Positions 1 to 38,372 of a stretch of DNA of 38,372 nucleotides are shown here, piece by piece. Positions within the stretch are counted from its first letter, which is position 1. Each line of letters starts with the position of its first letter. This DNA is from a virus. Both the position numbers and the translations under genes were made by a program. A model generated the notes under the pieces. The model had not been told where the DNA came from and made no database searches. It saw only the letters and a list, made by a program, of their open reading frames with translations. The DNA lies in the UHGV virus genome UHGV-0143060. One strand, given 5' to 3'.

Positions 1-1128
1 CCATTTGTAAGCGTGGATTTTGTACCTCGTAATAATTGGTTCTATTTTAACATAAAAGCTAATACTAAAAAAGAAAGCCTTTTATCTTCTACTGATTTAA
101 CAACAGCTTTGTTGGCGGCTTTTACTAAAATAACAACTGTAGTTAATGAGATTAACCATTTTTGCCCATTAGATGTGTCAGTTGTTATCCCTGTTCATAA
201 TCGTGAAAAACTTATTCTTAAATGCATTAACTCACTTAATAACCAAACAATTAATAAGGATCGCTTTGAGGTTATTTTTGTCGATGATTGTTCAAGTGAC
301 AAAAGCATTACTGCTATAGAATATAATATATCACCGGATATTAACTACAGAATTATTCGCCGAGAAATTGGTTCAGGTAACGCTTCAACCCCGAGAAATG
401 AGGGGATAAAAGCAGCAAAAGGACGTTATATTTTCTTCATGGATTCCGATGACTATATTGACGAAACTCTTCTTGAGAGAGGGGTTCATATTGCTGATAA
501 AAATAATAGTGATATTGTTTACTTCAAAATTGCATCAGATGGTAATCGCGAGGTGCCTATCCGTCCATACAAGGTGAAAATTGTAGATAAGGCAGATATA
601 ACCAAGCATCACCTCTTGCGGTCGTTAACTATTTTCAAATTCTTCCGAAGAAATATGCTTAAAGAGCATAACATTCTCTTCAACCCAGCTATCACCGTAG
701 CTGAAGATAAAATATTTATGGTTCAATCTCTATCTGTAGCAAACAATATATCTATTCTTGCTGACAAAGATTATTATCATTTAACATTCCATGGTAATGG
801 TCATTTATCAAGGCAAAAATTTCCTCTTGAAGATAGACACTTCATTCTTAACTCGGTTATTAACACGATTTACTTTTGCGGAAAAACTAACGAAGAAAAG
901 GCCAAGCTTTACAATGCGTGGCTGGTGATATGCCTTGAAATGATGGAAAAGGTATGTGGTAAAGCAGGTGGCAACGAGCAAAAGAAAAGGATGTTCTTTA
1001 ACATGCTCTCAACCACTTTCAACATCCGCTCAGATTTAGTAAATCAGGATATGATTTATACCCCTCAGCGTAAGTTCATCAAACCTTTTTTACAAAATAA
1101 TTATGAAGGTTTTATAGCTGAAATTTAA
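1..1128 (+). CDS. Family 2 glycosyltransferase (cargo/moron); frame is open to the window edge so the 5' end may be incomplete
   Basis: GT2 signature VVIPVHNREKLILKCINSLNNQT...FEVIFVDDCSSDKS and DXD-like FFMDSDDYIDE; visibly AT-rich; no stop between position 1 and the GTG at 13; about 55 codons precede the GT2 core. Confidence 0.7.
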   Translation, partial: PFVSVDFVPRNNWFYFNIKANTKKESLLSSTDLTTALLAAFTKITTVVNEINHFCPLDVSVVIPVHNREKLILKCINSLNNQTINKDRFEVIFVDDCSSDKSITAIEYNISPDINYRIIRREIGSGNASTPRNEGIKAAKGRYIFFMDSDDYIDETLLERGVHIADKNNSDIVYFKIASDGNREVPIRPYKVKIVDKADITKHHLLRSLTIFKFFRRNMLKEHNILFNPAITVAEDKIFMVQSLSVANNISILADKDYYHLTFHGNGHLSRQKFPLEDRHFILNSVINTIYFCGKTNEEKAKLYNAWLVICLEMMEKVCGKAGGNEQKKRMFFNMLSTTFNIRSDLVNQDMIYTPQRKFIKPFLQNNYEGFIAEI

Positions 1129-1134
1129 AACATT

Positions 1135-1153
1135 GCCCAGCATGTAGCTGGGC
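1135..1153. terminator. Inverted-repeat hairpin between convergent GT2 gene and tailspike (possible bidirectional terminator, weak T-tracts)
   Basis: GCCCAGC-ATGTA-GCTGGGC perfect 7-bp stem seen in sequence. Confidence 0.35.
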
Positions 1154-1174
1154 ATACATTAAAAGTACCACATA

Positions 1175-3820
1175 TCAACCATTTAGTGTTAACTTTAATA
1201 ATTTTTCCAGATTATTAATCTTTGATGTGATATTGGCAATATCCTGCTCATGGTGATGATATAATGCGCTCATTGCCAGAAACATTAACTCGTCATAGCG
1301 CACTGATAATTTTCTTCCTGATTCCACAATTAACCTTACTTCACCAGTTTCATACTCTTCTTCCTCTGTGATTTCATCATACTGACCAGACTCTTCATCA
1401 ATTAAAATTTTTCTGGTCACATTTCTTGTTGCATAGACTTTCTCATACTCATCATCCCACTCTTCATAGCAAAGAACCCCATAAGAAAATGCATCAAGCC
1501 CCTCAGATTCAAAGATGGATTGTATATCTTGCGCAATTACACCGATATGCTCACGCGCTGACAAGCCTTTTTCTTTTACAGCATCCTTCATTCTGAATTT
1601 TTTTATCAGCGGGTAAATAGCCATTCCAACCCGTAGTTCTGCATCAGATAATGAAGCTTCATCCTGCTTGTAATTTCTGTCGCTGGTTACAATGGGGCTA
1701 TTATTTATATACAGGTTTCTGACAGTATTCGACTGTGTACCAATATCATAAAGATTTGAACCTGATGGTCGAAAATGACCTAATTCTGTTAATACCCATC
1801 TGTCACGCAAGCCGTCAATCTCTCCCATGGTTCCAAAGTAGAAAGCAACCGGGATATTGTCTCCGGAAGGATTACCTCTTGTGACGCATTTAATGTGTGC
1901 GCATTGCACAGCCTTACTACCTGTATCACCGGCCCATACATGAGTACCCAATACATCCCCTGTCTGCAGAGCTCCAAAATTATCAGTTGATACAACACCA
2001 GAGCGAGACTTATACATTATTGCTCTTGGTCCTTCTGCGGTGTCTGACTGATGCCGGGAAACCCATGAGTTGCTCATCCCTTCCGTGCCGTTTGAAGCTA
2101 ACTGCATTCCACCAGTAATTCCGCCATCAAGAAACAATATAGGGTTATCCCGGTTAGTTTGAATACCCTTTCTTGTTGGCCAAACTGTCCAGTGAAAAGT
2201 ATCATTGTATTCCCTTACTCCATATTTGAACTCCGGGGAGCCAGAACTATGAAGACCAGTATTACTGGATACAGAACGGCTTGCTTTGCTTTGCACTACC
2301 GAACCAGACCTGCCTATATCAAACAGATATACATTTTTCCCGTTCTCAGCAACTCCTTTATATGTGCATATTCCCAGCGTTAAAACATACCCACTCTCCG
2401 TTCTAATTACTGTTAGGGACTCAGGCTCTTTATAAACAGGAGTTCCTGTACTGTCAGATTTTGCTTCATCATCACCAACAGTTGAAATATCTACTCGCTC
2501 AATAAACCTGCCTGTTAAGTCAAATACGTAAATATAATTAGTCATGCCAACATACGTATGTGACTCAAGTATGTAAATGTATGCCCCATCGCAAGCAATT
2601 GATTGGGTAAATGCTTCTTGTGATGGTTTTTGATAGCTAAACTCAACTAAATAATCATCACTATAATCAGTTTTATGAGATCTGTTATTCCACATGCTGA
2701 CTATGTCGAAAACACGAACCGTGCAGGTAATTCCATCCGATGAAATTTTCTTGGCAAGTAGATAGTTTTCACAACTTGATACAGTTGGAGTAGAGCTTGC
2801 GCTCATTCCATCATAGGGGAACAACTTCCAGGTGATAAAACCTTCAGATACCCCGTTGGTTGTCCCTGTGTAACTCAATATATTTTCCATCGAAATACAT
2901 TGATTGGCGGCATCGGTTCCATAAGGCTTCGATGTCCACAGCACGACAGTACCATCAGGATTATGATGCAATCCAAGCCCCTGATGCCCAAGTTCAGTAG
3001 AACGGGTTCTGTCGTATCTTCCTAGTTCACCAGAATTCGTCACGTCAAAGGCATTAATGCAATAACCGTATGCTGTGGTAGATGATAAAGTAAAAATCTT
3101 GTCGTTAATTTCATCATAACAACACCCCTGAATGACCGCATATAAACCACCCGCACCTTCAGTTCTGCGCAACGTGTGTCTGGTGTTATATACTTTTGGC
3201 ATTCCGGAAAATATCAATGGCTCTCTTTTATCTCTTAATTTAAGATCACCAATCGCAATTCGTTTACTGCCATCACGAATAAAAGAACCATTTATATAGC
3301 TATTTTCAATAAAACTTTTAGTAACAAAAAATGCTCTTCCACTTAAATCAATAACCCTATTTTTTATATCCATTTCCAACGCGACAAATGCTTCAGTATC
3401 ATCGCTAATCCCATCCCCCTTAGCTCCAAAATAAAGAGGAGACATATTTAGCATATCATTTGATAATACTTTTTGTTTAAACTGATCCGGGTCATACTTC
3501 AGCACATTAGGAAAATAGAACTGCTGTGCACCATACGCATCATAAACAGCCATAGAATGGCCTTGCACGGTAACGAATTTGGCAATCTGTCCGTTATATA
3601 CTGGATACCCTGCGGCATTGATGACGATTGGCTGTGCAACATGAACGTGAGAACCATCTTCGTTCTCTACATAAACCTGAATCTGGTTTTCAGGATTTAC
3701 CGGGTCAGTGTCAATTTTACCGATATAAATTTTGCCATTGGCTACGGCTTTAAAAGAGCGGGCCATAGTGAAGAGTTGCGAAGGCATACTCACTACAACA
3801 TTGGCTGTAATGTCTGTCAT
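1175..3820 (-). CDS. Tailspike: P22 gp9-like head-binding N-terminus, beta-helix/pectate-lyase-like receptor-degrading body, C-terminal S74-type intramolecular chaperone domain
   Basis: First ~110 aa ([34 protein letters not shown]...) match P22 gp9 as recalled; [16 protein letters not shown] motif; C-terminal SDAELR...GVIAQDIQ resembles endosialidase-type chaperone domains. Confidence 0.85.
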
Positions 3821-3877
3821 TTAATTTGCTCCAGATACAAGGAATCGCCGCAGCATGGCTACGGTGAATTTTGGGCA

Positions 3878-3902
3878 TAAAAAAACCCAGCCGAAGCTGG
3901 GT
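3878..3902 (-). terminator. Rho-independent terminator downstream of ant
   Basis: ACCCAGC-CGAA-GCTGGGT hairpin followed by a T-run on the minus strand. Confidence 0.6.
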
Positions 3903-3920
3903 CGTTGCGTTGGTTATCTG

Positions 3921-4823
3921 TCAGTAGTTATGTACTGAAGGAGGTAATTCTTTATTCTTAAGTCTCATCCATGCGGAAAGATTCGTTGGTCCGTCTGGCT
4001 CATTGATATCAACATCTCGTGAGTGATTGATTAAAACGTCTCTCGCTATATCGATAATACGGGAGAACTCATAACCGCAGTCATGACATCTGCCGGAATA
4101 GTTCGATTGAATTTGTTTCAGCGCCGGATACAGTTCGCGGAATAATGCCTGTGAGCGGTTGGCATAATCCCATAGCCATACAAGGCTGTTTGCTTCTTTT
4201 GCAGAAAGCTCGTTGGTTTTCTTCTCTTGTTTGCCGATGAACTCACCTTCAAGCACTACCCTGTGGATGTACTCTACGGCTTGCGGTATCTGAGATGCAT
4301 CAAGCTCTTCAATACTTTCCACATTGAAACGCTGATGAATCATTGCATAAGCTTCTGGGTACATTAGATGCTTTTTGCTGACTAGCATATTTACAGCATC
4401 ACGAAGCGGAGTCCTGTCATCAACAGATGTTTTCTTACGTGCATTTTCTGCCTTTCCCTTTGTCCAGTAGTCATGCAGTACAGTAAAGCATTCTTCCTGG
4501 TACTGAATCAGTTTATCGCGGATGTCAGCTCGAACTTTCTCAGGGTTGATGCTGAACAGCCATCCATTTAACTTCTTCAAAGGAAGGCAGAGTAGCTTAC
4601 GAAGCTTCCCATCAGCGGCAACCATATTCATATGAATACAGTTGAACTTATCTAGTTGTTTCATAAGTTTTTGTTGCTGAGTACCCCAACTCATTCCAAG
4701 GTTTTCAACGATTGGCTTCATCGCAACGTATGCAACTCCGGCAGCCATGGCGGTGATAATTTGCTGACCGTTGAATGGTACGTAAGAGGTGTTCACTGCT
4801 TCTAAAATTGCTATACTATTCAT
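3921..4823 (-). CDS. ant: Antirepressor Ant (immI)
   Basis: [21 protein letters not shown]... resembles P22 Ant; ATG at 4823 has a GGAGA RBS and gives 300 aa; the tabulated ORF starts at an upstream TTG. Confidence 0.8.
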
Positions 4824-4891
4824 GTTGGTTTTTCTCCACGGATTTACTGACAACCGAAGCCCTGACTGTTCCCGCAGTTGGGGCTTCCACT

Positions 4892-5053
4892 TTACGCGCC
4901 AATGCGCCCTTCCTTCTTAAAGCTTTCCATTACTCTCTGATAAATCTCAGAGTTAACAGACCGACCATTCTCTTCCGCCACCTTGCGTACCAAATCCAAT
5001 GCTTCTTTAGGCCACCGCAAATTGAACTGCGGCATCTTGCTCATTCCTTTCAT
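4892..5053 (-). CDS. arc: Arc repressor (53 aa)
   Basis: [53 protein letters not shown] matches P22 Arc nearly exactly; true start is internal to the tabulated ORF. Confidence 0.9.
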
Positions 5054-5067
5054 ATTCACCTCACAAT

Positions 5068-5088
5068 ATAGGTCCACCGTGGACCTAT
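5068..5088. promoter_or_regulatory. Mnt operator (perfect palindrome) in the Pant/Pmnt divergent promoter region
   Basis: ATAGGTCCACCGTGGACCTAT perfect 21-bp palindrome between arc and mnt. Confidence 0.7.
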
Positions 5089-5095
5089 TGAGAAT

Positions 5096-5116
5096 ATAGT
5101 AGAGTGCTTCTATCAT
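5096..5116. promoter_or_regulatory. Arc operator in the Pant/Pmnt region
   Basis: ATAGTAGAGTGCTTCTATCAT with symmetric TAGA/TCTA half-sites. Confidence 0.6.
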
Positions 5117-5143
5117 GTCAATACACTAACTTGGAGTGATGGC

Positions 5144-5395
5144 ATGGCTAGAGATGATCCGCACTTTAACTTCCGTATGCCTATGGAAGTAAGGGAGAAA
5201 TTAAAATTCAGGGCGGAGGCGAATGGGAGATCAATGAACTCCGAGTTGTTACAAATCGTCCAAGATGCTCTATCAAAACCATCGCCTGTGACTGGATATC
5301 GTGACGATGCAGAACGACTCGCTGATGAGCAGTCAGATCTTGTTAAGAAGATGGTGTTTGATACGCTGAAGGATTTGTACAAAAAACCCACCTGA
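5144..5395 (+). CDS. mnt: Mnt repressor (83 aa)
   Basis: MARDDPHFNFRMPMEVREKLKFRAEANGRSMNSELLQIVQDAL... matches P22 Mnt. Confidence 0.9.
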   Translation: MARDDPHFNFRMPMEVREKLKFRAEANGRSMNSELLQIVQDALSKPSPVTGYRDDAERLADEQSDLVKKMVFDTLKDLYKKPT

Positions 5396-5410
5396 CGGTG
5401 GGTTTTATTA
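5380..5410. terminator. Bidirectional rho-independent terminator (mnt on +, moron operon on -)
   Basis: ACCCACC-TGAC-GGTGGGT hairpin flanked by an A-run upstream and a T-run downstream. Confidence 0.65.
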
Positions 5411-5827
5411 GTGCTTGTATAGGTTGAACTCTCTATCAAGCCATATAACAAAAAATGTCGATCCAAGACGATAACCAACCATGGCTTTCAAATCATCAAA
5501 TCTAAAAGCCAAGAAATGATCTACGTCTTCCGTTATATGACTGGGGATACCTGCTTTAATTGCACCCCTTGCAATCTTCTCAAATCCAAGCTTATGCCTA
5601 CCTTGCTGCTTAATCTCTGCCCATGTTAGTTGACTTAATCTGTATAATTTATCAGCTAAGCCAGCTTTCTCATCTTTTTGGCATTTCGTTATGCAGTGAG
5701 AGCTTTGGATGTAACAGAATGAAAATTTCGGTTTCTTTTGATCTGAATTCCCCCCTGACTGCGGCCCTAACTTTAACTTACCTGTAGATTCAGCAGGGGG
5801 GATAATCCTTTTAGATTTTCTTGCCAT
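5408..5827 (-). CDS. Uncharacterised 139-aa protein coupled to the Panacea-domain gene; candidate toxin partner (PanT-like)
   Basis: ATG at 5827 lies 4 nt after the upstream stop; K/R-rich N-terminus, CYIQSSHCITKC cluster, C-terminus GYRLGSTFFVIWLDREFNLYKH; AT-rich. The tabulated ORF begins at 5902 and would overlap the upstream gene. Confidence 0.55.
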   Translation of the reverse strand: MARKSKRIIPPAESTGKLKLGPQSGGNSDQKKPKFSFCYIQSSHCITKCQKDEKAGLADKLYRLSQLTWAEIKQQGRHKLGFEKIARGAIKAGIPSHITEDVDHFLAFRFDDLKAMVGYRLGSTFFVIWLDREFNLYKH

Positions 5828-5831
5828 CTCG

Positions 5832-6275
5832 TTAGTTAATCCGAGTTGCAAAGTACTCTGCCATCTCCTTAGAGCTAATTTCAGAACCACCAACACCCTC
5901 AATATAGTTTGATCTCCATGGTGACTCTTCGTGTGTCATGTTCCTCAGTTTCCAAGCAGAAAATTGCCCAAAAACATCCCAGACTTCTTCTAATAGCTCT
6001 AACTGTTCTTCGCTGAATTTTTCAGCATCAAAAGACTCTGGAGAAGGGATAGCGCCATTACCATATTGTTTATAACGGCGATAAAGCTCAGGGACAACAG
6101 GGCCATGCATCCAAGCTTCCATCTTATTCTGAAAAAGAGGCTCGCCAAGCAACGCCAATGAAAAACCCTGAGCATAGTAAACAAGCTTTTGTAATTTTAA
6201 ATTAGAGATTGTGTCACCGCTATCCTCGTCACACCGCGACAGGAAGTAGTCGGCGACATCAAAACAAGTAAGCAT
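5832..6275 (-). CDS. Panacea-domain (DUF4065, SocA/PanA-like) protein, putative antitoxin
   Basis: DVADYFL...NLKLQKLVYYAQGFSLALLGEPLFQNKMEAWMHGPVVPELYRRY matches the Panacea core as recalled; GGAGG RBS 7 nt before the ATG at 6275. Confidence 0.7.
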   Translation of the reverse strand: MLTCFDVADYFLSRCDEDSGDTISNLKLQKLVYYAQGFSLALLGEPLFQNKMEAWMHGPVVPELYRRYKQYGNGAIPSPESFDAEKFSEEQLELLEEVWDVFGQFSAWKLRNMTHEESPWRSNYIEGVGGSEISSKEMAEYFATRIN

Positions 6276-6485
6276 GAACACACCTCCATCTTGATAGCCA
6301 CAGCTAAGTATCCAACTATGTCAAATGTCATTTAATACTATAACAAAGCTATCAGCAATCCTTCGGAGGCTAACTTACAACCACTTTAGCGACATGTTTA
6401 AACCATTACGTTTCACATTTACTGCATTTTCGCCGAAGTTACCTATAAGGTAATGTCACATTTCCTGCAAGTTTCATGCAATGTT

Positions 6486-6508
6486 GAAAAGTGAGCTATT
6501 CACTTTTC
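6486..6508. other. Perfect 9-bp-stem inverted repeat in the divergent intergenic region
   Basis: GAAAAGTGA-GCTAT-TCACTTTTC; no flanking T-run. Confidence 0.4.
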
Positions 6509-6649
6509 TATGACACCAAACACCAAAAATAGCACTTTTTGCTAAATCATTCGTCCAAGTTGTGGATGGTTTGTCGTTGACACGTTTTCACACACCACTC
6601 CACCAATAAAGTATCATCTGGTATCCTGCGAAAAACTAAGGAGGTTGGT

Positions 6650-6979
6650 GTGTTAGAAATAGTAGTACTCGCTCTTGGGATATCCTGTTGCGTACTATAT
6701 GCAGGGTTAGCTGCCCTCAAGAAACAGGTTAAGGAATTAGATCGCTCACATGAAATTGATACAAAAATTGCGCGATTAACTGAAGAGAATAAACACTTAA
6801 AAAATTCCATAAGGGCACTAACTGATGACAACTACAAACTGTCCCATGCATTGGCTAAGTGGGAAATAGTAAGTTATGAAAGAATGACCGACATGATTTT
6901 TTCGTCTTATATGGCTACAAAATCTCCTGAAACATCAGGAAAAGCAATAATTGCAGCCATTGAAAAGAGAATTAAATAG
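6650..6979 (+). CDS. Membrane-anchored coiled-coil protein (moron; function unknown)
   Basis: AAGGAGG RBS then GTG; hydrophobic N-terminal helix LEIVVLALGISCCVLYAGLAAL followed by a heptad-like charged region; transcribed against the late operon. Confidence 0.55.
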   Translation: MLEIVVLALGISCCVLYAGLAALKKQVKELDRSHEIDTKIARLTEENKHLKNSIRALTDDNYKLSHALAKWEIVSYERMTDMIFSSYMATKSPETSGKAIIAAIEKRIK

Positions 6980-6998
6980 CCTTCCTTGGCGTTCATTT

Positions 6999-8840
6999 CT
7001 ACTGCCTGGTAGCTTCGTTAGTTAGGAGAGGGCGAACGGCGTTAGCAGCCTGATTTAACGCTCGCTCATATGCCGGAGTTCCAGGCTTGACGTTTGCAAG
7101 GCGGAGAAGCATGTTTCTTGCTGCTTTGGACTCATACAAGCGCATCATTGCACCAAAACCAGCCTCAAGCCCCATTGATACGCCAAGGGTCGCAGTTGCG
7201 CCAATCGTCCTTATCCTGTTGGCTTGCGATTGCCCCGTCTGAGTTACTACATTTGCGGTGTCTGACCTTGCTGTTTGCTGTAGAACTTCATGAAGAGCAT
7301 CAAGCTCTTTCATGTGCTTTCCAGAAAAAATAGTGTTGTAAATTTCACCGCCTGACTGAGATTTCAGCTTATTAACTTCAGTGATGAACTTGGCTGGAGA
7401 GTCCCCGGCCTTTTCCGCTATTTTGCTGACGTAAGCTGCACGCATAGCATCTTTCCCCTTATCATCCAGTGCGCTCCAGATTCGTTTCACGTCAGATGGT
7501 TTTCTGCTTAATACAACGGTATTTATAAGTTCAGGACTGGCTTCACTGCTTGCCTTGTTGAGCTTGTTGGCAATGTTTTTATTAAGCACCTTATTATAAA
7601 CGTTTGCATAATCGGAATTTGCTTTAAGGTATTTTGCTGCGTCTGACGCACCGAGGTTTTTTGCAACTGCGTTACGAAGGTCTTTTGACATTGCATTCTC
7701 TACCATATTGGTAGCTGCTTTTGCCTGGTTGGGGAAGACCATAGCATCTCCCTGAACATTAGATCTAAATGCTGTTCTGTGCTGACGCAAGAGATCAAAC
7801 GTAACATCCAAATCAGTTGCAGGGTTTGCTAATTCTTCACGTAGGTTACGCAAGGATGTAAGCAGGCTTTGATTGGCAGACGTCCCAAGCCGTTCCTGTC
7901 TTGCGATCGCTGTATTCAGAGCATTCATGGTATTTGTGGTATCAACTGCGGCATTACCCATTTTATTGGTGACGTCATTGATAACAGCGCCAGCGGCATC
8001 CTTCCGCCCCCTTAACGTGGTGGTCAGAGATTTCACCACATCATCAGGGTTGTACTCACCAAAACGGTCAAAATAATTGCTTACCAGCTTACTACGCGTT
8101 GCATATTGCTCCGCTCGCTTTGAGCCTGTCCCGAGCAAAGCCCCCTCGGCATCCTGAGTAAGGCCGCGAGTGAAAGCATTTTTCGGCGGGATAACATCAG
8201 ATGTCATTGGTGTCACGCCCATCGATTCTGATGTGGCAATTTTCTTCGCTACTTCTGGCGCAATATCACCTTTTATAGCCGTTATTCCACGCCCTATTCC
8301 CTTTGCTGCTGCGGAAAGAACCCCCTGAGCGGCAAGGTTAACTCCGGCATTTTTTGCTGCATTTTGTGCGAAATCGCCTTTCTGATTTGCGGCCTCTGCC
8401 AGTGATCCAATAGCCATGCTTCCTGCCGTTCCAACTCCTGGAACTAAATACCCGCCAATTGTTTCTCCAGTTTGCGCATAAGGGTCTGTCGGTCGATCGA
8501 CTGGACGATAGACATCATCCAATACTTTTGGACCACCAAGCCCCTGACTGATTGCATTAATCAGACTTGCGCCACCCTGCAATACGTCAAATGGTATGTT
8601 TACCAGACCACGACCAGCCTGTTCTGCAATTTGCCCTGCACTTTGACCACCAGTGAGCCAATCGCCAGCTTGTTGCATCAATGATGGTTCTTCACGTGCT
8701 GGTTCATTGCTATCCTGGCTGACAGTTTGTTGCTGAACAGACTGTCCAGCAAAATACTCATCAATGGCAGATCCAATATCTTCCGTGCTCGTACCATCAG
8801 GGAAGGTAAATGTCTTACCGTTTGCAGTTACTTTCATCAT
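6999..8840 (-). CDS. Ejection protein, P22 gp16-like
   Basis: 613 aa in the P22 gene-16 position; stop/start overlap with upstream gene. Confidence 0.75.
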
Positions 8841-10252
8841 TCCACCGTAAATTGAATGCCTGATTTTGAGGTATATGATCCAACCTGATTCGGTGTTTCT
8901 CCTGAAGGTGTCGAATCTTGCGCTGGTGCTGCGTCAGTATTCATTGACATATACCGCTTAACGGCACTCCCCAATGATTCACCTTTTTTAACATCCAACC
9001 CCAATATCTGACCGCCATTACGCGATTGTCCAGGGTTGCCATTCGCGCTCATCCACTCGGCTTTAAACTCATTAAACTGCGCGTTTCGTCGCTCAAGGTT
9101 TGCCATTGCATCAAGCCATCTTGCGACCGTCTCAGGGTTATCCATGTCAGTTGGCGCACCCTGTCGAACGATCTCAACGTCTTTATCCGTTGCTGGGCCG
9201 GGAGGTAGGAATTTAAGAACCTGACTGTTAACAAGGGCATTTTGGCGGATGCGCAAATCACGCAATGTCGTATCGCTTCCGGTAAGTTTTGCGAACATGT
9301 TCTGTGCGTTACCGAACAAACCTGTCGTTGGTTTTTCTGCTCTGAACTGTTGAGCAAGCGCACTCATAGAATTGGCTGAGTTTGATGATGCTGTGGCATT
9401 GTTTACAGCCGTCTCGATGCCTTTTTCCATGTTTACTGACAGCTTAGGTGCTTCACTAATCAACTGCTGAGCCTTTTCCTGCGCTTGCTGCATCTTAAAC
9501 CCGAACTCTTGCTGATCCAGAGCCAAGCGTTGTGCTGCGATATTGTGCCCAGTCATTGCTGACTGATAGGAAAGGTTTTGCCCTCTCGCCTGAAGTGCTT
9601 CACCAGCCTGATTGCTGCGGATTGTCTCTGCCAGCCTGCCTCGGTCAATTTCACGACCAGCCATCTTATCCTGAACAGCAAACGCCTTTTCTGGTCCAAG
9701 CGCACCGAGAGACATAGTAGTCAGCATGTGTGATAGCTGCTCTGGATTCTGGATACCTGTCTGAATCATCCAGTCAGCATTAGCACCAACGCGATTTAAC
9801 CTGTCCTTGTTGTCAGTAATGAATTTACTGTAGGCTTCCGGTCCCTGAGAAAGAGCGACGTTAGCCCTCATGGCTAAATCGCCCATATCGTTGCGTTGCT
9901 GATCATTAAGACCAGAAAACGCCTGTTGTGCCTGTGCAACAAACGCTGGATTTTCCTGGGCAAACTTAAATAGTCCCGATGGATCACCAGAAGCCCATGC
10001 ATCAGCGTGAACCTTATTGAACGCACTAATCGCTTTCTGTTGCTGTTCCTGATTGTAAATATCAGCAACTCCAGCCAGACCACGTAACGCGGTCAGACCA
10101 ACGTTATTTGCACCTGATCGAGCCAGTTCATTGTTTTCGCGGATCAGACCAAGCGTTGCGTTAATGTCGCTTGCTTTTGGCGCATTCTCATTTTGCGCAC
10201 CAATGCCAGCCAGAAAACCACCAGAATTAATACCCTGTTGCCACGTAGCCAT
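8837..10252 (-). CDS. Ejection protein, P22 gp20-like
   Basis: 471 aa, same length and position as P22 gp20. Confidence 0.75.
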
Positions 10253-10262
10253 TGATTAACCC

Positions 10263-10958
10263 TTAAAACAGTGAACCAAGAAGACCAAGACCGCCGCCAA
10301 CAGCGGCACCAATACCAGTACCAATACCGGGAACAATGCTGCCAAGCTGTGCTCCAGCAATTGCTCCAGAGGCAGCCCCGCCTATTGCAGATTGAAGGCC
10401 GGAAGGTCTATTAGCGTTTGCCGCCGCCAGTGCCGCGCTTTGCTGTGAAATCTGGCTCATGTTGTTGGCATATGTTTGCCCGGCGTTTGCCTGCCCCTGA
10501 AGAGCGCCAAGACCAATATTTGCCAGATTCTGGTAGTTGTTCATCTGGCCAGACAGCCACTGCTGACCAAGCGTTGGTGCGATTGTTGCTAACTGATTAC
10601 TGGTTGCGGTGGAACCTAATCCACCTGTTGCTTCCGCTGCCGCCAGACTCTGATAGCGCGCCTGACCAGCAAGGTCTTTGTACTGCTGAGAGTTGTAATA
10701 CTGGTTAAGCGCCTGACCTTGCCCCTCCAGAGACGATAAGTTCTCGAGGCTGCCGACATACTTCTCAGCCAGAGGAGTAAACGGTTTCAGGTTGTTCATG
10801 ATGGTGTTGAACTGCTGATTTTGCAGGTCTGCGGCATACTTCTGAGCTTCTGCTGCATACTTTGCGCTTTTATCAGAACTGCCACCTTTCCCGCCTTTTT
10901 CAGGGTAATAAGGTTCCTCGCCGCGCAGTTTTCTGCCCAGCTTAAATGCATATAACAT
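10263..10958 (-). CDS. Ejection protein, P22 gp7-like
   Basis: 231 aa, Gly/Ala/Gln-rich, in the gp7 position. Confidence 0.7.
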   Translation of the reverse strand: MLYAFKLGRKLRGEEPYYPEKGGKGGSSDKSAKYAAEAQKYAADLQNQQFNTIMNNLKPFTPLAEKYVGSLENLSSLEGQGQALNQYYNSQQYKDLAGQARYQSLAAAEATGGLGSTATSNQLATIAPTLGQQWLSGQMNNYQNLANIGLGALQGQANAGQTYANNMSQISQQSAALAAANANRPSGLQSAIGGAASGAIAGAQLGSIVPGIGTGIGAAVGGGLGLLGSLF

Positions 10959-10960
10959 GG

Positions 10961-11416
10961 CTATCTCCTGTGATTCAGGAAGTCGATTAGTTCTTCGCGT
11001 GTGGCGCTGTAAAACGTCACGTCATCCACGCCTTTGAAGTATTTCTTGATGGTCCCTACACGCTTAAGGCCAATCATTGCGCAGTACATCTGCCCGTGGC
11101 GGAATTTGCGCGCAGCGAACGATGTGACGCACTGAACGGTGGTGTTAGTCAGAATGTATCGCCAGAACGCCAGCCCGATTTCCTTGCTGAAGCCGCGAAT
11201 CTCTGGCAGGTACATGGCGTGGCAATCAAAGGTTAGCGGCTGAATCTCCTGATAGTAAACAATTCCGCCGAACTGCCCGTGCACGTTCACCTCAAAGTAA
11301 CGGTAATCAGGTTTGTAGTCGTATCCATCACCGTTGTTGCTCCCGGCGATAATGTCAGGGTGATTTCCTACGGCTTCTATCAGGTCGATGTTTCGCGTTG
11401 GTTTGAATGTAATCAT
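10961..11416 (-). CDS. P22 gp14-like virion protein
   Basis: 151 aa between the tail needle and gp7 homologues. Confidence 0.6.
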   Translation of the reverse strand: MITFKPTRNIDLIEAVGNHPDIIAGSNNGDGYDYKPDYRYFEVNVHGQFGGIVYYQEIQPLTFDCHAMYLPEIRGFSKEIGLAFWRYILTNTTVQCVTSFAARKFRHGQMYCAMIGLKRVGTIKKYFKGVDDVTFYSATREELIDFLNHRR

Positions 11417-12117
11417 CAGTCAATCAGCCCATGTAATCTAAGTGCCGTTTCAAGCGCCAGAATACGCTGCCGCGCCTGCTGCAACCCTGTAGCGAGGGCT
11501 GCGACTTCGGATTGTGTGTACGTAGTGCCGACTGTGTATGACTGGTTAGCGTTGAATGAGCCCAAAAGAGGTGTACCTGTGGCTGCAGTCCATCCGGTAT
11601 TTCTTGCTCCAACAACCTGAATTCCATCAACTGAATATGATGTTTTTACATCCAGCGGTGACGCAAGAGACTGCGATTCGGTTACGGTTTTCGATACGTA
11701 ATCACTCTTAATGCCAGAGACATCGTTTTCTACGTCATCCAGCATTTGGTCAACAGTGACCAGATGCGCCTGAATATCGATAACCTCATCCAGCAAGTAA
11801 TCAACATCGCTACGTAGTATGACTATCTTCCCTTCGGCGGTTGTTAACCTGACCTCAAGGAGATTTATCGCTTTTGTGTTTGCGGTGATTCTTGCGTCGT
11901 GATCAGCCAGTTCGACATCCTGTTCATCGTTTTTTACCTGGGCATCGTAAGCGCCCTGACCAGCCTGATTTGCCTTCCCGGCAATTGCGCCGACATCAGC
12001 CCCCTGATTAATGACATACAACAGGTAAGACTGGCTGAATATATTGCGTGGAAGGATTGATGTATCGAGCCGCGTCGCCTGCACAATAACAGGGGTGTTG
12101 AGATTCGAATCAGCCAT
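11416..12117 (-). CDS. Tail needle, P22 gp26-like
   Basis: 233 aa; N-terminus [35 protein letters not shown] and C-terminus [18 protein letters not shown] resemble P22 gp26. Confidence 0.85.
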
Positions 12118-13535
12118 TACTCAATCCTTATCTGGCAACCAGACAGAGTGACAGGTGACTTCGTGATAACGCGCAATTTGAAGCCGACATTTTTCCTGAT
12201 GCGCCCGACTCGCTTCCACAAAACGCGTTTGTCGTAAACAAACGGTTCATTCTGCTCAAACATCTGCTCACGACCGTAATTGATGCCGTCAGTGGTAGCA
12301 GAGAGGAACAGGCGGTCAGCGTACTGCGCAACACCAGTTGACGATTCAACTTCAAGGTCAAACACTCTTGCGTTATCCGCTTTGAACAATGGAGTAAACA
12401 GCAGGTGTTCCTGTTGCTTGTCGTACTGGCTGCTGATATCGAACTGCAATTTACCGGTAACCGATTCCAGCTTATCGCCGCACGTTATCTGATTGCCTTC
12501 GTAAATGAAGTCGATAGCGCGGTACACATCGTCATACAGGCCTGTTTTCAGCACACACCATTGCGGACCATTAGCGCTTGAAGATGCGTCGTACACGAGT
12601 ACATGGCGCGGCAGGTGAATAATCAGCAACTCATGAGCATCAAACCGCAACGATTCCATCACGCCATCAGCCAGTTCATCAGCAGTGTAGGAGCGGAGGA
12701 TTTTCTCAATGCTCGCGCTGGCGATTGGTAACACCTGACCGGAGCCGATGATGTATACAGACGGCGCACCTGTTGCCGGATTGCTGATGAACGCATAAGA
12801 ATCAGCAAACGGCGTTTTGCAGTAAGTCCCGGCAATGCCTTTCTGCACCATCAGTGATGGCTGTGCGACATACAAAGCGGCACCAACGGTGGTTGCACCA
12901 GTCAGGGAGAAATATTCAATCGTCGATGAACCAAAGCAGACGATGAAGTCTCGCCATGTCCCGATACCGATGATGCCGTCAGGCTGAGACTCGGCACGAT
13001 ATTGTGCGCTGTAACGGTCAGGATGCGATTCGTCTTCAAGGTCAGTGATGAACCATGAATCAGTACCATCTTTTGACCACGCATAACGCCCACGTAAGCG
13101 CGTAATGTCACGAACCGAACCTAACTCATACTGCGTGAATCCGCTGTCTGTAGGCCAGTTTGAGACGGTTTTAACCGTGCCATCATAACGATACTCGACC
13201 AGTTGACCATTAACGCCTACAGCCTGAGATGTCCGACCATGCGCCATTGATACGCGACCACTTCCGGCGACGTCACCGACTTCGCTTTCGCCTTTGTAGA
13301 GCTTGCCACCACACACGCGATAGACAGCATTCTGCGCCATGTTGTACTCGACGCCTCGAGATACACCATTCACATCAGAACGTTTGGCAATGCCCGGGAA
13401 TGAGCGAAGATATCCGCTGCTGTTAAGGATTTCTTTGGGTGTAGCCAACATATTCACTGGCAGATAGTCGATATAGTCGGCGTTTCGGAAGTCTTTGCCG
13501 ACACCTTTCATGAGCGGAAGTTGCTGAATCGGCAT
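12117..13535 (-). CDS. Tail hub protein, P22 gp10-like
   Basis: 472 aa, same length and position as P22 gp10. Confidence 0.8.
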
Positions 13536-13544
13536 TTATTCACC

Positions 13545-14006
13545 TCACGTACTCGGATCATCTTTCTCGATGTAAAACCGATTCCACGTAAACGCGCTTT
13601 TGTTACCACTACCTCGAGGCATGTCATTTCGTCGCTCAAGTGGTGGTATTTTGGTTAAAGCGATACAGATTGTCTGATATGCACTGTCAGCAGCGGTCAG
13701 GAGAGCATCCGACGGCTGAATGACGTTATCCATGCACACTTGCACAGCGAGTTTCAAAGCGACGCCATCATTTGCCCATGCAGGGATACCTGAATCATCG
13801 TCCGGTAACGGCATGATGCCGTTTTCTGTATCAGCAAACTGATACCCAAGCTCGATACCTTTAGCCTGCCATGCTGCCATCATGTCTTCGAGGTCATTAA
13901 TGGCATCTTCAATTGCCTGAGGGTCAGCATCTGTCAACGTGGCATTGGAATACAGCCCGGCTTTTCGTAAAGCCTTTAGAACGAGATCACCCTTCGTTTT
14001 CGCCAT
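13545..14006 (-). CDS. Head-to-tail adaptor, P22 gp4-like
   Basis: 153 aa immediately downstream of the coat module. Confidence 0.7.
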   Translation of the reverse strand: MAKTKGDLVLKALRKAGLYSNATLTDADPQAIEDAINDLEDMMAAWQAKGIELGYQFADTENGIMPLPDDDSGIPAWANDGVALKLAVQVCMDNVIQPSDALLTAADSAYQTICIALTKIPPLERRNDMPRGSGNKSAFTWNRFYIEKDDPST

Positions 14007-14175
14007 CTTCTTCCGCCTTAGCCACTTTTTGCTTCGCTGCGGTTTCTTCAGGAGTTTTTACCCAGCCTTTTTTCAGGTGAGATTTAACTTCTTCGTCATC
14101 AACAATGATGTAATCGACAGCAAACTGACCACAGGTGATCATGTTGCCAGGCTTATAGAGCATTGTTCGTGCCAT
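13987..14175 (-). CDS. Small hypothetical protein between coat and gp4 (about 62 aa)
   Basis: GGGAGA RBS 5 nt before the ATG at 14175; acidic C-terminus. Confidence 0.4.
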   Translation of the reverse strand: MARTMLYKPGNMITCGQFAVDYIIVDDEEVKSHLKKGWVKTPEETAAKQKVAKAEEDGENEG

Positions 14176-14192
14176 TGTCTTCTCCCAATAAA

Positions 14193-14216
14193 AATGGGGC
14201 CGAAGCCCCACTAAAA
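14193..14216 (-). terminator. Rho-independent terminator immediately after the coat gene
   Basis: GGGGCTTCGGCCCC hairpin plus TTTTT on the minus strand directly after the coat stop. Confidence 0.65.
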
Positions 14217-15470
14217 TTACTGCCCGGCAATAACGATGCCCGTATATTCAGGAACCAGTACAGAGCAACCGTACAGAGTGGTGAAACGCGCAGTGGTTAC
14301 GCCTTTGATGTGGTCGAAGGCGTAAGACATGATCAGCGTAGCGCCCTGCTCGGTGGTTGCTGTCATTACCTGTGGACCCTGACCAGTCGGGAACGCCAGT
14401 TTGCCGTACATCAGTTCAACAGAACCATCAGCCCAGAACAGGTTAGCCGGTGCGGCATTTTTGTTGAGAATGGTGATTGCTGCGCTACTTGCCGCATTAG
14501 CATCAACGTTTGCATATGGACGGCTGGCGACATCCGCGTTGTCAGGCGGCAGAATTTTCGGGGATATAGTTACTGTCGTTCCGCTAACTGCCAGAACGCG
14601 GAATACCTGCGGCTGCCCGGTGGTATCTTTGGTGATCTGGTGTACGGAATTCACCCCTGCGATGGTAAACGCATCGCCAACCTGCAAACCTTCAGCAGAT
14701 ACCGTAATGGTCCCCTGTCGGTTATCCACTGGCATATCGTTAGCATCTTTCGCTTCAACCTTGTGCGCAGGTGCTGCTGCCAGCGTAATGGAAGTTGCTG
14801 CACCCTTCGGAACACGACCAGAAATATCGGTCTTGTAGCTATCGAAGGACGCAACCGGAGGGATCTGCGCTTTTTCGTATGCTGTCAGGGTTGCGCCCTG
14901 AGCATAGGCACGGTGACCAAGCTCGCCAGCAAGGTCTTTGTAGTTGAAGGGGTTCCAGAAAGAGCGACGGTTGATACCCTGAGGTACACCAATCGCTGTC
15001 ATGGTGGCATCAATACCTGCCGCACAGTTCCACAAATCACGGCCCTGTGAACCTGTGGTTGAGTCAGCCATCGTGATCACGTTAGTAGCACGCTGCGTAA
15101 CCATGGAAATCAGGTCAGAGTCAATCTGTGCAGCAAGGCGCATACCTGCAGCGCGACCAGCTTCAGTTTTATGTTCCGGGTCACGCATTTCACGCGCATC
15201 CAGAGTGTACAGAATGTTTTTCGGCTCCTTGAACACAGAAGGAACAAGGCGCTGAACCAGTGCTGTTGGCGTTTTGCCGCTGAGGTCTAGGCCTTCCTCA
15301 ATGTTCATGTGGTAATGCTGCGGACGATACAGAACATCACCTGCTCGCTGCATTGCTGTATCACCGGGACGGAATTTTTTAGCGTTACGGGAAACTACGC
15401 AGGCGGCCTCAAAGCCTTCAACGTAGTTTTCGAACATGATTTCAAGGTCTTTTGCTAATTGGTTAGCCAT
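14217..15470 (-). CDS. Major capsid (coat) protein, P22-like HK97 fold
   Basis: 417 aa in the coat position; local resemblance to P22 gp5 (PEQRAYANVN-like, NLFWADG). Confidence 0.8.
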   Translation of the reverse strand: MANQLAKDLEIMFENYVEGFEAACVVSRNAKKFRPGDTAMQRAGDVLYRPQHYHMNIEEGLDLSGKTPTALVQRLVPSVFKEPKNILYTLDAREMRDPEHKTEAGRAAGMRLAAQIDSDLISMVTQRATNVITMADSTTGSQGRDLWNCAAGIDATMTAIGVPQGINRRSFWNPFNYKDLAGELGHRAYAQGATLTAYEKAQIPPVASFDSYKTDISGRVPKGAATSITLAAAPAHKVEAKDANDMPVDNRQGTITVSAEGLQVGDAFTIAGVNSVHQITKDTTGQPQVFRVLAVSGTTVTISPKILPPDNADVASRPYANVDANAASSAAITILNKNAAPANLFWADGSVELMYGKLAFPTGQGPQVMTATTEQGATLIMSYAFDHIKGVTTARFTTLYGCSVLVPEYTGIVIAGQ

Positions 15471-15488
15471 GCTTAATGCTCCGATAGG

Positions 15489-16382
15489 TTATTTTTTTGC
15501 CTTTTTAGCGGCGAAATACGGCGTCCAGTCACCAGTTTCCAGCGCCTTGGCTTTCAGTTTGTCGAGGTTATTGATTACTGCGCCGTTGCTCCCCTTAACT
15601 GTCGGGGTTGTGGCTGCCGTTGTTTTTGCTTTTGGCATGATTCTGGCCTTCGATTCGATACGTTCCAGCAGACGACCAATTGCTACGGGGTTGGTAGCTT
15701 CTGCCAGTTGCTTGCGCAGTTCAGCGTTGCGACCGAGTGCCAGAACAACGATTTCCGGCTTCTCTGACTCAAACAAGATCGCGTTTTGTGTCTCGATGGG
15801 GATTTCCTCGAGTACGGCCTGCTCAGCTTCCTGATAGCCAGGAACTTTGAGAGCCTTAACACGTTGCTGATATTTGGATAATCGCTCTTGATAGGCAGCC
15901 TGAAGCTCCTGCTCCTTCTGCTTGCGAGCCATCTCCTGTTGCTGGTACTTGCCGTTATCCTCTGCCCACTTAGCCATGCGTTGCTGGTAGATTTCTTCAT
16001 CGAAACCGATGTCCTCATCATCCAGTTTTGGCATTCGCGGTGGTTGAGTGATTACCGGCTGCTGCTCGACGGGTTTCTGAGACTGACGCATCAGCTCTTT
16101 CAGCTCGCGGTCTTTCTCTTTAATCGTCTTGCGCAGGTGTTTTACCAGTCCATGCTCTGCGCTATCTTCGCTGGTTGGCGAATCCAGCTTTTCGTCACCA
16201 AAGTAGAATTCCTGTTCTGATTCGTCGTCATCAGTTTCAGTAGCTTCCTCTGCATCATTGCCGGAGGACTCACTGCCATCTTCTGTTTCGACTTCTTCAG
16301 CCAGTTCGACATCATCAGGAATCTGCTCTGACGCGTCGGTTTCGATTTCAACTTCTGGTGTGTTTTCTGCCATCTGGTCCAT
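15489..16382 (-). CDS. Scaffolding protein
   Basis: 297 aa, highly acidic and charged/coiled-coil, between portal and coat. Confidence 0.8.
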   Translation of the reverse strand: MDQMAENTPEVEIETDASEQIPDDVELAEEVETEDGSESSGNDAEEATETDDDESEQEFYFGDEKLDSPTSEDSAEHGLVKHLRKTIKEKDRELKELMRQSQKPVEQQPVITQPPRMPKLDDEDIGFDEEIYQQRMAKWAEDNGKYQQQEMARKQKEQELQAAYQERLSKYQQRVKALKVPGYQEAEQAVLEEIPIETQNAILFESEKPEIVVLALGRNAELRKQLAEATNPVAIGRLLERIESKARIMPKAKTTAATTPTVKGSNGAVINNLDKLKAKALETGDWTPYFAAKKAKK

Positions 16383-16472
16383 TTGTTACCCCTGTTTACT
16401 CGATGTTCAGCCCATCGGAAGGCAATAGGGTGCCAGGCCTCATAAAGACAGCCATTGCACGTTATGGGTTAA

Positions 16473-18671
16473 TTACTGCTGTGATTGTTGCTGAGTTGAT
16501 TTTTTCAGGATGCTGCTGATGTCCATGCGCTGCGCATGGCCCTGTGCCTGACTTTTCAGGACAAGCTCTGCATCAGCACGGGCATTGTCTCCTTGCTGTT
16601 GCTGGAACTGCCCGAGCAGTTTCAGAGCCTCACGGATATCAGATTTTTGCTGGCTATCGGCAGATGCGAGGATTTTCACAACGTTTGCCGCTGCAACCTG
16701 AGCATCAGTCTGTGCCTGGAATGCTTTAACCTGAATGGCTGCCTGTTCGTTCTGCGCTTTCTGCAATTCAGCCTGACCTGCAAGAAGCTGACCTTGCGCT
16801 GCAACCATAGCCGGATCTGGCTGACTGGCCTGTTGTTGTTTCGCCTGTTCAACCATCTGCTGTTCTTCAGGCGTTCTCGGCTTGATAACGCCAGACAGAA
16901 GCAACTGATTGCGGTTGTATTCTTTCAGGTCGTCCATCCCTTCGCCGTCCATATTGTCGAGAATCATCGACGATACAAGGTCGTGCTTCGGCGTTCCTGG
17001 TGGGATAAGTGCCAGCATGGAAAGTAACGACTTAACCGTTGCGTCACGGCGAGTAGCGAACGACTGACCGACATCGACAGTCACTTCATAGTTACCCTGC
17101 GAAAGGTCGTTAAGTGCGATAACCTGCCCTGTCTGACGGTCAACCACTTCACCAGTCATCAGCGCCACGTCATCGCTGCCGTCCTCATTAACGATGCGCA
17201 TCGGCGTATCGCTGCCATAGACTTCACGCGCCATAGAAAGCCACACGACGCCAGCACGGCGCATGGATTTAGCCATGTTGTCCATGTAGATATAGGACTG
17301 CGTGTCCATCCTGTTAAAGATGCTATCAACGGTATCGGTGGCGACGTTGCTCGGCATGTTCTCAAGCTGCGACGCACCTGTAATTTGCTGAATAGCTGTT
17401 CCGGTGTACTGCAATAGCCCGGCAAGAGCAGGAGGCATTTGTGTCGGAGGTGTATAACTGCTGACCTGAGCCTGCGCAGTAATATCTCCGTTTTTGTTTT
17501 TCAGACTTACCATCGGCAGAAACGCCGGGCGCTTTTTGTTGCGCTCCGCCCAATGAGTGGCAAGAGGACCAGGAATCATGTCAACATCAACTACAGGAAT
17601 GCCATCTCCGCCAGCCTGAGTGGCGTTATCTGCAATCATGGAAACCATCAGGTTCTCAAGACGCTGTGCATCCATCGCTTTTGCTGCGTGGCCTTCGATT
17701 CGCTCCTGATTATCAACAAATGAGCGACGCCCATATACCGGGATGAGAGGAATATGTTCACCCGGAATACGCTTCGGTTCTTCCAGCCATTCAGCGCCAG
17801 ACAGAAGACCGCAATAAACGCGGCGCTTCTTCACCGTTCGCTCGCCAATCAGTTCGAATGCACCATCGGTCAGTTCGTCGACAATACCTTTGATTTGCTC
17901 TTCATCATAGATTGCCGTTTCTCCGCTAACAGGGTTGCGCCACGCCGTGAGCTTCACCTTCTCTATGCGAACTTCGTAGTAACGTCCAACATAGATGGCG
18001 TCAGGCGTTGACCAGTCATACTGAGTACCAGTGTCATCACGAGAAAGACTTGCCGCGATGGAATCAGGGTATTCAGCCTCGAACGCTTTAGGCGTCATGG
18101 AGAACATTTCCATAGCCCACATAGCATCAGAGCGGTCATATTGCTTGCTGTCCTGATCGAAGAAAACGCATGTCGCTGGGTCGTAAACAGGAAGAAGGCT
18201 GATGCGTCGCTGCTCGTTACTTGGGTCCATTTCATCTTCGTAATCGGCACACATGCGGAAACAACCGAATCCGCCCGTTACAGCATCATCAAATGCGTTA
18301 TCACACGCTTCGCCACCGGATGTTTCCTGATAGTCAGCGCGGAATTTGCCGTTCATCTTTTCAGCTAACGCTTCCGATGCCTTGTCATCCTTCGGCCTGA
18401 ATTTAACGCTGATGCGATTCTGTCGATACTCGCCAATGATGCGATCACATTCACGGGCAATCTTATTCAATTCAAAACGCGGATAATGCTCGAACCTGCC
18501 TTCATCAAATGAGTAACCAGCGTTTGTGCTGCCTTCCCACTGTGCTCCGGACACCCGGACGAAACGTTGAGCCTCAATAATCTGCTCACGCATATCCTGC
18601 GTTGCTGACCAGGCATTATCAAAGTTGCACAGCACCTTGCGATGCCAGTCAGTCATCTTTTTTTCTGCCAT
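16473..18671 (-). CDS. Portal protein
   Basis: 732 aa downstream of the large terminase; Q-rich C-terminal barrel-like tail as in P22 gp1. Confidence 0.85.
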   Translation of the reverse strand: MAEKKMTDWHRKVLCNFDNAWSATQDMREQIIEAQRFVRVSGAQWEGSTNAGYSFDEGRFEHYPRFELNKIARECDRIIGEYRQNRISVKFRPKDDKASEALAEKMNGKFRADYQETSGGEACDNAFDDAVTGGFGCFRMCADYEDEMDPSNEQRRISLLPVYDPATCVFFDQDSKQYDRSDAMWAMEMFSMTPKAFEAEYPDSIAASLSRDDTGTQYDWSTPDAIYVGRYYEVRIEKVKLTAWRNPVSGETAIYDEEQIKGIVDELTDGAFELIGERTVKKRRVYCGLLSGAEWLEEPKRIPGEHIPLIPVYGRRSFVDNQERIEGHAAKAMDAQRLENLMVSMIADNATQAGGDGIPVVDVDMIPGPLATHWAERNKKRPAFLPMVSLKNKNGDITAQAQVSSYTPPTQMPPALAGLLQYTGTAIQQITGASQLENMPSNVATDTVDSIFNRMDTQSYIYMDNMAKSMRRAGVVWLSMAREVYGSDTPMRIVNEDGSDDVALMTGEVVDRQTGQVIALNDLSQGNYEVTVDVGQSFATRRDATVKSLLSMLALIPPGTPKHDLVSSMILDNMDGEGMDDLKEYNRNQLLLSGVIKPRTPEEQQMVEQAKQQQASQPDPAMVAAQGQLLAGQAELQKAQNEQAAIQVKAFQAQTDAQVAAANVVKILASADSQQKSDIREALKLLGQFQQQQGDNARADAELVLKSQAQGHAQRMDISSILKKSTQQQSQQ

Positions 18672-18672
18672 A

Positions 18673-20088
18673 TCAACCTACACCACAAGGAATTGAGTAA
18701 CTGGAATAGTCGGGTTGCGCAGCCGACTCTGGGCAATGCATACACATCATCAGCGCATCAGCCAGGTTAGGAGATGGAATACCGAGCTTCTGCTTCATTT
18801 CGACCTTAGTCATAAGCTCCAGCTTCCCGTTGTTATTGAATTTGCGCTGAATCTGCGTCAGTTCTGCAAACAGCTTCTCCAGCATCTTCTCGCCTATCGC
18901 CTCTTTGTCGAAACTCAGCATGTAGTCGGGGTCTGCATACTCACCGTGGACAACCGCCCGATATGTCAGATACAGCCTGTCAGCCAGCGCATAATAGAAT
19001 TGCGCTCGCTTATTGCGGAACACATCGCCAATAGTGCGAACGTTGTCACCCTGTACGACTTCATCAGCCCATGCTCCGGCCTGATACGGCGCATCTTCAT
19101 CGAATGGCGATTCGCTGCCCTTGAACATCGTGGCGGTGATTTTCTTGCCGGAGAACGCTTCCGTTGTCTGTCTGCGTAGGCCCGCACCGACGCCATCACC
19201 ATCCCACAGGTAATGGTCAGCGCCGTCTTCAATCGCCAGCGAAGTAGCCCAGTCAGCACCCTCGTTGATGTCCATCAGCAGACCTTCGGCAATGCGCTTA
19301 ACTACCGAACCGTGACGCGATGCATAACCTTTAGCATCTGGCCCTGTATCTGATGGGTCATGCGCAGAGACAACAGCGCCTTTCGCTTTCCATCCGAGTT
19401 TCTTGTGCGCATCGGTTGCGGCTTCAAGCCATTCACGTTTGATGATTGCCATATCACTTGCGCTTACTGGCTCACCAAGCCAGATGTGACGATACAGTGT
19501 CGGATTTCTGCGTTTGCACTCTTCCATCTCCAGACGGAGAACTTCAGGAAAGTGCGGGTTGTCGGTGTAGTTCACCGTCAGCAGACAAATATCATCAGGA
19601 GGATTTACGACGAATCGCTGATAGGTATCGTCGAGGATGTTCTTCGGGTTAAAGCTCACCCATATTTCAGAGAACGGCTTACGGATGGTTGGTATCAGGA
19701 TATCCCATGATTCCTTCGTTACCGCCTCCGCTTCTTCCACCCAGCAGATATCAATACCTTCGAGCGATTTAATCTTCGTCGGGTTGTTTTTGATGCCGTA
19801 GAACATGAATTCAGCGTTCGTTCCGAGATGACGAATCATTGAACGCTGAATTTCAAACTCAGCCGAATACCCTTCCCGCTCGATGGTGTCTTCAAGCAAC
19901 CGGATTACCGAATCGCTGATACTGTTTTGCAGTTCACGAGCGCAGAGAATACGCACAGGCTGCCGACGCGCCGCCTCAACAAGCAGCCTCGCAATTGCCC
20001 ATGATTTACCGCTACCTCGACCGCCTTTGGCGACTTTGTAGCGATGCGCCTCAATGAACGGTTCAAAGATAGGATTAATCGAGGTCAT
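18673..20088 (-). CDS. Terminase large subunit
   Basis: 471 aa with Walker A-like VAKGGRGSGKSWA; stop/start overlap with the small subunit. Confidence 0.85.
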   Translation of the reverse strand: MTSINPIFEPFIEAHRYKVAKGGRGSGKSWAIARLLVEAARRQPVRILCARELQNSISDSVIRLLEDTIEREGYSAEFEIQRSMIRHLGTNAEFMFYGIKNNPTKIKSLEGIDICWVEEAEAVTKESWDILIPTIRKPFSEIWVSFNPKNILDDTYQRFVVNPPDDICLLTVNYTDNPHFPEVLRLEMEECKRRNPTLYRHIWLGEPVSASDMAIIKREWLEAATDAHKKLGWKAKGAVVSAHDPSDTGPDAKGYASRHGSVVKRIAEGLLMDINEGADWATSLAIEDGADHYLWDGDGVGAGLRRQTTEAFSGKKITATMFKGSESPFDEDAPYQAGAWADEVVQGDNVRTIGDVFRNKRAQFYYALADRLYLTYRAVVHGEYADPDYMLSFDKEAIGEKMLEKLFAELTQIQRKFNNNGKLELMTKVEMKQKLGIPSPNLADALMMCMHCPESAAQPDYSSYSIPCGVG

Positions 20089-20525
20089 TTTCCGAATAGA
20101 GTGCTCATCGGTGATGTTTCAATCTGGATTGCGCCGCCGTCTTTGCCTGTTAATTCGTGATCAACCTTGTCGCGCCATTTATCCTTCTGTCGGTTCTTAA
20201 GCCAGAAAATGGCAGCGGTTGTATCAGGCGGGTAATACTTCTCAAGCGGAGTTTCGACAATTCTGTTTTCAATAACACGAATATCGATATCTGGAGCCAC
20301 GAAGCCCATAGCGCGTTGATAAAGACGATCACTAACTTCTGCATCAGCGACGGCCTTACCCTTTTTTATGGACTCTAAAAACTCCGGATATTCCAATTTC
20401 CAATTGTTGATTGTTGCCTCGCTCACTTCAAAGAAGTCCGCGAGTTCGGCATCTGTATAGCCCAGCAAGCACAGTTTGCGTGCCTGTTCGGCATACGCCT
20501 CTTGATACTTTGTTGGGCGCGCCAT
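20085..20525 (-). CDS. Terminase small subunit
   Basis: 146 aa with HTH-like N-terminus directly upstream of TerL. Confidence 0.75.
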   Translation of the reverse strand: MARPTKYQEAYAEQARKLCLLGYTDAELADFFEVSEATINNWKLEYPEFLESIKKGKAVADAEVSDRLYQRAMGFVAPDIDIRVIENRIVETPLEKYYPPDTTAAIFWLKNRQKDKWRDKVDHELTGKDGGAIQIETSPMSTLFGK

Positions 20526-20527
20526 GT

Positions 20528-20770
20528 TTATGCTCCGGTAGTGAACAGGTCTAACGCTTCCTTCGATTTACGCACCGCTTCTAATGTGCGGATCGTGATA
20601 TCTGAATTAGCGCCGCCTGACTGGAAGTGAATTTTGAACAGTTCAAGCTTCAGTTCGTCAGTACCAATGAACTGAAATGCTTCCTCTGCGGCTGCGTTCT
20701 GGTTCATGACCAGCTTGTAAATCTCTAACTGGAATTTCTGTTCTTCAGTCATGGGAATAATCTCTGCCAT
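20528..20770 (-). CDS. Hypothetical protein upstream of the terminase genes
   Basis: 80-aa ORF immediately upstream of and co-oriented with TerS. Confidence 0.45.
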   Translation of the reverse strand: MAEIIPMTEEQKFQLEIYKLVMNQNAAAEEAFQFIGTDELKLELFKIHFQSGGANSDITIRTLEAVRKSKEALDLFTTGA

Positions 20771-21074
20771 TGTTGGCTCCGTTTATCCGTTAAAAGGGAT
20801 ATCAGTTAAGTTATCCCGTGTAGGGTATAAGCCATTATCAAAGCCACTCTGTAGGGAGTGGCTTTTGTAATGGCAATAAAAAGCCCCGCGAATGCAAGGC
20901 TAAATCCTGGTATTTGTAATGACTGGCTCTTATCTCAACGCAGCCCCTTACCGCGCGCCAGATGCTCAATATCAAGCATCAGCAATGAGATGTTTAATCT
21001 GGATTCACTCCAGAAGTGATCACCATCCTGTCTACAGAGCCAGATGTGAAGGATGATGAGTAAAATTATCGCTA

Positions 21075-21542
21075 TCATCGAAGGCATTGCGTCCTGATGT
21101 ATTCCTGAAGCGTTCTCAGTGCTGTTTGGTCGCGGATAATTCCGTCCCGGATACCGAGAACGTTTCGTCCAGCAACTGGAGAGAGTTCGACGGTGGCATC
21201 ATTGCCCATGCCGGAGGCGCTGGAGGTTTCGGCTGAGGATGGCACAGAGCATTTTCCTTTGACGAGCACCCGACCACCATTATCAAGCTTGCGCCGAAGA
21301 GCATCATTTTCAGCTTTCGCATCAGCTAACTCCTTCGTGTATTTAGCATCGAGTGCATCAGCAGCACGCTGGCGCTGCTGCATGTCAGTAATGGTGGCAG
21401 TCGCCTGCTTCAGCTCACTGACTTTTTTATCGCGCTGCTCTTTGTAGGCGATGGCGTTATCACGGTAATGATTAACAGCCCATGACAGGCAGACGATGAT
21501 GAAGATAATCAGAGCGGAGATAATCGCGGTTATTCTGCTCAT
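21075..21542 (-). CDS. Rz: Rz i-spanin
   Basis: [34 protein letters not shown]... close to lambda Rz. Confidence 0.9.
21116..21322 (-). CDS. Rz1: Rz1 o-spanin lipoprotein (embedded in Rz, +1 frame)
   Basis: [10 protein letters not shown] lipobox followed by Pro-rich [11 protein letters not shown]; the start may be an internal Met. Confidence 0.75.
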
Positions 21543-22015
21543 ACCTCAATCTCTCTGACCGTTCCGCCTGCTTCTTTGAATTTTGCAAGCAGGCTGTCAG
21601 CCTTATGCTCGAACTGACCGTAACCAGCCCCCGGCAGTGAAGCCCAGATATTGCTGCAACGGTCGATTGCCTGACGGATATCACCGCGATCAATCATCGG
21701 CAAAGCGCCGCGCTCCTTAATCTGTTGCAGTGCCACAGCGTCCTGGCTTTTCGGAGAGAAGTCTTTCAGGCCAAGCTGCTTACGATAGGCATCCCACCAA
21801 CGGGAAAGAAGCTGGTAACGTCCGGCTGCTGTTGATTTGAGTTTGGGGTTTAGCGTGACAAGTTTGCGAGGGTGATCGGAGTAATCAGTGAATAGCTCCC
21901 CGCCAACAATGACGTCATAACCATGATTTCTGGTTTTCTGACGTCCGTTATCAGTTCCCTCTGACCACGCCAGCATATCGAGGAACGCCTTACGTTGATT
22001 ATTGATTTCCACCAT
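21539..22015 (-). CDS. R: Endolysin R (lytic transglycosylase)
   Basis: 158 aa, [24 protein letters not shown]... close to lambda R. Confidence 0.9.
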
Positions 22016-22322
22016 CTTCTACTCCGGCTTTTTTAGCAGCGAAGCGTTTGATAAGCGAACCAATCGAGTCAGTACCGATGTAGCCGATAAACACGCTCGT
22101 TATATAAGCGAGATTGCTACTTAGTCCGGCGAAGTCGAGAAGGTCACGAATGAACCAGGCGATAATGGCGCACATCGTTGCGTCGATTACTGTTTTTGTA
22201 AACGCACCGCCATTATATCTGCCGCGAAGGTACGCCATTGCAAACGCAAGGATTGCCCCGATGCCTTGTTCCTTTGCCGCGAGAATGGCGGCTAACAGGT
22301 CATGTTTTTCTGGCATCTTCAT
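21999..22322 (-). CDS. S: Holin S (S107/S105 dual start)
   Basis: [35 protein letters not shown]... close to lambda S. Confidence 0.9.
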
Positions 22323-22611
22323 GTCTTACCCCCAATAAGGGGATTTGCTCTATTTAATTAGGAATAAGGTCGATTACTGATAGAACAAATCCAGGCTACT
22401 GTGTTTAGTAATCAGATTTGTTCGTGACCGATATGCACGGGCAAAACGGCAGGAGGTTGTTAGCGCAGCCTCTTGCCACCCGCTTTCACGAAGCCAGCCA
22501 TTGCGCTGGTTTTCTTTTATGCAAAGCACACCGCACCGTAGCCACAGCGGATAAGGTGATTATTTTTGTCTGTCTGGTATTTGGTTTGATGTGCTTTCAG
22601 AAAGGTCGTGA

Positions 22612-22650
22612 TTAAAACGCAAAAAGCCCCGAGCTATTAACTCAGGGCTT
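22612..22650 (-). terminator. tR'-like terminator of the short pR' leader (6S-like RNA)
   Basis: AGCCCTGAG-TTAATAG-CTCGGGGCT hairpin followed by a TTTTTGCGTTTT run on the minus strand. Confidence 0.55.
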
Positions 22651-22684
22651 TATTTAACGAGTGCATTTATCCATCGTTGGGTCA

Positions 22685-22713
22685 AATTTACCCAACTTTA
22701 TTCAAAAAGTCAA
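22685..22713 (-). promoter_or_regulatory. Late promoter pR' (with overlapping qut region)
   Basis: Minus strand reads TTGACT-17 nt-TAAATT, nearly identical to lambda pR' as recalled. Confidence 0.7.
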
Positions 22714-22755
22714 TATCATGCCGTAAAGATGTTGCCATCCGTGGCAATCATGCCG

Positions 22756-23379
22756 CTAACGTGTGACCGCATTCAAAATATTGTCTGCGATTGACTCTTC
22801 CTTGTGGCATTGCACCACCAGAGCGTCATACAGCGGCTTAACAGTGCGTGACCAGGTGGGTTGAGTAAGGTTTGGGATTAGCATCGTTACAGCGCGATAT
22901 GCGGCGCTTGCTGGCATCCTGGAATAGCCGACGCCTTTGCATCTTCCGCACTCTTTCTCAACAACTCTCCCCCACTGCTCTGTTTTTGCTATATCAACCG
23001 CACGGCCTGTACCGTGGCAATCTCTGCATCTTGCGCCCGGCGTCGCGGCACTACGGCAATAATCCGCATAAGCGAATGTTGCGAGCACTTGCAGCACCTT
23101 TGCCTTAGTATTTCCTTCGAGCTTTGCCACACCACGGTATTTCCCCGATACCTTGTGAGCAAATTGCATCAGATAGTTGATAGCCTTTTGTTTGTCGTTC
23201 TGGCTGAGTTCGTGCTTACCGCAGAATGCAGCCATTCCGAATCCGGCTTGTGATTGCGCCATCCCCATAGCAGCCATCACATCAGTACCGGAAAGAGAGT
23301 CAGAAGCCGTAGCCCGTGGTGAGTCGCTCATCATCGGGCTTTTTGGCGAATGAAATTTAGCTACGCTTTCGAGTCTCAT
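22756..23379 (-). CDS. Q: Late antiterminator Q
   Basis: 207 aa, essentially lambda Q (MRLESVAKFHSPKSPMMSDSPRATASDSL...). Confidence 0.95.
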   Translation of the reverse strand: MRLESVAKFHSPKSPMMSDSPRATASDSLSGTDVMAAMGMAQSQAGFGMAAFCGKHELSQNDKQKAINYLMQFAHKVSGKYRGVAKLEGNTKAKVLQVLATFAYADYCRSAATPGARCRDCHGTGRAVDIAKTEQWGRVVEKECGRCKGVGYSRMPASAAYRAVTMLIPNLTQPTWSRTVKPLYDALVVQCHKEESIADNILNAVTR

Positions 23380-23564
23380 GGCCTTCCCCTTTTGCCCTGT
23401 TTGACCATCAGGACGCCGTTAACTATTATGTGACGCTCACCTTTGCTGTCTCGGTTGTACTTGAGCACTGTTCCTCTTGCGCAGGAAAGCATCCTCGCCA
23501 CTTCGGTCTGATTGCCTCGTGTCTGGATAAGAAGCTCTGGTATCGTTTGAATTGTGGCTTTCAT
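23376..23564 (-). CDS. ninH: NinH-like small DNA-binding protein
   Basis: 62 aa; GNQTEVARMLSCARGTVLKY HTH resembling lambda NinH. Confidence 0.7.
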   Translation of the reverse strand: MKATIQTIPELLIQTRGNQTEVARMLSCARGTVLKYNRDSKGERHIIVNGVLMVKQGKRGRP

Positions 23565-23923
23565 ACGTTCTCCAGTTCGGTGATTTTTATTCCAAGCCGT
23601 CCGCCTGGTACTTTCACACCACGAATTACGCGAATGTCATCGAATTGCTCGTCGTCTTCCGCAAATCCGGCGTGGATAAGGGAGTCGAGTAAACCTTTCA
23701 GGATGTTGTCGAGGTCGCGGCGGCGGGAGTCTGGAACGTCTGCGATGACTTTGATACGGAGTCGTGATTTGGTGAAAATATCTAACTTGAGTTGGCGGAT
23801 GATTTGCTGAACGTCTTTTCGGTATTTCTGGCCTTTATCGCTGATGTAGTATTGACTTCCCCGTCTTCGCCAGTAGGTATTCACCGACGGCGGGTATGGA
23901 AGCACAAACTGATATTCGTTCAT
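23561..23923 (-). CDS. rusA: Holliday junction resolvase RusA
   Basis: 120 aa, MNEYQFVLPYPPSVNTYWRRRG... typical RusA. Confidence 0.85.
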   Translation of the reverse strand: MNEYQFVLPYPPSVNTYWRRRGSQYYISDKGQKYRKDVQQIIRQLKLDIFTKSRLRIKVIADVPDSRRRDLDNILKGLLDSLIHAGFAEDDEQFDDIRVIRGVKVPGGRLGIKITELENV

Positions 23924-24210
23924 GACTTAATCTTCCCCTCCTTCAGCAGTATCGCCTGCGTCCTGATCACGCCTTCGAGGTGGTAAAGTCTGGCGTCTTT
24001 GTTGTCGAGGTTATGGGTGCGTCGGTCGATCTCCGCGTGGCAGTCACTACAAGCCCATGCGCCGATCAGGTCGTCAGGCTTCATTCCCGTTCCGCAAATT
24101 CCAGCCATCCGGTAATGTGCCAGAACTGTAGTTTCAGGGTTGCCATTGCATACGCCGTAAATACGTACCTGGCATTCTCTGCCGCGCGCTTCTTTGCGTA
24201 GGTTAGCCAT
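23920..24210 (-). CDS. DUF1364 (YbcO-like) Cys/His-containing nin-region protein
   Basis: 96 aa with CQVRIYGVC...CSDCHAEID; position upstream of rusA as in DLP12-type nin regions. Confidence 0.6.
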   Translation of the reverse strand: MANLRKEARGRECQVRIYGVCNGNPETTVLAHYRMAGICGTGMKPDDLIGAWACSDCHAEIDRRTHNLDNKDARLYHLEGVIRTQAILLKEGKIKS

Positions 24211-24932
24211 TAAGCAGCCTCCCCTGTTACTTTCAGCATTCCGTTATCGAGCAGCTTTCTGGTCAGCCACTGTTGACCACGCCCGGTGATTTTTGTGGTG
24301 AACGATATCTGTATTCCGTGATTTGTGTTGACCGCTGTTTCTTTCACTGTGAAATAGCCGCGATCCATATATTCCTGCATTGGCACATTTCGCCGGGAAC
24401 CTGAAGCAATAAGGATTTTGTGATCGCGCATCCACGCAAACAGTTTGTTTGGACCAATACCGACAACCTTTGCAAAGTTTCCAATCAAAATTCCGCTGGC
24501 CTCGCCAACGCGATCGGCAAACTCAACTTTAGGTGCGGCAATTGCGAGCTGGTTTTCCAGTTGCATTTTCTGCTCAGCAAGGTCAGCAGCAAGGCGCAAC
24601 GCTTCTGGTAGCGTTTTTGGGATATTAACCGCAGCTTCTTCAAGCTCTCGCCAACGGTCAACAAGACGAGCGGTGAATTCCGGCGACAACTGGGCAACGA
24701 CAATAATGCTGTCGCGCTTACCTTGTTCGCCTTCGAAGACGTAAGCCTCGACACTACGGCGCAGTCCTAAGTTATTGATTTTTTCGAAAACCTGCAATGC
24801 AGGAAGTTGAATAACTCCAGATTTAGCCAGGCGCTCTATTGATATTTTTACGTTATCTGGACGACTTCCCACCAACTCAGCGATTTCAATGCTTGTCATT
24901 TTGATGGCATTGCCATTTATTAACTCATTCAT
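24210..24932 (-). CDS. Rha/KilAC-type phage regulatory (antirepressor-like) protein
   Basis: 240 aa; N-terminal MNELINGNAIKMTSIEIAELVG (Rha-like) and coiled-coil C-terminal half. Confidence 0.55.
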   Translation of the reverse strand: MNELINGNAIKMTSIEIAELVGSRPDNVKISIERLAKSGVIQLPALQVFEKINNLGLRRSVEAYVFEGEQGKRDSIIVVAQLSPEFTARLVDRWRELEEAAVNIPKTLPEALRLAADLAEQKMQLENQLAIAAPKVEFADRVGEASGILIGNFAKVVGIGPNKLFAWMRDHKILIASGSRRNVPMQEYMDRGYFTVKETAVNTNHGIQISFTTKITGRGQQWLTRKLLDNGMLKVTGEAA

Positions 24933-25101
24933 CGTCTTCTTCCTCGTACATTGAGCTATTCGGATCGCTCATCAGTTCTGCGCAGCAATCGGAGCACACG
25001 TGAACTTCCAGCACATGCAGCTTCTGACCGCAGTTAGCGCACGTTAAAGCCCGCTCGACGCTTTCTTTCTGGTATTGAAGAGATTGGGATGGACTAAGCA
25101 T
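24925..25101 (-). CDS. ninF: NinF (58 aa; below the ORF-track length cutoff)
   Basis: Hand translation [58 protein letters not shown] matches lambda NinF as recalled. Confidence 0.75.
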   Translation of the reverse strand: MLSPSQSLQYQKESVERALTCANCGQKLHVLEVHVCSDCCAELMSDPNSSMYEEEDDE

Positions 25102-25459
25102 TATTGGCGTCCTGCATCATGAGAAAGACAATCATGGCTGCGCGGAGAGGGTTTTCATCTTGAGTCATATGATATGGGGTACTATCACTGCCAACTTTTC
25201 TATGCGCTGCCTTCCATAATCCATTTTCTGGCGCTGGAATAATGCCAATTCTGTTCTCTACGATAATCGGCTCTGCGTCTGATGGGCTGTTACAGTAATC
25301 AACCGTTTTTATTGCATAACCAGTTTCGTCATCCCACTCAACACCAACGATTGATGTTCCCAACTTTGCGATTTCGCAATCTTCGGGAGCAAATCCACAG
25401 CAAATTGCCACTCGCTTGTTAATTTCAAAATCACTTAACTGTGAATAATCCATTGTCAT
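25094..25459 (-). CDS. NinX-like hypothetical protein
   Basis: About 121 aa; ATG at 25459 forms an ATGA overlap with the ninE stop. Confidence 0.5.
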
Positions 25460-25632
25460 TTCCTCGCACGATGTCTTAGCCACCGGATATCCCACAGGTG
25501 AGCCGTGTAATTGAAGGTTTTTACGTCAGATTCTTTTGGGATTGGCTTGCGTTTATTTCTGGAGCGTTTCGTTGGAAGGTATTTGCAGTTTTCACAGATT
25601 ATGTCGGTGATACTTCGTCGCTGTCGTCTCAT
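25456..25632 (-). CDS. ninE: NinE
   Basis: [58 protein letters not shown]; ATGA coupling to ninB. Confidence 0.75.
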
Positions 25633-26069
25633 GCAGCCCTGTCTCCCCATCTCGCTTTCCATTCCAGAGCCAGTCGCGCTTCGTCTGACCACTTAACGCC
25701 ATGCTCTGTACCGAATGCCTGTATAAGCTCTAATAGCTCCGCAAATTCGCTTACACGCATCCTGCTGGTTGACTGGCCTATTACCACAAAGCCATTCCCG
25801 GCAAGGTTAGGAACAACGTCCTGCTGCTTTAATGCTGCGGTAAACACACACTTCCAGCTTTCTGCATCCAGCCAGCGACCATGCCATTCAACCTGACGAG
25901 AGACGTCACCAAGGCAAGCCCAAAGCTTTCGATTCTGGTCTAAGCTGCGGTTGCGTTCCTGAATGGTTACTACGATTGGTTTGGTTGGGTCTGGAAGGAT
26001 TTGCTGTACTGCGTGAATAGCGTTTTGCTGATGTGCTGGAGATCGAATTTCAAAGGTTAGCTTTTTCAT
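25629..26069 (-). CDS. ninB: NinB recombination protein
   Basis: [54 protein letters not shown]... close to lambda NinB (146 aa). Confidence 0.9.
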
Positions 26070-26084
26070 GACTTCCCTCTCCCC

Positions 26085-26117
26085 CAAATAAAAAGGCCTG
26101 CGATTACCAGCAGGCCT
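26085..26117 (-). terminator. tR2-like terminator between the replication and nin genes
   Basis: AGGCCTGC-loop-GCAGGCCT hairpin followed by TTTTTATTTGG on the minus strand. Confidence 0.55.
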
Positions 26118-26146
26118 GTTATTAGCTCAGTGATGTAGATGGTCAT

Positions 26147-28027
26147 TTAATACTCCGTCACGTTTTCCTGTCGCCACGCCTCGTCATATTCCGATTTCGG
26201 CATATTGGCGATGTAGCTATATGGCGATCCTGATTCAAGTTGCAGGAACTGGTGCGATTGCTCGTCAAGGAACAACGGGACACCACCCTCCCAACCTTCG
26301 CCGTTACGTTGTTTTTCAAGCATCAAAACAGATGCCGGAGATGCCAGTAGCTGTTCGTCCTTCTCTGACATCTTTTCACCACTCTGAACTCTCTGTAACG
26401 CTCTCTCGCGAGCCTTGTTACGCCAGATGATGAAAAGGTTGTCTGTCAGGTCTGTTATCGCTCCAGAGCCTTTTACGTCCATTTTCCCGGTTGGTTTTTC
26501 TTCGCTGTCTCCTTTTCGCGAGTGAGTAACGAGAATGACGTGGGAGTTTGTTTTGTTTTTGAAGTCGCAAATCGAGTCAACAAACGCCTTCTGCCCGTTA
26601 TAGTCATCGTCGCCTATGCCACATTTCATCAGGCTGTCGATGATGAATAACTGGATACCGTATCGGCGGCGAGCGTAGTCGAATATTTCGATCAGCCTGT
26701 CGGCTTTCGCCGTTCCGGTCAGGCCAAACACCCAAAGTCTTTCGTCATAAAATTTAAATGCAGAGTCAATTTCCAGCACTGGCGGCATCTTGCAGCACGT
26801 TGCCTGACGGGTAAGTCGCTTAAGGAGAATGCCTGGCTTCAGCTCAAGTGACGCGATGCACGTCTTCACACCCTGACGCATTGCCTCAAGTGCCATATGC
26901 CCGACAACCTCCGTTTTTCCGTGACCGTTCACACCATTGACCAGCGTCAACTCTGCCTCACGGAACTGGAATTTATCTGCCAGAGATTCCCACGGTGGAT
27001 TAAACAGATACTGCTGCTTGCCGTAGAAAGCGTTGATAGTGTCCTGGTAAAACTCTCGCGCACTGTAGAGTTCTTCAGGATCGAAGTAGGATGCCGTGCC
27101 GATGTACTGCCAGATTTCATCCTCGGTAACACCGTTCATCAGGCATTCGTTGATGTCTTTGTACGGCAGAGTAACAAGACGGCAACGATGTTCACCGAGT
27201 CGGCTTGCGATTTCCCTTGCGGCTTCACGACCAACATCATCAACGTCCATCGAGATGAATATCTCCTCAAACCTGTCGAGGTTGTGATACTCAAACTCAA
27301 TCCACTGTTGCTTAGCACCTTTCCCGCCACCAAACGGCACGGATAACGCCGAGATGCCGTATTGCGCATAGCTCATACAATCAATTTCGCCTTCGCAAAG
27401 CACAACCGCCCTCACGCCAGCGTCCAGAGCCTGCCATCCGAACAGACAAGGTTCGCAATCACCTTCTGCCATAATGACTTTCTTCCCGTCCGGGCGCTCA
27501 GTGCTGATTCGCTTGACCTGCAACAACTCACCATCGCGTTTGTACGGAAGCACCAGAGCATCCAGTTCTTGTTCTCCATTCCACACCTTGCCGCTGACAA
27601 CCTCGTAGCGCTTTACGACTTCTGGCGATATGCCACGCGATTGCAGGTACTCAAGATGGGATTCTGTTCTGGTAACGTAGCGGGCGATTTTCTTGCGATC
27701 AGGTCTGGAGAATTTCTTCTCACGTTTGGCATCGAAATGGTGATCGTCATCCTTGATACCGAGAAATGCTTTCGCTTCCTGCATAGCCTGATGCAGGTTA
27801 ATTCCTCGACATGCCATCCACAAATCAAGCATGTCACCGCCGTCTCCCTCAGCGAAATCAGCCCATTTTTTCTTGCCGCTAAGGTTGACCTTAAGGCTGT
27901 TTCCCTTGTCACCGTTGACGTTACCGGCAACCCACTCATGCCCCTCTTTCTTGCCGTTCGGCAACAGGTGCGGAGCCACCCTGTCAACCTGCGCCCAAAG
28001 CAGGTCGCTAAGTTCACTTGGCGTCAT
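26147..28027 (-). CDS. Bifunctional DNA primase/helicase (Toprim-type primase N-half, DnaB/RecA-like helicase C-half)
   Basis: 626 aa; acidic Toprim-like LCEGEIDCMSYAQYG...MDVDDVG; helicase half LVNGVNGHGKTEV (Walker A-like) and LFIIDSLMK (Walker B-like). Confidence 0.75.
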   Translation of the reverse strand: MTPSELSDLLWAQVDRVAPHLLPNGKKEGHEWVAGNVNGDKGNSLKVNLSGKKKWADFAEGDGGDMLDLWMACRGINLHQAMQEAKAFLGIKDDDHHFDAKREKKFSRPDRKKIARYVTRTESHLEYLQSRGISPEVVKRYEVVSGKVWNGEQELDALVLPYKRDGELLQVKRISTERPDGKKVIMAEGDCEPCLFGWQALDAGVRAVVLCEGEIDCMSYAQYGISALSVPFGGGKGAKQQWIEFEYHNLDRFEEIFISMDVDDVGREAAREIASRLGEHRCRLVTLPYKDINECLMNGVTEDEIWQYIGTASYFDPEELYSAREFYQDTINAFYGKQQYLFNPPWESLADKFQFREAELTLVNGVNGHGKTEVVGHMALEAMRQGVKTCIASLELKPGILLKRLTRQATCCKMPPVLEIDSAFKFYDERLWVFGLTGTAKADRLIEIFDYARRRYGIQLFIIDSLMKCGIGDDDYNGQKAFVDSICDFKNKTNSHVILVTHSRKGDSEEKPTGKMDVKGSGAITDLTDNLFIIWRNKARERALQRVQSGEKMSEKDEQLLASPASVLMLEKQRNGEGWEGGVPLFLDEQSHQFLQLESGSPYSYIANMPKSEYDEAWRQENVTEY

Positions 28028-28131
28028 GATTCCCTCAGATTGAGATTTTTAAACCAGAAATCGACAAACGAAATACTTAACCAGCCGTGGTTATAACCAG
28101 CGACCAGTAGCGATTTGATTTTTGATTTCAT
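28024..28131 (-). CDS. Possible 35-aa hydrophobic peptide between initiator and primase-helicase
   Basis: AGGTGA RBS before ATG at 28131; stop overlaps the primase ATG (ATGA); hand-translated MKSKIKSLLVAGYNHGWLSISFVDFWFKNLNLRES. Confidence 0.25.
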   Translation of the reverse strand: MKSKIKSLLVAGYNHGWLSISFVDFWFKNLNLRES

Positions 28132-28134
28132 GGT

Positions 28135-28995
28135 TCACCTGTCGAAAAACACGTAGCCAGTTTTCGATACGGTGATTGCGGATGATGGTTTAGATTGTGG
28201 TTGAATGGTTTCTGGCTTTTCGTCGTTCCAGCGCTGACCGTTCAGGTAGCTCGATGGTAACAACCTGTCGAATCCGAACTGCTTACCATTCCTGCATGCG
28301 ATGTCTTCTGCCAGCATCGTGGCAAACTCGCTTGCCGTACCCTTGGTAGTTTTACGCCATTCCCTGAACTGTGTTCTGAATGCCGTAGCTGCGTTTTTCT
28401 TCCCGGCTTTCCGCATGCCTGCACACCAGAATATTTCCTCGAATGCCTTGTCGGTTTCTTCGTGACGGTCAGGTGATTTTTCACACTCCGTCCGAACACT
28501 TTCGGACATAGTGTTTTTATTATTTCTTTTTTCTTTTGTAATAGTTTCTTTTGTGTGTCCCTGTTTTGGTGACAGCGCTGTCACCGTTTTGGTGACACTT
28601 TTTGTCACCAATGCAGTGACATTATCACCAGAGTAGTGACACCCTTCGATTTTCCATTCTTCGATGTTCTTGTTAGGCCCGATTTGCTGGCCTTCGCGAA
28701 GGATAACCTTCATCGCGATAAGCTCATTCTTGGCCTTGTTTACCTTCTGTCTTGGCAGCCTGGTAATTTGAGCTAACTGACTATCAGAGATGCGATCCAT
28801 CTTTTTACCGTAGCCGTATGTTTTACGGCATATGGCGTGGGCAACCTTGCTCTGATTTTTCGTTAAATCTGCGCCGATAAGCTCTTCATACAGGGCATTT
28901 GCAAGACGGGTATAACCATCTTCAACTTCTGCCACACGACGCTCCACAGGCCGTTGTGAAGGCCTTAAATGTGTTACGGTTGCAAGATTACTCAT
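28135..28995 (-). CDS. Replication initiator with lambda O-like N-terminal ori-binding domain
   Basis: [56 protein letters not shown] resembles the lambda O N-terminus; C-terminal half differs. Confidence 0.8.
28511..28650. repeat. Origin of replication inside the initiator gene: GTGACA/TGTCACC iteron array plus adjacent AT-rich tract
   Basis: At least five GGTGACA/TGTCACC copies in alternating orientation within about 90 bp (28560-28650), next to an AT-rich stretch (28511-28560); encodes the [10 protein letters not shown] repeat of the protein. Confidence 0.7.
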
Positions 28996-29134
28996 GACCT
29001 TTCTCCTTCTGCATCAGCTTCACTTTTTCCAACTCAGCCCGGAATCGACCAGGCTGCTTGAAGCTGGACAGGAAGCGATCACGTAGTATGTGTTTGTGAA
29101 TTTTGTCCTGGTAAGGACTGAGTTGTTTTGTCAT
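28990..29134 (-). CDS. Possible small ORF (48 aa) between the cII-like gene and the initiator
   Basis: Hand-translated [48 protein letters not shown]; no clear RBS. Confidence 0.3.
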
Positions 29135-29168
29135 AATTACTCCTGTGGATTGATCCAGTCTTTCTACA

Positions 29169-29447
29169 TCAGGCCTCGAAGAATTCGCCGTTCTTCGGGG
29201 CTTTTTCTTTTGTCAGCATTCTGGCTACTTTCTTAGCCAGTTCCGCCAACTCCTCGTCTTCAACACCCCATTCAAGAACAGCCAGAAGCATTCCCATTTT
29301 TGGGATAAAGCTGTCTTTCCATCGCGAAATTTGCGATTCATTAATCCCTAACGCATCAGCAACCTTTCGCTGACCACGTACAGCAATTCGATTCAGGATG
29401 TTGCTTGTAATTGCATTCGCTTTCTTGCGAGTACTTGTAAGTTCCAT
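29169..29447 (-). CDS. CII-like transcriptional activator (P22 c1 position)
   Basis: [39 protein letters not shown] resembles lambda CII HTH; AAGGAA RBS before ATG at 29447; tabulated ORF extends further upstream. Confidence 0.75.
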
Positions 29448-29504
29448 ATGTAAGTATTTCCTTAACAAATAAGAAGTTATGCGCATCAACTTATGCGCGT
29501 TGTA

Positions 29505-29550
29505 TTCCCGCATTTCGGCGGGAATGAGGACCATGACTGTTAAAGAGCAA
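29505..29550 (-). promoter_or_regulatory. nutR (boxA plus boxB hairpin)
   Basis: Minus strand TGCTCTTTAACA (boxA-like) then TTCCCGCCGAAATGCGGGAA hairpin; the same boxA/boxB pair recurs as nutL on the + strand. Confidence 0.65.
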
Positions 29551-29555
29551 TTTGC

Positions 29556-29741
29556 TTATGCCGCTTTGCGGTAAGCGCTTTCTTGATACTTCAGGGCGCC
29601 AGCTGTAACGACTTCCAGTCGATAGGCGTCTTTCTCTGGGATGACTTCCTTCCACTGAGAGACTGCTGCGTCGCTAATGCCTAACGCTTTAGCTACAGCA
29701 CGCTGGGTTCCGAAGTGGTCGATAACATCTTTCTTGTACAT
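29556..29741 (-). CDS. cro: Cro
   Basis: MYKKDVIDHFGTQRAVAKALGISDAAVSQWKEVIPEKDAYRLEVVTAGALKYQESAYRKAA matches P22 Cro. Confidence 0.9.
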   Translation of the reverse strand: MYKKDVIDHFGTQRAVAKALGISDAAVSQWKEVIPEKDAYRLEVVTAGALKYQESAYRKAA

Positions 29742-29821
29742 AGACTCGCTCCGAAATTAAAGAACACTTAAATTATCCACTAAAGGAATCTTAAGTCAAG
29801 TTTATTTAAGATGTCTTAACT
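29742..29821. promoter_or_regulatory. OR operator region with pR (and presumably pRM)
   Basis: Minus strand TTGACT-17 nt-ATAATT promoter toward cro; P22-type operator-like ATTTAAGATGTCTTAACT. Confidence 0.65.
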
Positions 29822-30472
29822 ATGAAAACTCAATTGATGGGAGAGCGCATTCGCGCTCGGAGAAAAGAACTCAAGATCAGGCAGGCCGCACTTGGAAAGA
29901 TGGTCGGCGTGTCTAATGTTGCCATATCTCAGTGGGAACGCTCTGAGACAGAGCCAAATGGAGAGAATCTTCTCGCCCTGGCTAATGCGTTGAAGTGTTC
30001 CCCTGACTATCTGATGAAAGGAGAGGAAAGTCTTTCAAACATTGCCTATCACAGTAGGCATGATCCAAGAGGGTCATACCCTCTGATTAGCTGGGTGAGC
30101 GCAGGATGCTGGATGGAAGCTGTAGAACCATATCATAAGCGTGCAATAGATAACTGGTACGATACAACCGTAGACTGTTCAGACGATTCGTTTTGGTTGG
30201 ACGTGAAGGGAGACTCAATGACGGCTCCGGCCGGTCTCAGTATCCCTGAAGGAATGATAATACTCGTCGATCCTGAAGTAGAGCCGCGTAACGGGAAACT
30301 GGTAGTTGCAAAGCTCGAAGGAGAAAACGAGGCAACTTTCAAGAAGTTAGTTATTGATGCAGGCAGGAAGTTTCTAAAACCACTTAACCCACAATATCCG
30401 ATGATCGAGATCAACGGGAACTGCAAAATCATCGGCGTAGTTGTCGATGCAAAACTAGCAAACCTTCCATAA
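29822..30472 (+). CDS. c2: C2 repressor (P22 immC type)
   Basis: 216 aa, MKTQLMGERIRARRKELKIRQAALGKMVGVSNVAISQWERSETEPNGENLLAL... matches P22 C2 including the LexA-like C-terminal domain. Confidence 0.95.
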   Translation: MKTQLMGERIRARRKELKIRQAALGKMVGVSNVAISQWERSETEPNGENLLALANALKCSPDYLMKGEESLSNIAYHSRHDPRGSYPLISWVSAGCWMEAVEPYHKRAIDNWYDTTVDCSDDSFWLDVKGDSMTAPAGLSIPEGMIILVDPEVEPRNGKLVVAKLEGENEATFKKLVIDAGRKFLKPLNPQYPMIEINGNCKIIGVVVDAKLANLP

Positions 30473-30497
30473 GGGGGCATTCGCCCCTTTTTTTTAT
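30471..30497 (+). terminator. Rho-independent terminator after c2
   Basis: GGGGGC-ATT-CGCCCC hairpin followed by TTTTTTTT. Confidence 0.6.
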
Positions 30498-30504
30498 TTC
30501 CTTT

Positions 30505-30600
30505 AAAAATCAAAGCCAAACTTAAGTTACGAAAGAAAATTTAAGTTTTCTTCAAAAATACTCTTGACCATTAATTAAAGAGATCTTAAATTTAAGCCAT
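30505..30600 (+). promoter_or_regulatory. OL operators and pL promoter
   Basis: TTGACC (30564-30569)-17 nt-TAAATT (30587-30592); operator-like AAACTTAAGTTACGAAAG, AAATTTAAGTTTTCTTCA, AAAGAGATCTTAAATTTAA. Confidence 0.65.
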
Positions 30601-30637
30601 CAGCAGGACGCTGGTAGCCAAACGGAACAGATTGGCA

Positions 30638-30680
30638 GGCTCTTTAACATTGATGGGATTGTCCCGCCGAAATGCGGGAA
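30638..30680 (+). promoter_or_regulatory. nutL (boxA plus boxB hairpin)
   Basis: GGCTCTTTAACA then TCCCGCCGAAATGCGGGA hairpin upstream of N. Confidence 0.65.
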
Positions 30681-30786
30681 CCAAAGAGTAGTTGGCTTTG
30701 GGGTGATGTGAAGTGCAGATGCACGACGGCAACCGGAAGATAAGCACCCGGCGCGTCACCGCCAAAGTCAATCATCGGAGGTCAAC

Positions 30787-31092
30787 ATGACAGTAGTCAT
30801 TACATATCTGGCTGACGATAACGCCAGAAATCGCCGCAGAGCACGCAGACAGGCTCAACGTGAGCAGGCAATGCAAGAACAGCGACTGGCGCGAAAAATT
30901 GCGCTAAAGCTCTCTGGTTGCGTCAGAGCAGATAAAGCAGCATCACTTGGAAGCCTTCGCTGCAAGAAGACAGAAGAAGTCGAGCGTAAACAGAACTGTA
31001 TTTACTACCGCAAGCCACGCAGTGAAATGGGTGTGACTTGTTCAGGCCGCCAGAAGCAACGCGGAAAATCAATTCCAGCTTATTACGATTGA
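30787..31092 (+). CDS. N: N-type antiterminator
   Basis: Arginine-rich motif NARNRRRARRQAQREQA; C-terminus GVTCSGRQKQRGKSIP resembles the lambda N C-terminus. Confidence 0.8.
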   Translation: MTVVITYLADDNARNRRRARRQAQREQAMQEQRLARKIALKLSGCVRADKAASLGSLRCKKTEEVERKQNCIYYRKPRSEMGVTCSGRQKQRGKSIPAYYD

Positions 31093-31099
31093 GGTGAGC

Positions 31100-31237
31100 C
31101 ATGCTCAAGAAAGTCAAACGCCGACTTTACAAAGAAGGTAGATATTCATGCCAATTGCCAAAATGCGACACAACAAAATGGAGTGTCGATGATTGGTGTA
31201 ACTGGATAGATAGATACGGAACTTGGTGGGATAAATA
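31100..31237 (+). CDS. Small Cys/Trp-rich hypothetical protein (45 aa)
   Basis: GAGGTGA RBS then ATG; hand-translated MLKKVKRRLYKEGRYSCQLPKCDTTKWSVDDWCNWIDRYGTWWDK. Confidence 0.4.
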
Positions 31238-31362
31238 ACAGGTAACTTAAGCGGATTTATTTTCGCAGCAAACCACTTATTTGAGGTGAGATATGGAAGA
31301 AGAATTTGAAGAGTTCGAAGAGCATCCTCAGGATGTGATGGAACAATACCAGGACTATCCGT

Positions 31363-31563
31363 ATGACTACGACTATTGATAAAAATCAATGGTGTGGACA
31401 ATTCAAGCGATGCAATGGATGCAAGCTGCAATCGGAATGCATGGTTAAGCCTGAAGAAATGTTTCCTGTAATGGAAGATGGGAAATATGTCGATAAATGG
31501 GCAATACGAACGACGGCAATGATTGCCAGAGAACTTGGTAAACAGTACTACAAGGCTGCCTGA
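31363..31563 (+). CDS. ral: Ral (restriction alleviation, anti-type-I R-M)
   Basis: MTTTIDKNQWCGQFKRCNGCKLQSECMVKPEEMFPVMEDGKYVDKWAIRTTAMIARELGKQ matches lambda Ral as recalled. Confidence 0.8.
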   Translation: MTTTIDKNQWCGQFKRCNGCKLQSECMVKPEEMFPVMEDGKYVDKWAIRTTAMIARELGKQYYKAA

Positions 31564-31581
31564 TGGTGGCCTTTATTTTTG
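31553..31581 (+). terminator. Terminator-like hairpin plus T-run after ral (probably read through under N)
   Basis: AGGCTGCC-TGAT-GGTGGCCT then TTTATTTTT. Confidence 0.45.
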
Positions 31582-31621
31582 TCCGTAAATAATTTCATGA
31601 TTATTATAATCAAGGTGATAT

Positions 31622-31810
31622 ATGAACCGTAAATTTGAAATTTGGTTGGATTCCGGAGCAAACATTCACTCTTGCAAAAAGACAGTTGTAACACTCGGTG
31701 ATCTTGGCTTATCCGAGAATGAGTGGGATGAAATGGATCAGGACGAAAAAGACGAAAACATGCGTGATGTAGCATTTGAAACGCTTGATTGGGGATGGAA
31801 GGAAATTTAA
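31622..31810 (+). CDS. Small acidic hypothetical protein (62 aa)
   Basis: ORF with AAGGTGA-like upstream sequence; acidic DEMDQDEKDENM region. Confidence 0.5.
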   Translation: MNRKFEIWLDSGANIHSCKKTVVTLGDLGLSENEWDEMDQDEKDENMRDVAFETLDWGWKEI

Positions 31811-31815
31811 GTGAT

Positions 31816-31842
31816 GGCCGCATAGTCGGCCTTTATTTTTGG
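31816..31842 (+). terminator. Terminator-like hairpin plus T-run
   Basis: GGCCG-CATAGT-CGGCC then TTTATTTTTGG. Confidence 0.45.
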
Positions 31843-32049
31843 CATAAACAACAGAATAAACACTGCACTGTGTATTCATTCCAACGAGTGAATACACGGA
31901 GCAATGTCGCTCGTAACTAAACAGGAGCCGACTTGTTCTGATTATTGGAAATCTTCTTTGCCCTCCAGTGTGAGGGCCTTTTTATATGCATACCAATAAC
32001 GCTTCACTTGAGGCGTTTTCGTTATGCAATCAAACAGAAGGAGCATCCT

Positions 32050-32220
32050 ATGCAACAGTTCGCTATTGCAGGGGCGGCATCGGTTCGCCCTTTCAACCCG
32101 ATTTTATCGGTACAGCATTCACGAAAAAATATTTTAACCGGAGCAGACTTTAAACAACCAAGAATGAAAAGCTTGCTCGAAAAGCTTTGGGATATTTTGA
32201 AACAACAAGGCCGTCCATGA
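32050..32220 (+). CDS. CIII-like protein (putative FtsH inhibitor)
   Basis: AAGGAG RBS; MQQFAIAGAASV... and amphipathic SLLEKLWDILKQQ reminiscent of lambda CIII (MQYAIAGW...ESLLERITRKLRDGWKRLIDIL). Confidence 0.5.
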   Translation: MQQFAIAGAASVRPFNPILSVQHSRKNILTGADFKQPRMKSLLEKLWDILKQQGRP

Positions 32221-32375
32221 GTTTTACAGATAACTGGTCAGACGAAGAATTCATTCGTCAGATGAAAGAATTAATCGGCAACGAAGGAGATATTCATGTC
32301 ACTTGCAACCACGGTGAAGGAGAGCAAGTTACAGAGACGCATGTACACGCAGAAAGCTCTCTGGTATCGCCATAA
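32217..32375 (+). CDS. Small hypothetical protein (kil-position), 52 aa
   Basis: ATG overlaps the upstream stop; MSFTDNWSDEEFIRQMKELIGNEGDIHVTCNHGEGEQ. Confidence 0.4.
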   Translation: MSFTDNWSDEEFIRQMKELIGNEGDIHVTCNHGEGEQVTETHVHAESSLVSP

Positions 32376-32474
32376 TGGCGACCGCGAAGGAATGCGGGTA
32401 TGCCTTAATTTGTCCCGAGTCGAAGTATTAAATCAGCGTTATTTCCTTGGGCCATGTCCATTCTGAGGTGAATT

Positions 32475-33182
32475 ATGGATTTGAACAAATTCGATGAGCC
32501 ATTCAGCCCTGAAGATATCGAATGGCGAATACAGCAAAGCGGTAAAACACGCGATGGAAAGGTGTGGGCTATGGTGCTGGCTTATGTCACGAACAGGGCA
32601 ATCATGAAACGCCTGGACGATGTTTGCGGCAAAGCAGGATGGCGCAATGAATACCGCGATATTCCCAACAACGGAGGCGTTGAATGCGGCATATCAATCA
32701 AGATTGATTCCGAATGGGTAACCAAATGGGATGCTGCTGAAAACACGCAGGTAGAAGCCGTCAAAGGTGGTCGCTCAGGTGCAATGAAGCGTGCTGCCGT
32801 TCAGTGGGGAATCGGTCGGTATCTGTATAACCTTGAGGAAGGTTTCGCACAAACATCTCTCGATAAAAAGCAGGGATGGCACAGGGCAAAACTCAAGGAT
32901 GGAACAGGATTTTACTGGCTCCCTCCATCGCTGCCGGGATGGGCAATACCAGCATCAGATAACAAACCATCACCAGAAAATACCAACCAGAAATCTCCAT
33001 CGGTTGACTGCGAACAAATCCTGAAAGACTTCAGCGATTATGCGTCAACAGAAACTGACAAGAAAAAACTCATCGAGCGTTATCAGCATGACTGGCAATT
33101 AATGGCTGGCAATGAGGATGCGCAGGCTAAATGCGTTCAGGTAATGAACATCAGAGTTAACGAACTAAAACAGGCGGCATAA
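32475..33182 (+). CDS. Single-strand annealing recombinase (Rad52/Sak-like or Erf-like)
   Basis: AMKRAAVQWGIGRYLYNL motif typical of Rad52-like annealing proteins; sits immediately upstream of ssb. Confidence 0.6.
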   Translation: MDLNKFDEPFSPEDIEWRIQQSGKTRDGKVWAMVLAYVTNRAIMKRLDDVCGKAGWRNEYRDIPNNGGVECGISIKIDSEWVTKWDAAENTQVEAVKGGRSGAMKRAAVQWGIGRYLYNLEEGFAQTSLDKKQGWHRAKLKDGTGFYWLPPSLPGWAIPASDNKPSPENTNQKSPSVDCEQILKDFSDYASTETDKKKLIERYQHDWQLMAGNEDAQAKCVQVMNIRVNELKQAA

Positions 33183-33698
33183 ATGGCAAGCAGAGGCGTA
33201 AATAAGGTGATCATTATTGGTCGCCTTGGGCATGATCCAGAAATCAGATATTCACCATCAGGAACGGCATTTGCAAACCTTACAGTTGCTACGTCAGAAC
33301 AATGGCGTGATAAGCAAACTGGAGAGCAAAAGGAGCAGACGGAGTGGCACCGTGTGGTAATGAGCGGGAAACTGGCAGAAATTGCCAGCGAATATCTGCG
33401 AAAAGGCTCTGAGGTTTATCTTGAAGGCAAATTGCGGACAAGAAAATGGCAGGATCAAAGCGGACAGGATCGGTTCACTACCGAAGTCATAGTGGGCGTT
33501 GGTGGAACCATGCAAATGCTTGGTGGCAAGCAAGGAGGCAATGAACAGTCTTCACCTCAGCGAAATGACGGTCAGCAACAAAGACAACAACATCAGCAGC
33601 AAGGGAATCACAGCGAACCACCTATGGATTTTGACGACGATATCCCCTTTGCACCAGTAACTCTCCCTTTCCCTCGTCACGCTATTCACGCAATTTAA
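33183..33698 (+). CDS. ssb: Single-stranded DNA-binding protein
   Basis: OB-fold N-terminus [44 protein letters not shown], Gly/Gln-rich linker, acidic DDDIPF tail. Confidence 0.9.
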
Positions 33699-33706
33699 GG
33701 ACTTAC

Positions 33707-34255
33707 ATGAATCACTTGATGGTTGACCTTGAAACAATGGGCAACGGGCCATACGCGCCAGTTATTTCTATTGGGGCGGTATTCTTTGACCCGAATACCG
33801 GAGAAACAGGAGAAGAGTTCTCGGTAAATATCTCGCTTGAGTCATCAATGCGATATCGAGCGCGTCCTGACGCTTCAACGATTTTATGGTGGATGGAACA
33901 GAGTGAAGAAGCCAGAAAATCGCTAACCAGCAACACTCAGGAGCTTTCAACGGCTCTTTCATGGTTATCTGAATTCATCATAAAGAACGCCAACCACAAA
34001 CTCGTTCAGGTTTGGGGGAATGGAGCATCATTTGACTGCGTTATTCTCCGCAACAGTTATTCGCTGACAGGGCAGCCAGTTCCGTGGCAGTGGTGGAATG
34101 ACCGCGACGTAAGAACAATCGTCGAACTTGGGAAGATAATAGGATTCGACCCTAAGCGAGATATGCCATTCAAAGGAATTCGCCACAACGCGCTTGATGA
34201 TGCCATTCACCAAGCCAAATACGTTTCAGCGATCTGGAAAAAGTTAGCTAAATAA
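33707..34255 (+). CDS. DnaQ-like (DEDD) 3'-5' exonuclease
   Basis: MVDLETMG (Exo I-like), WGNGASFDCVIL, HNALDDAIHQAKY (Exo III-like). Confidence 0.65.
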   Translation: MNHLMVDLETMGNGPYAPVISIGAVFFDPNTGETGEEFSVNISLESSMRYRARPDASTILWWMEQSEEARKSLTSNTQELSTALSWLSEFIIKNANHKLVQVWGNGASFDCVILRNSYSLTGQPVPWQWWNDRDVRTIVELGKIIGFDPKRDMPFKGIRHNALDDAIHQAKYVSAIWKKLAK

Positions 34256-34271
34256 TCAACAGGAGAAAACC

Positions 34272-34568
34272 ATGCCAGCGCCTCTGTATGGTGCGGATGA
34301 CCCGCGCCGCTGTTCCGGCAATTCCGTATCGGAGGTGCTGGATAAATTCAGAAAAAACTACGACCTGATAATGTCGCTACCGCAGGAAACGAAAGAGGAA
34401 AAGGAATTTCGCCACTGTATATGGCTTGCAGAGAAAGAAGAACGAGAGCGAATTTACCAGACATCAATACGACCATTCCGCAAAGCCACATATACCCACT
34501 TCCCTGAATATATCGACCCGCGCCTGCGTAATTACCGCTCACGCTATGGCGCTATCAGTAATGACTGA
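34272..34568 (+). CDS. Hypothetical protein
   Basis: 98-aa ORF in the early-left operon. Confidence 0.45.
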   Translation: MPAPLYGADDPRRCSGNSVSEVLDKFRKNYDLIMSLPQETKEEKEFRHCIWLAEKEERERIYQTSIRPFRKATYTHFPEYIDPRLRNYRSRYGAISND

Positions 34569-34578
34569 GGAATTAACA

Positions 34579-34869
34579 ATGAAAACAATGAAGCTAAACA
34601 TCGACCTCGGAAAATACGTTATTACCGGAACCAAACACGATCTGATTCTTAGCGAAAGAGGAATTATCAAAGAAGGCGAGAATGCAGGGAAAGAAACACT
34701 AAGTCGTATCGGTTATTACAGCAAGTTTGAGCATCTGGTTAAAGAGTTATGCAACCGTGAAATCCTGTTATCTCAGGCGCAGACGCTACAGGATATTCAG
34801 CAGCATATCGAAACTTTAGGTATGTCACTTAGCATGGCTATTGACCAGTTCATGGAGAGTAAATCATGA
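34579..34869 (+). CDS. Hypothetical protein (96 aa)
   Basis: GAGGAA RBS then ATG at 34579; tabulated ORF begins upstream and overlaps the previous gene. Confidence 0.45.
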
Positions 34870-35033
34870 GAGGACTTGCATACAATCCCGGCATTCTTCC
34901 GGCAGAAATGATTATTCGCCAACGCATAAAGCCAATGCCATCGAGAGAGGAATTGCTTAAAAGAAATTCTTTTCCATCAGTGAATCAAAACAAATATCTG
35001 AATGCGATGTGGCGCAAAGGAGGCAACCAGTGA
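34866..35033 (+). CDS. Hypothetical small protein (55 aa)
   Basis: ATGA-coupled to the upstream gene; hand-translated [55 protein letters not shown]. Confidence 0.35.
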
Positions 35034-35227
35034 GCGAAATTAATTACCAGGCACTGCGTGAAAAAGCAGAGAAAGCAACGTGTGGTGTGTGGTCGCTCGA
35101 ATATGGAGAGGGCCGATTTGATGGTGATGATGCACTAATTCATCGCGAGGCTGCTGGATATATTCCCATTTGCAGAATTGAAGGAGCGCATCCAGAAAGC
35201 GGTTTCGATGAAGATTTCCAAATGTAA
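35030..35227 (+). CDS. Ea22-like protein, N-terminal segment ending at an in-frame TAA
   Basis: AGGAGG RBS then GTG at 35030 (GTGA overlap with the upstream stop); [20 protein letters not shown]... Confidence 0.45.
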
Positions 35228-35518
35228 CAGCAGGCCAATGCTGAATTCATCGCCGCAGCCAGTCCAGCTACTGTGCTGGCGCTGCTGGATGAACGGGAAA
35301 GAAACCAGCAATACATAAAACGCCGCGATCAGGAGAACGAGGATATTGCGCTAACGGTAGGGAAACTGCGTGTTGAGCTTGAGGAAGCAAAATCAAAACT
35401 CAACGAGCAACGTGAGTATTACGAAGGTGTTATCTCGGATGGAAGCAAGCGCATAGCCGCTCTTCTTTGCAAGGACAATCTTGTCAGCACCACGAACATT
35501 GAAGGTGAAAGAAGATGA
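35228..35518 (+). CDS. Continuation of the same reading frame after the single stop ([22 protein letters not shown]..., coiled-coil); no RBS of its own
   Basis: Same frame as 35030-35227; first possible start codon is GTG at 35273 with no Shine-Dalgarno sequence. Confidence 0.4.
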
Positions 35519-35838
35519 CCACATCGCATTCTGCTATTACCCAGGAAAAAGCCTTCAACATACTCGAACGACTAGAGACGCTCGCTACGGAGGAGGAGAT
35601 ATCCCCGGAGAAACTGGTTGCGTTCAGCCGTGTGATATTGCGTCGAAAGAACGATATGGAGCGGCTGACATCTGGCGCTCCATCCTTATCAGTCAGGCGA
35701 ACACTTTGTTGCAGCTTCTGCAACAAATCCCAGTACGCCGTCAAAAAGTTAATTGCTGGGGACGCCGTTTTCATCTGCGACGAGTGTGTGGATGTGTGCA
35801 ACAGAATTATCCGGGGAGAGAAAGAGGGATCAGCATGA
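35515..35838 (+). CDS. Small protein with C-terminal ClpX-type C4 zinc-binding domain
   Basis: [34 protein letters not shown] aligns with the E. coli ClpX N-terminal zinc-binding domain ([34 protein letters not shown]) as recalled. Confidence 0.7.
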
Positions 35839-36365
35839 AATTTTCCAAATTTTCTGAGTTGGTGAATCGTATTTTGTCCAACAACCACAGCCATCGTCGC
35901 GATATGGATGTAACGATCGTTGTTCATTCGCCTGGTCGCATCGGTTCAACACCATCAGTTGAGGTTCAGTCAATTCAGGCGGGTTTTGATTGGGATGCCG
36001 GGCAAGTGATGATTTTTCCAGCACAGCCACTGACCACGCTAACACCAGAGCAGGTTGCTGATATCACTGATAGTGTGCGCAAAGGTCAGTCTTGGCACGC
36101 GTATCAGGAATACAAGAAGCATAAAGAGCAGTTGGAAAAAATGTCGATGGAGTTGGAAGCCGCTAAACAGCGGGAAAAAGATCTGTTTATGGAAAATGTT
36201 CGACTTAAGTCAGGTATAGCCGGTCTGATACACCTCGGTATTCGATATGCGGATGTTGAGGTCATGAAAATTGCTGGAGATGCCCAGCTTTCTACTCCAT
36301 GCACTGACAGCATCATAAACAGCATTGCAGCAGGCATTTTCACCAAAGAGGGGGCAGCACGATGA
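35835..36365 (+). CDS. Hypothetical protein (176 aa) with coiled-coil C-terminal half
   Basis: ATGA-coupled start [12 protein letters not shown]...; the front part of the tabulated 294-aa ORF is judged spurious. Confidence 0.5.
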
Positions 36366-36547
36366 GAACACTAGAGGTTCGCGCTGAAGACGTAATCCCT
36401 GGTGATGTGCTCATAACATCTAAAGGTCAACAATGTGCGGTTAAATCTTTTTGGATGGAAAATGACAAAGTGACTCTGTTCGGTACGGATGGTTCCGAAA
36501 CTGATTATGACTACGACGAATTGCTTGTTGTTGAGAGAGCTGCCTAA
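36362..36547 (+). CDS. Small hypothetical protein
   Basis: 61-aa ORF, stop/start coupled to both neighbours. Confidence 0.45.
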   Translation: MRTLEVRAEDVIPGDVLITSKGQQCAVKSFWMENDKVTLFGTDGSETDYDYDELLVVERAA

Positions 36548-37098
36548 TGACCACCGTTAACAATAAGAAATGCTACCCAAGCGATAAATATCTTAATGAG
36601 CTGATCACCAACATTGAATTTGCTGCAAGGGCACCAGTTGAAGTCGTGAGAGCGATGGCTGCAGAGCTACAGAAGCGGCGCGAAGCTGATAGTGCAGAAC
36701 CTGTAAGCCAAACTTACAAGTTGCCAGTTAATACACCTTGCCAAGATGCGCCAGCCCATATCTGGCTGCAAACGGCTGGAGTATGGCCAGAAGATGGCGA
36801 GTTAAGCGAATTAACGTGGTGCAGCCACAATCAGCACCATGATGACACGCTATATGTTCGAGCTGACCTTGTGAATGGCAACTATCCGGTAACTCCGGAT
36901 GGTTGGATAAGCTGTAGTGAGCGAATGCCAGATGATGGTCAGCACGTAATTATTTTATGTGATGGCGCATTCGTTCTTTATGCGCAATATCGAGACGGAG
37001 AGTTTTTCGATATTGTCCGCAATGGTGATGAATTTTTCGAAACACAGAGTCGCAATGTAACCGACTGGATGCCGCTACCAGAACCTCCGCAGGGGTGA
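36547..37098 (+). CDS. DUF551-domain protein (Ea22/ead-associated family)
   Basis: C-terminus WISCSERMPDDGQHVIILCDG...VTDWMPLPEPPQG typical of DUF551. Confidence 0.6.
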   Translation: MTTVNNKKCYPSDKYLNELITNIEFAARAPVEVVRAMAAELQKRREADSAEPVSQTYKLPVNTPCQDAPAHIWLQTAGVWPEDGELSELTWCSHNQHHDDTLYVRADLVNGNYPVTPDGWISCSERMPDDGQHVIILCDGAFVLYAQYRDGEFFDIVRNGDEFFETQSRNVTDWMPLPEPPQG

Positions 37099-37164
37099 AA
37101 TGATGCTTGGCCTGAAGTATTTTATGTAATTGGTATTGCTATATTTTTATCTGGGGATAAACGA

Positions 37165-37407
37165 ATGTTCTCTCTGATTCAACGTGGTCAGATATACACC
37201 GATAGCGCTGGCTATCCAGTAAAAATCATTCGTAGTACTGATCACTCAGTATTCTTCAAGAGGATGGATGGCTATCCTGGAAGAGTGTGCATCAGAAAAT
37301 TCAATAATTTATTCGAACACATTGATCACAGAGAATATCACCAGATCCTGGCTGAAACAGAACAGGAGAACCATCTGAAAAAATTACGTGCTATGCAAAA
37401 GAGATAA
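37165..37407 (+). CDS. Hypothetical protein
   Basis: 80-aa ORF in the early-left accessory region. Confidence 0.45.
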   Translation: MFSLIQRGQIYTDSAGYPVKIIRSTDHSVFFKRMDGYPGRVCIRKFNNLFEHIDHREYHQILAETEQENHLKKLRAMQKR

Positions 37408-37525
37408 ACCGGTAAAGGTGTTCGCGATAAAGGTGAATATCGGCAATGAATAACAATCCTCGAACTCGCGGGGATTTCTTTTATCTGAACTCGCTACGGC
37501 GAGTTTTGTTTTATGGAGATGATAA

Positions 37526-37693
37526 ATGCACTTCCGAGTCACAGGTGAATGGAATGGAGAACCATTCAACAGGGTTATCGAAGCAGAGAACATCAACGAC
37601 TGCTATGACCACTGGATGATATGGGCGCAGATAGCGCATGCAGACGTAACCAATATTCGAATTGAAGAACTGAAAGAACACCAAGCCGCCTGA
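37526..37693 (+). CDS. Small hypothetical protein (55 aa)
   Basis: GGAGATGATAA then ATG; hand-translated MHFRVTGEWNGEPFNRVIEAENINDCYDHWMIWAQIAHADVTNIRIEELKEHQAA. Confidence 0.4.
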   Translation: MHFRVTGEWNGEPFNRVIEAENINDCYDHWMIWAQIAHADVTNIRIEELKEHQAA

Positions 37694-37708
37694 TGGCGGT
37701 TTTTTTAT
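37683..37708 (+). terminator. Rho-independent terminator-like hairpin
   Basis: GCCGCC-TGAT-GGCGGT followed by TTTTTTTATT. Confidence 0.5.
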
Positions 37709-37720
37709 TGGAGACAAGAA

Positions 37721-38065
37721 ATGTCAGATTTGGCTATGAAGATTTTGAAATGGCAATCGACTGGCGATGTCGGCATCAGTAGCGCAACTCTTGCCTCAAT
37801 CGCATGTGGACTGAAAAAGAATATCTATGGTCATCACTTCGGCGCTCCACATGACGCAGCCGATTTCCGACGATGCGTTGCACTTGTTGAGGAGATTCCA
37901 GAAATCAGAGATTCATTCGACAAGGTTGCAAAGCGCGTTCCGGCATTCAAAGGAATCATCAACGAATGGGATTCCCTCGTTACTCTGTTGAAGTCTGAAA
38001 TGAAGATGCACGGGAACAAAGCGCCAGAGACTTACAGAAGAATCAGCGAGCTACGCAAGGACTAA
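37721..38065 (+). CDS. Hypothetical protein
   Basis: 114-aa ORF upstream of the excisionase. Confidence 0.5.
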   Translation: MSDLAMKILKWQSTGDVGISSATLASIACGLKKNIYGHHFGAPHDAADFRRCVALVEEIPEIRDSFDKVAKRVPAFKGIINEWDSLVTLLKSEMKMHGNKAPETYRRISELRKD

Positions 38066-38125
38066 CCCGCCTCACACTCGATGAGGCATTTTCATTTATC
38101 AAGATATCCAGACCTACCGCAATAA

Positions 38126-38372
<247 letters not shown>

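What the first reader, a model, noticed from the sequence alone, without database searches (positions are those of the whole stretch)
1..1174. AT-rich GT2 glycosyltransferase cargo gene converging on the tailspike
A GT2 enzyme (DXD and VVIPVHN motifs) sits where P22 carries the gtr serotype-conversion operon, is much more AT-rich than the phage late genes, and has an unusual ~55-aa extension before the GT2 core with its frame open to the window edge. Inference: a lysogenic-conversion enzyme modifying the surface polysaccharide targeted by this phage's own tailspike, giving superinfection immunity.
Basis: partly seen in the sequence, partly recalled or inferred. Interest (0 to 1): 0.5.

Follow-up and report, generated by a model that had tools for sequence, protein, structure and literature searches.

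The report
Switchable prophage sugar-transferase beside its tailspike
The gene at the window's left edge is the back end of a prophage-carried sugar-adding enzyme that a hyper-variable (CCAG)n repeat can switch on and off, and that most likely decorates a teichoic-acid-like capsule recognised by the neighbouring tailspike; it parallels the known NeuO switch of E. coli K1 phage CUS-3 but uses a different enzyme.

Summary
Window 1-1128 (+) encodes a family-2 glycosyltransferase (GT2; Pfam E=3e-31). It has 34% GC against 48% for the rest of the prophage, and it converges on the tailspike.

The "55-aa extension open to the window edge" is half of a conserved ~110-aa N-terminal domain. The window starts on the last 3 bases of a (CCAG)n tract. 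In near-identical E. coli loci this tract (4, 46 and 69 copies) separates the window ORF from a 53-codon leader that has its own ATG and ribosome-binding site.

In a sister allele on P2-like prophages, the copy number differs among E. coli B lab derivatives (7, 10, 21, 34, 35, 45). It sets the reading frame: 8 of 22 distinct tracts are in frame.

The enzyme is not GtrB-like, and there is no gtrA or gtrC. Its closest solved relatives are TarS, TarP and RmlT, which glycosylate ribitol-phosphate teichoic acid. Its non-phage homologues sit in capsule loci beside CDP-ribitol synthase. 20 of 32 carrier genomes have such a gene, against 3.6% of all genomes.

The tailspike's receptor domain best matches the teichoic-acid-binding proteins of S. 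aureus phages. The phage backbone is CUS-3-like.

Verdict: a new variant of NeuO-type phase-variable lysogenic conversion. The acceptor sugar polymer is inferred, not shown.

The parts
1..3 (+). Last three bases (CCA) of the (CCAG)n tract. The rest of the tract, the 53-codon leader, its ATG and its ribosome-binding site lie upstream of the window.
   Evidence: Window 1-16 (ccatttgtaagcgtgg) is identical to the sequence that follows 46, 69 and 4 CCAG units in L001, L003 and L031. Database proteins of this allele are 'partial' and start at the same point (P0001, 25 contigs). That is as expected if short-read assemblies break at the tract.
1..1128 (+). 3' part (375 codons plus stop) of the phase-variable GT2 gene, read in its ON frame.
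   Evidence: ORF. PF00535 E=2.9e-31. 99.5% nt identity to L001 and L003. dN/dS is 0.16 against alleles that are 85% identical.
8..32 (+). Stop codons met in the two OFF frames: TAA at 8-10 and TAA at 30-32.
   Evidence: Leader ORFs in L001 and L031 end ...SHL*, and the one in L003 ends ...ICKRGFCTS*.
1..171 (+). Second half of the conserved N-terminal domain: two beta strands and a long linker helix.
   Evidence: Alignment of 28 family members. AlphaFold2 model of P0003 with mean pLDDT 90.8: helices 5-24, strands 25-90, helix 92-113, and the repeat site in loop 54-61.
175..810 (+). GT-A catalytic core with residues that match the essential residues of TarS: PRN (nt 391-399), DSDD (nt 442-453), ED (nt 703-708), H..H.S (nt 790-810).
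   Evidence: HMMER alignment to TarS 5tze, E=1.4e-39. The motifs are invariant in the family. TarS mutagenesis is in PMC5156392.
1134..1154 (.). GC-rich hairpin between the converging GT2 and tailspike genes; a likely shared terminator.
   Evidence: 8-pair stem with 6 GC pairs and a T-rich tail on the minus strand, at L001 13134-13154, which equals window 1134-1154. This is a consensus match only.
1175..3820 (-). Tailspike: P22-type head-binding domain (aa 1-113), beta-propeller receptor domain (about aa 230-520) and a C-terminal Peptidase_S74 chaperone (aa 713-774).
   Evidence: Pfam. AlphaFold2 model with residues 120-400 at pLDDT 80-92. The best PDB matches are the receptor-binding proteins of S. 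aureus phages phi11, 80alpha and P68, E=2e-13.

Best explanation
The gene. Window 1-1128 is the downstream part of a roughly 430-codon gene, plus repeat, carried as cargo by a CUS-3-like, P22-like prophage between its integrase and its tailspike.

The switch. A perfect (CCAG)n tract lies inside the coding sequence, in a surface loop of the N-terminal domain. It reads (PASQ)n in every frame. Replication slippage changes n, and only one n in three joins the ATG-bearing leader to the catalytic part. For this allele that is n mod 3 = 2. A lysogen population therefore contains ON and OFF cells.

The enzyme. When ON, the product is a soluble, cytoplasmic, inverting GT-A enzyme of the TarS/TarP/RmlT type.

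The inferred target. It most likely adds a sugar to a ribitol-phosphate (teichoic-acid-like) kps capsule polymer before export.

The inferred role. This would change the structure that the neighbouring beta-propeller tailspike and related phages recognise, as NeuO does for the K1 capsule and TarP does for staphylococcal teichoic acid.

Shown here: the gene structure, repeat hypervariability, frame dependence, enzyme family and genomic slot.
Inferred: the acceptor, the donor sugar and the effect on phage adsorption.
For: Gene structure:
- L001 and L003 are 99.5% identical to the window. They show ATG plus GAGG, 53 codons, then (CCAG)46 or (CCAG)69, then the window sequence.
- Repeat-free or short-repeat relatives are single ORFs of 429-455 aa with the same N-terminal domain (P0003, P0004, P0011, P0005).

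Hypervariability:
- E. coli B lineage: 7, 10, 21, 34, 35 and 45 copies. B and its drug-selected derivatives from one laboratory carry 35, 35, 35, 35, 34, 34 and 45.
- Sister isolates differ: 7 versus 6, and 15 versus 18.
- Wild isolates reach 66 copies, and this allele reaches 69.

Frame control:
- In-frame tracts are annotated as one long gene (1362-1623 bp). Out-of-frame tracts split into a 'hypothetical protein' plus GT2.
- 8 of 22 distinct tracts are ON. neuO is about 34% ON in complete genomes (PMC13001214).

Selection: dN/dS is 0.09-0.19.

Enzyme family:
- Sequence: TarS E=1e-39 and TarP E=5e-33.
- Fold: TM-score 0.79-0.85 to TarS and TarP, then RmlT.
- The essential residues of TarS are conserved.
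- In the phage database the best relatives are S. aureus tarP prophages and Listeria phages.

Capsule link:
- Homologues in Campylobacter, Psychrobacter and E. coli kps loci adjoin CDP-ribitol synthase and a TagF-like polymerase.
- The E. coli B kps locus has the same genes.
- 20 of 32 carrier genomes have CDP-ribitol synthase, against 196 of 5426 overall. For the B-type capsule region, Fisher p=5e-30, or about 9e-12 after a rough collapse of lineages.

Tailspike link:
- The receptor domain co-occurs and co-diverges with the GT2.
- It resembles the teichoic-acid-binding receptor proteins of staphylococcal phages.

Backbone and slot: 95.7% identity to CUS-3 over 66% of the query, and the same int-to-tailspike slot as neuO.
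Against: - The window itself holds only 3 bases of the tract, so its own copy number and state are unknown.
- All three loci of this exact allele are OFF (4, 46 and 69 copies). No ON product of this allele was found.
- Repeat counts from long-read assemblies can be off by a unit. One tract (L048) is interrupted and may be mis-assembled.
- 12 of 32 carrier genomes have no detectable CDP-ribitol synthase. They include GMF054, the closest relative of the window, and three strains with ON alleles. So the ribitol-phosphate capsule cannot be the only acceptor, or the prophage often sits in hosts where the enzyme has no substrate.
- In E. coli B the CDP-ribitol synthase is split by IS1.
- The tailspike model is only moderately confident (mean pLDDT 64.7), and the TM-scores of its matches are about 0.37.
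- No experiment links the gene to any phenotype.
Confidence: 0.7

Rival explanations
1. Gtr-type serotype conversion. The GT2 would load a sugar onto undecaprenyl phosphate, as GtrB does, for periplasmic transfer to O-antigen.
For: It occupies the slot where K-12 CPS-53 has gtrA-gtrB-gtrS. It belongs to the GT2 family.
Against: Only 26% identity over 47 aa to K-12 GtrB. There is no hydrophobic segment: the maximum 19-aa hydropathy is 1.19, against 2.33 for GtrB. No gtrA-like or gtrC-like ORF lies between intS and the gene. The closest structures are soluble enzymes that modify polymers.
Confidence: 0.04
2. Same switch and same enzyme type, but the acceptor is not a ribitol-phosphate capsule. 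It could be an undecaprenyl-diphosphate-linked O-unit, LPS core, enterobacterial common antigen or another capsule, modified at the cytoplasmic face.
For: 12 of 32 carrier genomes lack CDP-ribitol synthase, and three of these carry ON alleles. The C-terminal halves of the alleles differ strongly (56% identity), which suggests different acceptors. The P22-type head-binding domain is usual on O-antigen-specific tailspikes.
Against: The association with the B-type ribitol-phosphate kps region is strong. Every non-phage homologue examined lies in a kps locus with CDP-ribitol synthase. Both the enzyme and the tailspike have their best structural matches in the staphylococcal teichoic-acid system.
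Confidence: 0.22
3. Decaying remnant. The gene is a pseudogene, and repeat variation is neutral noise with no regulatory role.
For: Most tracts are out of frame, including all three of this allele. In CUVM3 and CPww7 the repeat-free allele is cut by an IS element. The AST215 allele has a premature TAG.
Against: The downstream ORF is intact in every one of about 30 loci. dN/dS is 0.09-0.19. The ON fraction of 36% matches the one-in-three expected for a free-running switch and matches the functional neuO (PMC13001214). Every OFF tract of this allele is one unit away from ON.
Confidence: 0.06
4. Constitutive expression from an internal start, either the GTG at window 13 chosen by the NCBI pipeline or the GTG at 172. 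The repeat would then only decide whether an accessory N-terminal piece is made.
For: RefSeq annotates a 371-aa product from the GTG at 13. Campylobacter and Psychrobacter homologues, and TarS and TarP, start just before the VSVIVP motif.
Against: No Shine-Dalgarno-like sequence precedes either GTG. A start at 13 would cut a folded five-stranded domain in half. The homologues that start at the core carry the same extra domain at their C-terminus, so the domain appears to be needed.
Confidence: 0.08

Closest known systems
[quoted passage not shown]
   Same: - The phage backbone is nearly the same: 95.7% identity over 66% of the query.
- The slot is the same, between int and a capsule-type tailspike that carries an S74 chaperone.
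- A repeat whose unit length is not a multiple of three lies in the 5' coding region. Its copy number ranges from a few to tens: 2-93 for neuO and 4-69 here.
- The gene is ON in one frame only, and about one third of genomes are ON.
- The repeat is translated into a flexible peptide (PMC3046976, PMC13001214).
   Different: - The enzyme class differs: left-handed beta-helix acetyltransferase versus a GT-A glycosyltransferase.
- The repeat unit differs: AAGACTC versus CCAG.
- The neuO repeat sits 2 nt after the start codon. Here it sits 53 codons in, within a loop of a folded domain.
- neuO lies on the tailspike strand, whereas this gene converges on the tailspike.
- The target there is polysialic acid. 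Here it is probably a ribitol-phosphate polymer.
- The same cassette also occurs on P2-like prophages and in kps loci.
TarP, the prophage-encoded wall-teichoic-acid GlcNAc transferase of S. aureus, and its paralogue TarS
   Same: - It is the closest solved structure and the closest relative in the phage database.
- It is a GT-A core plus a helical extension.
- The metal-binding, donor-binding and base residues are conserved.
- It is carried by a temperate phage.
- It modifies a polyol-phosphate surface polymer from the cytoplasmic side (own knowledge of Gerlach et al. 2018, not read here).
   Different: - Identity is about 27-31%.
- TarP and TarS have a C-terminal trimerisation domain. This family has an unrelated ~110-aa domain, N-terminal in enterobacteria.
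- TarP is not repeat-switched.
- The host here is Gram-negative, so the polymer would be an exported capsule rather than wall-linked teichoic acid.
- The acceptor has not been demonstrated.
Tetranucleotide-repeat contingency genes for surface sugars in Haemophilus influenzae (lic1A, lic2A, lgtC)
   Same: Tetranucleotide repeats lie inside the 5' coding region of glycosyltransferase or sugar-decoration genes. Slippage gives translational ON/OFF switching, and the repeat is translated as a tetrapeptide run (own knowledge).
   Different: Those genes are chromosomal, of other GT families (GT25, GT8), act on lipo-oligosaccharide and are not phage-borne. Long tetranucleotide tracts are not a recognised feature of E. 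coli.
GtrABC serotype-conversion operons (P22, SfV, CPS-53)
   Same: Lysogenic-conversion cargo next to int and the tail-fibre genes. In Salmonella it is phase-variable (own knowledge).
   Different: Gtr is a three-protein, lipid-carrier, periplasmic mechanism. Its switching works through Dam/OxyR epigenetics, not repeats. No sequence relationship exists beyond the GT2 superfamily.

Membership tests
GT2 / GT-A inverting glycosyltransferases (Pfam PF00535) | Profile match above the curated cut-off | tested here: met
   109.1 bits against a cut-off of 23.3, E=2.9e-31, aa 60-220
GT2 / GT-A inverting glycosyltransferases (Pfam PF00535) | DXD metal-binding motif and a catalytic acidic base | tested here: met
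   DSDD at aa 148-151 and ED at aa 235-236. Both are invariant in 28 homologues.
TarS/TarP/RmlT-type polyol-phosphate polymer glycosyltransferases | Catalytic domain closest to these enzymes in both sequence and fold | tested here: met
   phmmer E=1.4e-39 for TarS and 5e-33 for TarP. Foldseek E=2e-26 with TM-score (target-normalised) 0.79-0.85.
TarS/TarP/RmlT-type polyol-phosphate polymer glycosyltransferases | Residues shown to be essential in TarS: R75, D91, D93, D94, E177, D178, R206, H210, S212 | tested here: met
   They align to R191, D207, D209, D210, E294, D295, H323, H327 and S329 of P0003. All are invariant except S329, which is not listed as invariant or nearly invariant. R206 is replaced by His.
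TarS/TarP/RmlT-type polyol-phosphate polymer glycosyltransferases | C-terminal trimerisation or carbohydrate-binding domain | tested here: not met
   The protein ends after the helical extension. The extra domain is N-terminal and falls outside the region aligned to TarS and TarP (query 117-364, about 325 of 434 columns).
TarS/TarP/RmlT-type polyol-phosphate polymer glycosyltransferases | Acceptor is poly(ribitol phosphate) | not testable with these tools
   Only indirect evidence: kps neighbours encode CDP-ribitol synthase and a TagF-like enzyme, and 20 of 32 carrier genomes have the synthase.
Gtr serotype-conversion system | GtrB-type GT2 with C-terminal membrane helices | tested here: not met
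   26% identity over 47 aa to K-12 YfdH. The hydropathy maximum is 1.19, against 2.33 for GtrB.
Gtr serotype-conversion system | Adjacent gtrA flippase and serotype-specific gtrC | tested here: not met
   No such ORFs lie between intS and the tailspike in L001.
Repeat-mediated (slipped-strand) translational phase variation, NeuO type | Perfect tandem repeat, with a unit length not divisible by 3, inside the 5' coding region | tested here: met
   (CCAG)4, (CCAG)46 and (CCAG)69 lie between codon 53 and the window sequence in L031, L001 and L003. The window itself holds only the last 3 bases.
Repeat-mediated (slipped-strand) translational phase variation, NeuO type | Copy number differs among closely related strains | tested here: met
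   E. coli B lineage: 7, 10, 21, 34, 35 and 45 copies. Sister isolates: 7 versus 6, and 15 versus 18. This was measured on the sister allele, and on two strains of this allele (46 versus 69).
Repeat-mediated (slipped-strand) translational phase variation, NeuO type | Only one frame gives the full product, and the downstream ORF is intact in OFF alleles | tested here: met
   8 of 22 distinct tracts are ON. ON alleles are annotated as single genes. All downstream ORFs are open.
Repeat-mediated (slipped-strand) translational phase variation, NeuO type | Measured switching rate and a phenotype that switches | not testable with these tools
   This needs fragment analysis of colonies and capsule chemistry.
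Repeat-mediated (slipped-strand) translational phase variation, NeuO type | Homology to NeuO itself | tested here: not met
   The only Pfam hits are to GT2 families. NeuO is a hexapeptide-repeat acetyltransferase (PMC3046976).

The most novel reading that the evidence does not exclude
E. coli temperate phages of two unrelated morphotypes, P22-like and P2-like, share a mobile two-gene module. It pairs a TarP-like glycosyltransferase, switched by a tetranucleotide repeat, with a receptor-binding domain like that of staphylococcal phages. The module targets a teichoic-acid-like ribitol-phosphate capsule. This would be a Gram-negative counterpart of the S. aureus teichoic-acid glycosylation and phage-receptor arms race. 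It would also mean that a hypermutable contingency locus has sat unnoticed in the laboratory strain E. coli B, at REL606 2,103,891-2,103,918.
Probability: 0.4. Interest if true: 0.8.

Novelty: new variant of a known kind. Interest (0 to 1): 0.68.

Why it matters
- It would be a second example, with a different mechanism, of repeat-switched capsule modification by an E. coli prophage. The first is NeuO. That would suggest a general strategy of capsule-specific temperate phages rather than a K1 oddity.
- It links E. coli capsule biology to the well-studied staphylococcal teichoic-acid glycosylation system, for both the enzyme and the phage receptor-binding protein. It also gives a testable function for an uncharacterised K-type whose genes are present, though IS1-disrupted, in E. 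coli B and BL21.
- There are practical consequences. The repeat breaks short-read assemblies. RefSeq splits the gene into a 'hypothetical protein' plus a truncated GT2. The locus is a fast-mutating marker in widely used B strains.
- Phase-variable capsule decoration bears on phage therapy and on K-antigen vaccines.

Tried and rejected
- A genome-contig scan with P0003 returned only distant GT2s at about 30% identity from unrelated phyla.
- A megablast of the gene against the phage database found nothing. Only tblastn found distant tarP-type relatives.
- Seven literature searches found no description of this gene or repeat. They covered tetranucleotide repeat, prophage and glycosyltransferase; CCAG and REL606; BL21 and REL606; P2-like; slipped-strand; and ribitol capsule. 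The CCAG hits were primers. The 2026 capsule-typing paper does not mention prophages or phase variation.
- Alternative start codons in the other two frames of the leader were checked by eye. Both run into stops before the repeat, so there is a single start frame.
- The idea that all carriers have a ribitol-phosphate capsule was tested with a chimeric query and rejected: 12 of 32 lack the synthase.
- The K100-type ribitol capsule of ST131 is not associated with the gene.
- A look-up of P0014's context failed because the protein is not on record.
- The promoter scan gave no more sites than shuffled sequence. One 11/12 match lies 235 bp upstream of the leader ATG, but it is not evidence of a promoter.
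- No other notable tandem repeat exists in the window.
Full report
**1. What is in the window**

Frame 1 is open from base 1 to a TAA at 1126-1128. The product matches Pfam Glycos_transf_2 at E=2.9e-31.

GC is 0.342. The remainder of the window has a mean of 0.479, sd 0.03 and minimum 0.40 for windows of the same size.

The gene converges on an 881-aa tailspike (1175-3820, minus strand). The tailspike has a P22 head-binding domain and a C-terminal Peptidase_S74 chaperone. A GC-rich hairpin lies between the two stops at 1134-1154.

**2. What lies beyond the edge**

Four complete E. coli genomes hold the gene. In 'strain C' (NZ_CP029371, 99.5% identity) the order is argW tRNA - intS - about 900 bp - GT2 - tailspike - ant - arc. 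So the gene is prophage cargo in the slot where K-12 CPS-53 has gtrA-gtrB-gtrS.

The upstream 900 bp contain no gtr genes. They contain an ATG with a GAGG ribosome-binding site, then 53 codons, then a perfect (CCAG)46 tract. The tract ends exactly where the window begins. Strain GMF054 has the same flanks and 69 copies. An IMG/VR contig has 4 copies.

CCAG repeats read (PASQ)n in all three frames, so n alone sets the downstream frame. For this allele the leader joins the window ORF when n mod 3 = 2. The other frames stop at window 8-10 or 30-32.

Database proteins of this allele are 'partial' and begin at the same residue, in 25 contigs. That is as expected if short-read assemblies, and the window's own contig, break at the tract. 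The far end of the window is a torI-like excisionase followed by the prophage end.

**3. The 'extension' is a conserved domain**

Family members are 429-455 aa long. Relatives with no repeat (P0003, 85% identical; P0013) or a short in-frame one (P0004 SQPASQPA; P0011 SQP) are single ORFs. They read ...KFALDF-[loop]-VDFVLRNN..., which is the window's N-terminus.

An AlphaFold2 model of P0003 has mean pLDDT 90.8. It shows two helices, five strands and a long helix (residues 1-113) before the GT-A core. The repeat site lies in loop 54-61.

In Campylobacter and Psychrobacter homologues the same domain is C-terminal. The kps-linked allele reads ACC GCC AAC CAG ACA G at this site, which looks like a proto-repeat.

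**4. The tract is hypermutable and sets expression**

A sister allele has a leader 90% identical and a protein 56% identical. It sits on P2-like prophages, between the tail sheath gene and the tail-fibre gene, in 29 genomes including E. coli B. For this allele ON requires n mod 3 = 0.

Copy numbers:

| Strain or group | CCAG copies | State |
|---|---|---|
| REL606 | 7 | OFF |
| AS19 | 10 | OFF |
| ATCC 11303 | 21 | ON |
| B, and three drug-selected derivatives of it | 35 | OFF |
| Two further derivatives | 34 | OFF |
| B-DolR | 45 | ON |
| CFSAN061763 / CFSAN061768 (sister strains) | 7 / 6 | OFF |
| CUVM3 / CPww7 (sister strains) | 15 / 18 | both ON |
| Z0117EC0062 | 20 | OFF |
| PCP07014 | 18 | ON |
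| 21AH057 | 60 | ON |
| 4069 | 66 | ON |

Where the tract is in frame, RefSeq annotates one gene of 1362-1623 bp. Otherwise it annotates a 'hypothetical protein' plus a 370-aa GT2.

8 of 22 distinct tracts are ON. That is close to one in three, and close to the 34% reported for neuO (PMC13001214). The downstream ORF is intact everywhere, and dN/dS is 0.09-0.19.

Caveat: counts taken from long-read assemblies may be off by a unit, and one tract (L048) is interrupted.

**5. What kind of enzyme**

It is not GtrB. Identity to K-12 YfdH is 26% over 47 aa, and there is no hydrophobic segment.

The closest solved proteins are S. aureus TarS (E=1.4e-39), S. aureus TarP (E=5e-33) and then Listeria RmlT. 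The model superposes on them with target-normalised TM-scores of 0.79-0.85. All three glycosylate poly(ribitol phosphate) teichoic acid.

The residues whose mutation inactivates TarS are R75, D91, D93, D94, E177, D178, R206, H210 and S212 (PMC5156392). They align to positions that, apart from the serine, are invariant in this family, with R206 replaced by His.

Among 50,697 phage records, the best relatives are Listeria phages and S. aureus tarP prophages at 31-37% identity.

**6. What it may act on**

Non-phage homologues sit in ABC-transporter (kps) capsule loci, next to a bifunctional CDP-ribitol synthase and a TagF-like phosphotransferase. This holds for:

- Campylobacter coli;
- Psychrobacter immobilis;
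- a third E. coli allele, which is also flanked by a tail-fibre-assembly remnant.

The kps region 2 of E. coli B encodes a TagF-like protein plus a TarI-like/SDR gene split by IS1. That region type occurs in 51 of 5426 genomes, yet in 18 of the 32 genomes that carry the GT2. Two more carriers have the AST215-type ribitol locus. Fisher p is 5e-30, or about 9e-12 after roughly collapsing lineages.

The association is not complete. 12 carriers have no CDP-ribitol synthase detectable by blastn. They include GMF054 and three strains with ON alleles. The K100-type ribitol capsule is not associated. I therefore put about even odds on a ribitol-phosphate capsule as the acceptor.

**7. The tailspike**

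The receptor domain is rare, with 13 database relatives. It is joined to five different N-terminal anchors.

In Leclercia sp. W6, a GT2 that is 60% identical converges on an S74 fibre whose receptor domain is 74% identical. The P2-type fibre next to the sister allele shares the propeller region (25% over 211 aa, E=2e-6) and the S74 domain (31%). So enzyme and receptor domain move and diverge as a pair.

The AlphaFold2 model has a mean pLDDT of 64.7, with residues 120-400 at 80-92. Its best matches are the teichoic-acid-binding receptor proteins of S. aureus phages phi11, 80alpha and P68 (E about 2e-13), followed by the K1F endosialidase. This is suggestive but of moderate weight.

**8. Comparison with what is known**

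The phage backbone is 95.7% identical to CUS-3 over 66% of the query. CUS-3 carries neuO between int and its endosialidase tailspike, with 19 AAGACTC repeats in the record.

NeuO is the textbook case. Its heptanucleotide repeat lies in the 5' coding region, has 2-93 copies, and is ON only when the count is a multiple of three. The O-acetylation it performs protects against K1 phages (PMC3046976, PMC13001214).

The present gene works the same way, in the same slot of a sister phage. It differs in four respects:

- it is an unrelated enzyme;
- its repeat is a tetranucleotide placed inside a folded domain;
- it has a different likely polymer;
- its cassette also occurs on P2-like phages and in kps loci.

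I found no paper describing it. Hence the rating: new variant of a known kind.

**9. Verdict**

- The lysogenic-conversion reading is right in outline.
- The Gtr/O-antigen mechanism is rejected.
- The acceptor, the donor sugar and the effect on phage adsorption are inferred and need experiments.

Noticed in passing
window 5408-6281 (minus strand): A SocA/Panacea-domain antitoxin-like ORF at 5832-6281 (PF13274, E=2e-24) overlaps a 164-aa ORF at 5408-5902 that has no Pfam match. Both lie in the mnt-arc-ant immunity region. This is a candidate toxin-antitoxin or defence cargo pair.
   Followed up: partly
L065 (REL606 3,020,551-3,026,778): The kps region 2 of E. coli B encodes a TagF-like phosphotransferase and a CDP-ribitol synthase split by IS1A. 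So B and BL21 carry a disabled teichoic-acid-like capsule locus.
   Followed up: partly
L035 9200-9227 (REL606 2,103,891-2,103,918): The reference E. coli B strain REL606 has a (CCAG)7 tract in a P2-like prophage GT2 gene. Other B-lineage genomes have 10, 21, 34, 35 or 45 copies. This is a fast-mutating site in a model strain, and RefSeq splits the gene in two.
   Followed up: yes
L002 10380-11950 (CUVM3; also CPww7): The P22-like prophage in these pig isolates carries the repeat-free allele of the gene. An IS3-family element interrupts it after about codon 84. The same genomes also hold an in-frame copy of the P2-type allele.
   Followed up: yes
L036 7015-7170 (AST215 kps locus): The capsule-locus allele has ACC GCC AAC CAG ACA G where the phage alleles have the CCAG tract, a possible ancestor of the repeat. 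In this strain it also has a TAG stop at codon 17. A tail-fibre-assembly gene remnant lies just upstream.
   Followed up: partly
P0027 and P0053 versus P0003 (alignment A1): The ~110-aa accessory domain is N-terminal in enterobacterial members and C-terminal in Campylobacter and Psychrobacter members. This is a domain permutation within one family. The function of the domain is unknown.
   Followed up: no
window 1601-3481 (minus strand) and P0121-P0133: The tailspike receptor domain is fused in different phages to five different N-terminal anchor types: P22 head-binding (PF09008), the endosialidase N-terminal extension (PF12218), the T7 fibre N-terminus (PF03906), PF18668 and PF21311. So it is a freely exchanged module.
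   Followed up: no
L048 (DETEC-P881), about 5200-5553: Here the repeat tract is broken into runs of 32, 7, 6 and 29 units by short non-repeat stretches, yet it stays in frame (540-aa product). It is either a degenerating tract or a long-read assembly error.
   Followed up: no
window 38100-38372: The right end of the window holds a torI-like excisionase ORF and then what looks like the attR side of an argW-integrated prophage. So the window spans the prophage from the repeat to its far end and lacks only int and the 5' end of the GT2 gene.
   Followed up: partly

What the first reader, a model, noticed from the sequence alone, without database searches (positions are those of the whole stretch)
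1175..3820. Chimeric tailspike: P22 head-binding N-terminus, beta-helix body and C-terminal S74-type chaperone domain
The first ~110 aa look like the P22 gp9 head-binding domain, but the rest is unrelated to the P22 endorhamnosidase: a [16 protein letters not shown] motif typical of pectate-lyase-like beta-helix depolymerases, and a C-terminal SDAELR...GVIAQDIQ segment resembling the self-cleaving chaperone domain of endosialidases and T5 L-shaped fibres. This implies a receptor specificity different from P22 and a tailspike matured by autoproteolysis, unusual in a P22-like virion.
Basis: partly seen in the sequence, partly recalled or inferred. Interest (0 to 1): 0.55.

Follow-up and report, generated by a model that had tools for sequence, protein, structure and literature searches.

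The report
P22-type tailspike with propeller body
This is an intact tailspike gene of a P22-like E. coli prophage whose receptor-binding body is a five-bladed beta-propeller (not a beta-helix) followed by a self-cleaving folding chaperone, a shuffled set of known phage modules built on the same plan as the CUS-3 endosialidase tailspike, so it is a fairly ordinary find.

Summary
The ORF at 1175..3820 (minus strand, 881 aa) is real. The N-terminus is a P22 gp9 head-binding domain (Pfam PF09008, residues 1-113, E 3e-66). The C-terminus is a Peptidase_S74 intramolecular chaperone (PF13884, residues 713-774, 33 bits against a cut-off of 22).

The GAKGDG..DDT motif belongs to a cap of about 55 residues. 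That cap is shared by endosialidases and beta-helix spikes alike, so it cannot tell the two folds apart.

Predicted products are a 78.4 kDa spike and a 19.6 kDa chaperone.

Autoproteolytic maturation in a P22-like virion has a precedent. CUS-3 shares about 95% DNA identity with this prophage's backbone, and its tailspike has the same module order.

The same body also sits on an epsilon15-type anchor in other E. coli prophages. A low-GC glycosyltransferase gene travels with the tailspike.

Verdict: new member of a known kind. The biochemistry is untested.

The parts
1175..3820 (-). Complete tailspike ORF, 881 aa (97.9 kDa precursor), ATG start, stop at 1175-1177
   Evidence: The exact protein is in NCBI as 'phage tailspike protein [Escherichia coli]', seen on 23 contigs.
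3482..3820 (-). P22 gp9-type head-binding (virion anchor) domain, residues 1-113
   Evidence: Pfam PF09008 E 3.1e-66. PDB matches to Sf6 gp14 and P22 gp9. DNA similarity to CUS-3, HK620, Sf101 and other relatives ends at window position 3476-3483. Most E. coli genomes match only gene nucleotides 1-338.
3440..3481 (-). Linker and module junction, residues 114-127, immediately after the conserved NVLKYDPDQ
   Evidence: Break in similarity. Low model confidence.
3275..3439 (-). Cap segment carrying [11 protein letters not shown], residues 128-182; resembles the endosialidase N-terminal extension
   Evidence: Pfam End_N_terminal is sub-threshold in this protein (E 0.03) but hits 13 of 16 family members. 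The family profile hits endoNF at 2.5e-7, and only the first rungs of beta-helix spikes such as Dpo31.
2315..3190 (-). Five-bladed beta-propeller, residues 211-502, the presumed receptor-binding (possibly catalytic) module. Conserved polar residues: Q231, H279, Q280, W295, S348, R369, D385, D411, E465, E467
1685..2314 (-). Beta-rich stalk, residues 503-712. Poorly modelled as a monomer. The last ~100 residues resemble the pre-cleavage region of T5 pb1 and other S74 fibres
   Evidence: pLDDT below 50 for residues 513-598. PDB alignments: 4uw8 covers 613-791, 7y5s covers 590-800. Relatives give weak End_tail_spike hits.
1667..1684 (-). Predicted autocleavage motif S713-D-R-N-Y-K718, the Ser-Lys dyad; scissile bond T712|S713
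   Evidence: Aligns with the first residues SDERHK of the released GA-1 chaperone (3gud), and with the Ala residues that lie at this position in the endoNF (3gw6) and T5 pb1 (4uw8) constructs. Ser and Lys are conserved in 13 of 14 S74-bearing family members.
1178..1684 (-). S74 intramolecular chaperone domain, residues 713-881 (19.6 kDa), predicted to be released after trimer folding
   Evidence: Pfam PF13884, 33 bits against a cut-off of 22. PDB sequence matches. Foldseek hits to 4uw8 and 3gw6. Masses.
1134..1154 (-). Terminator-like hairpin between the convergent tailspike and glycosyltransferase genes
   Evidence: consensus scan only
13..1128 (+). Linked family-2 glycosyltransferase gene, GC 34%, convergent with the tailspike; candidate receptor-modifying conversion gene
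   Evidence: Pfam PF00535 E 2.9e-31. Adjacent to this tailspike in GMF054, strain C and CUVM3 despite different flanks. Same position as neuO in CUS-3.

Best explanation
This is the tailspike (receptor-binding protein) of a CUS-3/HK620-like P22-type prophage of E. coli, assembled from five modules. (1) Residues 1-113 dock the trimer onto the P22-type tail. (2) Residues 128-182 form a short cap like the one that precedes the propeller in endosialidases. (3) Residues ~211-502 form a five-bladed beta-propeller, homologous to the 'platform' domain of the Staphylococcus phage phi11, 80alpha and P68 receptor-binding proteins. It most likely engages a host surface glycan in its central cavity; this step is inferred. 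(4) Residues 503-712 form a trimeric stalk. (5) Residues 713-881 are an S74 intramolecular chaperone. By analogy with endoNF, T5 pb1 and GA-1 gp12, it drives folding of the trimeric stalk and then cuts itself off between T712 and S713 using the S713/K718 dyad. That would leave a 78.4 kDa mature spike and a 19.6 kDa fragment. Shown here: domain identities, fold, conserved dyad and module boundaries. Inferred: actual cleavage, the receptor, and whether the propeller only binds or also processes the glycan.
For: Domain assignments. Propeller fold. Sequence-profile homology to P68, phi11, 80alpha and NF5. PF21311 is found in 7 of 16 close and 46 of 60 distant relatives, often together with End_N_terminal and S74. 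The strand count (5 x 4) and the lone N-terminal strand 211-217 fit the 1+3 closure described for P68 and phi11 (PMC6795507, PMC4901313). Dyad alignment and conservation. Same module order as the CUS-3 tailspike. Backbone about 95% identical to CUS-3 and phiv205-1, with the break at residue ~113. The GA-1 neck appendage protein is the best viral structural match for cap plus propeller (E 2.4e-16, TM 0.62), and its S74 domain also aligns.
Against: The window protein's own Pfam score for PF21311 is below the curated cut-off (15.7 against 23.7 bits), so membership rests on profiles and fold. The stalk is poorly modelled. No trimer model was possible. No cleavage, binding or enzymatic data exist for this protein or any close homologue that I could find. 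The receptor is unknown; only one host serotype was recovered (O23:H16 for CPww7).
Confidence: 0.82

Rival explanations
1. One reading: the body is a pectate-lyase-like right-handed beta-helix depolymerase, as in P22, Sf6 and HK620 spikes, with an S74 chaperone attached.
For: The GAKGDG..DDT motif at residues 130-145 does occur at the N-terminal edge of beta-helix proteins. The family profile hits Dpo31 (5e-12), phiAB6 tailspike, phi29 gp12 and polygalacturonases, but only over profile positions ~2-67. One of 16 family members gives a weak PF12708 hit (E 0.0019).
Confidence: 0.03
2. The propeller is an enzyme (a glycanase, esterase or similar acting on O-antigen or capsule) and not a pure lectin-like binder. 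Its catalytic centre would be the conserved ring H279/D411/E465/E467 at the mouth of the central channel.
For: Residues Q231, H279, Q280, S348, R369, D385, D411, E465 and E467 are kept in at least 55 of 60 relatives sharing under 30% identity. That is more than receptor contacts for diverse glycans would need. Several of them (Q231, H279/Q280, Q406, E465/E467) sit at or just before the start of an innermost strand; S348 and D411 sit at the ends of theirs (inference). After the phage proteins and two non-glycosidase families (YjiK, glutaminyl cyclase), the structural neighbours are mostly five-bladed glycoside hydrolases GH159/32/43/62/68. From general knowledge, characterised P22-like tailspikes process their glycan receptor.
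Confidence: 0.35
3. The S74 domain is present but is not cleaved off; it is retained as a C-terminal distal domain on the virion.
For: Cleavage was not tested. One family member (P0003, Leclercia) has Cys instead of Ser at the nucleophile position, which shows that the site can vary.
Against: Ser713 and Lys718 are both present at the aligned catalytic positions, and the downstream HxGxIAQ motif is intact. All characterised S74 domains with this dyad self-cleave (general knowledge: endoNF, T5 pb1, GA-1 gp12).
Confidence: 0.08

Closest known systems
CUS-3 endosialidase tailspike (siaK1; E. coli K1 P22-like prophage)
   Same: Same virion type, with backbone DNA about 95% identical. Same module order: Head_binding 1-113, End_N_terminal cap, propeller, stalk, Peptidase_S74. 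66% identity over residues 1-195 and 25% over the S74 region, including an S-D-x-x-x-K motif. A receptor-modifying gene follows the tailspike (neuO there, GT2 here).
   Different: CUS-3 has the six-bladed GH58 sialidase propeller with a beta-barrel insert (PF12217/PF12195) and the End_tail_spike stalk. This protein has a five-bladed PF21311-type propeller and an unrelated stalk, with no match to PF12217.
Staphylococcus phage phi11 Gp45, 80alpha gp61, P68 tail fibre and NF5 Gp17 (five-bladed 'platform' receptor-binding proteins, Pfam PF21311)
   Different: Those proteins have a coiled-coil stem in front of the propeller, 'tower' domains behind it, and no S74. They belong to Gram-positive sipho- and podoviruses and bind GlcNAc-teichoic acid (PMC4901313, PMC6795507). 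About 12-14% identity.
Bacillus phage GA-1 neck appendage protein (gp12)
   Same: Best viral structural match to cap plus propeller (Foldseek E 2.4e-16, TMq 0.62, 334 columns). Its crystallised S74 chaperone (3gud) aligns with residues 713-797, starting exactly at S713. So the cap, propeller and S74 chaperone of this body have a studied podovirus precedent.
   Different: Different N-terminal anchor (phi29-like neck) and a Gram-positive host. 19% identity. Only its C-terminal domain has an experimental structure.
Escherichia phage Gally and vB_EcoP-683R2 tailspikes (Lederbergvirus isolates)
   Same: P22 head-binding domain plus a distantly related propeller: 38-40% identity over residues 1-569 and 1-471, dominated by the N-terminus. 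Weak PF21311 hit.
   Different: No S74 domain in Gally. Different C-terminal region. Uncharacterised.
P22 gp9, Sf6 gp14 and HK620 gp9 beta-helix tailspikes
   Same: Head-binding domain (92% identity to Sf6 and 91% to HK620 over ~115-120 residues) and the same genomic position after ant/mnt/arc.
   Different: Their bodies are right-handed beta-helices with endoglycosidase sites and no released chaperone. No similarity beyond about residue 120.

Membership tests
P22 tailspike head-binding domain (Pfam PF09008) | Full-length match to the 113-residue profile above the curated cut-off | tested here: met
   221.1 bits against a cut-off of 24, residues 1-113 on profile 1-113. Aligns to 1lkt, 2vky and 7sg7.
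Peptidase_S74 intramolecular chaperone (Pfam PF13884 / MEROPS S74) | Profile match above the curated cut-off | tested here: met
   33 bits against a cut-off of 22, residues 713-774. PDB homologues 6eu4, 4uw8, 3gud, 9vvr and 3gw6.
Peptidase_S74 intramolecular chaperone (Pfam PF13884 / MEROPS S74) | Ser nucleophile and Lys five residues downstream (S-x-x-x-x-K) at the start of the domain | tested here: met
   S713...K718 aligns with SDERHK at the N-terminus of the released GA-1 domain, and with the Ala residues at this position in 3gw6 and 4uw8. Conserved in 13 of 14 relatives.
Peptidase_S74 intramolecular chaperone (Pfam PF13884 / MEROPS S74) | Actual autocatalytic release of the domain after trimerisation | not testable with these tools
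   Needs expression and SDS-PAGE or mass spectrometry. Predicted products are 78.4 and 19.6 kDa.
Phage five-bladed propeller receptor-binding platform (Pfam PF21311) | Pfam match above the curated cut-off for this protein itself | tested here: not met
   15.7 bits against a cut-off of 23.7, E 0.012, residues 229-471.
Phage five-bladed propeller receptor-binding platform (Pfam PF21311) | Homology to solved members by profile, and to the family through relatives | tested here: met
   Profile A5 against PDB: P68 9.3e-14, phi11 3.8e-10 over the whole propeller, 80alpha 1.2e-9, NF5 4.5e-9. PF21311 is hit by 7 of 16 close relatives (best 2.9e-12) and 46 of 60 distant relatives.
Phage five-bladed propeller receptor-binding platform (Pfam PF21311) | Five blades of four antiparallel strands | tested here: met
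Pectate-lyase-like right-handed beta-helix depolymerase (PF12708 / Pectate_lyase_3) | Profile match over a multi-rung beta-helix domain, or a predicted solenoid fold | tested here: not met
   No hit at E <= 1. Only the ~20-65 residue cap motif matches beta-helix proteins. The fold is a propeller.
Endosialidase (GH58: PF12217 propeller, PF12195 barrel, PF12219 stalk) | Six-bladed sialidase propeller with beta-barrel insert | tested here: not met
   No PF12217 or PF12195 hit, whereas CUS-3 scores 775 bits. Five blades, not six.
Endosialidase N-terminal extension (PF12218) | Profile match to the ~67-residue cap preceding the propeller | tested here: inconclusive
   This protein scores 14.5 bits against a cut-off of 26.3. 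However, 13 of 16 relatives hit (best 2.8e-08), and the family profile hits endoNF at 2.5e-7 and phi92 endosialidase at 4e-5.

The most novel reading that the evidence does not exclude
The strongly conserved polar ring (Q231, H279/Q280, S348, D411, E465/E467), inferred to lie around the propeller's central channel, is shared from Staphylococcus phages to this E. coli prophage. It could be an unrecognised catalytic centre. The widespread PF21311 'platform' receptor-binding proteins would then be glycan-processing enzymes rather than lectins. This P22-type spike, in a virion class whose characterised spikes are usually enzymes and with an adjacent glycosyltransferase that may mask the receptor, would be a tractable system in which to show it.
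Probability: 0.25. Interest if true: 0.6.

Novelty: new member of a known kind. Interest (0 to 1): 0.3.

Why it matters
The result corrects a plausible-looking but wrong fold call. The GDG..DDT motif alone does not indicate a beta-helix.

It also documents that the five-bladed "platform" propeller, known structurally only from Gram-positive phages, is a common receptor-binding body in phages of enterobacteria. It is often paired with an endosialidase-type cap and an S74 chaperone.

The same body is nearly identical on P22-type and epsilon15-type anchors. That is a clear example of tailspike module exchange between temperate podovirus genera, and it is useful for host-range prediction and tailspike engineering.

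The linked glycosyltransferase suggests a tailspike plus receptor-modification cassette that could be tested on O23 or related E. coli. None of this changes current understanding of tailspike biology.

Tried and rejected
1. Beta-helix reading: rejected.

2. Endosialidase activity: rejected. There is no PF12217/PF12195 match and the propeller has five blades.

3. First homologue search with the body: it gave only 17 proteins and suggested a tiny family. The index-free profile search gave 1,081 clusters, so the apparent rarity came from the word-based search.

4. Census of head-binding + S74 proteins with a fused N+C query: it returned only proteins of 570 aa or shorter, so long spikes such as this one and CUS-3 were missed. 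It gives a lower bound only (three extra lineages, confirmed).

5. Literature searches for a characterised Gram-negative five-bladed-propeller tailspike: nothing found. Casjens & Grose 2016 (PMC4969182) is not held.

6. Dpo31 (top PDB profile hit): it is a beta-helix spike that matches only the cap.

Its anchor was identified by tblastn instead.

8. Host serotypes: only CPww7 (O23:H16) could be recovered. No conclusion about the receptor.

9. Mapping conserved residues onto three dimensions: not possible, because model coordinates are not returned. Positions were inferred from strand order.

Full report
**Observation.** The window holds an uninterrupted 881-codon ORF at 1175..3820 on the minus strand. 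None of the assignments below rests on chance-level scores. Pfam Head_binding covers residues 1-113 with E 3.1e-66, and Peptidase_S74 covers 713-774 at 33 bits against a curated cut-off of 22. The N-terminus aligns to the solved Sf6 and P22 tailspike N-domains (E 3e-64 to 1e-44) with nothing significant after about residue 120. The C-terminus aligns to S74-bearing structures: 6eu4, T5 pb1 4uw8, GA-1 3gud and endoNF 3gw6.

**Context.** The gene follows an antirepressor gene (P22_AR domains) and arc and mnt genes, which is the P22 immI arrangement. About 60-70% of window positions 3480-25000 is roughly 95% identical in DNA to phiv205-1 and CUS-3, with lower coverage for HK620, Kapi1 and others. 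In every case the similarity stops at window position 3476-3483, which is tailspike residue ~113. Among 5,426 complete E. coli genomes, 1,147 match the gene. All but four match only part of it, and the listed examples cover just the first ~338 nucleotides. Only four genomes carry the whole gene, at 97.5-99.4% identity. The exact protein is already deposited as "phage tailspike protein [Escherichia coli]" and has been seen on 23 contigs. So this is the receptor-binding gene of an ordinary P22-like (Lederbergvirus-type) E. coli prophage, with a swapped body.

**The body is a propeller, not a beta-helix.**
- No pectate-lyase or beta-helix family reaches E <= 1. The weak hints are Phage_RBD_prop, a five-bladed propeller (E 0.012), and End_N_terminal (E 0.03).
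- A full-length AlphaFold model is confident only for residues ~200-500. There it shows repeated four-strand units. Foldseek ranks the Staphylococcus phage 80alpha, phi11, NF5 and P68 receptor-binding proteins first, then S74 structures, then generic propellers.
- The 20 strands between residues 211 and 502 make five blades of four. The lone first strand is consistent with the 1+3 closure described for P68 and phi11.
- Homology is also visible in sequence. A profile of diverse family members finds the P68 tail fibre (E 9.3e-14), phi11 Gp45 over the whole propeller (3.8e-10), 80alpha (1.2e-9) and NF5 (4.5e-9).
- PF21311 is hit by 7 of 16 close relatives and 46 of 60 distant ones.

**Why the motif misled.** The GA.GDG..DDT segment is the start of a ~55-residue cap (residues 128-182). 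The family profile matches this segment in endosialidases (endoNF 2.5e-7, phi92 4e-5). It also matches the first rungs of beta-helix proteins: Dpo31 5e-12, phiAB6, phi29 gp12 and polygalacturonases. Dpo31 is indeed a beta-helix spike (PMC13317679). CUS-3's endosialidase carries WGAIGDGVHDDTSAL at the same place. The motif therefore does not discriminate between the two body types.

**The chaperone.** The Pfam S74 match starts at S713. In the PDB alignments, S713-D-R-N-Y-K718 lies on SDERHK, the first residues of the crystallised (released) GA-1 domain. It also lies on the Ala positions of the endoNF and T5 pb1 constructs, with Lys five residues downstream. From general knowledge those Ala residues are engineered replacements of the nucleophile Ser. 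Ser and Lys are conserved in 13 of 14 S74-bearing relatives; one Leclercia protein has Cys at the Ser position. Predicted products are 78.4 kDa (residues 1-712) and 19.6 kDa (residues 713-881). That S74 domains assist trimer folding and then self-cleave is established knowledge for endoNF, T5 pb1 and GA-1 gp12. It was not tested here.

**Precedents.**
- CUS-3's tailspike has Head_binding 1-113, End_N_terminal 146-212, End_beta_propel 213-662, End_tail_spike 663-817 and Peptidase_S74 818-878. That is the same order of modules on the same kind of virion. The review PMC5380687 already uses CUS-3 as the textbook case of module exchange among P22-like spikes.
- At least three other head-binding + S74 lineages of ~540 aa exist. 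P0015 is a further head-binding + cap + propeller + S74 protein at 27-30% identity.
- The best viral structural match to cap plus propeller is the GA-1 neck appendage protein (E 2.4e-16, TM 0.62), whose S74 domain is structure 3gud.
- The body module is not rare. An index-free profile search finds 1,081 clusters (50% identity level) at E <= 1e-3 and 143 at E <= 1e-30. They carry T7-type, G7C gp66-type, P22-type and other anchors.
- A 948-aa E. coli protein has the same body (96% identical overall, essentially identical from residue ~186) on an epsilon15/phiV10-type anchor.

**Mechanism.** The best-supported reading has four steps:
1. The head-binding domain anchors the trimer.
2. The three propellers bind a surface glycan in their central cavities, as proposed for phi11 (PMC4901313).
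3. The stalk trimerises with the help of the S74 domain.
4. The S74 domain then removes itself.

Whether the propeller also cleaves or modifies the glycan is open. Ten polar or aromatic residues (Q231, H279, Q280, W295, S348, R369, D385, D411, E465, E467) are kept in at least 55 of 60 relatives with under 30% identity. Several of them sit at or just before the start of the innermost strand of a blade. That placement suggests one conserved site at the channel mouth, though this is an inference from strand order. The same residues are conserved in P68 and phi11, for which only binding is described. A structural metal site is an equally good explanation. I put a catalytic role at about 0.35.

**Receptor.** Unknown. 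One carrier strain is O23:H16 (PMC10060365). A low-GC (34%) family-2 glycosyltransferase gene lies convergently downstream of the tailspike in this window. The same is true in three other genomes whose flanks otherwise differ. It occupies the position that neuO holds in CUS-3. This fits a tailspike plus receptor-modification cassette, but it is untested.

**Verdict.** The thing itself is a new, uncharacterised member of a known kind of modular tailspike. Interest is modest.

Noticed in passing
window 13..1128 (+): Family-2 glycosyltransferase gene (PF00535, E 2.9e-31), GC 34% against ~49% for the prophage, convergent with the tailspike. It is linked to this tailspike in GMF054, strain C and CUVM3 although the upstream genes and integration sites differ. 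It sits where neuO sits in CUS-3. Candidate lysogenic-conversion (receptor-masking) gene.
   Followed up: partly
So there seem to be two alternative recombination points.
   Followed up: partly
window 5832..6281 (-) and overlapping ORF 5408..5902 (-): A SocA/Panacea-domain antitoxin gene (PF13274, E 1.9e-24) is followed on the same strand by a 164-aa ORF with no Pfam match. This is a possible Panacea-type toxin-antitoxin pair inserted next to the immI region.
   Followed up: partly
P0003 (Leclercia sp. W6), aligned to window residue 713: This homologue has Cys instead of the Ser nucleophile (TCSREYK against TSDRNYK), with Ser at the next position. It could be a Cys-nucleophile variant, a shifted site or an inactive site.
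   Followed up: no
window 1134..1154 and 3884..3903 (- strand): GC-rich hairpins followed by T-runs flank the tailspike gene. One lies after its stop, shared with the convergent GT2 gene. One lies between ant and the tailspike start. They look like terminators, but this comes from a consensus scan only.
   Followed up: no
window 1178..3481 against 3482..3820: GC content drops across the module junction: head-binding 44%, linker plus cap 31%, propeller 40%, stalk 45%, S74 domain 37%, against 49% for the rest of the prophage. This is consistent with the body and the GT2 gene having a foreign, lower-GC origin.
   Followed up: partly
L001 (E. coli GMF054, NZ_CM183924.1 2921358-2940003): In GMF054 the tailspike-GT2 cassette survives in a decayed prophage remnant between torS and torT. 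The remnant has a truncated integrase, an IS911 element and a truncated gp17-like ejection gene. So the cassette persists after the phage has died.
   Followed up: no

Follow-up and report, generated by a model that had tools for sequence, protein, structure and literature searches.

What is the function of a pair of small genes lodged between the repressor gene mnt and the ejection gene gp16 of a P22-like prophage, and is the second of these genes a toxin? The pair lies in a viral genome (UHGV-0143060), which we analyzed as a single stretch of 38,372 nt, hereafter called the window. panA (5832-6275; stop codon, 5832-5834) and T1 (5408-5827) are both on the minus strand, in that order, with 4 nt (5828-5831) separating the panA stop from the ATG of T1; they encode proteins of 147 and 139 amino acids (aa). 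The panA-T1 pair turned out to be an already known, published, and annotated module that is functionally unsolved.

The locus corresponds to immI in a prophage of the P22-like (Lederbergvirus) group. The minus-strand tailspike (1175-3820), ant (3921-4853; Pfam P22_AR_N and P22_AR_C), and arc (4892-5116) genes are followed by plus-strand mnt (5144-5395; Pfam Arc and Repressor_Mnt), T1, panA, a leader and divergent regulatory region upstream of panA (6276-6652, minus strand), ORF109 (6650-6979, plus strand; 109 aa), and gp16 (6999-8840, minus strand), with gp20 as a further ejection gene. The original prediction of two tightly coupled minus-strand genes between mnt and gp16 agrees with these coordinates, and the peptides quoted in it are present in the proteins. 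Its end point of 6281 does not hold; this is an alternative GTG without usable Shine-Dalgarno spacing, and the start is instead ATG 6275, preceded at a distance of 7 nt by GGAGG (6283-6287). The prediction also assigned the pair to the slot equivalent to sieA, an assignment that holds at the level of the region but misses the precise slot. In P22, sieA follows gene 16 on the opposite strand; after a gap and then a terminator come orf59a, mnt, arc, ant, and gene 9. Here, it is ORF109 that occupies the strict sieA position, and the panA-T1 pair sits in the orf59a slot adjoining mnt. ORF109, a member of phrog_8100 with a hydrophobic helix at its N terminus as well as a coiled coil, showed no similarity to SieA (E=0.31). 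The two genes of the pair read in the same direction as the late operon and lie within a regulatory region. In E. coli GPEC859, the RefSeq PGAP annotation places exactly two genes at the locus, of 147 and 139 aa.

Megablast boundaries against Salmonella phage vB_SemP_Emek and Escherichia phage phiv205-1, to which the cassette DNA is 99.4-99.5% identical, put the whole extent of the mobile cassette at 5378-6659, and its ends are also set by its absence from other P22-like phages that carry mnt and ORF109. PanA is identical to Emek YP_006560565.1 at 145/147 positions, and T1 is identical at 138/139 positions to residues 23-161 of Emek YP_006560566.1. The GC content of the cassette is lower than that of the window (40.3% versus 46.9%), so the AT-rich island of the original prediction is real but only modest. 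What was borne out of the wider interpretation is that the two genes form a conserved toxin-antitoxin (TA)-like moron, located in immI of this P22-like prophage. Among 5,426 complete E. coli RefSeq genomes, 111 contained a match to the cassette, which covered at least 80% of its length in 48. A diverged allele is found at the same locus in phages EC.P3 and E212 (71% aa identity for PanA and 51% for T1, against 95-100% identity of the flanks in EC.P3). The cassette ends are conserved and the coding interior has diverged, T1 faster than PanA: in EC.P3 the terminator end (5377-5416) is 95% conserved, the upstream noncoding block at 6248-6647 is 85-100% identical in a sliding comparison, and the distal 260 bp upstream of panA are 97.7-99.3% identical across all four cassette-bearing phages. 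Conserved ends around a diverging interior would fit cassette exchange or diversifying selection, as at defense hot spots. Genes outside the cassette vary between these phages too. Both genes are under purifying selection, with pN/pS values of 0.24-0.45 against the diverged copies at a pS of about 0.8; pN/pS is given instead of dN/dS as synonymous sites are saturated between T1 and its EC.P3 counterpart. Both ORFs are real genes, as these values and the size and constant length of the T1 family (see below) show.

A bidirectional intrinsic terminator, AAAACCCACCGTCAGGTGGGTTTTTT, at 5384-5407 serves both T1 (minus strand) and the convergent mnt (plus strand); its hairpin, AAAACCCACC-GTCA-GGTGGGTTTTTT, holds the mnt stop codon in its loop. 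Although a simple terminator scan did not pick up this hairpin, a rho-independent terminator is annotated at the equivalent place in phage Emek, and the terminator that the original prediction had drawn as a boundary of the pair can be retained. The sequence at the T1 start junction offers only GAG, with no strong Shine-Dalgarno motif, so translational coupling of T1 to panA is likely; the two genes are also cotranscribed. Upstream of panA are a candidate extended -10 element, TGTTATAGT (6337-6345), and TTGACA (6319-6324); since a consensus scan of 6276-6652 returned no promoter, the promoter assignment here is one that we infer. The conserved 370-bp region upstream of panA had no Rfam match and folded with z-scores of -1.4 and -1.9, and a structured RNA at this place is therefore not supported.

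That the upstream protein carries a Panacea domain, as had been recognized from its letters, was confirmed by profile search: PanA matched Pfam PF13274 (SocA_Panacea) with an E value of 1.8e-24 and 87.3 bits (cutoff, 25.7) over profile positions 1-112 of 113. The Panacea/DUF4065 domain stands alone in this protein, with no extra domain. The NCBIfam SocA_antitoxin model was also matched (E=7e-20), at a score of 71 bits that is far under the equivalog cutoff of 190. No match to PanA was found in PADLOC. RefSeq names PanA a "Panacea domain-containing protein" and T1 a "hypothetical protein."

The partner had been put forward as a possibly new toxin type. This cannot be upheld: Kurata et al. (2022; PNAS 119:e2102212119, PMC8832971), who defined Panacea, listed the Emek pair in their Dataset S1 under toxin cluster T1, with A|T as the order, a reciprocity of 4|5, and the flag "Phage," and their Table S1 gives "mRNase" as the predicted mode of action of T1. 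Cluster T1 accounts for at least 217 rows of that data set, which holds 1,268 predicted pairs overall, and its reciprocity, among the rows listed, is mostly 4-5/5 (PMC8832971). T1 appears to be the most frequent, that is, the largest, family of Panacea partners. When the Emek T1 protein and its E. coli MOD1 homologue WP_077635758.1 were expressed from pBAD33 in E. coli, both were scored "not toxic," and neutralization was entered as "n/a" for both pairs; several other predicted PanT partners likewise failed validation (PMC8832971). These two near-identical proteins are the only members of the family for which we found published tests. The original prediction had held that a nontoxic downstream ORF would count against it, and formally this is what is in print, for forms of 161 and 147 aa to which we return below. 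We found no later literature characterizing T1 or PanAT defense, and the T1 and PanA accessions are absent from the NetFlax supplements.

What kind of protein, then, is T1? A first search collected relatives in 182 clusters at the 90% level, and a profile search (E≤1e-3) extended these to 1,555 representatives at the 50% clustering level, drawn from Proteobacteria, Cyanobacteria, Acidobacteria, and Desulfovibrionia. Length is constant in the family, the best 150 of the 1,555 being nearly all 130-146 aa long. Neither T1 nor any of 42 relatives matched a Pfam family, models of RelE/ParE, YafQ, HigB, Gp49, and other named families included. Sequence searches with T1 found no PDB chain and no match to RelE, YoeB, or YafQ, and alignment of the family profile by hhalign to E. 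coli YafQ and YoeB (the YafQ sequence being confirmed against the PDB) was insignificant. Two other leads were discarded. The NCBIfam model MAG6450 was hit below threshold by 40/43 members (best E, 1.8e-6), but in the literature its name is merely a Mycoplasma locus tag, which gives no usable assignment; matches to Caskin-2 were due to chance.

Structure prediction took us further. An AlphaFold2 model of T1, built on a 43-sequence alignment, is confident (mean pLDDT, 87). Residues 1-30 are basic and predicted to be disordered, the N-terminal tail having a pLDDT of 57, and the core runs in the order beta-alpha-alpha-beta-beta-beta-beta, which in the model is the RelE/BECR alpha/beta fold. The fold search that had been proposed for the 139-aa protein was less decisive: the top Foldseek matches in the PDB were consistently members of the RelE family but were weak (E≥0.057), and a viral fold library returned no match to the model. 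Among 260 sequences, G81 and E83 are invariant (100%), W69 and G118 are conserved at 99%, R109, D131, Y137, and H139 at 98%, R120 at 90%, and H78 at 88%. These residues fall into three groups, one in the loop that precedes strand 1 of the core, one on the central strands, and one at the very C terminus. The active-site residues of YoeB are E46, R65, H83, and Y84, and those of YafQ are H50, H63, D67, and H87; by secondary-structure order, the conserved residues of T1 would match the active-site positions of the RelE family. The "CYIQSSHCITKC cluster" that the original prediction had pointed out is not conserved. C45 alone reaches about 90% among 43 sequences, no cysteine reaches 80% among 260, and a metal site formed by the cysteines was rejected on that ground.

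The sole significant profile match that we found for T1 came from PADLOC. Residues 31-135 of T1 align with positions 178-279 (of 284) of the NsnC model (PDLC03891; E=5.9e-6), and all 43 members examined (43/43) match the C-terminal part of this model, with a best E value of 1.7e-10. Menshen (NsnABC) is an antiphage system whose third gene encodes NsnC. [quoted passage not shown] That paper makes no mention of Panacea or DUF4065 (PMC12065111). T1 shares with PB-BECR1 both the YafQ-like BECR fold and homology to the NsnC C terminus, and H78, R109, and H139 of T1 may correspond to the H-R-H triad. Unlike NsnC, T1 stands alone, without the N-terminal inPIN domain; the genes for NsnA (ParB-DUF262) and NsnB (ABC ATPase) are absent from its vicinity, where the neighbors are PanA, mnt, and ORF109, and its partner is PanA. 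For these reasons T1 is a stand-alone relative of the NsnC effector domain and not a Menshen system. We did not find this homology in published work, and it is new here.

Taken with the layout of the cassette, these properties lead us to favor, tentatively and at somewhat less than an even chance, the view that panA-T1 encodes a latent or conditionally toxic RNase under the control of PanA and that it acts as a prophage defense or addiction module. The cassette would then be a 1.3-kb moron in the P22-like immI region, a copy of the catalogued PanA-PanT "T1" module. The acidic PanA would be translated first and the basic T1 next, by coupling, 4 nt downstream. By analogy with standalone Panacea antitoxins, PanA may bind T1 directly and so control its RNase activity, T1 itself being a latent or conditional RNase and not a constitutive poison. 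T1 would become harmful only if PanA were lost or sensed a trigger, for instance a second infecting phage; active T1 might then cleave mRNA, tRNA, or rRNA, and translation would be halted. In this way the pair could serve the prophage as an abortive-infection, exclusion, or addiction device. Standalone Panacea proteins are reported to neutralize their partners by direct binding, and a sensor role has been proposed for them (Ernits et al. 2023, PMC10440598). The isoelectric points of the two proteins are complementary (T1, 9.7; PanA, 4.6), and the lack of toxicity of T1 when it is expressed alone fits a latent effector. It must be said that the published result fits a protein that is not a toxin at all equally well, that PanA is missing from PADLOC and T1 from the named families, and that we infer the catalytic residues by mapping. 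A toxin or abortive-infection role of T1 is plausible but unproven.

A more specific form of the latent-RNase view can be ventured, although we regard it as rather doubtful. T1 may be a latent stand-alone PB-BECR1 RNase effector, and not a classical toxin, with PanA as its infection sensor; two genes would then suffice for a minimal antiphage system that is activated by a trigger, carried and diversified by P22-like prophages via cassette exchange between conserved flanks. If true, this would account for the harmlessness of T1 when it is expressed alone.

How much weight the published lack of toxicity can bear depends on what was expressed. The overlaps between panA and the "toxin" recorded in Dataset S1 are -62 nt for Emek and -20 nt for MOD1 (PMC8832971). 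In the window, TTG codons that match these overlaps are found at 5893 (the Emek form) and 5851 (the MOD1 form), so the tested constructs were misannotated forms of 161 and 147 aa, with 22 and 8 additional N-terminal residues, respectively. The alignment of the T1 family shows an invariant Met at the start of the 139-aa form, the distant homologues start equivalently (between -8 and +35 nt relative to the end of panA), and these two features together with the PGAP call favor ATG 5827 as the genuine start. This corrected start is likewise new here and was not found in published work. It gives room to a classical type II TA reading, in which T1 is a constitutive RelE-like mRNA interferase, PanA is its labile neutralizer, and the reported lack of toxicity is an artifact of the start codon. 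The 22-aa extension, VVLKLALRRWQSTLQLGLTNE, is hydrophobic, and the fold, the conserved E/R/H/Y residues, the pairing of a basic toxin with an acidic antitoxin, and the antitoxin-first gene order are all typical of such systems. However, two independent constructs were nontoxic, one of them with only 8 extra residues, and the assay host, E. coli, is the natural host. Moreover, the extension is attached to the tail that is predicted to be disordered and should leave the fold undisturbed. Given where the extension lies in the model, and given that one of the two is only 8 residues long, we do not think that a start artifact is the more likely explanation for the lack of toxicity, and we hold the classical reading to be possible but on the unlikely side.

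The same negative result, and the failure of several other predicted PanT partners in validation, could be taken at face value. T1 might be nontoxic and bind or process RNA, or might be a degenerate RelE fold, and might work with PanA in a different role for the prophage, for example in regulating immI or phage transcripts; the orientation of the pair, co-directional with the late operon and inside a regulatory region, would agree with this. The near-invariant polar residues of T1 are, however, of a catalytic type, and T1 is homologous to the predicted nuclease effector of a defense system. The distribution of the pair argues in the same direction. panA lies directly upstream of T1 in 5/5 of the distant homologues whose contigs we inspected, and the contexts of these five pairs are a prophage (n=3), a type I restriction-modification (R-M) HsdR gene (n=1), and an integrase (n=1). 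In a P2-like prophage of Aeromonas the pair adjoins an antirepressor gene, in a Solidesulfovibrio prophage it adjoins a P22-type portal gene, in a cyanobacterium it adjoins the type I R-M HsdR gene, and in one further genome it adjoins the integrase gene; in an acidobacterial example, panA and T1 overlap by 8 nt. Since the same pair is thus not confined to P22-like phages but is also found in a P2-like prophage, in an R-M neighborhood, and in unrelated phyla, it is not tied to the regulation of immI, and we consider it improbable that T1 is a nontoxin of this kind. That T1 inhibits DNA gyrase in the manner of ParE, and is not an RNase, strikes us as highly improbable.

The puzzle, in short, is that what seems to be the largest family of Panacea partners shows no toxicity. 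If a start-codon artifact explains this, T1 simply joins the RelE-like TA toxins as a further example. Otherwise, the T1 family becomes a candidate trigger-dependent RNase defense module, and it would allow the sensor role that has been proposed for Panacea to be tested in a simple setting. The homology to Menshen NsnC and the corrected 139-aa start provide concrete handles for a retest.

Among known systems, the type VI TA system SocAB of Caulobacter crescentus is related to the pair through one partner: SocA was the first member of the Panacea family, and the SocA model matches PanA, but SocA serves SocB as an adaptor to ClpXP, and T1 is unrelated to SocB. T1 also has features that set it apart from the RelE superfamily. 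It has no detectable sequence similarity to the toxins of RelBE, YefM-YoeB, DinJ-YafQ, or HigBA, it carries an additional 30-aa disordered basic N terminus and an insertion at residues 87-103, and its partner is a globular Panacea domain in place of RelB, YefM, DinJ, or HigA. The pair most resembles the PanATs of Kurata et al. (2022), with which it shares a Panacea gene scoring above the Pfam gathering threshold and an adjacent small partner gene. Those that have been validated include the PanT RNases of P. moraviensis and B. ruminantium and the membrane PanT of E. coli STEC O31, and type II behavior and complex formation were shown for validated pairs (PMC8832971). The validated toxins are MazF-like, membrane, toxSAS, Fic/Doc, or cyclase proteins, whereas a RelE/BECR fold is predicted for T1; in E. 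coli, toxicity is recorded for these toxins but not for T1. Closest of all is the T1 pair of Emek and MOD1-EC5558, which consists of essentially the same genes at the same position in a Lederbergvirus immI region and which differs from the pair described here in its gene models, the published ones being 22 or 8 aa longer from an upstream TTG and ours starting at ATG 5827.

In the panA-T1 cassette, where panA encodes a standalone Panacea protein and T1 its RelE-fold partner, panA is preceded by 370 bp of non-coding DNA (6282-6652). Across the phages Emek, phiv205-1, EC.P3 and E212, the distal 260 bp of this region is 97.7 to 99.3% identical, and in EC.P3 and E212 the block is conserved despite divergence of the neighboring coding sequences, whose products share only 71% (PanA) and 51% (T1) identity with those of the window. 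The block is restricted to phages with the panA-T1 cassette, and the gene flanking it on the side away from panA is different in each phage. An Rfam search of the region returned no match, its RNA folding z-scores were only -1.4 and -1.9, and no consensus promoter was found within it. The conserved block may serve as a handle for recombination or have a regulatory role.

When the cassette of the window (5408-6275) was compared with the diverged allele of EC.P3 (L006, 2031-2902), T1 was found to have diverged further than PanA (51 and 71% amino acid identity and pN of 0.34 and 0.20, respectively). Nearly all of T1 residues 1 to 32, at the N terminus, differ between the two alleles, while the candidate catalytic residues are retained. 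Three more distant PanA-T1 pairs lie in mobile-element or defense-island settings: the cyanobacterial pair (L007, 1480-3976) adjoins a type I restriction HsdR gene, that of Aeromonas (L005) sits within a P2-like prophage with an antirepressor alongside, and that of Solidesulfovibrio (L009) has a P22-type portal gene alongside.

At its left end, the cassette boundary (ca. 5378) falls inside the 3′ end of mnt, because, in the terminator common to mnt and T1 (5384-5407), both the loop and one of the two arms are made of the final mnt codons (AAA AAA CCC ACC TGA). On the other side, the exact P22 sieA position, adjoining gp16, is held by ORF109 (6650-6979, plus strand), which has a GTG start with a strong AAGGAGG ahead of it. 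Its product combines an N-terminal transmembrane-like helix with a coiled coil and belongs to phrog_8100, a family of unknown function; no similarity to SieA was detected (E = 0.31). Emek and EC.P3 share the 5′ leader of ORF109 but have other genes following it at this position. ORF109 is a candidate superinfection-exclusion moron.

Elsewhere, the window contains a full-length match to the sar antisense RNA (Rfam RF00262; 4824-4891, plus strand; 91.5 bits versus a gathering score of 43) between arc and ant, the latter being the gene that sar regulates in P22. The tailspike (1175-3820, minus strand) is 881 aa long, whereas the P22 gp9 gene is 2004 nt (ca. 667 aa), and the protein body differs; since, in addition, the 5′ part of the tailspike gene is low in GC (36 to 39% around 3000-3600), this suggests that the receptor-binding module of the tailspike has been swapped.

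Follow-up and report, generated by a model that had tools for sequence, protein, structure and literature searches.

Genes and features at the locus

The window analyzed here, that is, the whole 38,372-nt stretch of the virus genome UHGV-0143060, is a P22-like prophage with its late operon oriented on the minus strand. The genes follow each other in the order tailspike (1175-3820), ant, arc, mnt (plus strand), a Panacea/SocA-type pair (5408-6281), and genes 16, 20, and 7. An open reading frame on the plus strand (6650-6979), referred to below as ORF109, encodes a protein of 109 amino acids that is identical to WP_000890120.1 and belongs to phrog_8100. It starts with a GTG codon at 6650, which follows the Shine-Dalgarno sequence AAGGAGG (6638-6644) after a 5-nt spacer, and ends with a TAG codon at 6977-6979. 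The neighboring gene 16 (6999-8840, minus strand, stop codon at 6999-7001) encodes an ejection, or DNA-transfer, protein of 613 amino acids (phrog_770, E = 6e-279) with a P22-class C-terminus. Since the late genes 16, 20, and 7 all lie on the minus strand, gene 16 and ORF109 converge, and their stop codons are separated by a spacer of 19 nt (6980-6998). On the other side, the gene of a 149-aa Panacea-domain protein (5832-6281, minus strand; PF13274, E = 1.9e-24) lies 368 bp away. These coordinates agree exactly with the original prediction of a 109-aa frame on the strand opposite to the late operon, with a GTG start and an AAGGAGG ribosome-binding site, and equally with its statements that the frame converges on gp16 and lies about 370 bp from the Panacea gene.

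The GC content of ORF109 is 36.7%, versus 47.6% in gene 16, which is consistent with an accessory (moron) gene. The region 6282-6998 matches the E. coli GPEC859 chromosome with 100% identity; the frame is annotated there as the hypothetical protein WP_000890120.1.

The Panacea-side DNA and independence of ORF109 from the Panacea pair

The 337 bp of intergenic DNA next to the Panacea gene (6282-6618) show 98.9% identity with phiv205-1 and 99% with Emek, in which this DNA is located between orf149, encoding the same 149-aa protein, and an Sf6-gp38-like gene. The perfect hairpin with a 9-bp stem that had been reported from this region was recovered exactly at 6486-6508 (stem GAAAAGTGA / TCACTTTTC, loop GCTAT); folded as RNA, it has a dG of -10.7 kcal/mol and a z-score of -3.0 against shuffled sequences. 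A canonical intrinsic terminator is ruled out, since no T-run follows the hairpin on either strand. In a search of positions 5000-7200 against Rfam, nothing was found in the intergenic region or in the ORF, the only match being a sub-threshold one to STnc420 at the mnt terminator.

Given its proximity of 368 bp, ORF109 could be taken for a third component or a regulator of the Panacea (SocA-like) toxin-antitoxin module, and the original prediction did group it with the toxin-antitoxin-like pair. However, ORF109 is carried by 17 of 5426 complete E. coli genomes, in each with at least 99% identity, whereas the joined stretch, in which the Panacea-side DNA is combined with the ORF (coverage of 6282-6998 at least 80%), is present in only one of the 5426; hence the ORF is unrelated to the toxin-antitoxin pair. 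Moreover, the same Panacea-side DNA in Emek precedes another gene, and a mosaic junction described in the next section (6619-6659) divides the two parts. A role in the toxin-antitoxin module is thus very improbable: the association made earlier is accidental, the hairpin DNA travels with the Panacea module, and ORF109 is independent of the pair.

A cassette in the sieA slot

In the P22 record, gene 16 (11484-13313, plus strand) is followed 22 nt away by the converging sieA gene (13336-13830, minus strand). ORF109 occupies this slot in the same orientation. The similarity extends to the upstream DNA, as a stretch of about 33 nt (TGGTATCCTGC..AAAACTAAGGAGGTTGGTGTG) is common to ORF109, its homologue in SE1, and P22 sieA; in alignments of the window this stretch, taken together with the start codon, covers 6619-6652 on the plus strand (TGGTATCCTGCGAAAAACTAAGGAGGTTGGTGTG). 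The earlier remark that small membrane proteins at this position in P22-like phages are often exclusion or lysogenic-conversion factors is therefore borne out, as far as position is concerned, in a more specific form, namely the exact sieA slot and the common upstream sequence. The same stretch also precedes the hkcB genes of HK620, epsilon34, and locus L015, as well as the gene of an Sf6-gp38-like exported protein in Emek, and the DNA 5' of it varies with the neighboring gene. In SE1-type Salmonella phages, about 140 nt before the ORF109 homologue are identical to the upstream region of P22 sieA.

Megablast matches divide at query positions 338-378, corresponding to 6619-6659 of the window. 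The region from 6282 to approximately 6652 has 99% identity with Emek, which carries a different gene in the slot, and the region 6619-6993 has about 91% identity with SE1-type Salmonella phages carrying other upstream genes. As this split coincides with the shared stretch, ORF109 is a cassette delimited by the upstream stretch on one side and by the terminus of gene 16 on the other, with its left recombination junction in the shared stretch and its right junction in the spacer 6980-6998, the match to SE1-type phages ending at 6993. Judged from these alignments, the slot behind gene 16 is a site into which cassettes are swapped. Gene flux is known to be fast in the "ant moron", which lies between genes 16 and 9, and hkcB-type genes without known function have been recorded in it (PMC2629481). 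The 33-nt stretch shows how unrelated morons can be exchanged at a single site with the expression signals already in place, and the finding of a portable upstream stretch in common with sieA is new. No sieA, sieB, hkcB, hkcC, or gp38-like gene was found elsewhere in the window.

Candidate expression signals

The shared stretch begins with an extended -10-like motif, TGGTATCCT (TGn followed by TATCCT; 6619-6627, plus strand). The pattern TGnTAnnnT occurs at positions -31 to -39 in each of the nine loci of the family, where 0.03 occurrences per 30 nt would be expected by chance. Five variants of the motif were observed (TGGTATCCT, TGATATCCT, TGATAGAGT, TGGTAAAGT, and TGTTAAAGT), including those from four upstream regions that differ from the window outside the motif (TGATAGAGT, TGGTAAAGT, and, twice, TGTTAAAGT). 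From this conservation we infer a candidate promoter of ORF109's own, with a transcription start predicted at about 6633-6636, which would leave roughly 15 nt of 5' untranslated sequence. A scan with two hexamers detected no classical sigma-70 promoter, and no -10 element stands at a usable spacing from the perfect TTGACA at 6577-6582. The putative PsieA promoter annotated in P22 at -31 to -61, 5' of the shared 33 nt, is absent here.

In P22, 85 bp of upstream DNA suffice for sieA to confer exclusion from a single copy, and the gene is expressed in lysogens (PMC10883804). Since the approximately 140 nt upstream of the SE1-type homologue are those of P22 sieA, and sieA is active in lysogens, expression of ORF109 in the prophage state is likely by analogy.

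Selection on the coding sequence

Synonymous and non-synonymous divergence was compared for six loci: the window, SE1, a prophage of Klebsiella quasipneumoniae, and three metagenome or run-assembly contigs. Between distant members, dN/dS is 0.10-0.22 for the whole gene and 0.15-0.32 for the first 69 codons; in the last 40 codons it falls to 0.03-0.12, with saturated synonymous sites (dS of about 1-2). ORF109 is a genuine gene under purifying selection. Its database entry as a hypothetical protein was already known, and the demonstration of selection on the gene of WP_000890120.1 is new.

Some observations could nevertheless be read as those of a spurious ORF, whose conservation would come from an element in the DNA or RNA, for instance the terminator-like minus-strand hairpin at 6923-6942. 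The gene is not annotated in the SE1 and ST160 records; the hairpin, followed by UUUUGU and positioned 57 nt beyond the gene 16 stop codon, has a z-score of -3.9; and the window and SE1 are 91.7% identical in nucleotides but only 82.6% in amino acids. The last discrepancy is explained by the N-terminal codons, as the first 69 codons of this pair have a dN/dS of 1.06 (18 non-synonymous versus 5 synonymous changes), a value that could reflect relaxed constraint instead of an arms race. The dN/dS values contradict the spurious-ORF explanation, the C-terminal residues being near-invariant despite saturated synonymous sites, and the frame, length, and start context are maintained down to 50% identity. 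Furthermore, the hairpin falls within the codons of the SPETSG peptide and is missing in three homologues (L004, L009, and L010) in which this peptide persists. Rather than causing the conservation, the hairpin thus arises as a by-product of quasi-palindromic codons. An RNA-level cause of the C-terminal conservation is ruled out by the dN/dS values together with this loss, and we regard the possibility that the ORF is spurious as negligible.

Architecture of the predicted protein

Three elements can be distinguished in the ORF109 product. The first is a single predicted transmembrane helix at residues 4-23 (6659-6718, plus strand). In agreement with the original prediction of one N-terminal hydrophobic helix, residues 4-22 make up the sole hydrophobic segment, with a Kyte-Doolittle mean of 2.4. 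In all 13 family members compared, there is no Lys or Arg before the helix and there are two to five within the 15 residues after it. By the positive-inside rule, this distribution predicts an N-out/C-in topology, with a periplasmic stub of 2-3 residues and the body of the protein in the cytoplasm.

The second element is a leucine zipper of five heptads at residues 36-71 (6755-6862, plus strand), recognized from the heptad pattern and modeled by AF2 with a pLDDT of 95-97. Its d positions are filled by I36, L43, L50, L57, L64, and W71, and its a positions by I40, N47, I54, N61, and L68; L43, L50, I54, L57, and L64 are invariant, and I40, N47, and N61 are near-invariant. Asn residues at a positions of GCN4-type zippers favor parallel dimers, and the ORF109 product would accordingly be expected, from its heptad sequence, to dimerize as a parallel zipper. 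The third element is the C-terminal module KWEIxSYExMTDMIFxSYMATKSPETSGxxIIAAIExR (residues 70-109; 6857-6976, plus strand), consisting of a helix, the SPETSG loop, and a second helix. It contains 28 invariant columns in an alignment of 12 sequences, which includes members with as little as 50% overall identity to the query, and it is the likely functional core.

The AF2 model (mean pLDDT 85) comprises a helix at residues 2-90, the SPETSG loop at 91-96, and a helix at 97-108, so that the charged, coiled-coil-like remainder noted earlier is indeed predicted as one long helix, with the heptad pattern confined to residues 36-71. A Foldseek comparison of the model with PDB and BFVD gave no matches, a single long helix being an uninformative query. 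We consider the anatomy and the slot of ORF109, as described, to be highly probable.

A transmembrane helix followed by a coiled coil is also what could be expected of an Rz-like inner-membrane spanin or another lysis protein, and weak PHROG matches to Rz-like spanins were obtained (E = 0.015 and 0.064). However, the prophage has its own Rz gene at 21075-21542 (phrog_13, E = 1.7e-72), together with an endolysin, in a lysis cassette; no embedded or adjacent plus-strand ORF of at least 30 amino acids is available for an o-spanin; the charge pattern predicts the opposite topology; and both the strand and the location are wrong. A function in lysis is thus extremely unlikely.

Family and its distribution

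The protein matches phrog_8100, a family without functional annotation, over its length (E = 1.4e-69, residues 2-109 onto profile positions 2-109 of 109). Its relatives form 14 clusters at 90% identity in a collection of 5.8 billion proteins. Searched exhaustively with a profile, 1.84 billion representatives yielded only five at E<=1e-10; there was one distant full-length member, P0017 (111 amino acids, E = 2.9e-16), and the other family matches were short or chimeric gene calls. The same search detected the C-terminal module in no other architecture. A scan of GTDB genomes gave 83 pattern matches, none of which was confirmed, and the phage copies in ST-29, ST-87, and SW-70 look frameshifted. 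The ORF109 family is therefore real but small.

No model of Pfam, NCBIfam, or PADLOC exceeded its threshold with ORF109, all matches being at the level of the coiled coil. The sole match in PADLOC-DB 2.0 is LmuB (E = 0.0014, 15.6 bits), inside the coiled coil, and a profile search of PDB returned only GCN4, Fos, and Jun zippers at E >= 0.016. We found the RefSeq accession WP_000890120 in no paper. The original prediction, in which no family was recognized, thus holds for Pfam, NCBIfam, PADLOC, and structural matches and has to be amended in one respect, as a small catalogued family (phrog_8100 / WP_000890120.1) exists.

Members of the family are invariably found beside gene 16, in P22-like prophages of E. 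coli, Salmonella, and Klebsiella quasipneumoniae and in metagenome contigs. Their upstream neighbors differ, being the Panacea pair, a 139-aa gene, a P63C gene, hkcC, or directly the tailspike gene.

Comparison with known proteins

ORF109 resembles P22 SieA (phrog_7745) in its slot and orientation, in the gap of about 20 nt to gene 16, and in being a small membrane protein of the ant moron; the 33 nt before the start are near-identical in both genes, including AAGGAGG and the GTG start. In contrast to SieA, which has 162-164 amino acids and three transmembrane helices, the ORF109 product has 109 amino acids and one such helix, and consists mostly of a soluble zipper and a helix-loop-helix. SieA proteins are recognized by the motif FxRYPxEAxxFNK on the cytoplasmic side and by three (type A) or four predicted membrane-spanning helices (PMC10883804); this motif is absent from the ORF109 sequence. 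Phrog_7745 does not appear among the ORF109 matches at E<=0.1, and a tblastn search of the window with P22 SieA gave no match.

The zipper resembles those of the GCN4 (bZIP) type in having five heptads, Leu residues in the d positions, and a conserved Asn in two of the a positions. The bZIP_1 model scores 15.8 bits against a cut-off of 27.6, and GCN4 is the best PDB sequence match (E = 0.016). Unlike bZIP proteins, ORF109 has no basic DNA-binding region, its basic stretch being the juxtamembrane flank, and the resemblance is that of a structural motif only.

HK97 gp15, Cor of phi80 and N15, and Ltp of TP-J34 are, like ORF109, small envelope-associated proteins encoded by independently expressed morons among virion genes (PMC10883804). 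These exclusion proteins act on the periplasmic side or in the outer membrane, whereas the conserved module of ORF109 is predicted to be cytoplasmic. No similarity to HK97 gp15, Cor, or Ltp was detected by PHROG, Pfam, or PADLOC.

The closest counterpart in overall design is HkcB of HK620 (phrog_5962; gp14 of epsilon34 and hkcB of CUS-3), which shares with ORF109 the slot, the upstream stretch, and a length of 107-109 amino acids. In HkcB, an N-terminal transmembrane helix, again without Lys or Arg before it, is followed by a long helix (residues 2-103 in AF2 models of its database homologues), and the N-terminal two-thirds are variable in both families, the C-terminal 45 or so amino acids of HkcB being strongly conserved. 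The conserved C-terminal sequences are different, and hkcB, unlike ORF109, abuts gene 16 without a gap. Homology between the two was rejected, as hhalign gave a probability of 5% on the coiled coil only, and the ORF109 match to phrog_5962 (E = 0.011) is limited to residues 34-72. In the literature, we found no paper in which hkcB is discussed functionally.

Association with classes of gp16

The two zipper families differ in the gp16 proteins next to which they are encoded. In eight of eight independent loci, hkcB is adjacent to a gene 16 with the C-terminus of the HK620/CUS-3 class (...GNEEFQRLARAGIVASLSGMAQE), and all seven loci in which genes of the ORF109 family abut gene 16 have the P22-class C-terminus. 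This pattern suggests a class-specific relation of the ORF109 and HkcB families to gp16, and the association of both families with gp16 classes is new; it may also be a matter of plain physical linkage. The P22-class C-terminus is also found with sieA or with the gp38-like gene. In two contigs (L010 and L011), an ORF109-like and an hkcB-like gene stand in tandem before an HK620-class gene 16, and the two families are therefore not simple alternatives.

The invariable adjacency to gene 16 and the tracking of gp16 classes (7/7 for the ORF109 family and 8/8 for the hkcB family) are compatible with an accessory role in the phage's own cycle, in which ORF109 would act with the phage's own ejection proteins, either in the assembly or injection handling of gp16 or in self-protection at induction, and would not protect the lysogen. 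The up-regulation of sieA itself upon induction (PMC10883804) points in the same direction. On the other hand, the gene runs antisense to the late operon; most phages of the P22 type, P22 itself among them, are fully viable without it; and the occurrence of the P22-class C-terminus with other slot genes leaves room for linkage. We consider such a role improbable.

Possible function of ORF109

On the basis of its slot, the expression stretch that it shares, its membrane anchor, the lack of another sie gene in the window, and the precedent of SieA, we propose, tentatively and at somewhat less than even confidence, that ORF109 protects the host as a prophage-expressed factor of the superinfection-exclusion type, an analogue but not a homologue of SieA. 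SieA is a proven exclusion protein of the inner membrane that is expressed from the prophage, and phages escape it through mutations in the C-terminal regions of gp16 and gp20 (PMC10883804).

In this proposal, ORF109, an accessory (moron) gene converging on gene 16 in the sieA slot, very probably has its own promoter, and its expression signals (the TG-extended -10, AAGGAGG, and GTG) appear to reside in the portable stretch, which four or more unrelated cassette genes have in common. Its product would be a bitopic protein of the inner membrane with a periplasmic stub of three residues and one transmembrane helix. Its five-heptad zipper, of the parallel-dimer type, would place the 40-residue helix-loop-helix module in the cytoplasm, about 7-10 nm below the membrane. 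The site of action would then be the cytoplasmic face of the inner membrane, at the terminus of the DNA-delivery conduit formed by gp16, gp20, and gp7 of incoming P22-like phages.

A position in the cytoplasm, as predicted for the conserved module, is unusual for proteins blocking DNA entry and counts against the exclusion proposal. Other points against it are the negative outcome of the classical promoter scan, the absence of the annotated PsieA, the rarity of the family, the copies that look frameshifted, the dN/dS of about 1 in the N-terminal codons between the window and SE1, and the lack of similarity to known exclusion or defence proteins in the searches described above.

A moron with some other host-directed role would also fit part of these data, for example a dimer tethered to the membrane that binds a cytoplasmic protein of the host or a protein of the divisome or elongasome, or that alters envelope physiology or the fitness of the lysogen. 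The N-out/C-in anchor with a cytoplasmic coiled coil is reminiscent of small bacterial membrane-tethered scaffold proteins, and weak matches at the coiled-coil level were obtained with DivIC and ZapB (E = 0.004-0.02, below cut-offs). The low GC content and own upstream signals suit such a gene, and the genes of the ant moron clearly differ in function according to the epsilon34 paper (PMC2629481). Every family match is, however, sub-threshold and confined to the zipper; the family is found at the gene 16 end of P22-like prophages and nowhere else; and the one characterized gene product of this slot acts in exclusion. Overall, we regard this possibility as rather unlikely.

A wider version of the exclusion proposal, which we find improbable when taken as a whole, would make the slot a dedicated site for exclusion cassettes, where the portable stretch supplies promoter, ribosome-binding site, and start codon, with the ORF109 and HkcB families as a second, structurally new class of occupants. 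The C-terminal modules would recognize the class of gp16, that of P22 by ORF109 and that of HK620/CUS-3 by HkcB, and the zipper dimers, tethered to the membrane and facing the cytoplasm, would act on the inner side of the membrane, where they would block or gate the final stage of DNA delivery. If this were true, prophages with ORF109 and hkcB in tandem would exclude phages of both gp16 classes, and HkcB could cover the HK620-type phages, which are only partially excluded by SieA.

The architecture of ORF109 and its independence from the toxin-antitoxin pair are new here. If it had no exclusion phenotype, ORF109 would be one more uncharacterized moron from a family that is rare. Among the occupants of the slot, a function has been demonstrated only for P22 SieA, and the ORF109 gene and HkcB provide two cheap probes of DNA delivery through the inner membrane by gp7, gp20, and gp16.

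Occupants of the sieA slot and the adjoining gene 16

Genes occupying the sieA slot of P22 were compared with the C-terminal class of the ejection protein gp16 encoded by the adjoining gene 16. Genes of the hkcB family, such as hkcB of HK620 (locus L003, 3532-3861), directly abut gene 16, with no gap, in all eight comparison loci (L003, L020, L021, L015, L017, L018, L019, and L010), and in each of them the neighboring gp16 carries the HK620/CUS-3-class C-terminal domain; this association persists for HkcB proteins down to 50% identity. The gene 16 adjoining members of the ORF109 family (phrog_8100) encodes a P22-class C-terminus in 7/7 cases.

In some prophages (loci L009 and L007), nothing but the ORF109-family gene separates gene 16 from the tailspike gene, and this one gene therefore constitutes the entire 'ant moron'. 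A C-terminal extension in L004 and L007 leads to a 29-38 nt overlap of the ORF109-family gene with the 3' end of gene 16. The homologue lacks annotation in the SE1 (NC_011802) and ST160 (NC_014900) records, and in the induced-prophage assemblies ST-29 (CP051288), ST-87 (CP051278), and SW-70 (CP051272) it is truncated or aligns in two to three pieces, which may reflect frameshifts, whether from pseudogene formation or from sequencing errors.

Tandem pairs of ORF109-like and hkcB-like genes, both on one strand and preceding gene 16, were found in L010 (92-424 and 448-771) and L011 (86-418 and 442-765). Since the second gene of each pair has its own ribosome-binding site and lacks an extended -10-like motif, the sequence suggests a two-gene operon.

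Structured elements and neighboring genes

A terminator-like hairpin with UUUUGU (window 6923-6942, - strand, z = -3.9) is situated inside the SPETSG codons of ORF109, 57 nt beyond the gene 16 stop codon. Its candidate role could be attenuation of late read-through toward the tailspike gene; as the hairpin is not conserved in three homologues, it is probably incidental.

The two-gene Panacea/SocA-type module (window 5408-6281, - strand), whose place in P22 is held by hkcC and orf59a, consists of an upstream, antitoxin-like gene matching PF13274 (E 1.9e-24) and a downstream partner (phrog_8366), for which we found no Pfam match and a weak PADLOC match to NsnC (E 9.5e-6). The longest ORFs of the module overlap by 71 nt; the PGAP gene calls are shorter and do not overlap. 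The perfect 9-bp inverted repeat GAAAAGTGA-GCTAT-TCACTTTTC (window 6486-6508), located ~205 nt upstream of the Panacea-domain gene, is 99% conserved together with the Panacea side in phages Emek and phiv205-1. Lacking a T-run, the repeat does not qualify as a canonical terminator; within the TA module, it could function as an operator or RNA element.

In Rfam, the end of mnt (window 5359-5413) resembles the Salmonella sRNA STnc420 below threshold (26 bits versus a gathering score of 70); this match is probably just the mnt terminator hairpin. Beyond the tailspike gene, at the prophage end, the ORF at window 13-1128 (+ strand) shows similarity to phrog_22088 and to GtrB-like families for O-antigen conversion (E 5e-32), and likely encodes a serotype-converting glycosyltransferase.

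A shared upstream stretch

Four unrelated cassette genes, namely sieA, hkcB, ORF109, and the Sf6-gp38-like gene, have in common a stretch of ~33 nt with TGGTATCCT, AAGGAGG, and GTG (window 6619-6652; P22, locus L008, 13828-13861). Immediately upstream of it is the putative PsieA, as annotated in P22. This stretch may have two roles: that of a portable expression signal, and that of a patch of homology through which cassettes are exchanged.

Follow-up and report, generated by a model that had tools for sequence, protein, structure and literature searches.

The replication region of virus genome UHGV-0143060 raises the question of how a phage with a lambda-O-like initiator would begin DNA synthesis when the partner of that initiator is a fused primase-helicase instead of a lambda-P-type loader, and whether such a combination is unusual. 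The window, that is, the whole stretch of DNA analysed here (38,372 nucleotides, or 38 kb), is P22-like E. coli prophage sequence, with the replication module located at 26147-29134. The best explanation, to which we assign a probability of about 80%, is that this region represents the early-right replication module of a temperate, P22-like phage and that the module is of a type first annotated in Salmonella phage ES18. As read from its sequence, the module consists of a lambda-O-type initiator with an in-gene origin, followed by a T7-gp4-like primase-helicase that replaces lambda P. An earlier note on this DNA had called the region a hybrid. Every feature which that note had listed was recovered in its place, but the word does not hold in the sense of unusual, since the ES18/epsilon34/mEp043/Sf101 module type is already established. 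The module is real but ordinary. Annotations of an O-type initiator paired with a T7-gp4-like primase-helicase go back to ES18 (2005), and the pairing is frequent in E. coli: of 5426 complete genomes of this species, 2137 match some portion of the region and 167 contain at least 80% of it. Published descriptions of the ES18-type module are available (PMC2629481, PMC10307801). The parts of the module are as follows.

26094-26117, minus strand: terminator-like hairpin with a T-run (8-bp stem, 6 GC pairs; consensus match only)
26147-28027, minus strand: primase-helicase, 626 aa, with a zinc-less N-domain (aa 1 to about 190), Toprim and SF4 helicase
28024-28131, minus strand: 35-aa gene, homologue of ES18 gp60 (PHROG 21848, E=4e-26)
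28135-28995, minus strand: replication initiator, 286 aa, with a lambda-O-type winged-helix N-domain, a disordered linker and a non-lambda helical C-domain
28204-28470, minus strand: C-terminal helical domain of the initiator (aa 176-264; PHROG 33384), proposed primase-helicase adaptor
28483-28514, no strand: imperfect palindrome beyond the AT-rich tract (14-nt arms, 86% complementary, 4-nt loop)
28511-28555, no strand: AT-rich tract, presumed DNA-unwinding element (80% A+T vs 53% in the whole window)
28556-28641, no strand: four 19-bp dyad-symmetric iterons of the pattern TGTCAC-N7-GTGACA, reading on the coding strand TGTCACTACTCTGGTGATA (28641-28623), TGTCACTGCATTGGTGACA (28621-28603), TGTCACCAAAACGGTGACA (28597-28579) and TGTCACCAAAACAGGGACA (28574-28556)
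28654-28938, minus strand: coding region of the Phage_rep_O domain (aa 20-114; Pfam PF04492), presumed iteron-binding winged helix
28988-29134, minus strand: DUF2740 gene, 48 aa, between cII and O (Pfam PF10872, E=8.9e-29; PHROG 1913)

The N-terminal part of the initiator resembles lambda O, as the earlier note had proposed. Its Pfam match to Phage_rep_O (aa 20-114) scores 128.8 bits with E=1.1e-37, the cut-off being 28.7 bits, and BLASTP aligns it with residues 1-157 of lambda O at 49% identity (E=2e-42). The AF2 model of the initiator contains helices and strands at aa 27-116, a stretch with pLDDT below 50 at aa 119-155, and a region with pLDDT of 94-98 at aa 181-260. A Foldseek search of this model against the PDB returned only weak winged-helix matches to the N-domain (MarR family and the DnaD N-domain, E >0.03), and no solved structure that would hint at helicase binding by the C-domain. 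Related N-domains in Proteus and Erwinia phages carry related iterons, with TGTCAC in phage V3 and TGTTAC in phiEt88.

The C-terminal domain is not related to that of lambda O. It revealed no homology to the C-terminus of lambda O (BLASTP best E=1.8, hhalign probability 0.03%) and no Pfam family at E<=10. A word-indexed protein search with this domain returned mostly partial, near-identical proteins, and the wider family became visible in an exhaustive search of cluster representatives, 366 of which match at E<=1e-3. The family shares the motif AFExFWxAGMRK...QFGFDKLHPTTYLNGERWNDE and is found behind at least seven N-terminal domain families. The C-domain, the 35-aa ORF and the primase-helicase travel together behind three different types of N-domain and iteron. 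In a set of 80 close IMG/VR loci, 77 have at least part of the primase-helicase downstream and none has P; one contig ends before the primase-helicase, and two others cut it short. Among 80 diverse loci, all 47 C-domains that are at least 52% identical to the one in the window and have a readable partner are paired with a primase-helicase. C-domains of at most 50% identity mostly have a DnaC/IstB-like, P-like or DnaB-like gene as partner; two of those paired with a primase-helicase are only 48-50% identical. The idea that the whole C-domain family is specific to primase-helicases was rejected, as its distant members adjoin genes of these other kinds. The apparent correlation of the C-domain with the primase-helicase stands at the subfamily level only. 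The suggestion that the C-terminal half of the initiator would recruit a phage helicase is supported by this co-variation across phages and by the absence of relatedness to lambda O.

Both small flanking ORFs, which had been noted as possible genes, belong to conserved families. The DUF2740 gene, whose stop overlaps the start of O by 8 nt, is present in 77 of 80 related loci at 92-100% identity, and P22 orf48 or a protein annotated as DUF2740 occupies the corresponding place in records of P22-like phages. The stop of the 35-aa gene overlaps the start of the primase-helicase (ATGA). This short ORF is intact in 17 of 17 DNA variants, with changes that are mostly synonymous or conservative, and of 50 diverse loci with a primase-helicase, 45 have a homologue of it (41-100% identity) placed between that gene and the initiator. 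The 35-aa gene counts as the third conserved gene in the module.

It is unlikely, though worth serious consideration, that the C-domain is no adaptor at all and acts instead in general origin remodelling, in ssDNA binding or in binding of a host factor, while the primase-helicase is recruited by the 35-aa protein or loads itself onto opened AT-rich DNA; co-occurrence would then reflect linkage only. The range of neighbours of the C-domain family (DnaC/IstB-like, lambda-P-like and DnaB-like genes) and of N-domain families in front of it would suit such a generic function, and the 35-aa ORF is linked to the primase-helicase as tightly as the C-domain is. Moreover, a crossover in the conserved AT-rich tract parts the N-domain from all that lies downstream, so that the C-domain stays with the downstream genes regardless of its function. 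Against this, the sequence similarity of the C-domains follows the type of partner, and none of about 125 readable loci has a close C-domain (at least 52% identity) beside a different partner, even though joints in lambdoid phages usually fall at gene boundaries. In lambda O, the P-binding domain established by lambda genetics occupies the position equivalent to that of the C-domain in the initiator studied here. A bolder extension of the adaptor reading is possible, with the odds somewhat against it: the C-domain, of roughly 90 aa, may be a widely shuffled module for recruiting helicases or loaders, whose subtypes co-evolve with four classes of partner (primase-helicase, DnaC-like, P-like and DnaB-like), and the 35-aa peptide may be indispensable as a third factor in the primase-helicase subtype, for instance as a loader or for ring opening. 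If this were true, the module would form a lambdoid replicon complete in itself, with no need of DnaB, DnaC or DnaG.

The identity of the partner protein agrees with its earlier description as a fusion of a Toprim primase and a DnaB-like helicase. Pfam reports Toprim_2 (E=3e-12) and AAA_25 (28.0 against a cut-off of 27), with DnaB_C just below its cut-off (23.8 vs 27). Residues 192-539 of the 626-aa protein align with T7 gp4 (PDB 5ikn, E=2.5e-23), the match to Twinkle (8e2l) has E=7e-14, and the protein falls into PHROG 239 (E=2e-171). The Toprim motifs are EGEID at 212, DVDD at 261 and KDINE at 290, and their acidic residues (EGEID, DxD, KDxNE) align with those of T7 gp4; the SF4 helicase motifs, Walker A GHGKT at 368 and Walker B IIDS at 462, are intact. 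The fusion is kept full-length down to 51% identity. The N-terminal part is different, as residues 1-190 contain a single Cys and no Cys4 zinc-binding domain, residues 1-200 have no Pfam match at E<=10, and no conserved Cys pattern was found in this region among ten orthologues (51-100% identity). In T7 gp4, the Cys4 zinc-binding domain is needed for template-directed priming. The primase activity of the 626-aa protein is uncertain because this domain is missing.

This makes room for a rather improbable alternative, according to which the 626-aa protein is mainly a primase or an accessory factor, or a helicase only, with priming by host DnaG, so that host enzymes would still be needed for unwinding or priming. 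The absence of a zinc-binding domain from the first 190 residues of every orthologue examined and the DnaB_C score of 23.8 bits below the Pfam cut-off are compatible with it, and the phage helicase gp12 of P22 works with host DnaG, as stated in a passage of PMC8022706 that cites Wickner 1984. Such a reading has to contend with the alignment of the Walker A/B and other helicase motifs to T7 gp4, with the intact acidic residues of Toprim and with conservation of the whole fusion. It also lacks a loader for host DnaB in the window: tblastn found no lambda P homologue there (best E=0.14, not downstream of O), the ORFs downstream of the initiator do not match Phage_lambda_P (PF06992), with the 35-aa ORF having no Pfam family, and no DnaB-type helicase homologue is encoded anywhere in the 38 kb. 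The earlier statement that a P-type loader is missing is therefore confirmed for the window. A primase-helicase of the T7 gp4 kind, acting as the replicative partner of the initiator, is the preferred reading of these data.

The proposal of an origin embedded in the initiator gene is supported by an anatomy that follows ori-lambda. GGTGACA/TGTCACC repeats had been noted as an array of iterons; the repeats are present, but they do not form a loose array of 7-mers, as these words are the half-sites of the four palindromic 19-mers. The bare count of GGTGACA was set aside as evidence (8 vs 3.7 expected, not significant) in favour of the 19-bp dyad pattern. With at most one mismatch, TGTCAC-N7-GTGACA occurs four times in the window, every time at 28556-28641, compared with an expectation of about 0.08 and with 200 shuffles that averaged 0.1 and never exceeded 2. 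The start-to-start distances are 20, 24 and 23 bp, and this unequal spacing is why Tandem Repeats Finder missed them. The iterons align column by column with the four of lambda, whose positions (39034/39054/39078/39101) give the same spacing. The order of elements is also that of ori-lambda, with iterons (28641-28556), AT-rich tract (28555-28511) and palindrome (28514-28483), and the presumed cognate iterons lie within the initiator's own ORF. The AT-rich tract is almost identical to that of lambda. The inverted repeat of ori-lambda presumably occupies the place corresponding to the palindrome, past the AT-rich tract. The palindrome is part of a block that the window has in common with ES18 and the Stx phages. 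The reading that the repeats merely follow from a repetitive VT-x peptide, with the true origin elsewhere, is very hard to believe: the iterons do encode VT-rich repeats, yet this peptide sits in the predicted disordered linker, the repeats as DNA are palindromes in the exact register and spacing of lambda, an unrelated type of N-domain has DNA repeats of another kind at this position, and the corresponding ES18 site is annotated as rep_origin.

Nature has provided a series of domain swaps around this putative origin, with joints that map to 28519-28523, within the AT-rich tract. In the window, the N-domain is joined to its own C-domain, the 35-aa ORF and the primase-helicase. In ES18, lambda's N-domain precedes a C-domain of the window type, gp60 and the primase-helicase, while in an Stx-type locus (L085) an HTH_36 N-domain with six 24-bp repeats precedes a window-type C-domain, the 35-aa ORF and the primase-helicase. 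PhiR12_1, whose N-domain and iterons do not differ from those of the window, has lambda's C-domain and P. These ready-made chimeras combine one C-domain with three types of N-domain and one type of N-domain with two C-domains, and could reveal which domain of the initiator determines origin specificity and which determines the choice of helicase. They are an experimental handle rather than a discovery.

By analogy with lambda, the following course of events is proposed. Transcription from pR would pass through cro, cII, the DUF2740 gene, the initiator gene, the 35-aa gene and the primase-helicase gene. Dimers of the winged-helix N-domain would bind the four iterons within the initiator gene, and the resulting nucleoprotein complex would strain and open the adjacent 45-bp AT-rich tract. 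The C-domain, held on its disordered linker, may then recruit the hexameric primase-helicase of the phage, possibly aided by the 35-aa protein. The recruited enzyme would unwind the DNA and would also prime synthesis if the zinc-less primase is active. Initiation might thus do without lambda P, host DnaB and DnaC, and perhaps DnaG as well. The hairpin at 26094-26117, between the primase-helicase and ninB, probably marks the downstream end of the module, at a position that we take to be comparable to lambda tR2. Rfam revealed no RNA families within the module. Modules of this type appear to be catalogued only: limited literature searches yielded descriptions at the level of genome annotation only, with no biochemical account of an origin handover from an O-type initiator to a T7-gp4-like primase-helicase.

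Among known systems, ES18 (gp58-gp59-gp60-gp61; AY736146) is the reference, and epsilon34 and g341c share its arrangement. The order is the same as in the window, with a DUF2740-type gene, an O-like initiator with an internal origin, a 108-nt ORF (about 35 aa), a 626-aa primase-helicase and nin genes, and the C-domain, the small ORF and the primase-helicase are all homologous. DNA identity is about 88% over 83% of the query, and the C-halves of the initiators are near-identical in protein alignment. The ES18 record already labels these elements as 'similar to lambda gpO', 'similar to lambda ori' and 'primase/helicase similar to T7 gene 4', and marks the 108-nt ORF. Its N-domain and iterons are of lambda's own type (TCCCTC/GAGGGA arms), in contrast to the 49%-identical N-domain and the TGTCAC/GTGACA arms of the window, and a different origin specificity is therefore predicted. 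The whole module, N-domain and iterons included, occurs in coliphage mEp043, Shigella phage Sf101 and E. coli phage vB_EcoP-720R6 at 97.8-98.5% DNA identity and in Salmonella phage SEN22 at 91.9%; taken by itself, the N-domain/iteron segment reaches 99.2-99.6% in mEp043, SEN22 and 720R6. Judging from these alignments, the four modules are the same as that of the window, with point differences only. Their records name a 'DNA replication protein O' together with a 'toprim domain-containing protein', 'DNA primase' or 'DNA primase/helicase'.

With lambda itself, the window shares a homologous origin-binding N-domain, dyad iterons at 20/24/23 bp inside the gene, a near-identical AT-rich tract and a place in the pR operon after cII. 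It differs in having an unrelated initiator C-domain, no P and two extra small genes, and in the partner, which is a phage-encoded primase-helicase instead of a loader for host DnaB. T7 gp4 and mitochondrial Twinkle, like the protein studied here, are single polypeptides that contain both Toprim and SF4 helicase, and the catalytic motifs align over 192-539, whereas the window protein has a different conserved N-terminal domain in place of Cys4. T7 replication starts at a transcription-primed origin; the window enzyme, unlike that of T7, is proposed to start from an initiator-bound origin. P22 (gene 18/gene 12) also joins an O-like initiator to a phage replicative helicase rather than a loader, with a DUF2740 gene (orf48) upstream. 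However, P22 gp12 is described in the relevant passage of PMC8022706 as a DnaB-family helicase without a primase domain that uses host DnaG, in contrast to the T7-gp4-type fusion, and DNA similarity to P22 is restricted to 110 bp at the orf48/gene 18 junction.

Finally, the C-domain, the 35-aa ORF and the primase-helicase are common to the window and to 'Eru5'-type regions of Stx phages (an HTH_36 protein plus a primase; PMC8951638), at about 97-98% DNA identity. The Stx-type N-domain is HTH_36 with 24-bp tandem repeats, in contrast to Phage_rep_O with 19-bp iterons. We infer the match to 'Eru5' from the text of that paper, not from an accession, and Min27, phi24B and Stx2a phages seem to belong to it. 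Some Stx-type copies carry an intein in the helicase P-loop. The module is thus also present in Stx-converting phages, for which an effect of the replication type on lysogen stability and virulence has been proposed by others (PMC8044961).

The window is a P22-like E. coli prophage, the first 25 kb of which are approximately 95% identical to phages phiv205-1, CUS-3, and Kapi1. A P22-type sar antisense RNA (immI region) was matched at 4824-4891 on the plus strand (Rfam RF00262, 91.5 bits), indicating an ant/mnt/arc-type second immunity region in the prophage. The replication module sits on the minus strand in the early-right operon, the genes of which overlap or are almost contiguous; the DUF2740 gene stop and initiator start overlap by 8 nt, and the 35-aa ORF stop and primase-helicase start overlap as ATGA.

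Early-right region and origin
29822-30472, plus strand, cI
29799-29772, minus strand, pR-like promoter
29556-29741, minus strand, cro
29169-29534, minus strand, cII
28988-29134, minus strand, 48-aa DUF2740 gene
28135-28995, minus strand, 286-aa initiator
28641-28623, 28621-28603, 28597-28579, 28574-28556, iterons 1-4, inside the initiator gene
28555-28511, AT-rich tract directly beyond the iterons (45 bp, 80% A+T)
28514-28483, imperfect palindrome beyond the AT-rich tract
28024-28131, minus strand, 35-aa ORF
26147-28027, minus strand, 626-aa primase-helicase
26117-26094, minus strand, terminator-like hairpin between primase-helicase and ninB
beyond that hairpin, ninB

The longest cII ORF encodes 121 aa. 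Since the Pfam CII domain spans only aa 30-120, translation probably begins at an internal ATG, for a product of about 90-97 aa like that of other lambdoid phages. Additionally, a strong terminator-like hairpin (14-bp stem and T-run) lies antisense to the cII 3' end at 29171-29203 on the plus strand. It matches no Rfam family, and its position corresponds to that at which the lambda oop antisense RNA ends.

This is a real and ordinary lambdoid replication module, correctly read in the earlier note and already catalogued. In the 2005 GenBank record of phage ES18, gp59 carries the remark 'similar to phage lambda gpO', and a rep_origin is described as 'similar to lambda ori'; gp60 is annotated too, followed by gp61, a 'putative primase/helicase; similar to phage T7 gene 4'. 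For gp59, the function entered in the same record (3411-4259 of the compared locus) is 'inhibition of DNA replication', where 'initiation' was presumably meant. In the epsilon34 paper, the N-terminal region of the ES18-type initiator was reported to be 94% identical to lambda gpO, with a putative helicase as partner (PMC2629481), and the Anderson typing-phage paper names an O homologue with a nonhomologous primase-helicase among three types of P22-like replication module (PMC10307801). Regions with HTH_36 and primase were also described in Stx-phage surveys (PMC8951638). Moreover, mEp043, Sf101, and 720R6 carry exactly the same module at 97.8-98.5% identity. These annotations, papers, and phages place the module among those already known. 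Part of it is matched in 2137 of 5426 complete E. coli genomes, and at least 80% of it in 167; a limited literature search found no mechanistic study. What is added is modest, namely the exact iteron anatomy of the TGTCAC/GTGACA specificity type, the location of swap joints, the extent of a C-domain family without a Pfam family, and the conservation of the 35-aa gene.

The proposed lambda-O-like N-terminus of the initiator is borne out by Pfam Phage_rep_O at aa 20-114 (E=1.1e-37) and 49% identity to lambda O across residues 1-157. The AF2 model predicts a winged-helix N-domain, a disordered linker, and, with confidence, a helical C-domain (pLDDT 94-98). The GGTGACA/TGTCACC words noticed earlier in the gene are indeed there, as half-sites of four 19-bp palindromic iterons, and the AT-rich tract adjoins them as described. 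When one mismatch at most is allowed, the 38 kb contain four occurrences of the dyad pattern, all inside the initiator gene, against approximately 0.08 expected (maximum of 2 in 200 shuffles). Because the iteron-encoded peptide falls in the predicted disordered linker (pLDDT <50 at aa 119-155), the model indicates that the repeats are a feature of the DNA rather than of the protein.

The 626-aa protein was correctly taken for a fusion of Toprim primase and DnaB-like helicase. It matches Toprim_2, AAA_25, and DnaB_C in Pfam; an alignment with T7 gp4 (PDB 5ikn) spans residues 192-539 (E=2.5e-23), and Twinkle aligns as well (E=7e-14). Both Walker A/B (GHGKT, IIDS) and the Toprim motifs EGEID, DxD, and KDxNE are conserved. 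Residues 1-190 contain a single cysteine, the N-terminus has no Pfam match, and no Cys4 pattern is common to ten orthologues of 51-100% identity. In T7 gp4, the zinc-binding domain is required for template-directed priming. Thus, priming by the 626-aa protein is uncertain, and a role for host DnaG is possible.

Among Stx-type phages, some have a primase-helicase ORF of 860-968 aa (Min27, 2166-4748; L163, 1353-4259; L165, 5429-8335). An intein-like insertion in Min27 (GHGK|ACPL...THN|TEVVGH) splits the Walker A P-loop, and similarity in L163 and L165 ends at the same site, residue 372. In the Min27 record, the reading frame also appears to be shifted within the initiator and close to the primase-helicase 3' end. 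Another insertion, of about 490 bp, separates the 35-aa ORF from the primase-helicase in a minority of the modules, which are nearly identical in other respects (L010, L023, L026, L037, and L078, about 4478-4967 in each; E. coli H30 and H31). This insertion probably represents a mobile homing endonuclease gene, because RefSeq annotates a NUMOD4-motif HNH endonuclease at the module in two E. coli genomes.

Both small ORFs previously regarded as possible fall into conserved families. The one proposed at 28990-29134 is the DUF2740 gene, 28988-29134; P22 orf48 and DUF2740-annotated genes occupy the corresponding place in P22-like phages. Its homologues carry a 'tail protein' label (PHROG 1913; RefSeq NC_019706, NC_027398, NC_028696, NC_002371), which is likely a propagated misannotation, given the position in the early-right operon between cII and O. 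The 35-aa ORF at 28024-28131 corresponds to ES18 gp60 and PHROG 21848. It is unbroken in all 17 DNA variants: 13 with a single nucleotide change (nine synonymous, four altering one residue), two with two differences each, and two divergent forms with 25-26 differences per 108 nt and conservative changes. Homologues are traceable to 41% identity. Very probably, the ORF is a genuine gene and a third member of the module.

The earlier note had also suggested a partner other than a P-type loader, and the window has neither a P homologue nor a DnaB-type one, with the primase-helicase downstream instead. Beyond residue 157, no similarity of the initiator to lambda O was found, and the halves recur in other combinations.

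Swap series (N-terminal half and origin; C-domain; downstream genes)
ES18: N-domain and iterons of lambda; C-domain of the window; 108-nt ORF and primase-helicase
PhiR12_1: N-domain and iterons identical to those of the window; C-domain of lambda; P
Stx-type locus L085: HTH_36 and 5.8 copies of a 24-bp repeat; C-domain of the window; 35-aa ORF and primase-helicase

Stx-phage similarity stops at 28519 and PhiR12-phage similarity starts at 28523, so the swap joints fall inside the conserved AT-rich tract. In IMG/VR, 80 loci have a C-domain of 97% identity or more; a primase-helicase follows, at least in part, in 77 of these, and P in none of the 80; one contig ends ahead of the primase-helicase and two others truncate it. 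The swap series, this linkage, and the window's content support the suggestion of phage helicase recruitment by the C-terminal half, although plain linkage would fit the sequences too.

The C-domain core (residues ~176-264; FWxAGMRK...FGFDKLHPTTYLNGERW) has no Pfam model and is widespread, with 366 cluster representatives at E<=1e-3 in an exhaustive search. Among 117 sampled proteins, it is attached to HTH_36 (21), Phage_rep_O (12), DUF1376 (12), DnaD_N (9), Lin1244_N (4), and other N-domains. Fusions to DUF6291 and T5orf172 also occur in diverse viral contigs (L087-L166). A primase-helicase orthologue (51-100% identity) lies downstream in 50 of 80 diverse viral loci, and a 35-aa ORF homologue was detected in between in 45 of these 50. 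Specificity of the whole family for the primase-helicase is ruled out by members preceding DnaC/IstB-like ATPases, lambda-P-like proteins, or DnaB-like helicase. C-domains at least 52% identical to that of the window have the primase-helicase wherever the partner is readable (47/47), and for those at most 50% identical another partner is the rule, with two exceptions. This pattern would fit co-evolution of C-domain and partner; plain linkage is a less likely reading of the same sequences. A wider proposition, in which the C-domain serves generally for recruitment, in forms matched to the partner, and the 35-aa peptide is an essential loader-like factor, is less likely than not.

Helicase recruitment by the C-terminal half would parallel the organization of lambda O, in which the N-half is specific for the origin and the C-half for P. 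At the DNA level, the two origins align in register. The annotated lambda iterons begin at 39034, 39054, 39078, and 39101, and this 20/24/23-bp spacing is exactly that of the window. The iteron arms differ (TCCCTC/GAGGGA in lambda, TGTCAC/GTGACA in the window); the sequences are almost identical from mid-iteron 4 through the AT-rich tract. Related iterons accompany more distant N-domains: the N-domain of Proteus phage V3, which has iterons with TGTCAC, is 53% identical to that of the window, and that of Erwinia phage phiEt88, with TGTTAC, is 39% identical.

What the first reader, a model, noticed from the sequence alone, without database searches (positions are those of the whole stretch)
31100..32400. 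Cluster of very small early-left ORFs with repeated terminator-like hairpins
Between N and the recombination genes lie Ral, a CIII-like protein and at least four other 28-62-aa ORFs (Cys/Trp-rich 45-mer, acidic 28-mer MEEEFEEFEEHPQDVMEQYQDYPYDYDY, acidic 62-mer, 52-mer), several with good RBS. Two consecutive genes are each followed by a hairpin plus the shared GGCCTTTATTTTTG tail, implying expression gated by N readthrough. This region in lambdoid phages is a known hotspot for anti-restriction and host-takeover peptides, and the unassigned ORFs are candidates.
Basis: partly seen in the sequence, partly recalled or inferred. Interest (0 to 1): 0.4.

Follow-up and report, generated by a model that had tools for sequence, protein, structure and literature searches.

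The report
Lambdoid early-left gene cassettes with terminators
This is the ordinary accessory stretch of a lambda/P22-type phage's early-left operon: small conserved genes, each ending in a terminator-like hairpin, plus a known small RNA; the repeated hairpin tail is a shared linker that was duplicated when one extra gene was recombined in.

Summary
All the small ORFs exist on the + strand downstream of an N homologue. GGCCTTTATTTTTG occurs exactly twice (31568, 31828; 0.03 expected), each time after a hairpin that ends a gene (ral; a 62-aa ORF).

None of it is new:
- The 28-mer is identical to lambda orf28, and Ral is 97% lambda Ral.
- The 45-mer is Sf6 gp36 (DUF5484) and the 62-mer is DUF7167.
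- The rest fall in PHROG families.
- Where sequences vary, the variation is coding-like.

The shared tail is a conserved linker, not two independent terminators. Relative to lambda, the 62-aa gene with its leader and hairpin is an insertion behind ral. The exact 26-nt hairpin plus tail follows at least five clearly unrelated ORF families (seven clusters) in at least 120 viral contigs. Sf6 and other phages carry different genes in the same slot.

It is identical to lambda over 88 nt.

N-dependent readthrough is the textbook expectation but is untested here. No function was found for the unassigned ORFs. Verdict: an ordinary, already-known kind of region in a new mosaic combination. Interest is low.

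The parts
30564..30592 (+). PL-like sigma-70 promoter (TTGACC-17-TAAATT), flanked by an operator-like inverted repeat at 30537-30593.
   Evidence: Consensus scan and inverted repeat I2. It lies between the cI-like repressor (29822-30472) and N. Function is inferred only.
30639..30679 (+). Candidate nutL: a boxA-like GCTCTTTAACA (30639-30649) and a boxB-like hairpin UCCCGC-CGAAAU-GCGGGA (30662-30679).
   Evidence: Read directly from the sequence and the fold. It aligns with the position of the boxA annotated in mEpX1. Inferred, not tested.
30787..31092 (+). N-type antiterminator (101 aa) with an arginine-rich motif near its N terminus.
   Evidence: phrog_271, E = 1.4e-35. Pfam N_peptide scores 22 bits, below the 27.9 cut-off.
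31101..31238 (+). 45-aa Cys/Trp-rich ORF; the homologue of Sf6 gene 36, family DUF5484.
   Evidence: PF17583, 46.7 bits against a cut-off of 27. phrog_1871, E = 1.4e-22. Annotated in Sf6 and mEpX1. pN/pS 0.21, and 12 of 13 copies intact.
31293..31379 (+). orf28, the acidic 28-mer. It is identical to lambda orf28 and always sits in front of ral, overlapping it.
   Evidence: 28/28 identical to lambda. phrog_16060. 82/82 intact, variable sites by codon position 2/1/7, pN/pS 0.04. Paired with ral at a fixed overlap in 102 loci.
31363..31563 (+). ral, the restriction-alleviation gene (66 aa).
   Evidence: PF11058, E = 5e-47. 64/66 identical to lambda Ral.
31552..31581 (+). Hairpin AAGGCTGCC-TGAT-GGTGGCCTT followed by TATTTTTG. 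This is the first copy of the linker GGCCTTTATTTTTG and contains the ral stop codon.
   Evidence: -13.9 kcal/mol. About 76 loci carry this strong allele and about 32 carry the weak lambda allele.
31582..31621 (+). Cassette leader TCCGTAAATAATTTCATGATTATTATAATCAAGGTGATAT, carrying the SD for the 62-mer. Sf6 gene-34-type cassettes use the same leader.
   Evidence: The promoter-like match 31579-31607 is weak (9/12), and the number of promoter-like sites in the region is at or below chance.
31622..31810 (+). 62-aa acidic ORF of family DUF7167. Relative to lambda it is an inserted single-gene cassette.
   Evidence: PF23768, 32.3 bits against a cut-off of 24.4. phrog_8831, E = 2e-32. 82 cluster representatives. 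Alignment motif WLDSGANxHS...EEW...AFE..DWG. Insertion relative to lambda.
31816..31841 (+). Hairpin GGCCG-CATAGT-CGGCC followed by TTTATTTTTG. This is the second copy of the linker and the 3' end of the cassette.
   Evidence: It follows seven ORF clusters, five of them clearly unrelated gene families, at -1 to +5 nt.
31868..31899 (+). 14-bp hairpin just upstream of, and overlapping, the 5' end of the PreS homologue. It may be a processing determinant.
   Evidence: -18.8 kcal/mol, z = -5.1. It is conserved in lambda. Two loci carry changes that make the stem perfect.
31890..31985 (+). Homologue of the lambda Hfq-dependent sRNA PreS (LPR1), ending at the tL2a terminator (stem 31960-31977, then CUUUUUAU).
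   Evidence: 88/88 nt identical to lambda through the terminator stem. The lambda sRNA, its tL2a 3' end and its function are described in bioRxiv 10.1101/2024.10.31.621285. Sf6 annotates the hairpin as tL2A and the block as 'bsq4'.
31998..32025 (+). Terminator-like hairpin AACGCTTC-ACTT-GAGGCGTT followed by TTCGTTAT, directly upstream of cIII. It is homologous to the lambda sequence just upstream of cIII, probably tL2b.
   Evidence: -9.9 kcal/mol. 78% identity to lambda. The tL2b name comes from my own recollection and was not verified.
32050..32220 (+). CIII-like 56-aa ORF.
   Evidence: phrog_550, E = 1e-22. 28% identical to lambda CIII, with the N- and C-terminal motifs shared. pN/pS 0.01. 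No Pfam hit.
32217..32375 (+). 52-aa ORF (HK97 gp42.1 / Sf6 gene 30 type). Its start overlaps the cIII stop (ATGA).
   Evidence: phrog_2123, E = 5.5e-41. Open in all 66 loci. The C-terminal tail differs between two alleles. The N-terminal part gives pN/pS 0.42.
32296..32466 (+). 56-aa ORF (HK97 gp42 / Sf6 gene 29 type) with a strong SD. It overlaps the 52-mer and lies just upstream of the recombinase gene.
   Evidence: phrog_1723, E = 9.4e-36. Open in 66/66 loci, pN/pS about 0.2. Homologues in 69 phage records, down to 48% identity.
32475..33182 (+). Rad52/Sak-type single-strand annealing recombinase (context, and the end of the accessory segment).
   Evidence: PF04098, E = 5e-26. phrog_1097, E = 4.6e-130.

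Best explanation
The region is the N-dependent accessory segment of the early-left (PL) operon of a P22-like lambdoid phage. It is built from small, independently exchangeable modules.

**Order on the + strand**
1. PL-like promoter, then a nut-like site, then N.
2. The DUF5484 45-mer.
3. lambda orf28 plus ral, a fixed overlapping pair.
4. Hairpin and linker.
5. The DUF7167 62-mer.
6. Hairpin and linker.
7. The PreS/LPR1 sRNA, ending at tL2a.
8. A tL2b-like hairpin.
9. CIII-like ORF.
10. The 52-mer and 56-mer, a fixed overlapping pair.
11. A Rad52-type recombinase.

**What the repeated tail is (shown by comparison)**
- GGCCTTTATTTTTG is the core of a conserved intergenic linker, which lambdoid genome papers call a boundary sequence. 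The linker closes single-gene cassettes.
- In lambda, the ral end runs straight into the PreS block.
- Here, a cassette has been recombined in at that linker, so the linker is present twice. The cassette consists of a leader with an SD, the DUF7167 ORF, and the hairpin GGCCGCATAGTCGGCC with its tail.

**How it most likely works (inferred)**
- The GC hairpins followed by U-rich tails act as intrinsic terminators. They limit PL transcription until N-modified RNA polymerase reads through, as at the lambda tL2 cluster.
- Genes distal to ral (the 62-mer, PreS precursor transcripts, cIII, the recombination genes) would therefore be delayed-early and N-dependent.
- Because these linkers are the only sequences shared between otherwise unrelated cassettes, they also serve as the homology patches at which cassettes are swapped.
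For: **Shown by computation**
- Every ORF hits a catalogued family, and related phages annotate the same genes in the same order.
- Window 31268-31592 matches lambda 34381-34059, and window 31822-31987 matches lambda 34087-33923. The lambda ral-stop/tail segment is therefore matched twice, and 31593-31821 is an insertion.
- Of 84 ral loci, 52 have the lambda-like empty junction. The others carry different genes between the same flanks: the 62-aa DUF7167 ORF, an 80-aa ORF, 121-149-aa membrane proteins of the Sf6 gene 34 type, or a 207-aa ORF.
- The exact 26-nt hairpin plus tail occurs in at least 120 viral contigs. It lies -1 to +5 nt after seven ORF clusters. Five of these are clearly unrelated gene families, one is a doubtful 38-aa ORF, and one is DUF7167 itself.
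- Elsewhere DUF7167 sits directly after N, with the orf28-type leader, or before orf28-ral. Module order therefore varies, while orf28-ral and the 52/56-mer stay paired.
- In an Ewingella prophage the DUF7167 homologue (74% identity) is again followed by a hairpin and U tract. The stem sequence there is different, so the structure is kept where the sequence is not.
- The mosaic junction after tL2a also lies directly at the end of the terminator stem, with three tail types leading to three different downstream genes.
- The 14-mer is far above chance. Hairpin stabilities are -10 to -14 kcal/mol, with z of -2.4 to -3.3.

**From the literature**
- tL2a is a termination site of the lambda early-left operon and the 3' end of PreS.
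- ral is conditionally essential in hosts with a type I restriction system (PMC10695390).
Against: - No transcription data exist for this phage. Terminator activity, its strength and N-dependent readthrough are all inferred from consensus features and from lambda.
- Lambda's own ral 3' end does not fold into a stable hairpin (-6 kcal/mol, z = 0.36). The tail can therefore exist without a terminator, and about 32 of about 108 loci carry that weak allele.
- The nut site is identified by eye only.
- The linker-mediated exchange model rests on where breakpoints lie. Selection for intact genes would also enrich surviving breakpoints in intergenic DNA, whatever the recombination mechanism.
- The loci surveyed are close relatives (95-100% identical in shared parts), and two of the collection scans were capped. 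The counts are not an unbiased census.
Confidence: 0.75

Rival explanations
1. The two hairpins are independent intrinsic terminators, and their identical tails reflect convergence on a good U-tract rather than common descent or cassette insertion.
For: U-rich tails are constrained in composition. A third hairpin (tL2a) has a similar tail, GGCCTTTTTATATG, at 79% identity (family D1).
Against: - 14/14 identity occurring twice is far above chance (0.03 expected).
- Similarity extends beyond the tail (G-x-C..TAAA-y-AA), and in lambda into the loop (ATAGT).
- The same exact 26-mer follows unrelated genes in at least 120 contigs.
- Lambda has the tail without a stable hairpin.
Confidence: 0.04
2. 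The 62-aa gene is a classical moron: an autonomous unit with its own promoter and terminator, expressed from the prophage independently of PL and N.
For: - A promoter-like match TTGTCC-17-TATTAT lies at 31579-31607, just upstream of the ORF.
- The gene is bracketed by terminator-like hairpins.
- Relative to lambda it is an insertion.
Against: - The match is only 9/12, and promoter-like hits in the region number 4, against 6.3 +/- 2.6 in shuffles.
- A start about 7 nt after the -10 would fall inside the SD (AGGTGA, 31613-31618), leaving no leader.
- The -10 is not kept in the same leader in Sf6-type cassettes, where TATTAC lacks the invariant final T.
- In other phages DUF7167 uses a different leader directly behind N.
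Confidence: 0.08
3. The hairpins are mainly RNA processing or stability elements: 3' protective stem-loops or RNase targets that set the relative amounts of individual cistrons. They would not be transcription terminators gated by N.
For: - The operon is known to yield a processed sRNA (the 88-nt and 68-nt forms of PreS).
- The long hairpin 31868-31899 sits at the PreS 5' end.
- The 149-nt intergenic block is very structured (z = -5.9).
- The lambda allele of the ral 3' end lacks the hairpin yet lambda functions normally.
Against: - Both hairpins have the canonical GC stem followed immediately by 8 T in 9 nt.
- Neighbouring tL2a is an accepted terminator.
- The two roles are not exclusive.
Confidence: 0.15
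4. Some or all of the unassigned small ORFs are not genes, only chance open frames in AT-rich intergenic DNA.
For: - They are very short.
- The overall pN/pS of the 52-mer is about 1.
- DUF7167 is frameshifted in 2 of 7 viral contigs and in several database proteins.
- An unannotated 31-aa ORF at 31904-31999 does look non-coding (pN/pS 0.71) and lies inside PreS.
Against: - Variation is biased to third codon positions, and pN/pS is low for the 28-, 45- and 56-mers and for the N-terminal part of the 52-mer.
- The 28-mer is open in 82/82 loci, and the 52- and 56-mers are both open in 66/66.
- Divergent protein homologues exist: 30-55% identity for DUF7167 and 48% for the 56-mer.
- DUF5484 and DUF7167 score above the Pfam curated cut-offs.
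- Strong SDs are present.
Confidence: 0.03

Closest known systems
Phage lambda PL operon, N-to-cIII segment (orf28, ral, PreS/tL2a, ea10, tL2b, cIII) under N antitermination
   Same: - The gene order and transcription direction are the same.
- orf28 is 100% and Ral 97% identical.
- The ral-ea10 intergenic block, including PreS and tL2a, is 97-100% identical.
- The hairpin upstream of cIII is homologous.
- An N homologue and a nut-like site lie upstream.
   Different: - There is no sieB, ea10 or kil.
- N is of a different type and is followed directly by a DUF5484 gene.
- An extra DUF7167 cassette lies behind ral.
- The ral 3' end forms a strong hairpin here but not in lambda.
- CIII is only 28% identical.
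- The recombinase is Rad52/Sak-type, not Exo/Bet.
Shigella phage Sf6 early-left region (genes 37-34, boundary sequence 'bsq4', tL2A), as annotated in NC_005344
   Same: - Window 31006-31624 and 31816-31983 are 97-98% identical to Sf6. This covers the N 3' end, gp36, ral and its hairpin/tail, the cassette leader, the cassette-end hairpin/tail, and the bsq4/tL2A block.
- The slot architecture is the same.
   Different: - Sf6 carries gene 34 (a 140-aa membrane protein) in the slot where this window has the 62-aa DUF7167 gene.
- After tL2A, Sf6 continues into gene 33, and has kil.
Morons and mosaic linker/boundary sequences of lambdoid phages (HK97/HK022 and HK620/Sf6 genome papers; cited from my own knowledge)
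   Same: - A single accessory gene is inserted between two genes of an ancestral arrangement and ends in a terminator.
- Short conserved sequences lie at module joints.
   Different: - There is no convincing promoter of its own, so it is not a full moron.
- The joints coincide with functional RNA elements (terminator hairpins, an sRNA gene) rather than with neutral linkers.
PreS (LPR1), the Hfq-dependent sRNA of lambda (bioRxiv 10.1101/2024.10.31.621285)
   Same: - 88/88 nt are identical through the terminator stem.
- It occupies the same position downstream of ral, and its 3' end is tL2a.
   Different: - The U-tail is CUUUUUAU here and GAUUUUUUAU in lambda.
- It is preceded here by two terminator-like hairpins rather than one weak one.
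- Expression and Hfq binding are untested for this phage.
Integron gene-cassette arrays (an analogy only)
   Same: Promoterless single-gene cassettes are stacked in one orientation behind a common promoter. Each ends in a conserved, imperfectly palindromic element, and order and content vary between relatives.
   Different: - No integrase-type site-specific recombinase is associated with the array.
- The repeated elements look like terminators, not attC sites.
- Exchange is presumably by homologous or homeologous recombination.

Membership tests
Ral antirestriction protein (PF11058) | Sequence match to the Ral family over its full length | tested here: met
   157.7 bits against a cut-off of 25, covering residues 1-66 of 66. 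64/66 identical to lambda Ral.
Ral antirestriction protein (PF11058) | Alleviates type I restriction and enhances modification in vivo | not testable with these tools
   Known for lambda ral (PMC10695390). Not measured for this phage.
Lambda orf28 | A 28-aa acidic ORF whose 3' end overlaps the ral start | tested here: met
   28/28 identical to lambda. The overlap is the same in 102 loci.
CIII (FtsH-inhibiting lysogeny factor) | Sequence membership in the CIII family | tested here: inconclusive
   phrog_550, E = 1e-22 over the full length. No Pfam or NCBIfam hit at E of 0.01 or better. Only 28% identity to lambda CIII (E = 0.025), with the MQ-x-AIAG and L-x-IL-x-Q-x-G-x-P ends shared.
CIII (FtsH-inhibiting lysogeny factor) | Position between the tL2 region and kil or the recombination genes, preceded by the structured leader | tested here: met
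   The gene order matches, and the upstream hairpin is homologous to lambda.
DUF5484 (Sf6 gp36-like) | Pfam match above the curated cut-off | tested here: met
   46.7 bits against 27. phrog_1871.
DUF7167 | Pfam match above the curated cut-off, as a stand-alone protein of about 60 aa | tested here: met
   32.3 bits against 24.4. 82 cluster representatives, nearly all 55-70 aa.
Rho-independent (intrinsic) terminator | A GC-rich stem-loop followed immediately by a U tract | tested here: met
   31552-31581, 31816-31841, 31960-31985 and 31998-32025 all pass the consensus scan. They fold at -9.9 to -13.9 kcal/mol.
Rho-independent (intrinsic) terminator | Causes transcript release | not testable with these tools
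   Only tL2a has experimental support, and that is in lambda.
Lambda-type N antitermination module | An N protein with an arginine-rich motif, encoded directly downstream of the early promoter | tested here: met
   phrog_271, E = 1.4e-35. The motif RNRRRARRQAQRE is visible in the translation. The Pfam N_peptide score (22 bits) is below the 27.9 cut-off.
Lambda-type N antitermination module | A nut site (boxA plus a boxB hairpin) between the promoter and N | tested here: inconclusive
   GCTCTTTAACA at 30639-30649 and a 6-bp hairpin at 30662-30679. The loop is 6 nt, not the lambda pentaloop. No binding data exist.
PreS / LPR1 sRNA | Sequence identity to the lambda sRNA, including the seed and the tL2a terminator stem | tested here: met
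   88/88 nt identical, window 31890-31977.
PreS / LPR1 sRNA | Accumulates as an RNA of about 88 and 68 nt, bound by Hfq, that regulates dnaN and alaS | not testable with these tools
   Shown for lambda only. There is no Rfam model.
Moron (autonomous promoter-gene-terminator insert) | Has its own promoter | tested here: not met
   The only match is 9/12 and is placed so that a transcript would lack the SD. It is not conserved in the same leader elsewhere.
Lambdoid mosaic boundary sequence (Sf6 'bsq4') | A short non-coding block conserved between phages whose flanking genes differ | tested here: met
   Window 31865-31977 corresponds to Sf6 bsq4. The 70-nt body is present in 180 of 213 loci with 0-1 mismatch in 176, while the flanks differ.

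The most novel reading that the evidence does not exclude
The most novel reading not excluded is that the hairpin-plus-GGCCTTTATTTTTG linkers are not merely terminators that happen to be shared. They would be selected 'cassette ends', which let the phage's own Rad52-type annealing recombinase swap promoterless single-gene cassettes in and out of the N-proximal part of the PL operon. That would be an integron-like but recombinase-nonspecific cassette array. Its cargo (DUF7167, DUF5484, orf28, Sf6 gene 34-type membrane proteins and others) would be a reservoir of anti-defence or host-takeover factors, deployed first after infection.
Probability: 0.12. Interest if true: 0.55.

Novelty: already known. 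Interest (0 to 1): 0.18.

Why it matters
The finding has little standalone importance. It is a typical lambdoid early-left accessory region, and all its parts have near-identical counterparts in published phages.

Three points are useful for annotation:
- The acidic 28-mer is lambda orf28. It always travels with ral, overlapping its start, which suggests translational or functional coupling.
- The non-coding gap before cIII is the PreS sRNA gene. It has no Rfam model, so automatic pipelines miss it. It coincides with the 'boundary sequence' bsq4 annotated in Sf6.
- The slot behind ral is a recurrent insertion point framed by a conserved leader and terminator. This gives a cheap way to harvest candidate early accessory genes from prophages for anti-defence screens.

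Tried and rejected
- **Rfam.** Searches at the gathering and E-value thresholds gave nothing in the region; the only window hit is sar RNA at 4824-4891.
- **Other protein libraries.** NCBIfam and PADLOC scans of all the small ORFs gave no hits.
- **Moron hypothesis.** An autonomous promoter for the 62-mer was examined and rejected.
- **31-aa ORF at 31904-31999.** It has a GGAG upstream, but its variation is non-coding-like (pN/pS 0.71) and it lies inside PreS. Rejected as a gene.
- **Minus-strand ORFs of 62-105 aa across the region.** No PHROG hits.
- **Covariation test of the 149-nt structured block.** 0 compensatory pairs; the sequences are too similar to be informative.
- **A first pass that scored the 52-mer as frequently broken (18/33 intact).** This was an artefact of requiring a fixed stop position. 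The ORF is open in all 66 loci, with two C-terminal alleles.
- **Exact 40-nt junction (gene-34-type leader joined to the DUF7167 start).** Not found in 185,579 representative genomes. No phage record covers 80% or more of the region, and only 2 of 5,426 E. coli genomes do.
- **Literature.** Searches for tL2a, DUF7167 and DUF5484 found nothing relevant. The lambda ribosome-profiling paper PMC3718152 is not held.
Full report
**Context**

The window is a P22-like lambdoid phage genome.
- It carries a sar RNA at 4824-4891.
- Its closest whole-genome relatives are vB_EcoP-720R6, CUS-3 and Kapi1, which cover 54-62% of it at about 96-97% identity.
- Around the finding, everything relevant is on the + strand. 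A LexA/CI-type repressor (29822-30472) has its own terminator (30471-30490). A PL-like promoter follows (30564-30592), then a nut-like boxA/boxB candidate (30639-30679), then an N homologue (30787-31092; phrog_271, E = 1.4e-35).
Those are a Rad52-type recombinase at 32475-33182 and SSB at 33183-33698.

**Observation check**

All the described ORFs are present:
- 45-mer, 31101-31238.
- 28-mer, 31293-31379.
- Ral, 31363-31563.
- 62-mer, 31622-31810.
- CIII-like, 32050-32220.
- 52-mer, 32217-32375.

GGCCTTTATTTTTG occurs exactly twice in the 38 kb (31568 and 31828), against 0.03 expected. Each copy directly follows a GC-rich hairpin that closes a gene, at -13.9 and -11.9 kcal/mol. Two further terminator-like hairpins follow (31960-31977 and 31998-32017), along with a long hairpin at 31868-31899.

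**What the ORFs are**

Every ORF hits an existing family:

| ORF | Family match | Further evidence |
|---|---|---|
| 45-mer | DUF5484, phrog_1871 | Sf6 gene 36 |
| 28-mer | phrog_16060 | 28/28 identical to lambda orf28 |
| Ral | PF11058 | 64/66 identical to lambda Ral |
| 62-mer | DUF7167, phrog_8831 | see below |
| CIII-like | phrog_550 | 28% identical to lambda CIII |
| 52-mer | phrog_2123 | HK97 gp42.1 / Sf6 gene 30 type |
| 56-mer | phrog_1723 | HK97 gp42 / Sf6 gene 29 type |

- orf28 is intact in 82/82 loci. Its variable sites by codon position are 2/1/7, and pN/pS is 0.04.
- pN/pS is 0.21 for the 45-mer, 0.26 for ral and 0.01 for cIII.
- pN/pS for the 56-mer is 0.10 over its whole length. 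It is 0.18 to 0.22 when the overlapping and non-overlapping parts are scored separately.
- The 52-mer and 56-mer are both open in all 66 loci.
- In their overlap the 56-mer frame is the constrained one. The non-overlapping N-terminal part of the 52-mer still gives 0.42, against 3.0 and 1.3 in the other frames.
- The 62-mer has few close relatives, and 2 of 7 viral copies are frameshifted. An exhaustive HMMER search nevertheless found 82 cluster representatives, nearly all stand-alone proteins of 55-70 aa. They share the motif WLDSGANxHS...EEW...AFE..DWG.
- In Ewingella and Enterobacter prophages the DUF7167 gene occupies the same place, just downstream of N (for Ewingella, for Enterobacter).

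The ORFs are therefore real genes. They are also known, catalogued genes of unknown function. Nothing links them to a specific activity:
- There were no PADLOC or NCBIfam hits.

**What the repeated tail is**

Comparison with lambda settles this.
- Window 31268-31592 aligns to lambda 34381-34059.
- Window 31822-31987 aligns to lambda 34087-33923.
- The lambda ral-stop/tail segment is therefore matched twice, and window 31593-31821 is an insertion.
- In lambda the sequence runs ...GCTGCCTGATAGTGGCCTTTATTTTTGGCATAAATAACAGAATAAACACTGCACTG... straight into the ral-ea10 intergenic block.
- Here the first copy continues ...TTTTTGTCCGTAAATAATTTC..AGGTGATATATG into the 62-mer. After GGCCGCATAGTCGGCCTTTATTTTTG, the lambda continuation GGCATAAACAACAGAATAAACACTGCACTG resumes.

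I then surveyed 84 ral loci.
- 52 have the empty lambda-type junction.
- The others have different genes between the same flanks: an 80-aa ORF, 121-149-aa membrane proteins of the Sf6 gene 34 type, or a 207-aa ORF.
- A further 17 diverge a few bases later, after GGCATAAACAACAGA, into yet other genes.
- The Sf6-type cassettes use the same leader and the same terminal hairpin as the window's 62-mer. Only the coding sequence differs.

- In the 73 contigs with enough upstream sequence, it lies -1 to +5 nt after seven ORF clusters. Five of these are clearly unrelated gene families.
- DUF7167 itself is found elsewhere directly behind N with the orf28-type leader. In an E. coli prophage it sits in front of orf28-ral.
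- orf28-ral (102 loci) and the 52/56-mer pair always stay together.
- No fetched locus has the window's full order. No phage record covers 80% or more of the region, and only 2 of 5,426 E. coli genomes do.

The region is therefore a stack of small modules joined by short conserved linkers, in a combination that is rare. The 'shared tail' is one such linker present twice.

**Do the linkers function as terminators?**

They have the canonical anatomy.
- In the Ewingella prophage the DUF7167 homologue is followed by a hairpin with a different stem (AGGTCAC/GTGGCCT) and a U tract. The structure is therefore conserved where the sequence is not.
- The neighbouring hairpin 31960-31977 is the homologue of lambda tL2a. 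Sf6 and mEpX1 annotate it as a terminator, and the literature cites it as a termination site of the early-left operon.
- Against a simple picture, lambda's own ral 3' end does not fold (-6 kcal/mol, z = 0.36).
- Across loci there are two alleles: a strong one (-13.3 kcal/mol, about 76 loci, including this window) and the weak lambda type (about 32 loci).

N-dependent readthrough is the expected mechanism, given N and the nut-like site upstream. It remains an inference.

I rejected an autonomous promoter for the 62-mer.
- The only match is 9/12, and promoter-like sites in the region are no more frequent than chance.
- A transcript from it would start inside the SD.
- The -10 is not kept in the same leader in other phages.

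The non-coding block 31842-31990 is 95-100% identical in 160 loci. It folds far better than shuffles (z = -5.9).
- It is the lambda ral-ea10 intergenic region. A 2024 preprint shows that this region encodes the Hfq-dependent sRNA LPR1, renamed PreS.
- PreS appears as RNAs of about 88 and 68 nt. Its 3' end is tL2a, and it is expressed in the lytic cycle.
- It activates host dnaN translation, represses alaS, and promotes phage DNA replication (bioRxiv 10.1101/2024.10.31.621285).
- Window 31890-31977 is 88/88 identical to lambda through the terminator stem. Only the U-tail differs.
- Rfam has no model for it.
- The block also coincides with the 'bsq4 boundary sequence' annotated in Sf6.
- The mosaic junction on its 3' side lies directly at the end of the terminator stem. 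Three tail types lead to three different downstream genes.
- A 31-aa ORF inside it (31904-31999) shows non-coding-like variation.

**Comparison with known systems, and verdict**

- Functionally and by descent, this is the lambda N-ral-tL2-cIII segment in P22-like mosaic form. Its closest annotated relative is Sf6 genes 37-34.
- It is not a moron, because it has no promoter of its own.
- It resembles an integron array only by analogy.
- Linker or boundary sequences at module joints are an established idea in lambdoid genomics (my own knowledge, plus the Sf6 annotation). Here the joints coincide with functional RNA elements.
- The finding is a correct observation of an ordinary, already-known kind of region. 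Its mechanistic reading (N-gated expression) is plausible but untested. Its 'candidate' ORFs are known families with no functional lead.

The residual novel possibility is that the terminator-linkers are selected cassette ends for a recombinase-driven accessory-gene array carrying anti-defence cargo. The evidence does not exclude it. I rate it at about 0.12.

Noticed in passing
window 31890-31985: Homologue of the lambda Hfq-dependent sRNA PreS/LPR1, ending at tL2a. It is 88/88 nt identical to lambda through the terminator stem, but the U-tail is shorter (CUUUUUAU against GAUUUUUUAU). Rfam 15 has no model for it, so pipelines miss it.
   Followed up: yes
window 31868-31899: A very stable 14-bp hairpin (-18.8 kcal/mol, z = -5.1) sits at the 5' edge of the PreS homologue. 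Two loci (L022, L036) carry two changes that turn it into a perfect 17-bp stem. It may be an RNase processing determinant that generates the sRNA 5' end.
   Followed up: partly
window 31865-31977; L001 (Sf6) 2550-2662: The 'bsq4 boundary sequence' annotated in the Sf6 genome coincides with the PreS sRNA gene. A block once read as a recombination linker is therefore a functional RNA gene.
   Followed up: partly
window 31977-31990 and alignment A2, columns 139-152: The mosaic breakpoint lies directly after the tL2a stem (GAGGGC). There are three tail types. CTTTTTATATGCA leads to tL2b and cIII, GATTTTTTATCTG leads to ea10, and AATTTTTTTGACG leads to Sf6 gene 33.
   Followed up: partly
window 31552-31573; lambda 34105-34075: The ral 3' hairpin has two alleles. 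One is strong (-13.3 kcal/mol, about 76 loci, including this window). The other is the weak lambda type (-4.3 kcal/mol, about 32 loci), which differs by two stem-disrupting bases. Every cassette insertion seen lies behind the strong allele.
   Followed up: partly
window 31293-31379 / 31363-31563: orf28 always accompanies ral, with the same overlap, in 102 loci. ral has no obvious SD of its own. This suggests translational coupling or a joint function of the acidic 28-mer with Ral.
   Followed up: partly
window 32217-32466: The 52-mer and 56-mer overlap by 80 nt in different frames. In the overlap the 56-mer frame is the constrained one, and the C-terminal tail of the 52-mer switches between a 52-aa and a 56-aa form according to the 56-mer allele.
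   Followed up: yes
L010, L011 (2501-2685); proteins P0009, P0016, P0017: DUF7167 copies with a 1-nt frameshift recur in databases, so the gene is sometimes decaying.
   Followed up: partly
window 32218-32220: The cIII stop overlaps the start of the 52-mer (ATGA), which leaves no room for a kil gene. Sf6, ECP1 and lambda all have kil at this position.
   Followed up: no
window 4824-4891: sar antisense RNA (RF00262, 91.5 bits), the P22-type regulator of ant. It confirms a P22-like immI region in this phage.
   Followed up: no
window 30471-30490 and 30537-30593: A strong terminator lies immediately after the repressor gene, overlapping its stop. An operator-like 19-nt inverted repeat brackets the PL-like promoter.
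   Followed up: no

Follow-up and report, generated by a model that had tools for sequence, protein, structure and literature searches.

Does an Ea22-like reading frame that meets a stop codon after 65 codons and then continues at once in the same frame encode two proteins, one protein made in two lengths, or only the remains of a gene? We addressed this question for a locus in the 38,372-nucleotide virus genome UHGV-0143060, the whole of which is here called the window and to which all positions refer. The window is the genome of a P22-like (Lederbergvirus-like) E. coli phage, and the features of the locus described below lie on the plus strand.

An in-frame TAA interrupts an otherwise open reading frame

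The frame begins at GTG 35030, and an AGGAGG Shine-Dalgarno (SD) sequence (35018–35023) lies 6 nt 5′ of this codon. The duplex computed with the anti-SD sequence is worth −11.6 kcal/mol at this start, against a window median of −1.5. The GTG also overlaps, as GTGA, the stop codon of the upstream DUF2737 gene (34866–35033, 55 aa; PF10930, 110.6 bits), which suggests that translation of the Ea22-like frame is coupled to that of this gene. Translation then proceeds for 65 codons to a TAA at 35225–35227. Past this stop the same frame stays open for 96 sense codons (35228–35518) up to a TGA at 35516–35518, which overlaps, as ATGA, the ATG at 35515 of the next gene. An initial annotation, made from the sequence, had described this start with its good ribosome-binding site, the stop, the uninterrupted continuation and the overlap with the next gene, and all of these positions hold; its figure of 97 further codons is correct as to the open frame but counts the final TGA. 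At the window's stop-codon frequency, 96 codons would stay open by chance with a probability of about 0.015; independently of this figure, homology decides the reality of the downstream frame.

The stop cuts a single Ead_Ea22 domain in two

The Pfam family Ead_Ea22 (PF13935; IPR025153) is matched by both halves of the frame above its gathering score of 27 bits. The 65-residue piece (35030–35227 with its stop) aligns with profile positions 1–53 at 36.1 bits and the downstream piece with positions 56–138 at 93.5 bits, and when the stop is repaired the complete sequence covers positions 1–138 of 139 at 133.4 bits. Thus, both halves are parts of one Ead_Ea22 domain, and the TAA cuts a single domain in two. 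The earlier impression that the downstream part resembles the core of ead/Ea22-like proteins is borne out by this match and by our alignment with lambda Ea22, in which a 58-residue stretch of the downstream part is nearly identical to the central coiled-coil region.

How does the locus compare with the Ea22 genes of lambda and of the Stx phages Phi24B, 933W and P27? Those genes follow the recombination genes in the early-left operon, and the early-left accessory location is also found here, between recombination genes and xis/int. The N-terminal helix, with a shared 10-residue sequence, is a further likeness. The stop itself falls within an N-terminal insertion that the window gene has in common with Stx-type Ea22 and that is missing from lambda (our lambda alignment; insertion as described in PMC10834534). 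[quoted passage not shown] The first two are present in the window gene, according to the lambda alignment and a structural proxy. Unlike lambda and Stx Ea22, however, the window frame is interrupted at codon 66 and the C-terminal domain is missing, only a 19-residue tail standing in its place; moreover, the phage that carries it is P22-like and not lambda-like. The pro-lysogenic activity and tetramer formation attributed to the family come from experiments on the lambda, Phi24B and P27 proteins (PMC7093339, PMC10834534).

As the structural proxy we used the AlphaFold (AF2) model of a 227-residue homologue (P0003) with 98% identity across the region in common. The model contains a helix at residues 60–76 and a long helix at residues 79–148, and its confidence over residues 13–59 is low (mean pLDDT 62), too low to judge the folding of the 65-residue remnant. 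Projected onto this model, the stop would delete the entire long helix 79–148.

The TAA stands in place of an invariant glutamate codon

In DNA alignments, GAA lies under the TAA in ev017, vB_EcoP-720R6, POCJ13 and plasmid pTW10722_119, with flanks that are otherwise conserved, and E66 is invariant across 38 aligned homologues. One E. coli protein (P0001) equals the window protein over residues 4–143 except for E66. More than 7,500 database proteins match at E ≤ 1e-20; the best 120 of these are all longer than the window gene (186–281 aa), and all seven sequences retrieved from among them continue through codon 66. A 26-mer spanning the site has at least 120 IMG/VR matches in its GAA version, and its TAA version has none in IMG/VR and none in one-genome-per-species GTDB. 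Likewise, neither the IMG/VR loci nor the protein database searched yielded a relative with a stop at the codon-66 position. Since the TAA aligns with GAA in all intact homologues examined and P0001 is otherwise identical, the lesion is a single nonsense mutation, a G-to-T transversion at 35225 that turned GAA (Glu66) into the ochre stop TAA. The rest of the gene is undecayed, with no second lesion in the downstream 96 codons.

These comparisons answer the main question put by the initial annotation, which had taken the locus for a nonsense-interrupted Ea22-like gene: the position is a sense codon in every intact homologue examined, the homologues run on past it, and the downstream part has no usable start of its own. 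Two IMG/VR loci (L103 and L119) in which an ORF seems to start at "MEQQANAEF" were considered as a natural two-gene arrangement and rejected, being frameshifted copies. Because homologues have GAA at this codon, the interruption at codon 66 makes the locus a pseudogene of the family and not a functional member. We therefore regard it as very probable that an Ea22-like accessory gene of a P22-like E. coli prophage was inactivated by the G-to-T change and is now an ordinary pseudogene.

Are the two fragments, or a readthrough product, still made?

The best-surviving alternative, itself improbable, is a functional split in which a 65-residue and an 81-residue fragment are both made and one or both are still active. 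The second fragment would arise by termination and reinitiation at GTG 35273, 46 nt past the stop, and the fragments might act, for example, by pairing with the Ea22 paralogues of co-resident prophages. Several observations are compatible with such a split: the downstream frame is intact, GTG 35273 corresponds to residue 82, near the start of the modelled helix 79–148, E. coli genomes hold up to seven Ea22-like copies, the allele is present in many samples, and gene callers have annotated the 81-aa ORF (35273–35518) in five short contigs. The ribosome, however, would find little to work with at this codon. GTG 35273 is the sole in-frame ATG, GTG or TTG after the TAA, it has no SD sequence (anti-SD energy +0.9 kcal/mol, against −11.6 at the true start), as had been noted from the outset, and it lies inside a predicted local hairpin. 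Furthermore, the arrangement is missing in all divergent homologues. The TAA is confined to sequences that are 100% identical over the gene, which gives no sign that the split state is under selection and no evolutionary evidence that it has been maintained. The local RNA fold (z = −2.6) coincides with sequence conserved at the protein level and is without a known role, and the 90% cluster that holds the 81-aa ORF is chained, heterogeneous and uninformative. An internal promoter or terminator was rejected as an explanation of the split, as no promoter-like or terminator-like site was found on the plus strand between 34500 and 36000.

Somewhat less probable still is that the nonsense allele owes its persistence to a benefit, with the 65-residue fragment or a low-level reinitiated 81-residue coiled-coil fragment modulating the full-length Ea22 paralogues of co-resident prophages. 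If this were so, interference by the fragment would tilt the lysis/lysogeny decisions of those prophages.

Could ribosomes instead pass the stop? Programmed or suppressor-dependent readthrough of the TAA, giving a short and a full-length isoform, was the second possibility raised by the initial annotation, and we consider it more doubtful again. The two frames are exactly continuous, the downstream part is undecayed, and the base after the stop is a C, a comparatively weak termination context at +4 in E. coli; this +4 C would nevertheless hardly amount to a readthrough signal. Of the three stop codons, UAA leaks least in E. coli, and both release factors recognise it. The stop is not conserved among relatives, at least 120 IMG/VR loci and all aligned homologues having GAA instead. 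TAA is a normal terminator here, ending 15 of the 36 confident window genes, and a search for Rfam recoding elements was negative. No tRNA gene is present in the window and therefore no phage suppressor; stop-codon reassignment and a phage suppressor tRNA were rejected on these grounds. Readthrough into two isoforms is unsupported, the stop being derived in one near-clonal lineage. Even taken together, the functional split and readthrough retain only a small share of the probability, and the ordinary pseudogene remains the preferred reading.

The TAA allele recurs in independent samples

The weakest alternative, that the TAA is a sequencing or assembly error in a gene that is really intact, is effectively refuted and hardly credible. 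In its favour, the allele differs by a single base from hundreds of GAA-bearing relatives, and a search of 5,426 complete RefSeq E. coli genomes gave no copy of it with high identity and coverage. Against it, nine loci retrieved from eight or more separate ENA and SRA samples all have the TAA and are all 100% identical over 35030–35518. The 65-aa product has also been deposited with the genomes of at least two E. coli isolates (OYA87956.1 and OYA99015.1) and with one viral MAG (DAL98251.1), and a substitution is atypical when set against homopolymer-type errors. Recurrence in independent assemblies thus settles the possibility of a sequencing error, which the initial annotation had also considered.

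How widely is the allele distributed? The TAA version of the site-spanning 26-mer matches one human-gut metagenome contig, in which 14.6 kb align with the window at 99.986% identity. Further carrier contigs, from different ENA and SRA runs, were found by exact look-up of the 65-aa and 81-aa products, and they bring eight more loci with the TAA and 100% identity over 35030–35518. The 65-aa product is present on 28 contigs, the longest of 4.9 Mb, including E. coli GenBank entries. Of the 24 contigs read for this product, 22 share the window context; the remaining two (Logan contigs L131 and L132) break off exactly after codon 65 and have other gene neighbourhoods. We rejected these two as evidence of the TAA, as a selection artefact of the exact-sequence look-up; their ends are probably assembly breaks at repeated Ea22 copies. 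In one TAA carrier (L129), a small gene at 32313–32445 is swapped and the downstream end is different. Because its neighbourhood differs, the allele has outlived at least one nearby mosaic exchange. Taken together, the sequence data show a real, inherited TAA allele of limited distribution in a near-clonal prophage lineage.

Public records list the halves separately, the 65-aa piece as a "hypothetical protein" and the 81-aa piece as an "Ead/Ea22-like protein" (DAL98251.1 and DAL98206.1; OYA87956.1).

Probable consequences of the mutation

What would the nonsense change do to the prophage? In the early-left (recombination-to-xis) region of this P22-like E. coli prophage, ribosomes entering at GTG 35030 would release a 65-residue fragment without the entire coiled-coil helix, which bears most of the family signature. 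The next 288 nt would go essentially untranslated. This in-frame remainder (35228–35518), with the codons for the last part of the N-terminal region, for the long coiled-coil helix and for the 19-residue tail, is probably not translated. The next gene (35515–35838) would then be translated from its own modest SD sequence (−4.4 kcal/mol) and not by coupling. Whatever its size, the pro-lysogenic contribution of the short Ea22-like protein would be lost. Deletions of ea22 in lambda and Phi24B are viable and lead to a shorter latent period, a larger burst size and lower host survival (PMC7093339); because they only shift the lysis/lysogeny balance, the phage is expected to tolerate the loss of its Ea22-like protein.

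Two observations could be held against the pseudogene. More than 20 assemblies carry the allele, one of them (L129) with a different mosaic neighbourhood, and a strictly deleterious change might not persist in this way; hitch-hiking in a successful prophage accounts for this persistence equally well. The absence of a second lesion downstream would be compatible with selection, and recency of the mutation explains it as well. The locus is best annotated as one Ea22-like pseudogene and not as two hypothetical proteins. It would also supply studies of the pro-lysogenic role of Ea22 with a naturally occurring ea22-null allele from a P22-like E. coli prophage in circulation. Beyond annotation its significance is small. 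The gene family is known, non-essential and highly mosaic.

A short tail and a mosaic junction

Was the gene a typical family member before the TAA arose? In typical homologues, a conserved 23-residue segment is followed by a variable C-terminal domain, often ending in GIRIKGE. In the window gene this segment lies at 35387–35457, and after its KRIA only 19 residues follow (35458–35518), in place of the usual domain with its 45 to 170 or so residues. The missing domain had not been mentioned in the initial annotation.

The same tail (ALLRKDN.ASATNIEGERK) occurs in ORFs of E. coli phage-plasmids of 107–120 kb, CMS-2020a (133 aa) and pTW10722_119 (155 aa), where it also meets the same ClpX zinc-finger gene in an ATGA overlap. 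DNA identity to the phage-plasmids is about 97% from 35387 onwards (megablast). Unlike the window frame, the ORFs of CMS-2020a and pTW10722_119 are uninterrupted, and their N-terminal or middle modules differ from those of the window gene. The 155-aa ORF of pTW10722_119 is annotated by PGAP as a pseudogene "missing C-terminus", and the related phage-plasmid PhiR41_1 has a full 176-aa gene. The nearest intact short-tail forms are those of the phage-plasmids, with a different middle module; no intact "parent" with the same tail was found among the 120 best protein matches, nor did complete E. coli genomes yield an intact copy that matches closely.

The boundaries of the megablast pieces and alignments with PhiR41_1 and pTW10722 place the segment 35387–35457 as the part common to two gene types. 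To its 5′ side the gene is of lambda/Stx-type Ea22, and to its 3′ side of phage-plasmid type. Because the type switches at the conserved segment, the segment is a mosaic recombination junction, and it seems to act as a crossover site between P22-like phages and phage-plasmids. By this comparison, the gene was already a short form before it acquired the TAA, made by recombination with a phage-plasmid-type module within the conserved segment.

Gene neighbourhood and decay of the Ea22-like family

The Ea22 family of lambda and the Stx phages is highly mosaic and dispensable (PMC7093339). Ea22-like genes are abundant: one or more matches were found in about half of the complete E. coli genomes, with up to seven per genome, and 114 IMG/VR copies range from 114 to 340 aa in length, with extreme mosaicism. 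Among these 114 complete homologues, four are frameshifted (L057, L092, L103 and L119). Together with an E. coli protein (P0123), they resemble the window gene in being independent, single-lesion breaks of an Ea22-like gene in which the rest of the frame is recognisable; unlike it, they are frameshifts elsewhere in the gene, whereas the window lesion is a substitution to a stop. Decay of the Ea22-like gene family thus appears to be recurrent, and the window locus is one more data point for the view that modules are exchanged and genes decay rapidly in the lambdoid accessory region. Of the four IMG/VR frameshifts, two come directly behind LALLDE and the other two fall within the N-terminal part. 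The L057-type frameshift is also found as a 107-aa E. coli protein on three contigs (P0123).

Upstream of the Ea22-like gene lie genes for an Erf/Rad52-like protein, SSB, an exonuclease, Abc2 (anti-RecBCD), DUF5405 and DUF2737; the downstream genes include DUF551 and DUF4222, and the integrase follows in the related locus L129. Across the window we recognised Erf, SSB, Abc2, a C2-type repressor, N-like genes, an Ant/sar module and a tailspike with the P22 head-binding domain.

The gene that follows the interrupted frame (35515–35838) encodes 107 aa, the last 36 of which form a ClpX-type C4 zinc finger (PF06689, 57.5 bits); the protein belongs to phrog_6797, of unknown function. The same gene is present in the phage-plasmids CMS-2020a, PhiR41_1 and pTW10722_119, and we found no literature on its product. 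Going by its domain content, a free ClpX substrate- or adaptor-binding domain of this kind could interfere with host ClpX.

Elsewhere in the window, a full-length match to the sar RNA, the P22 immI antisense RNA (RF00262, 91.5 bits), lies at 4824–4891 on the plus strand and adjoins the Ant antirepressor gene (3921–4853, minus strand). In the 881-aa product of the tailspike gene (1175–3820, minus strand), the P22 head-binding domain occurs together with an intramolecular chaperone domain of the Peptidase_S74 type. Next to this gene, a gtrB-like family-2 glycosyltransferase gene (13–1128, plus strand) suggests O-antigen conversion.
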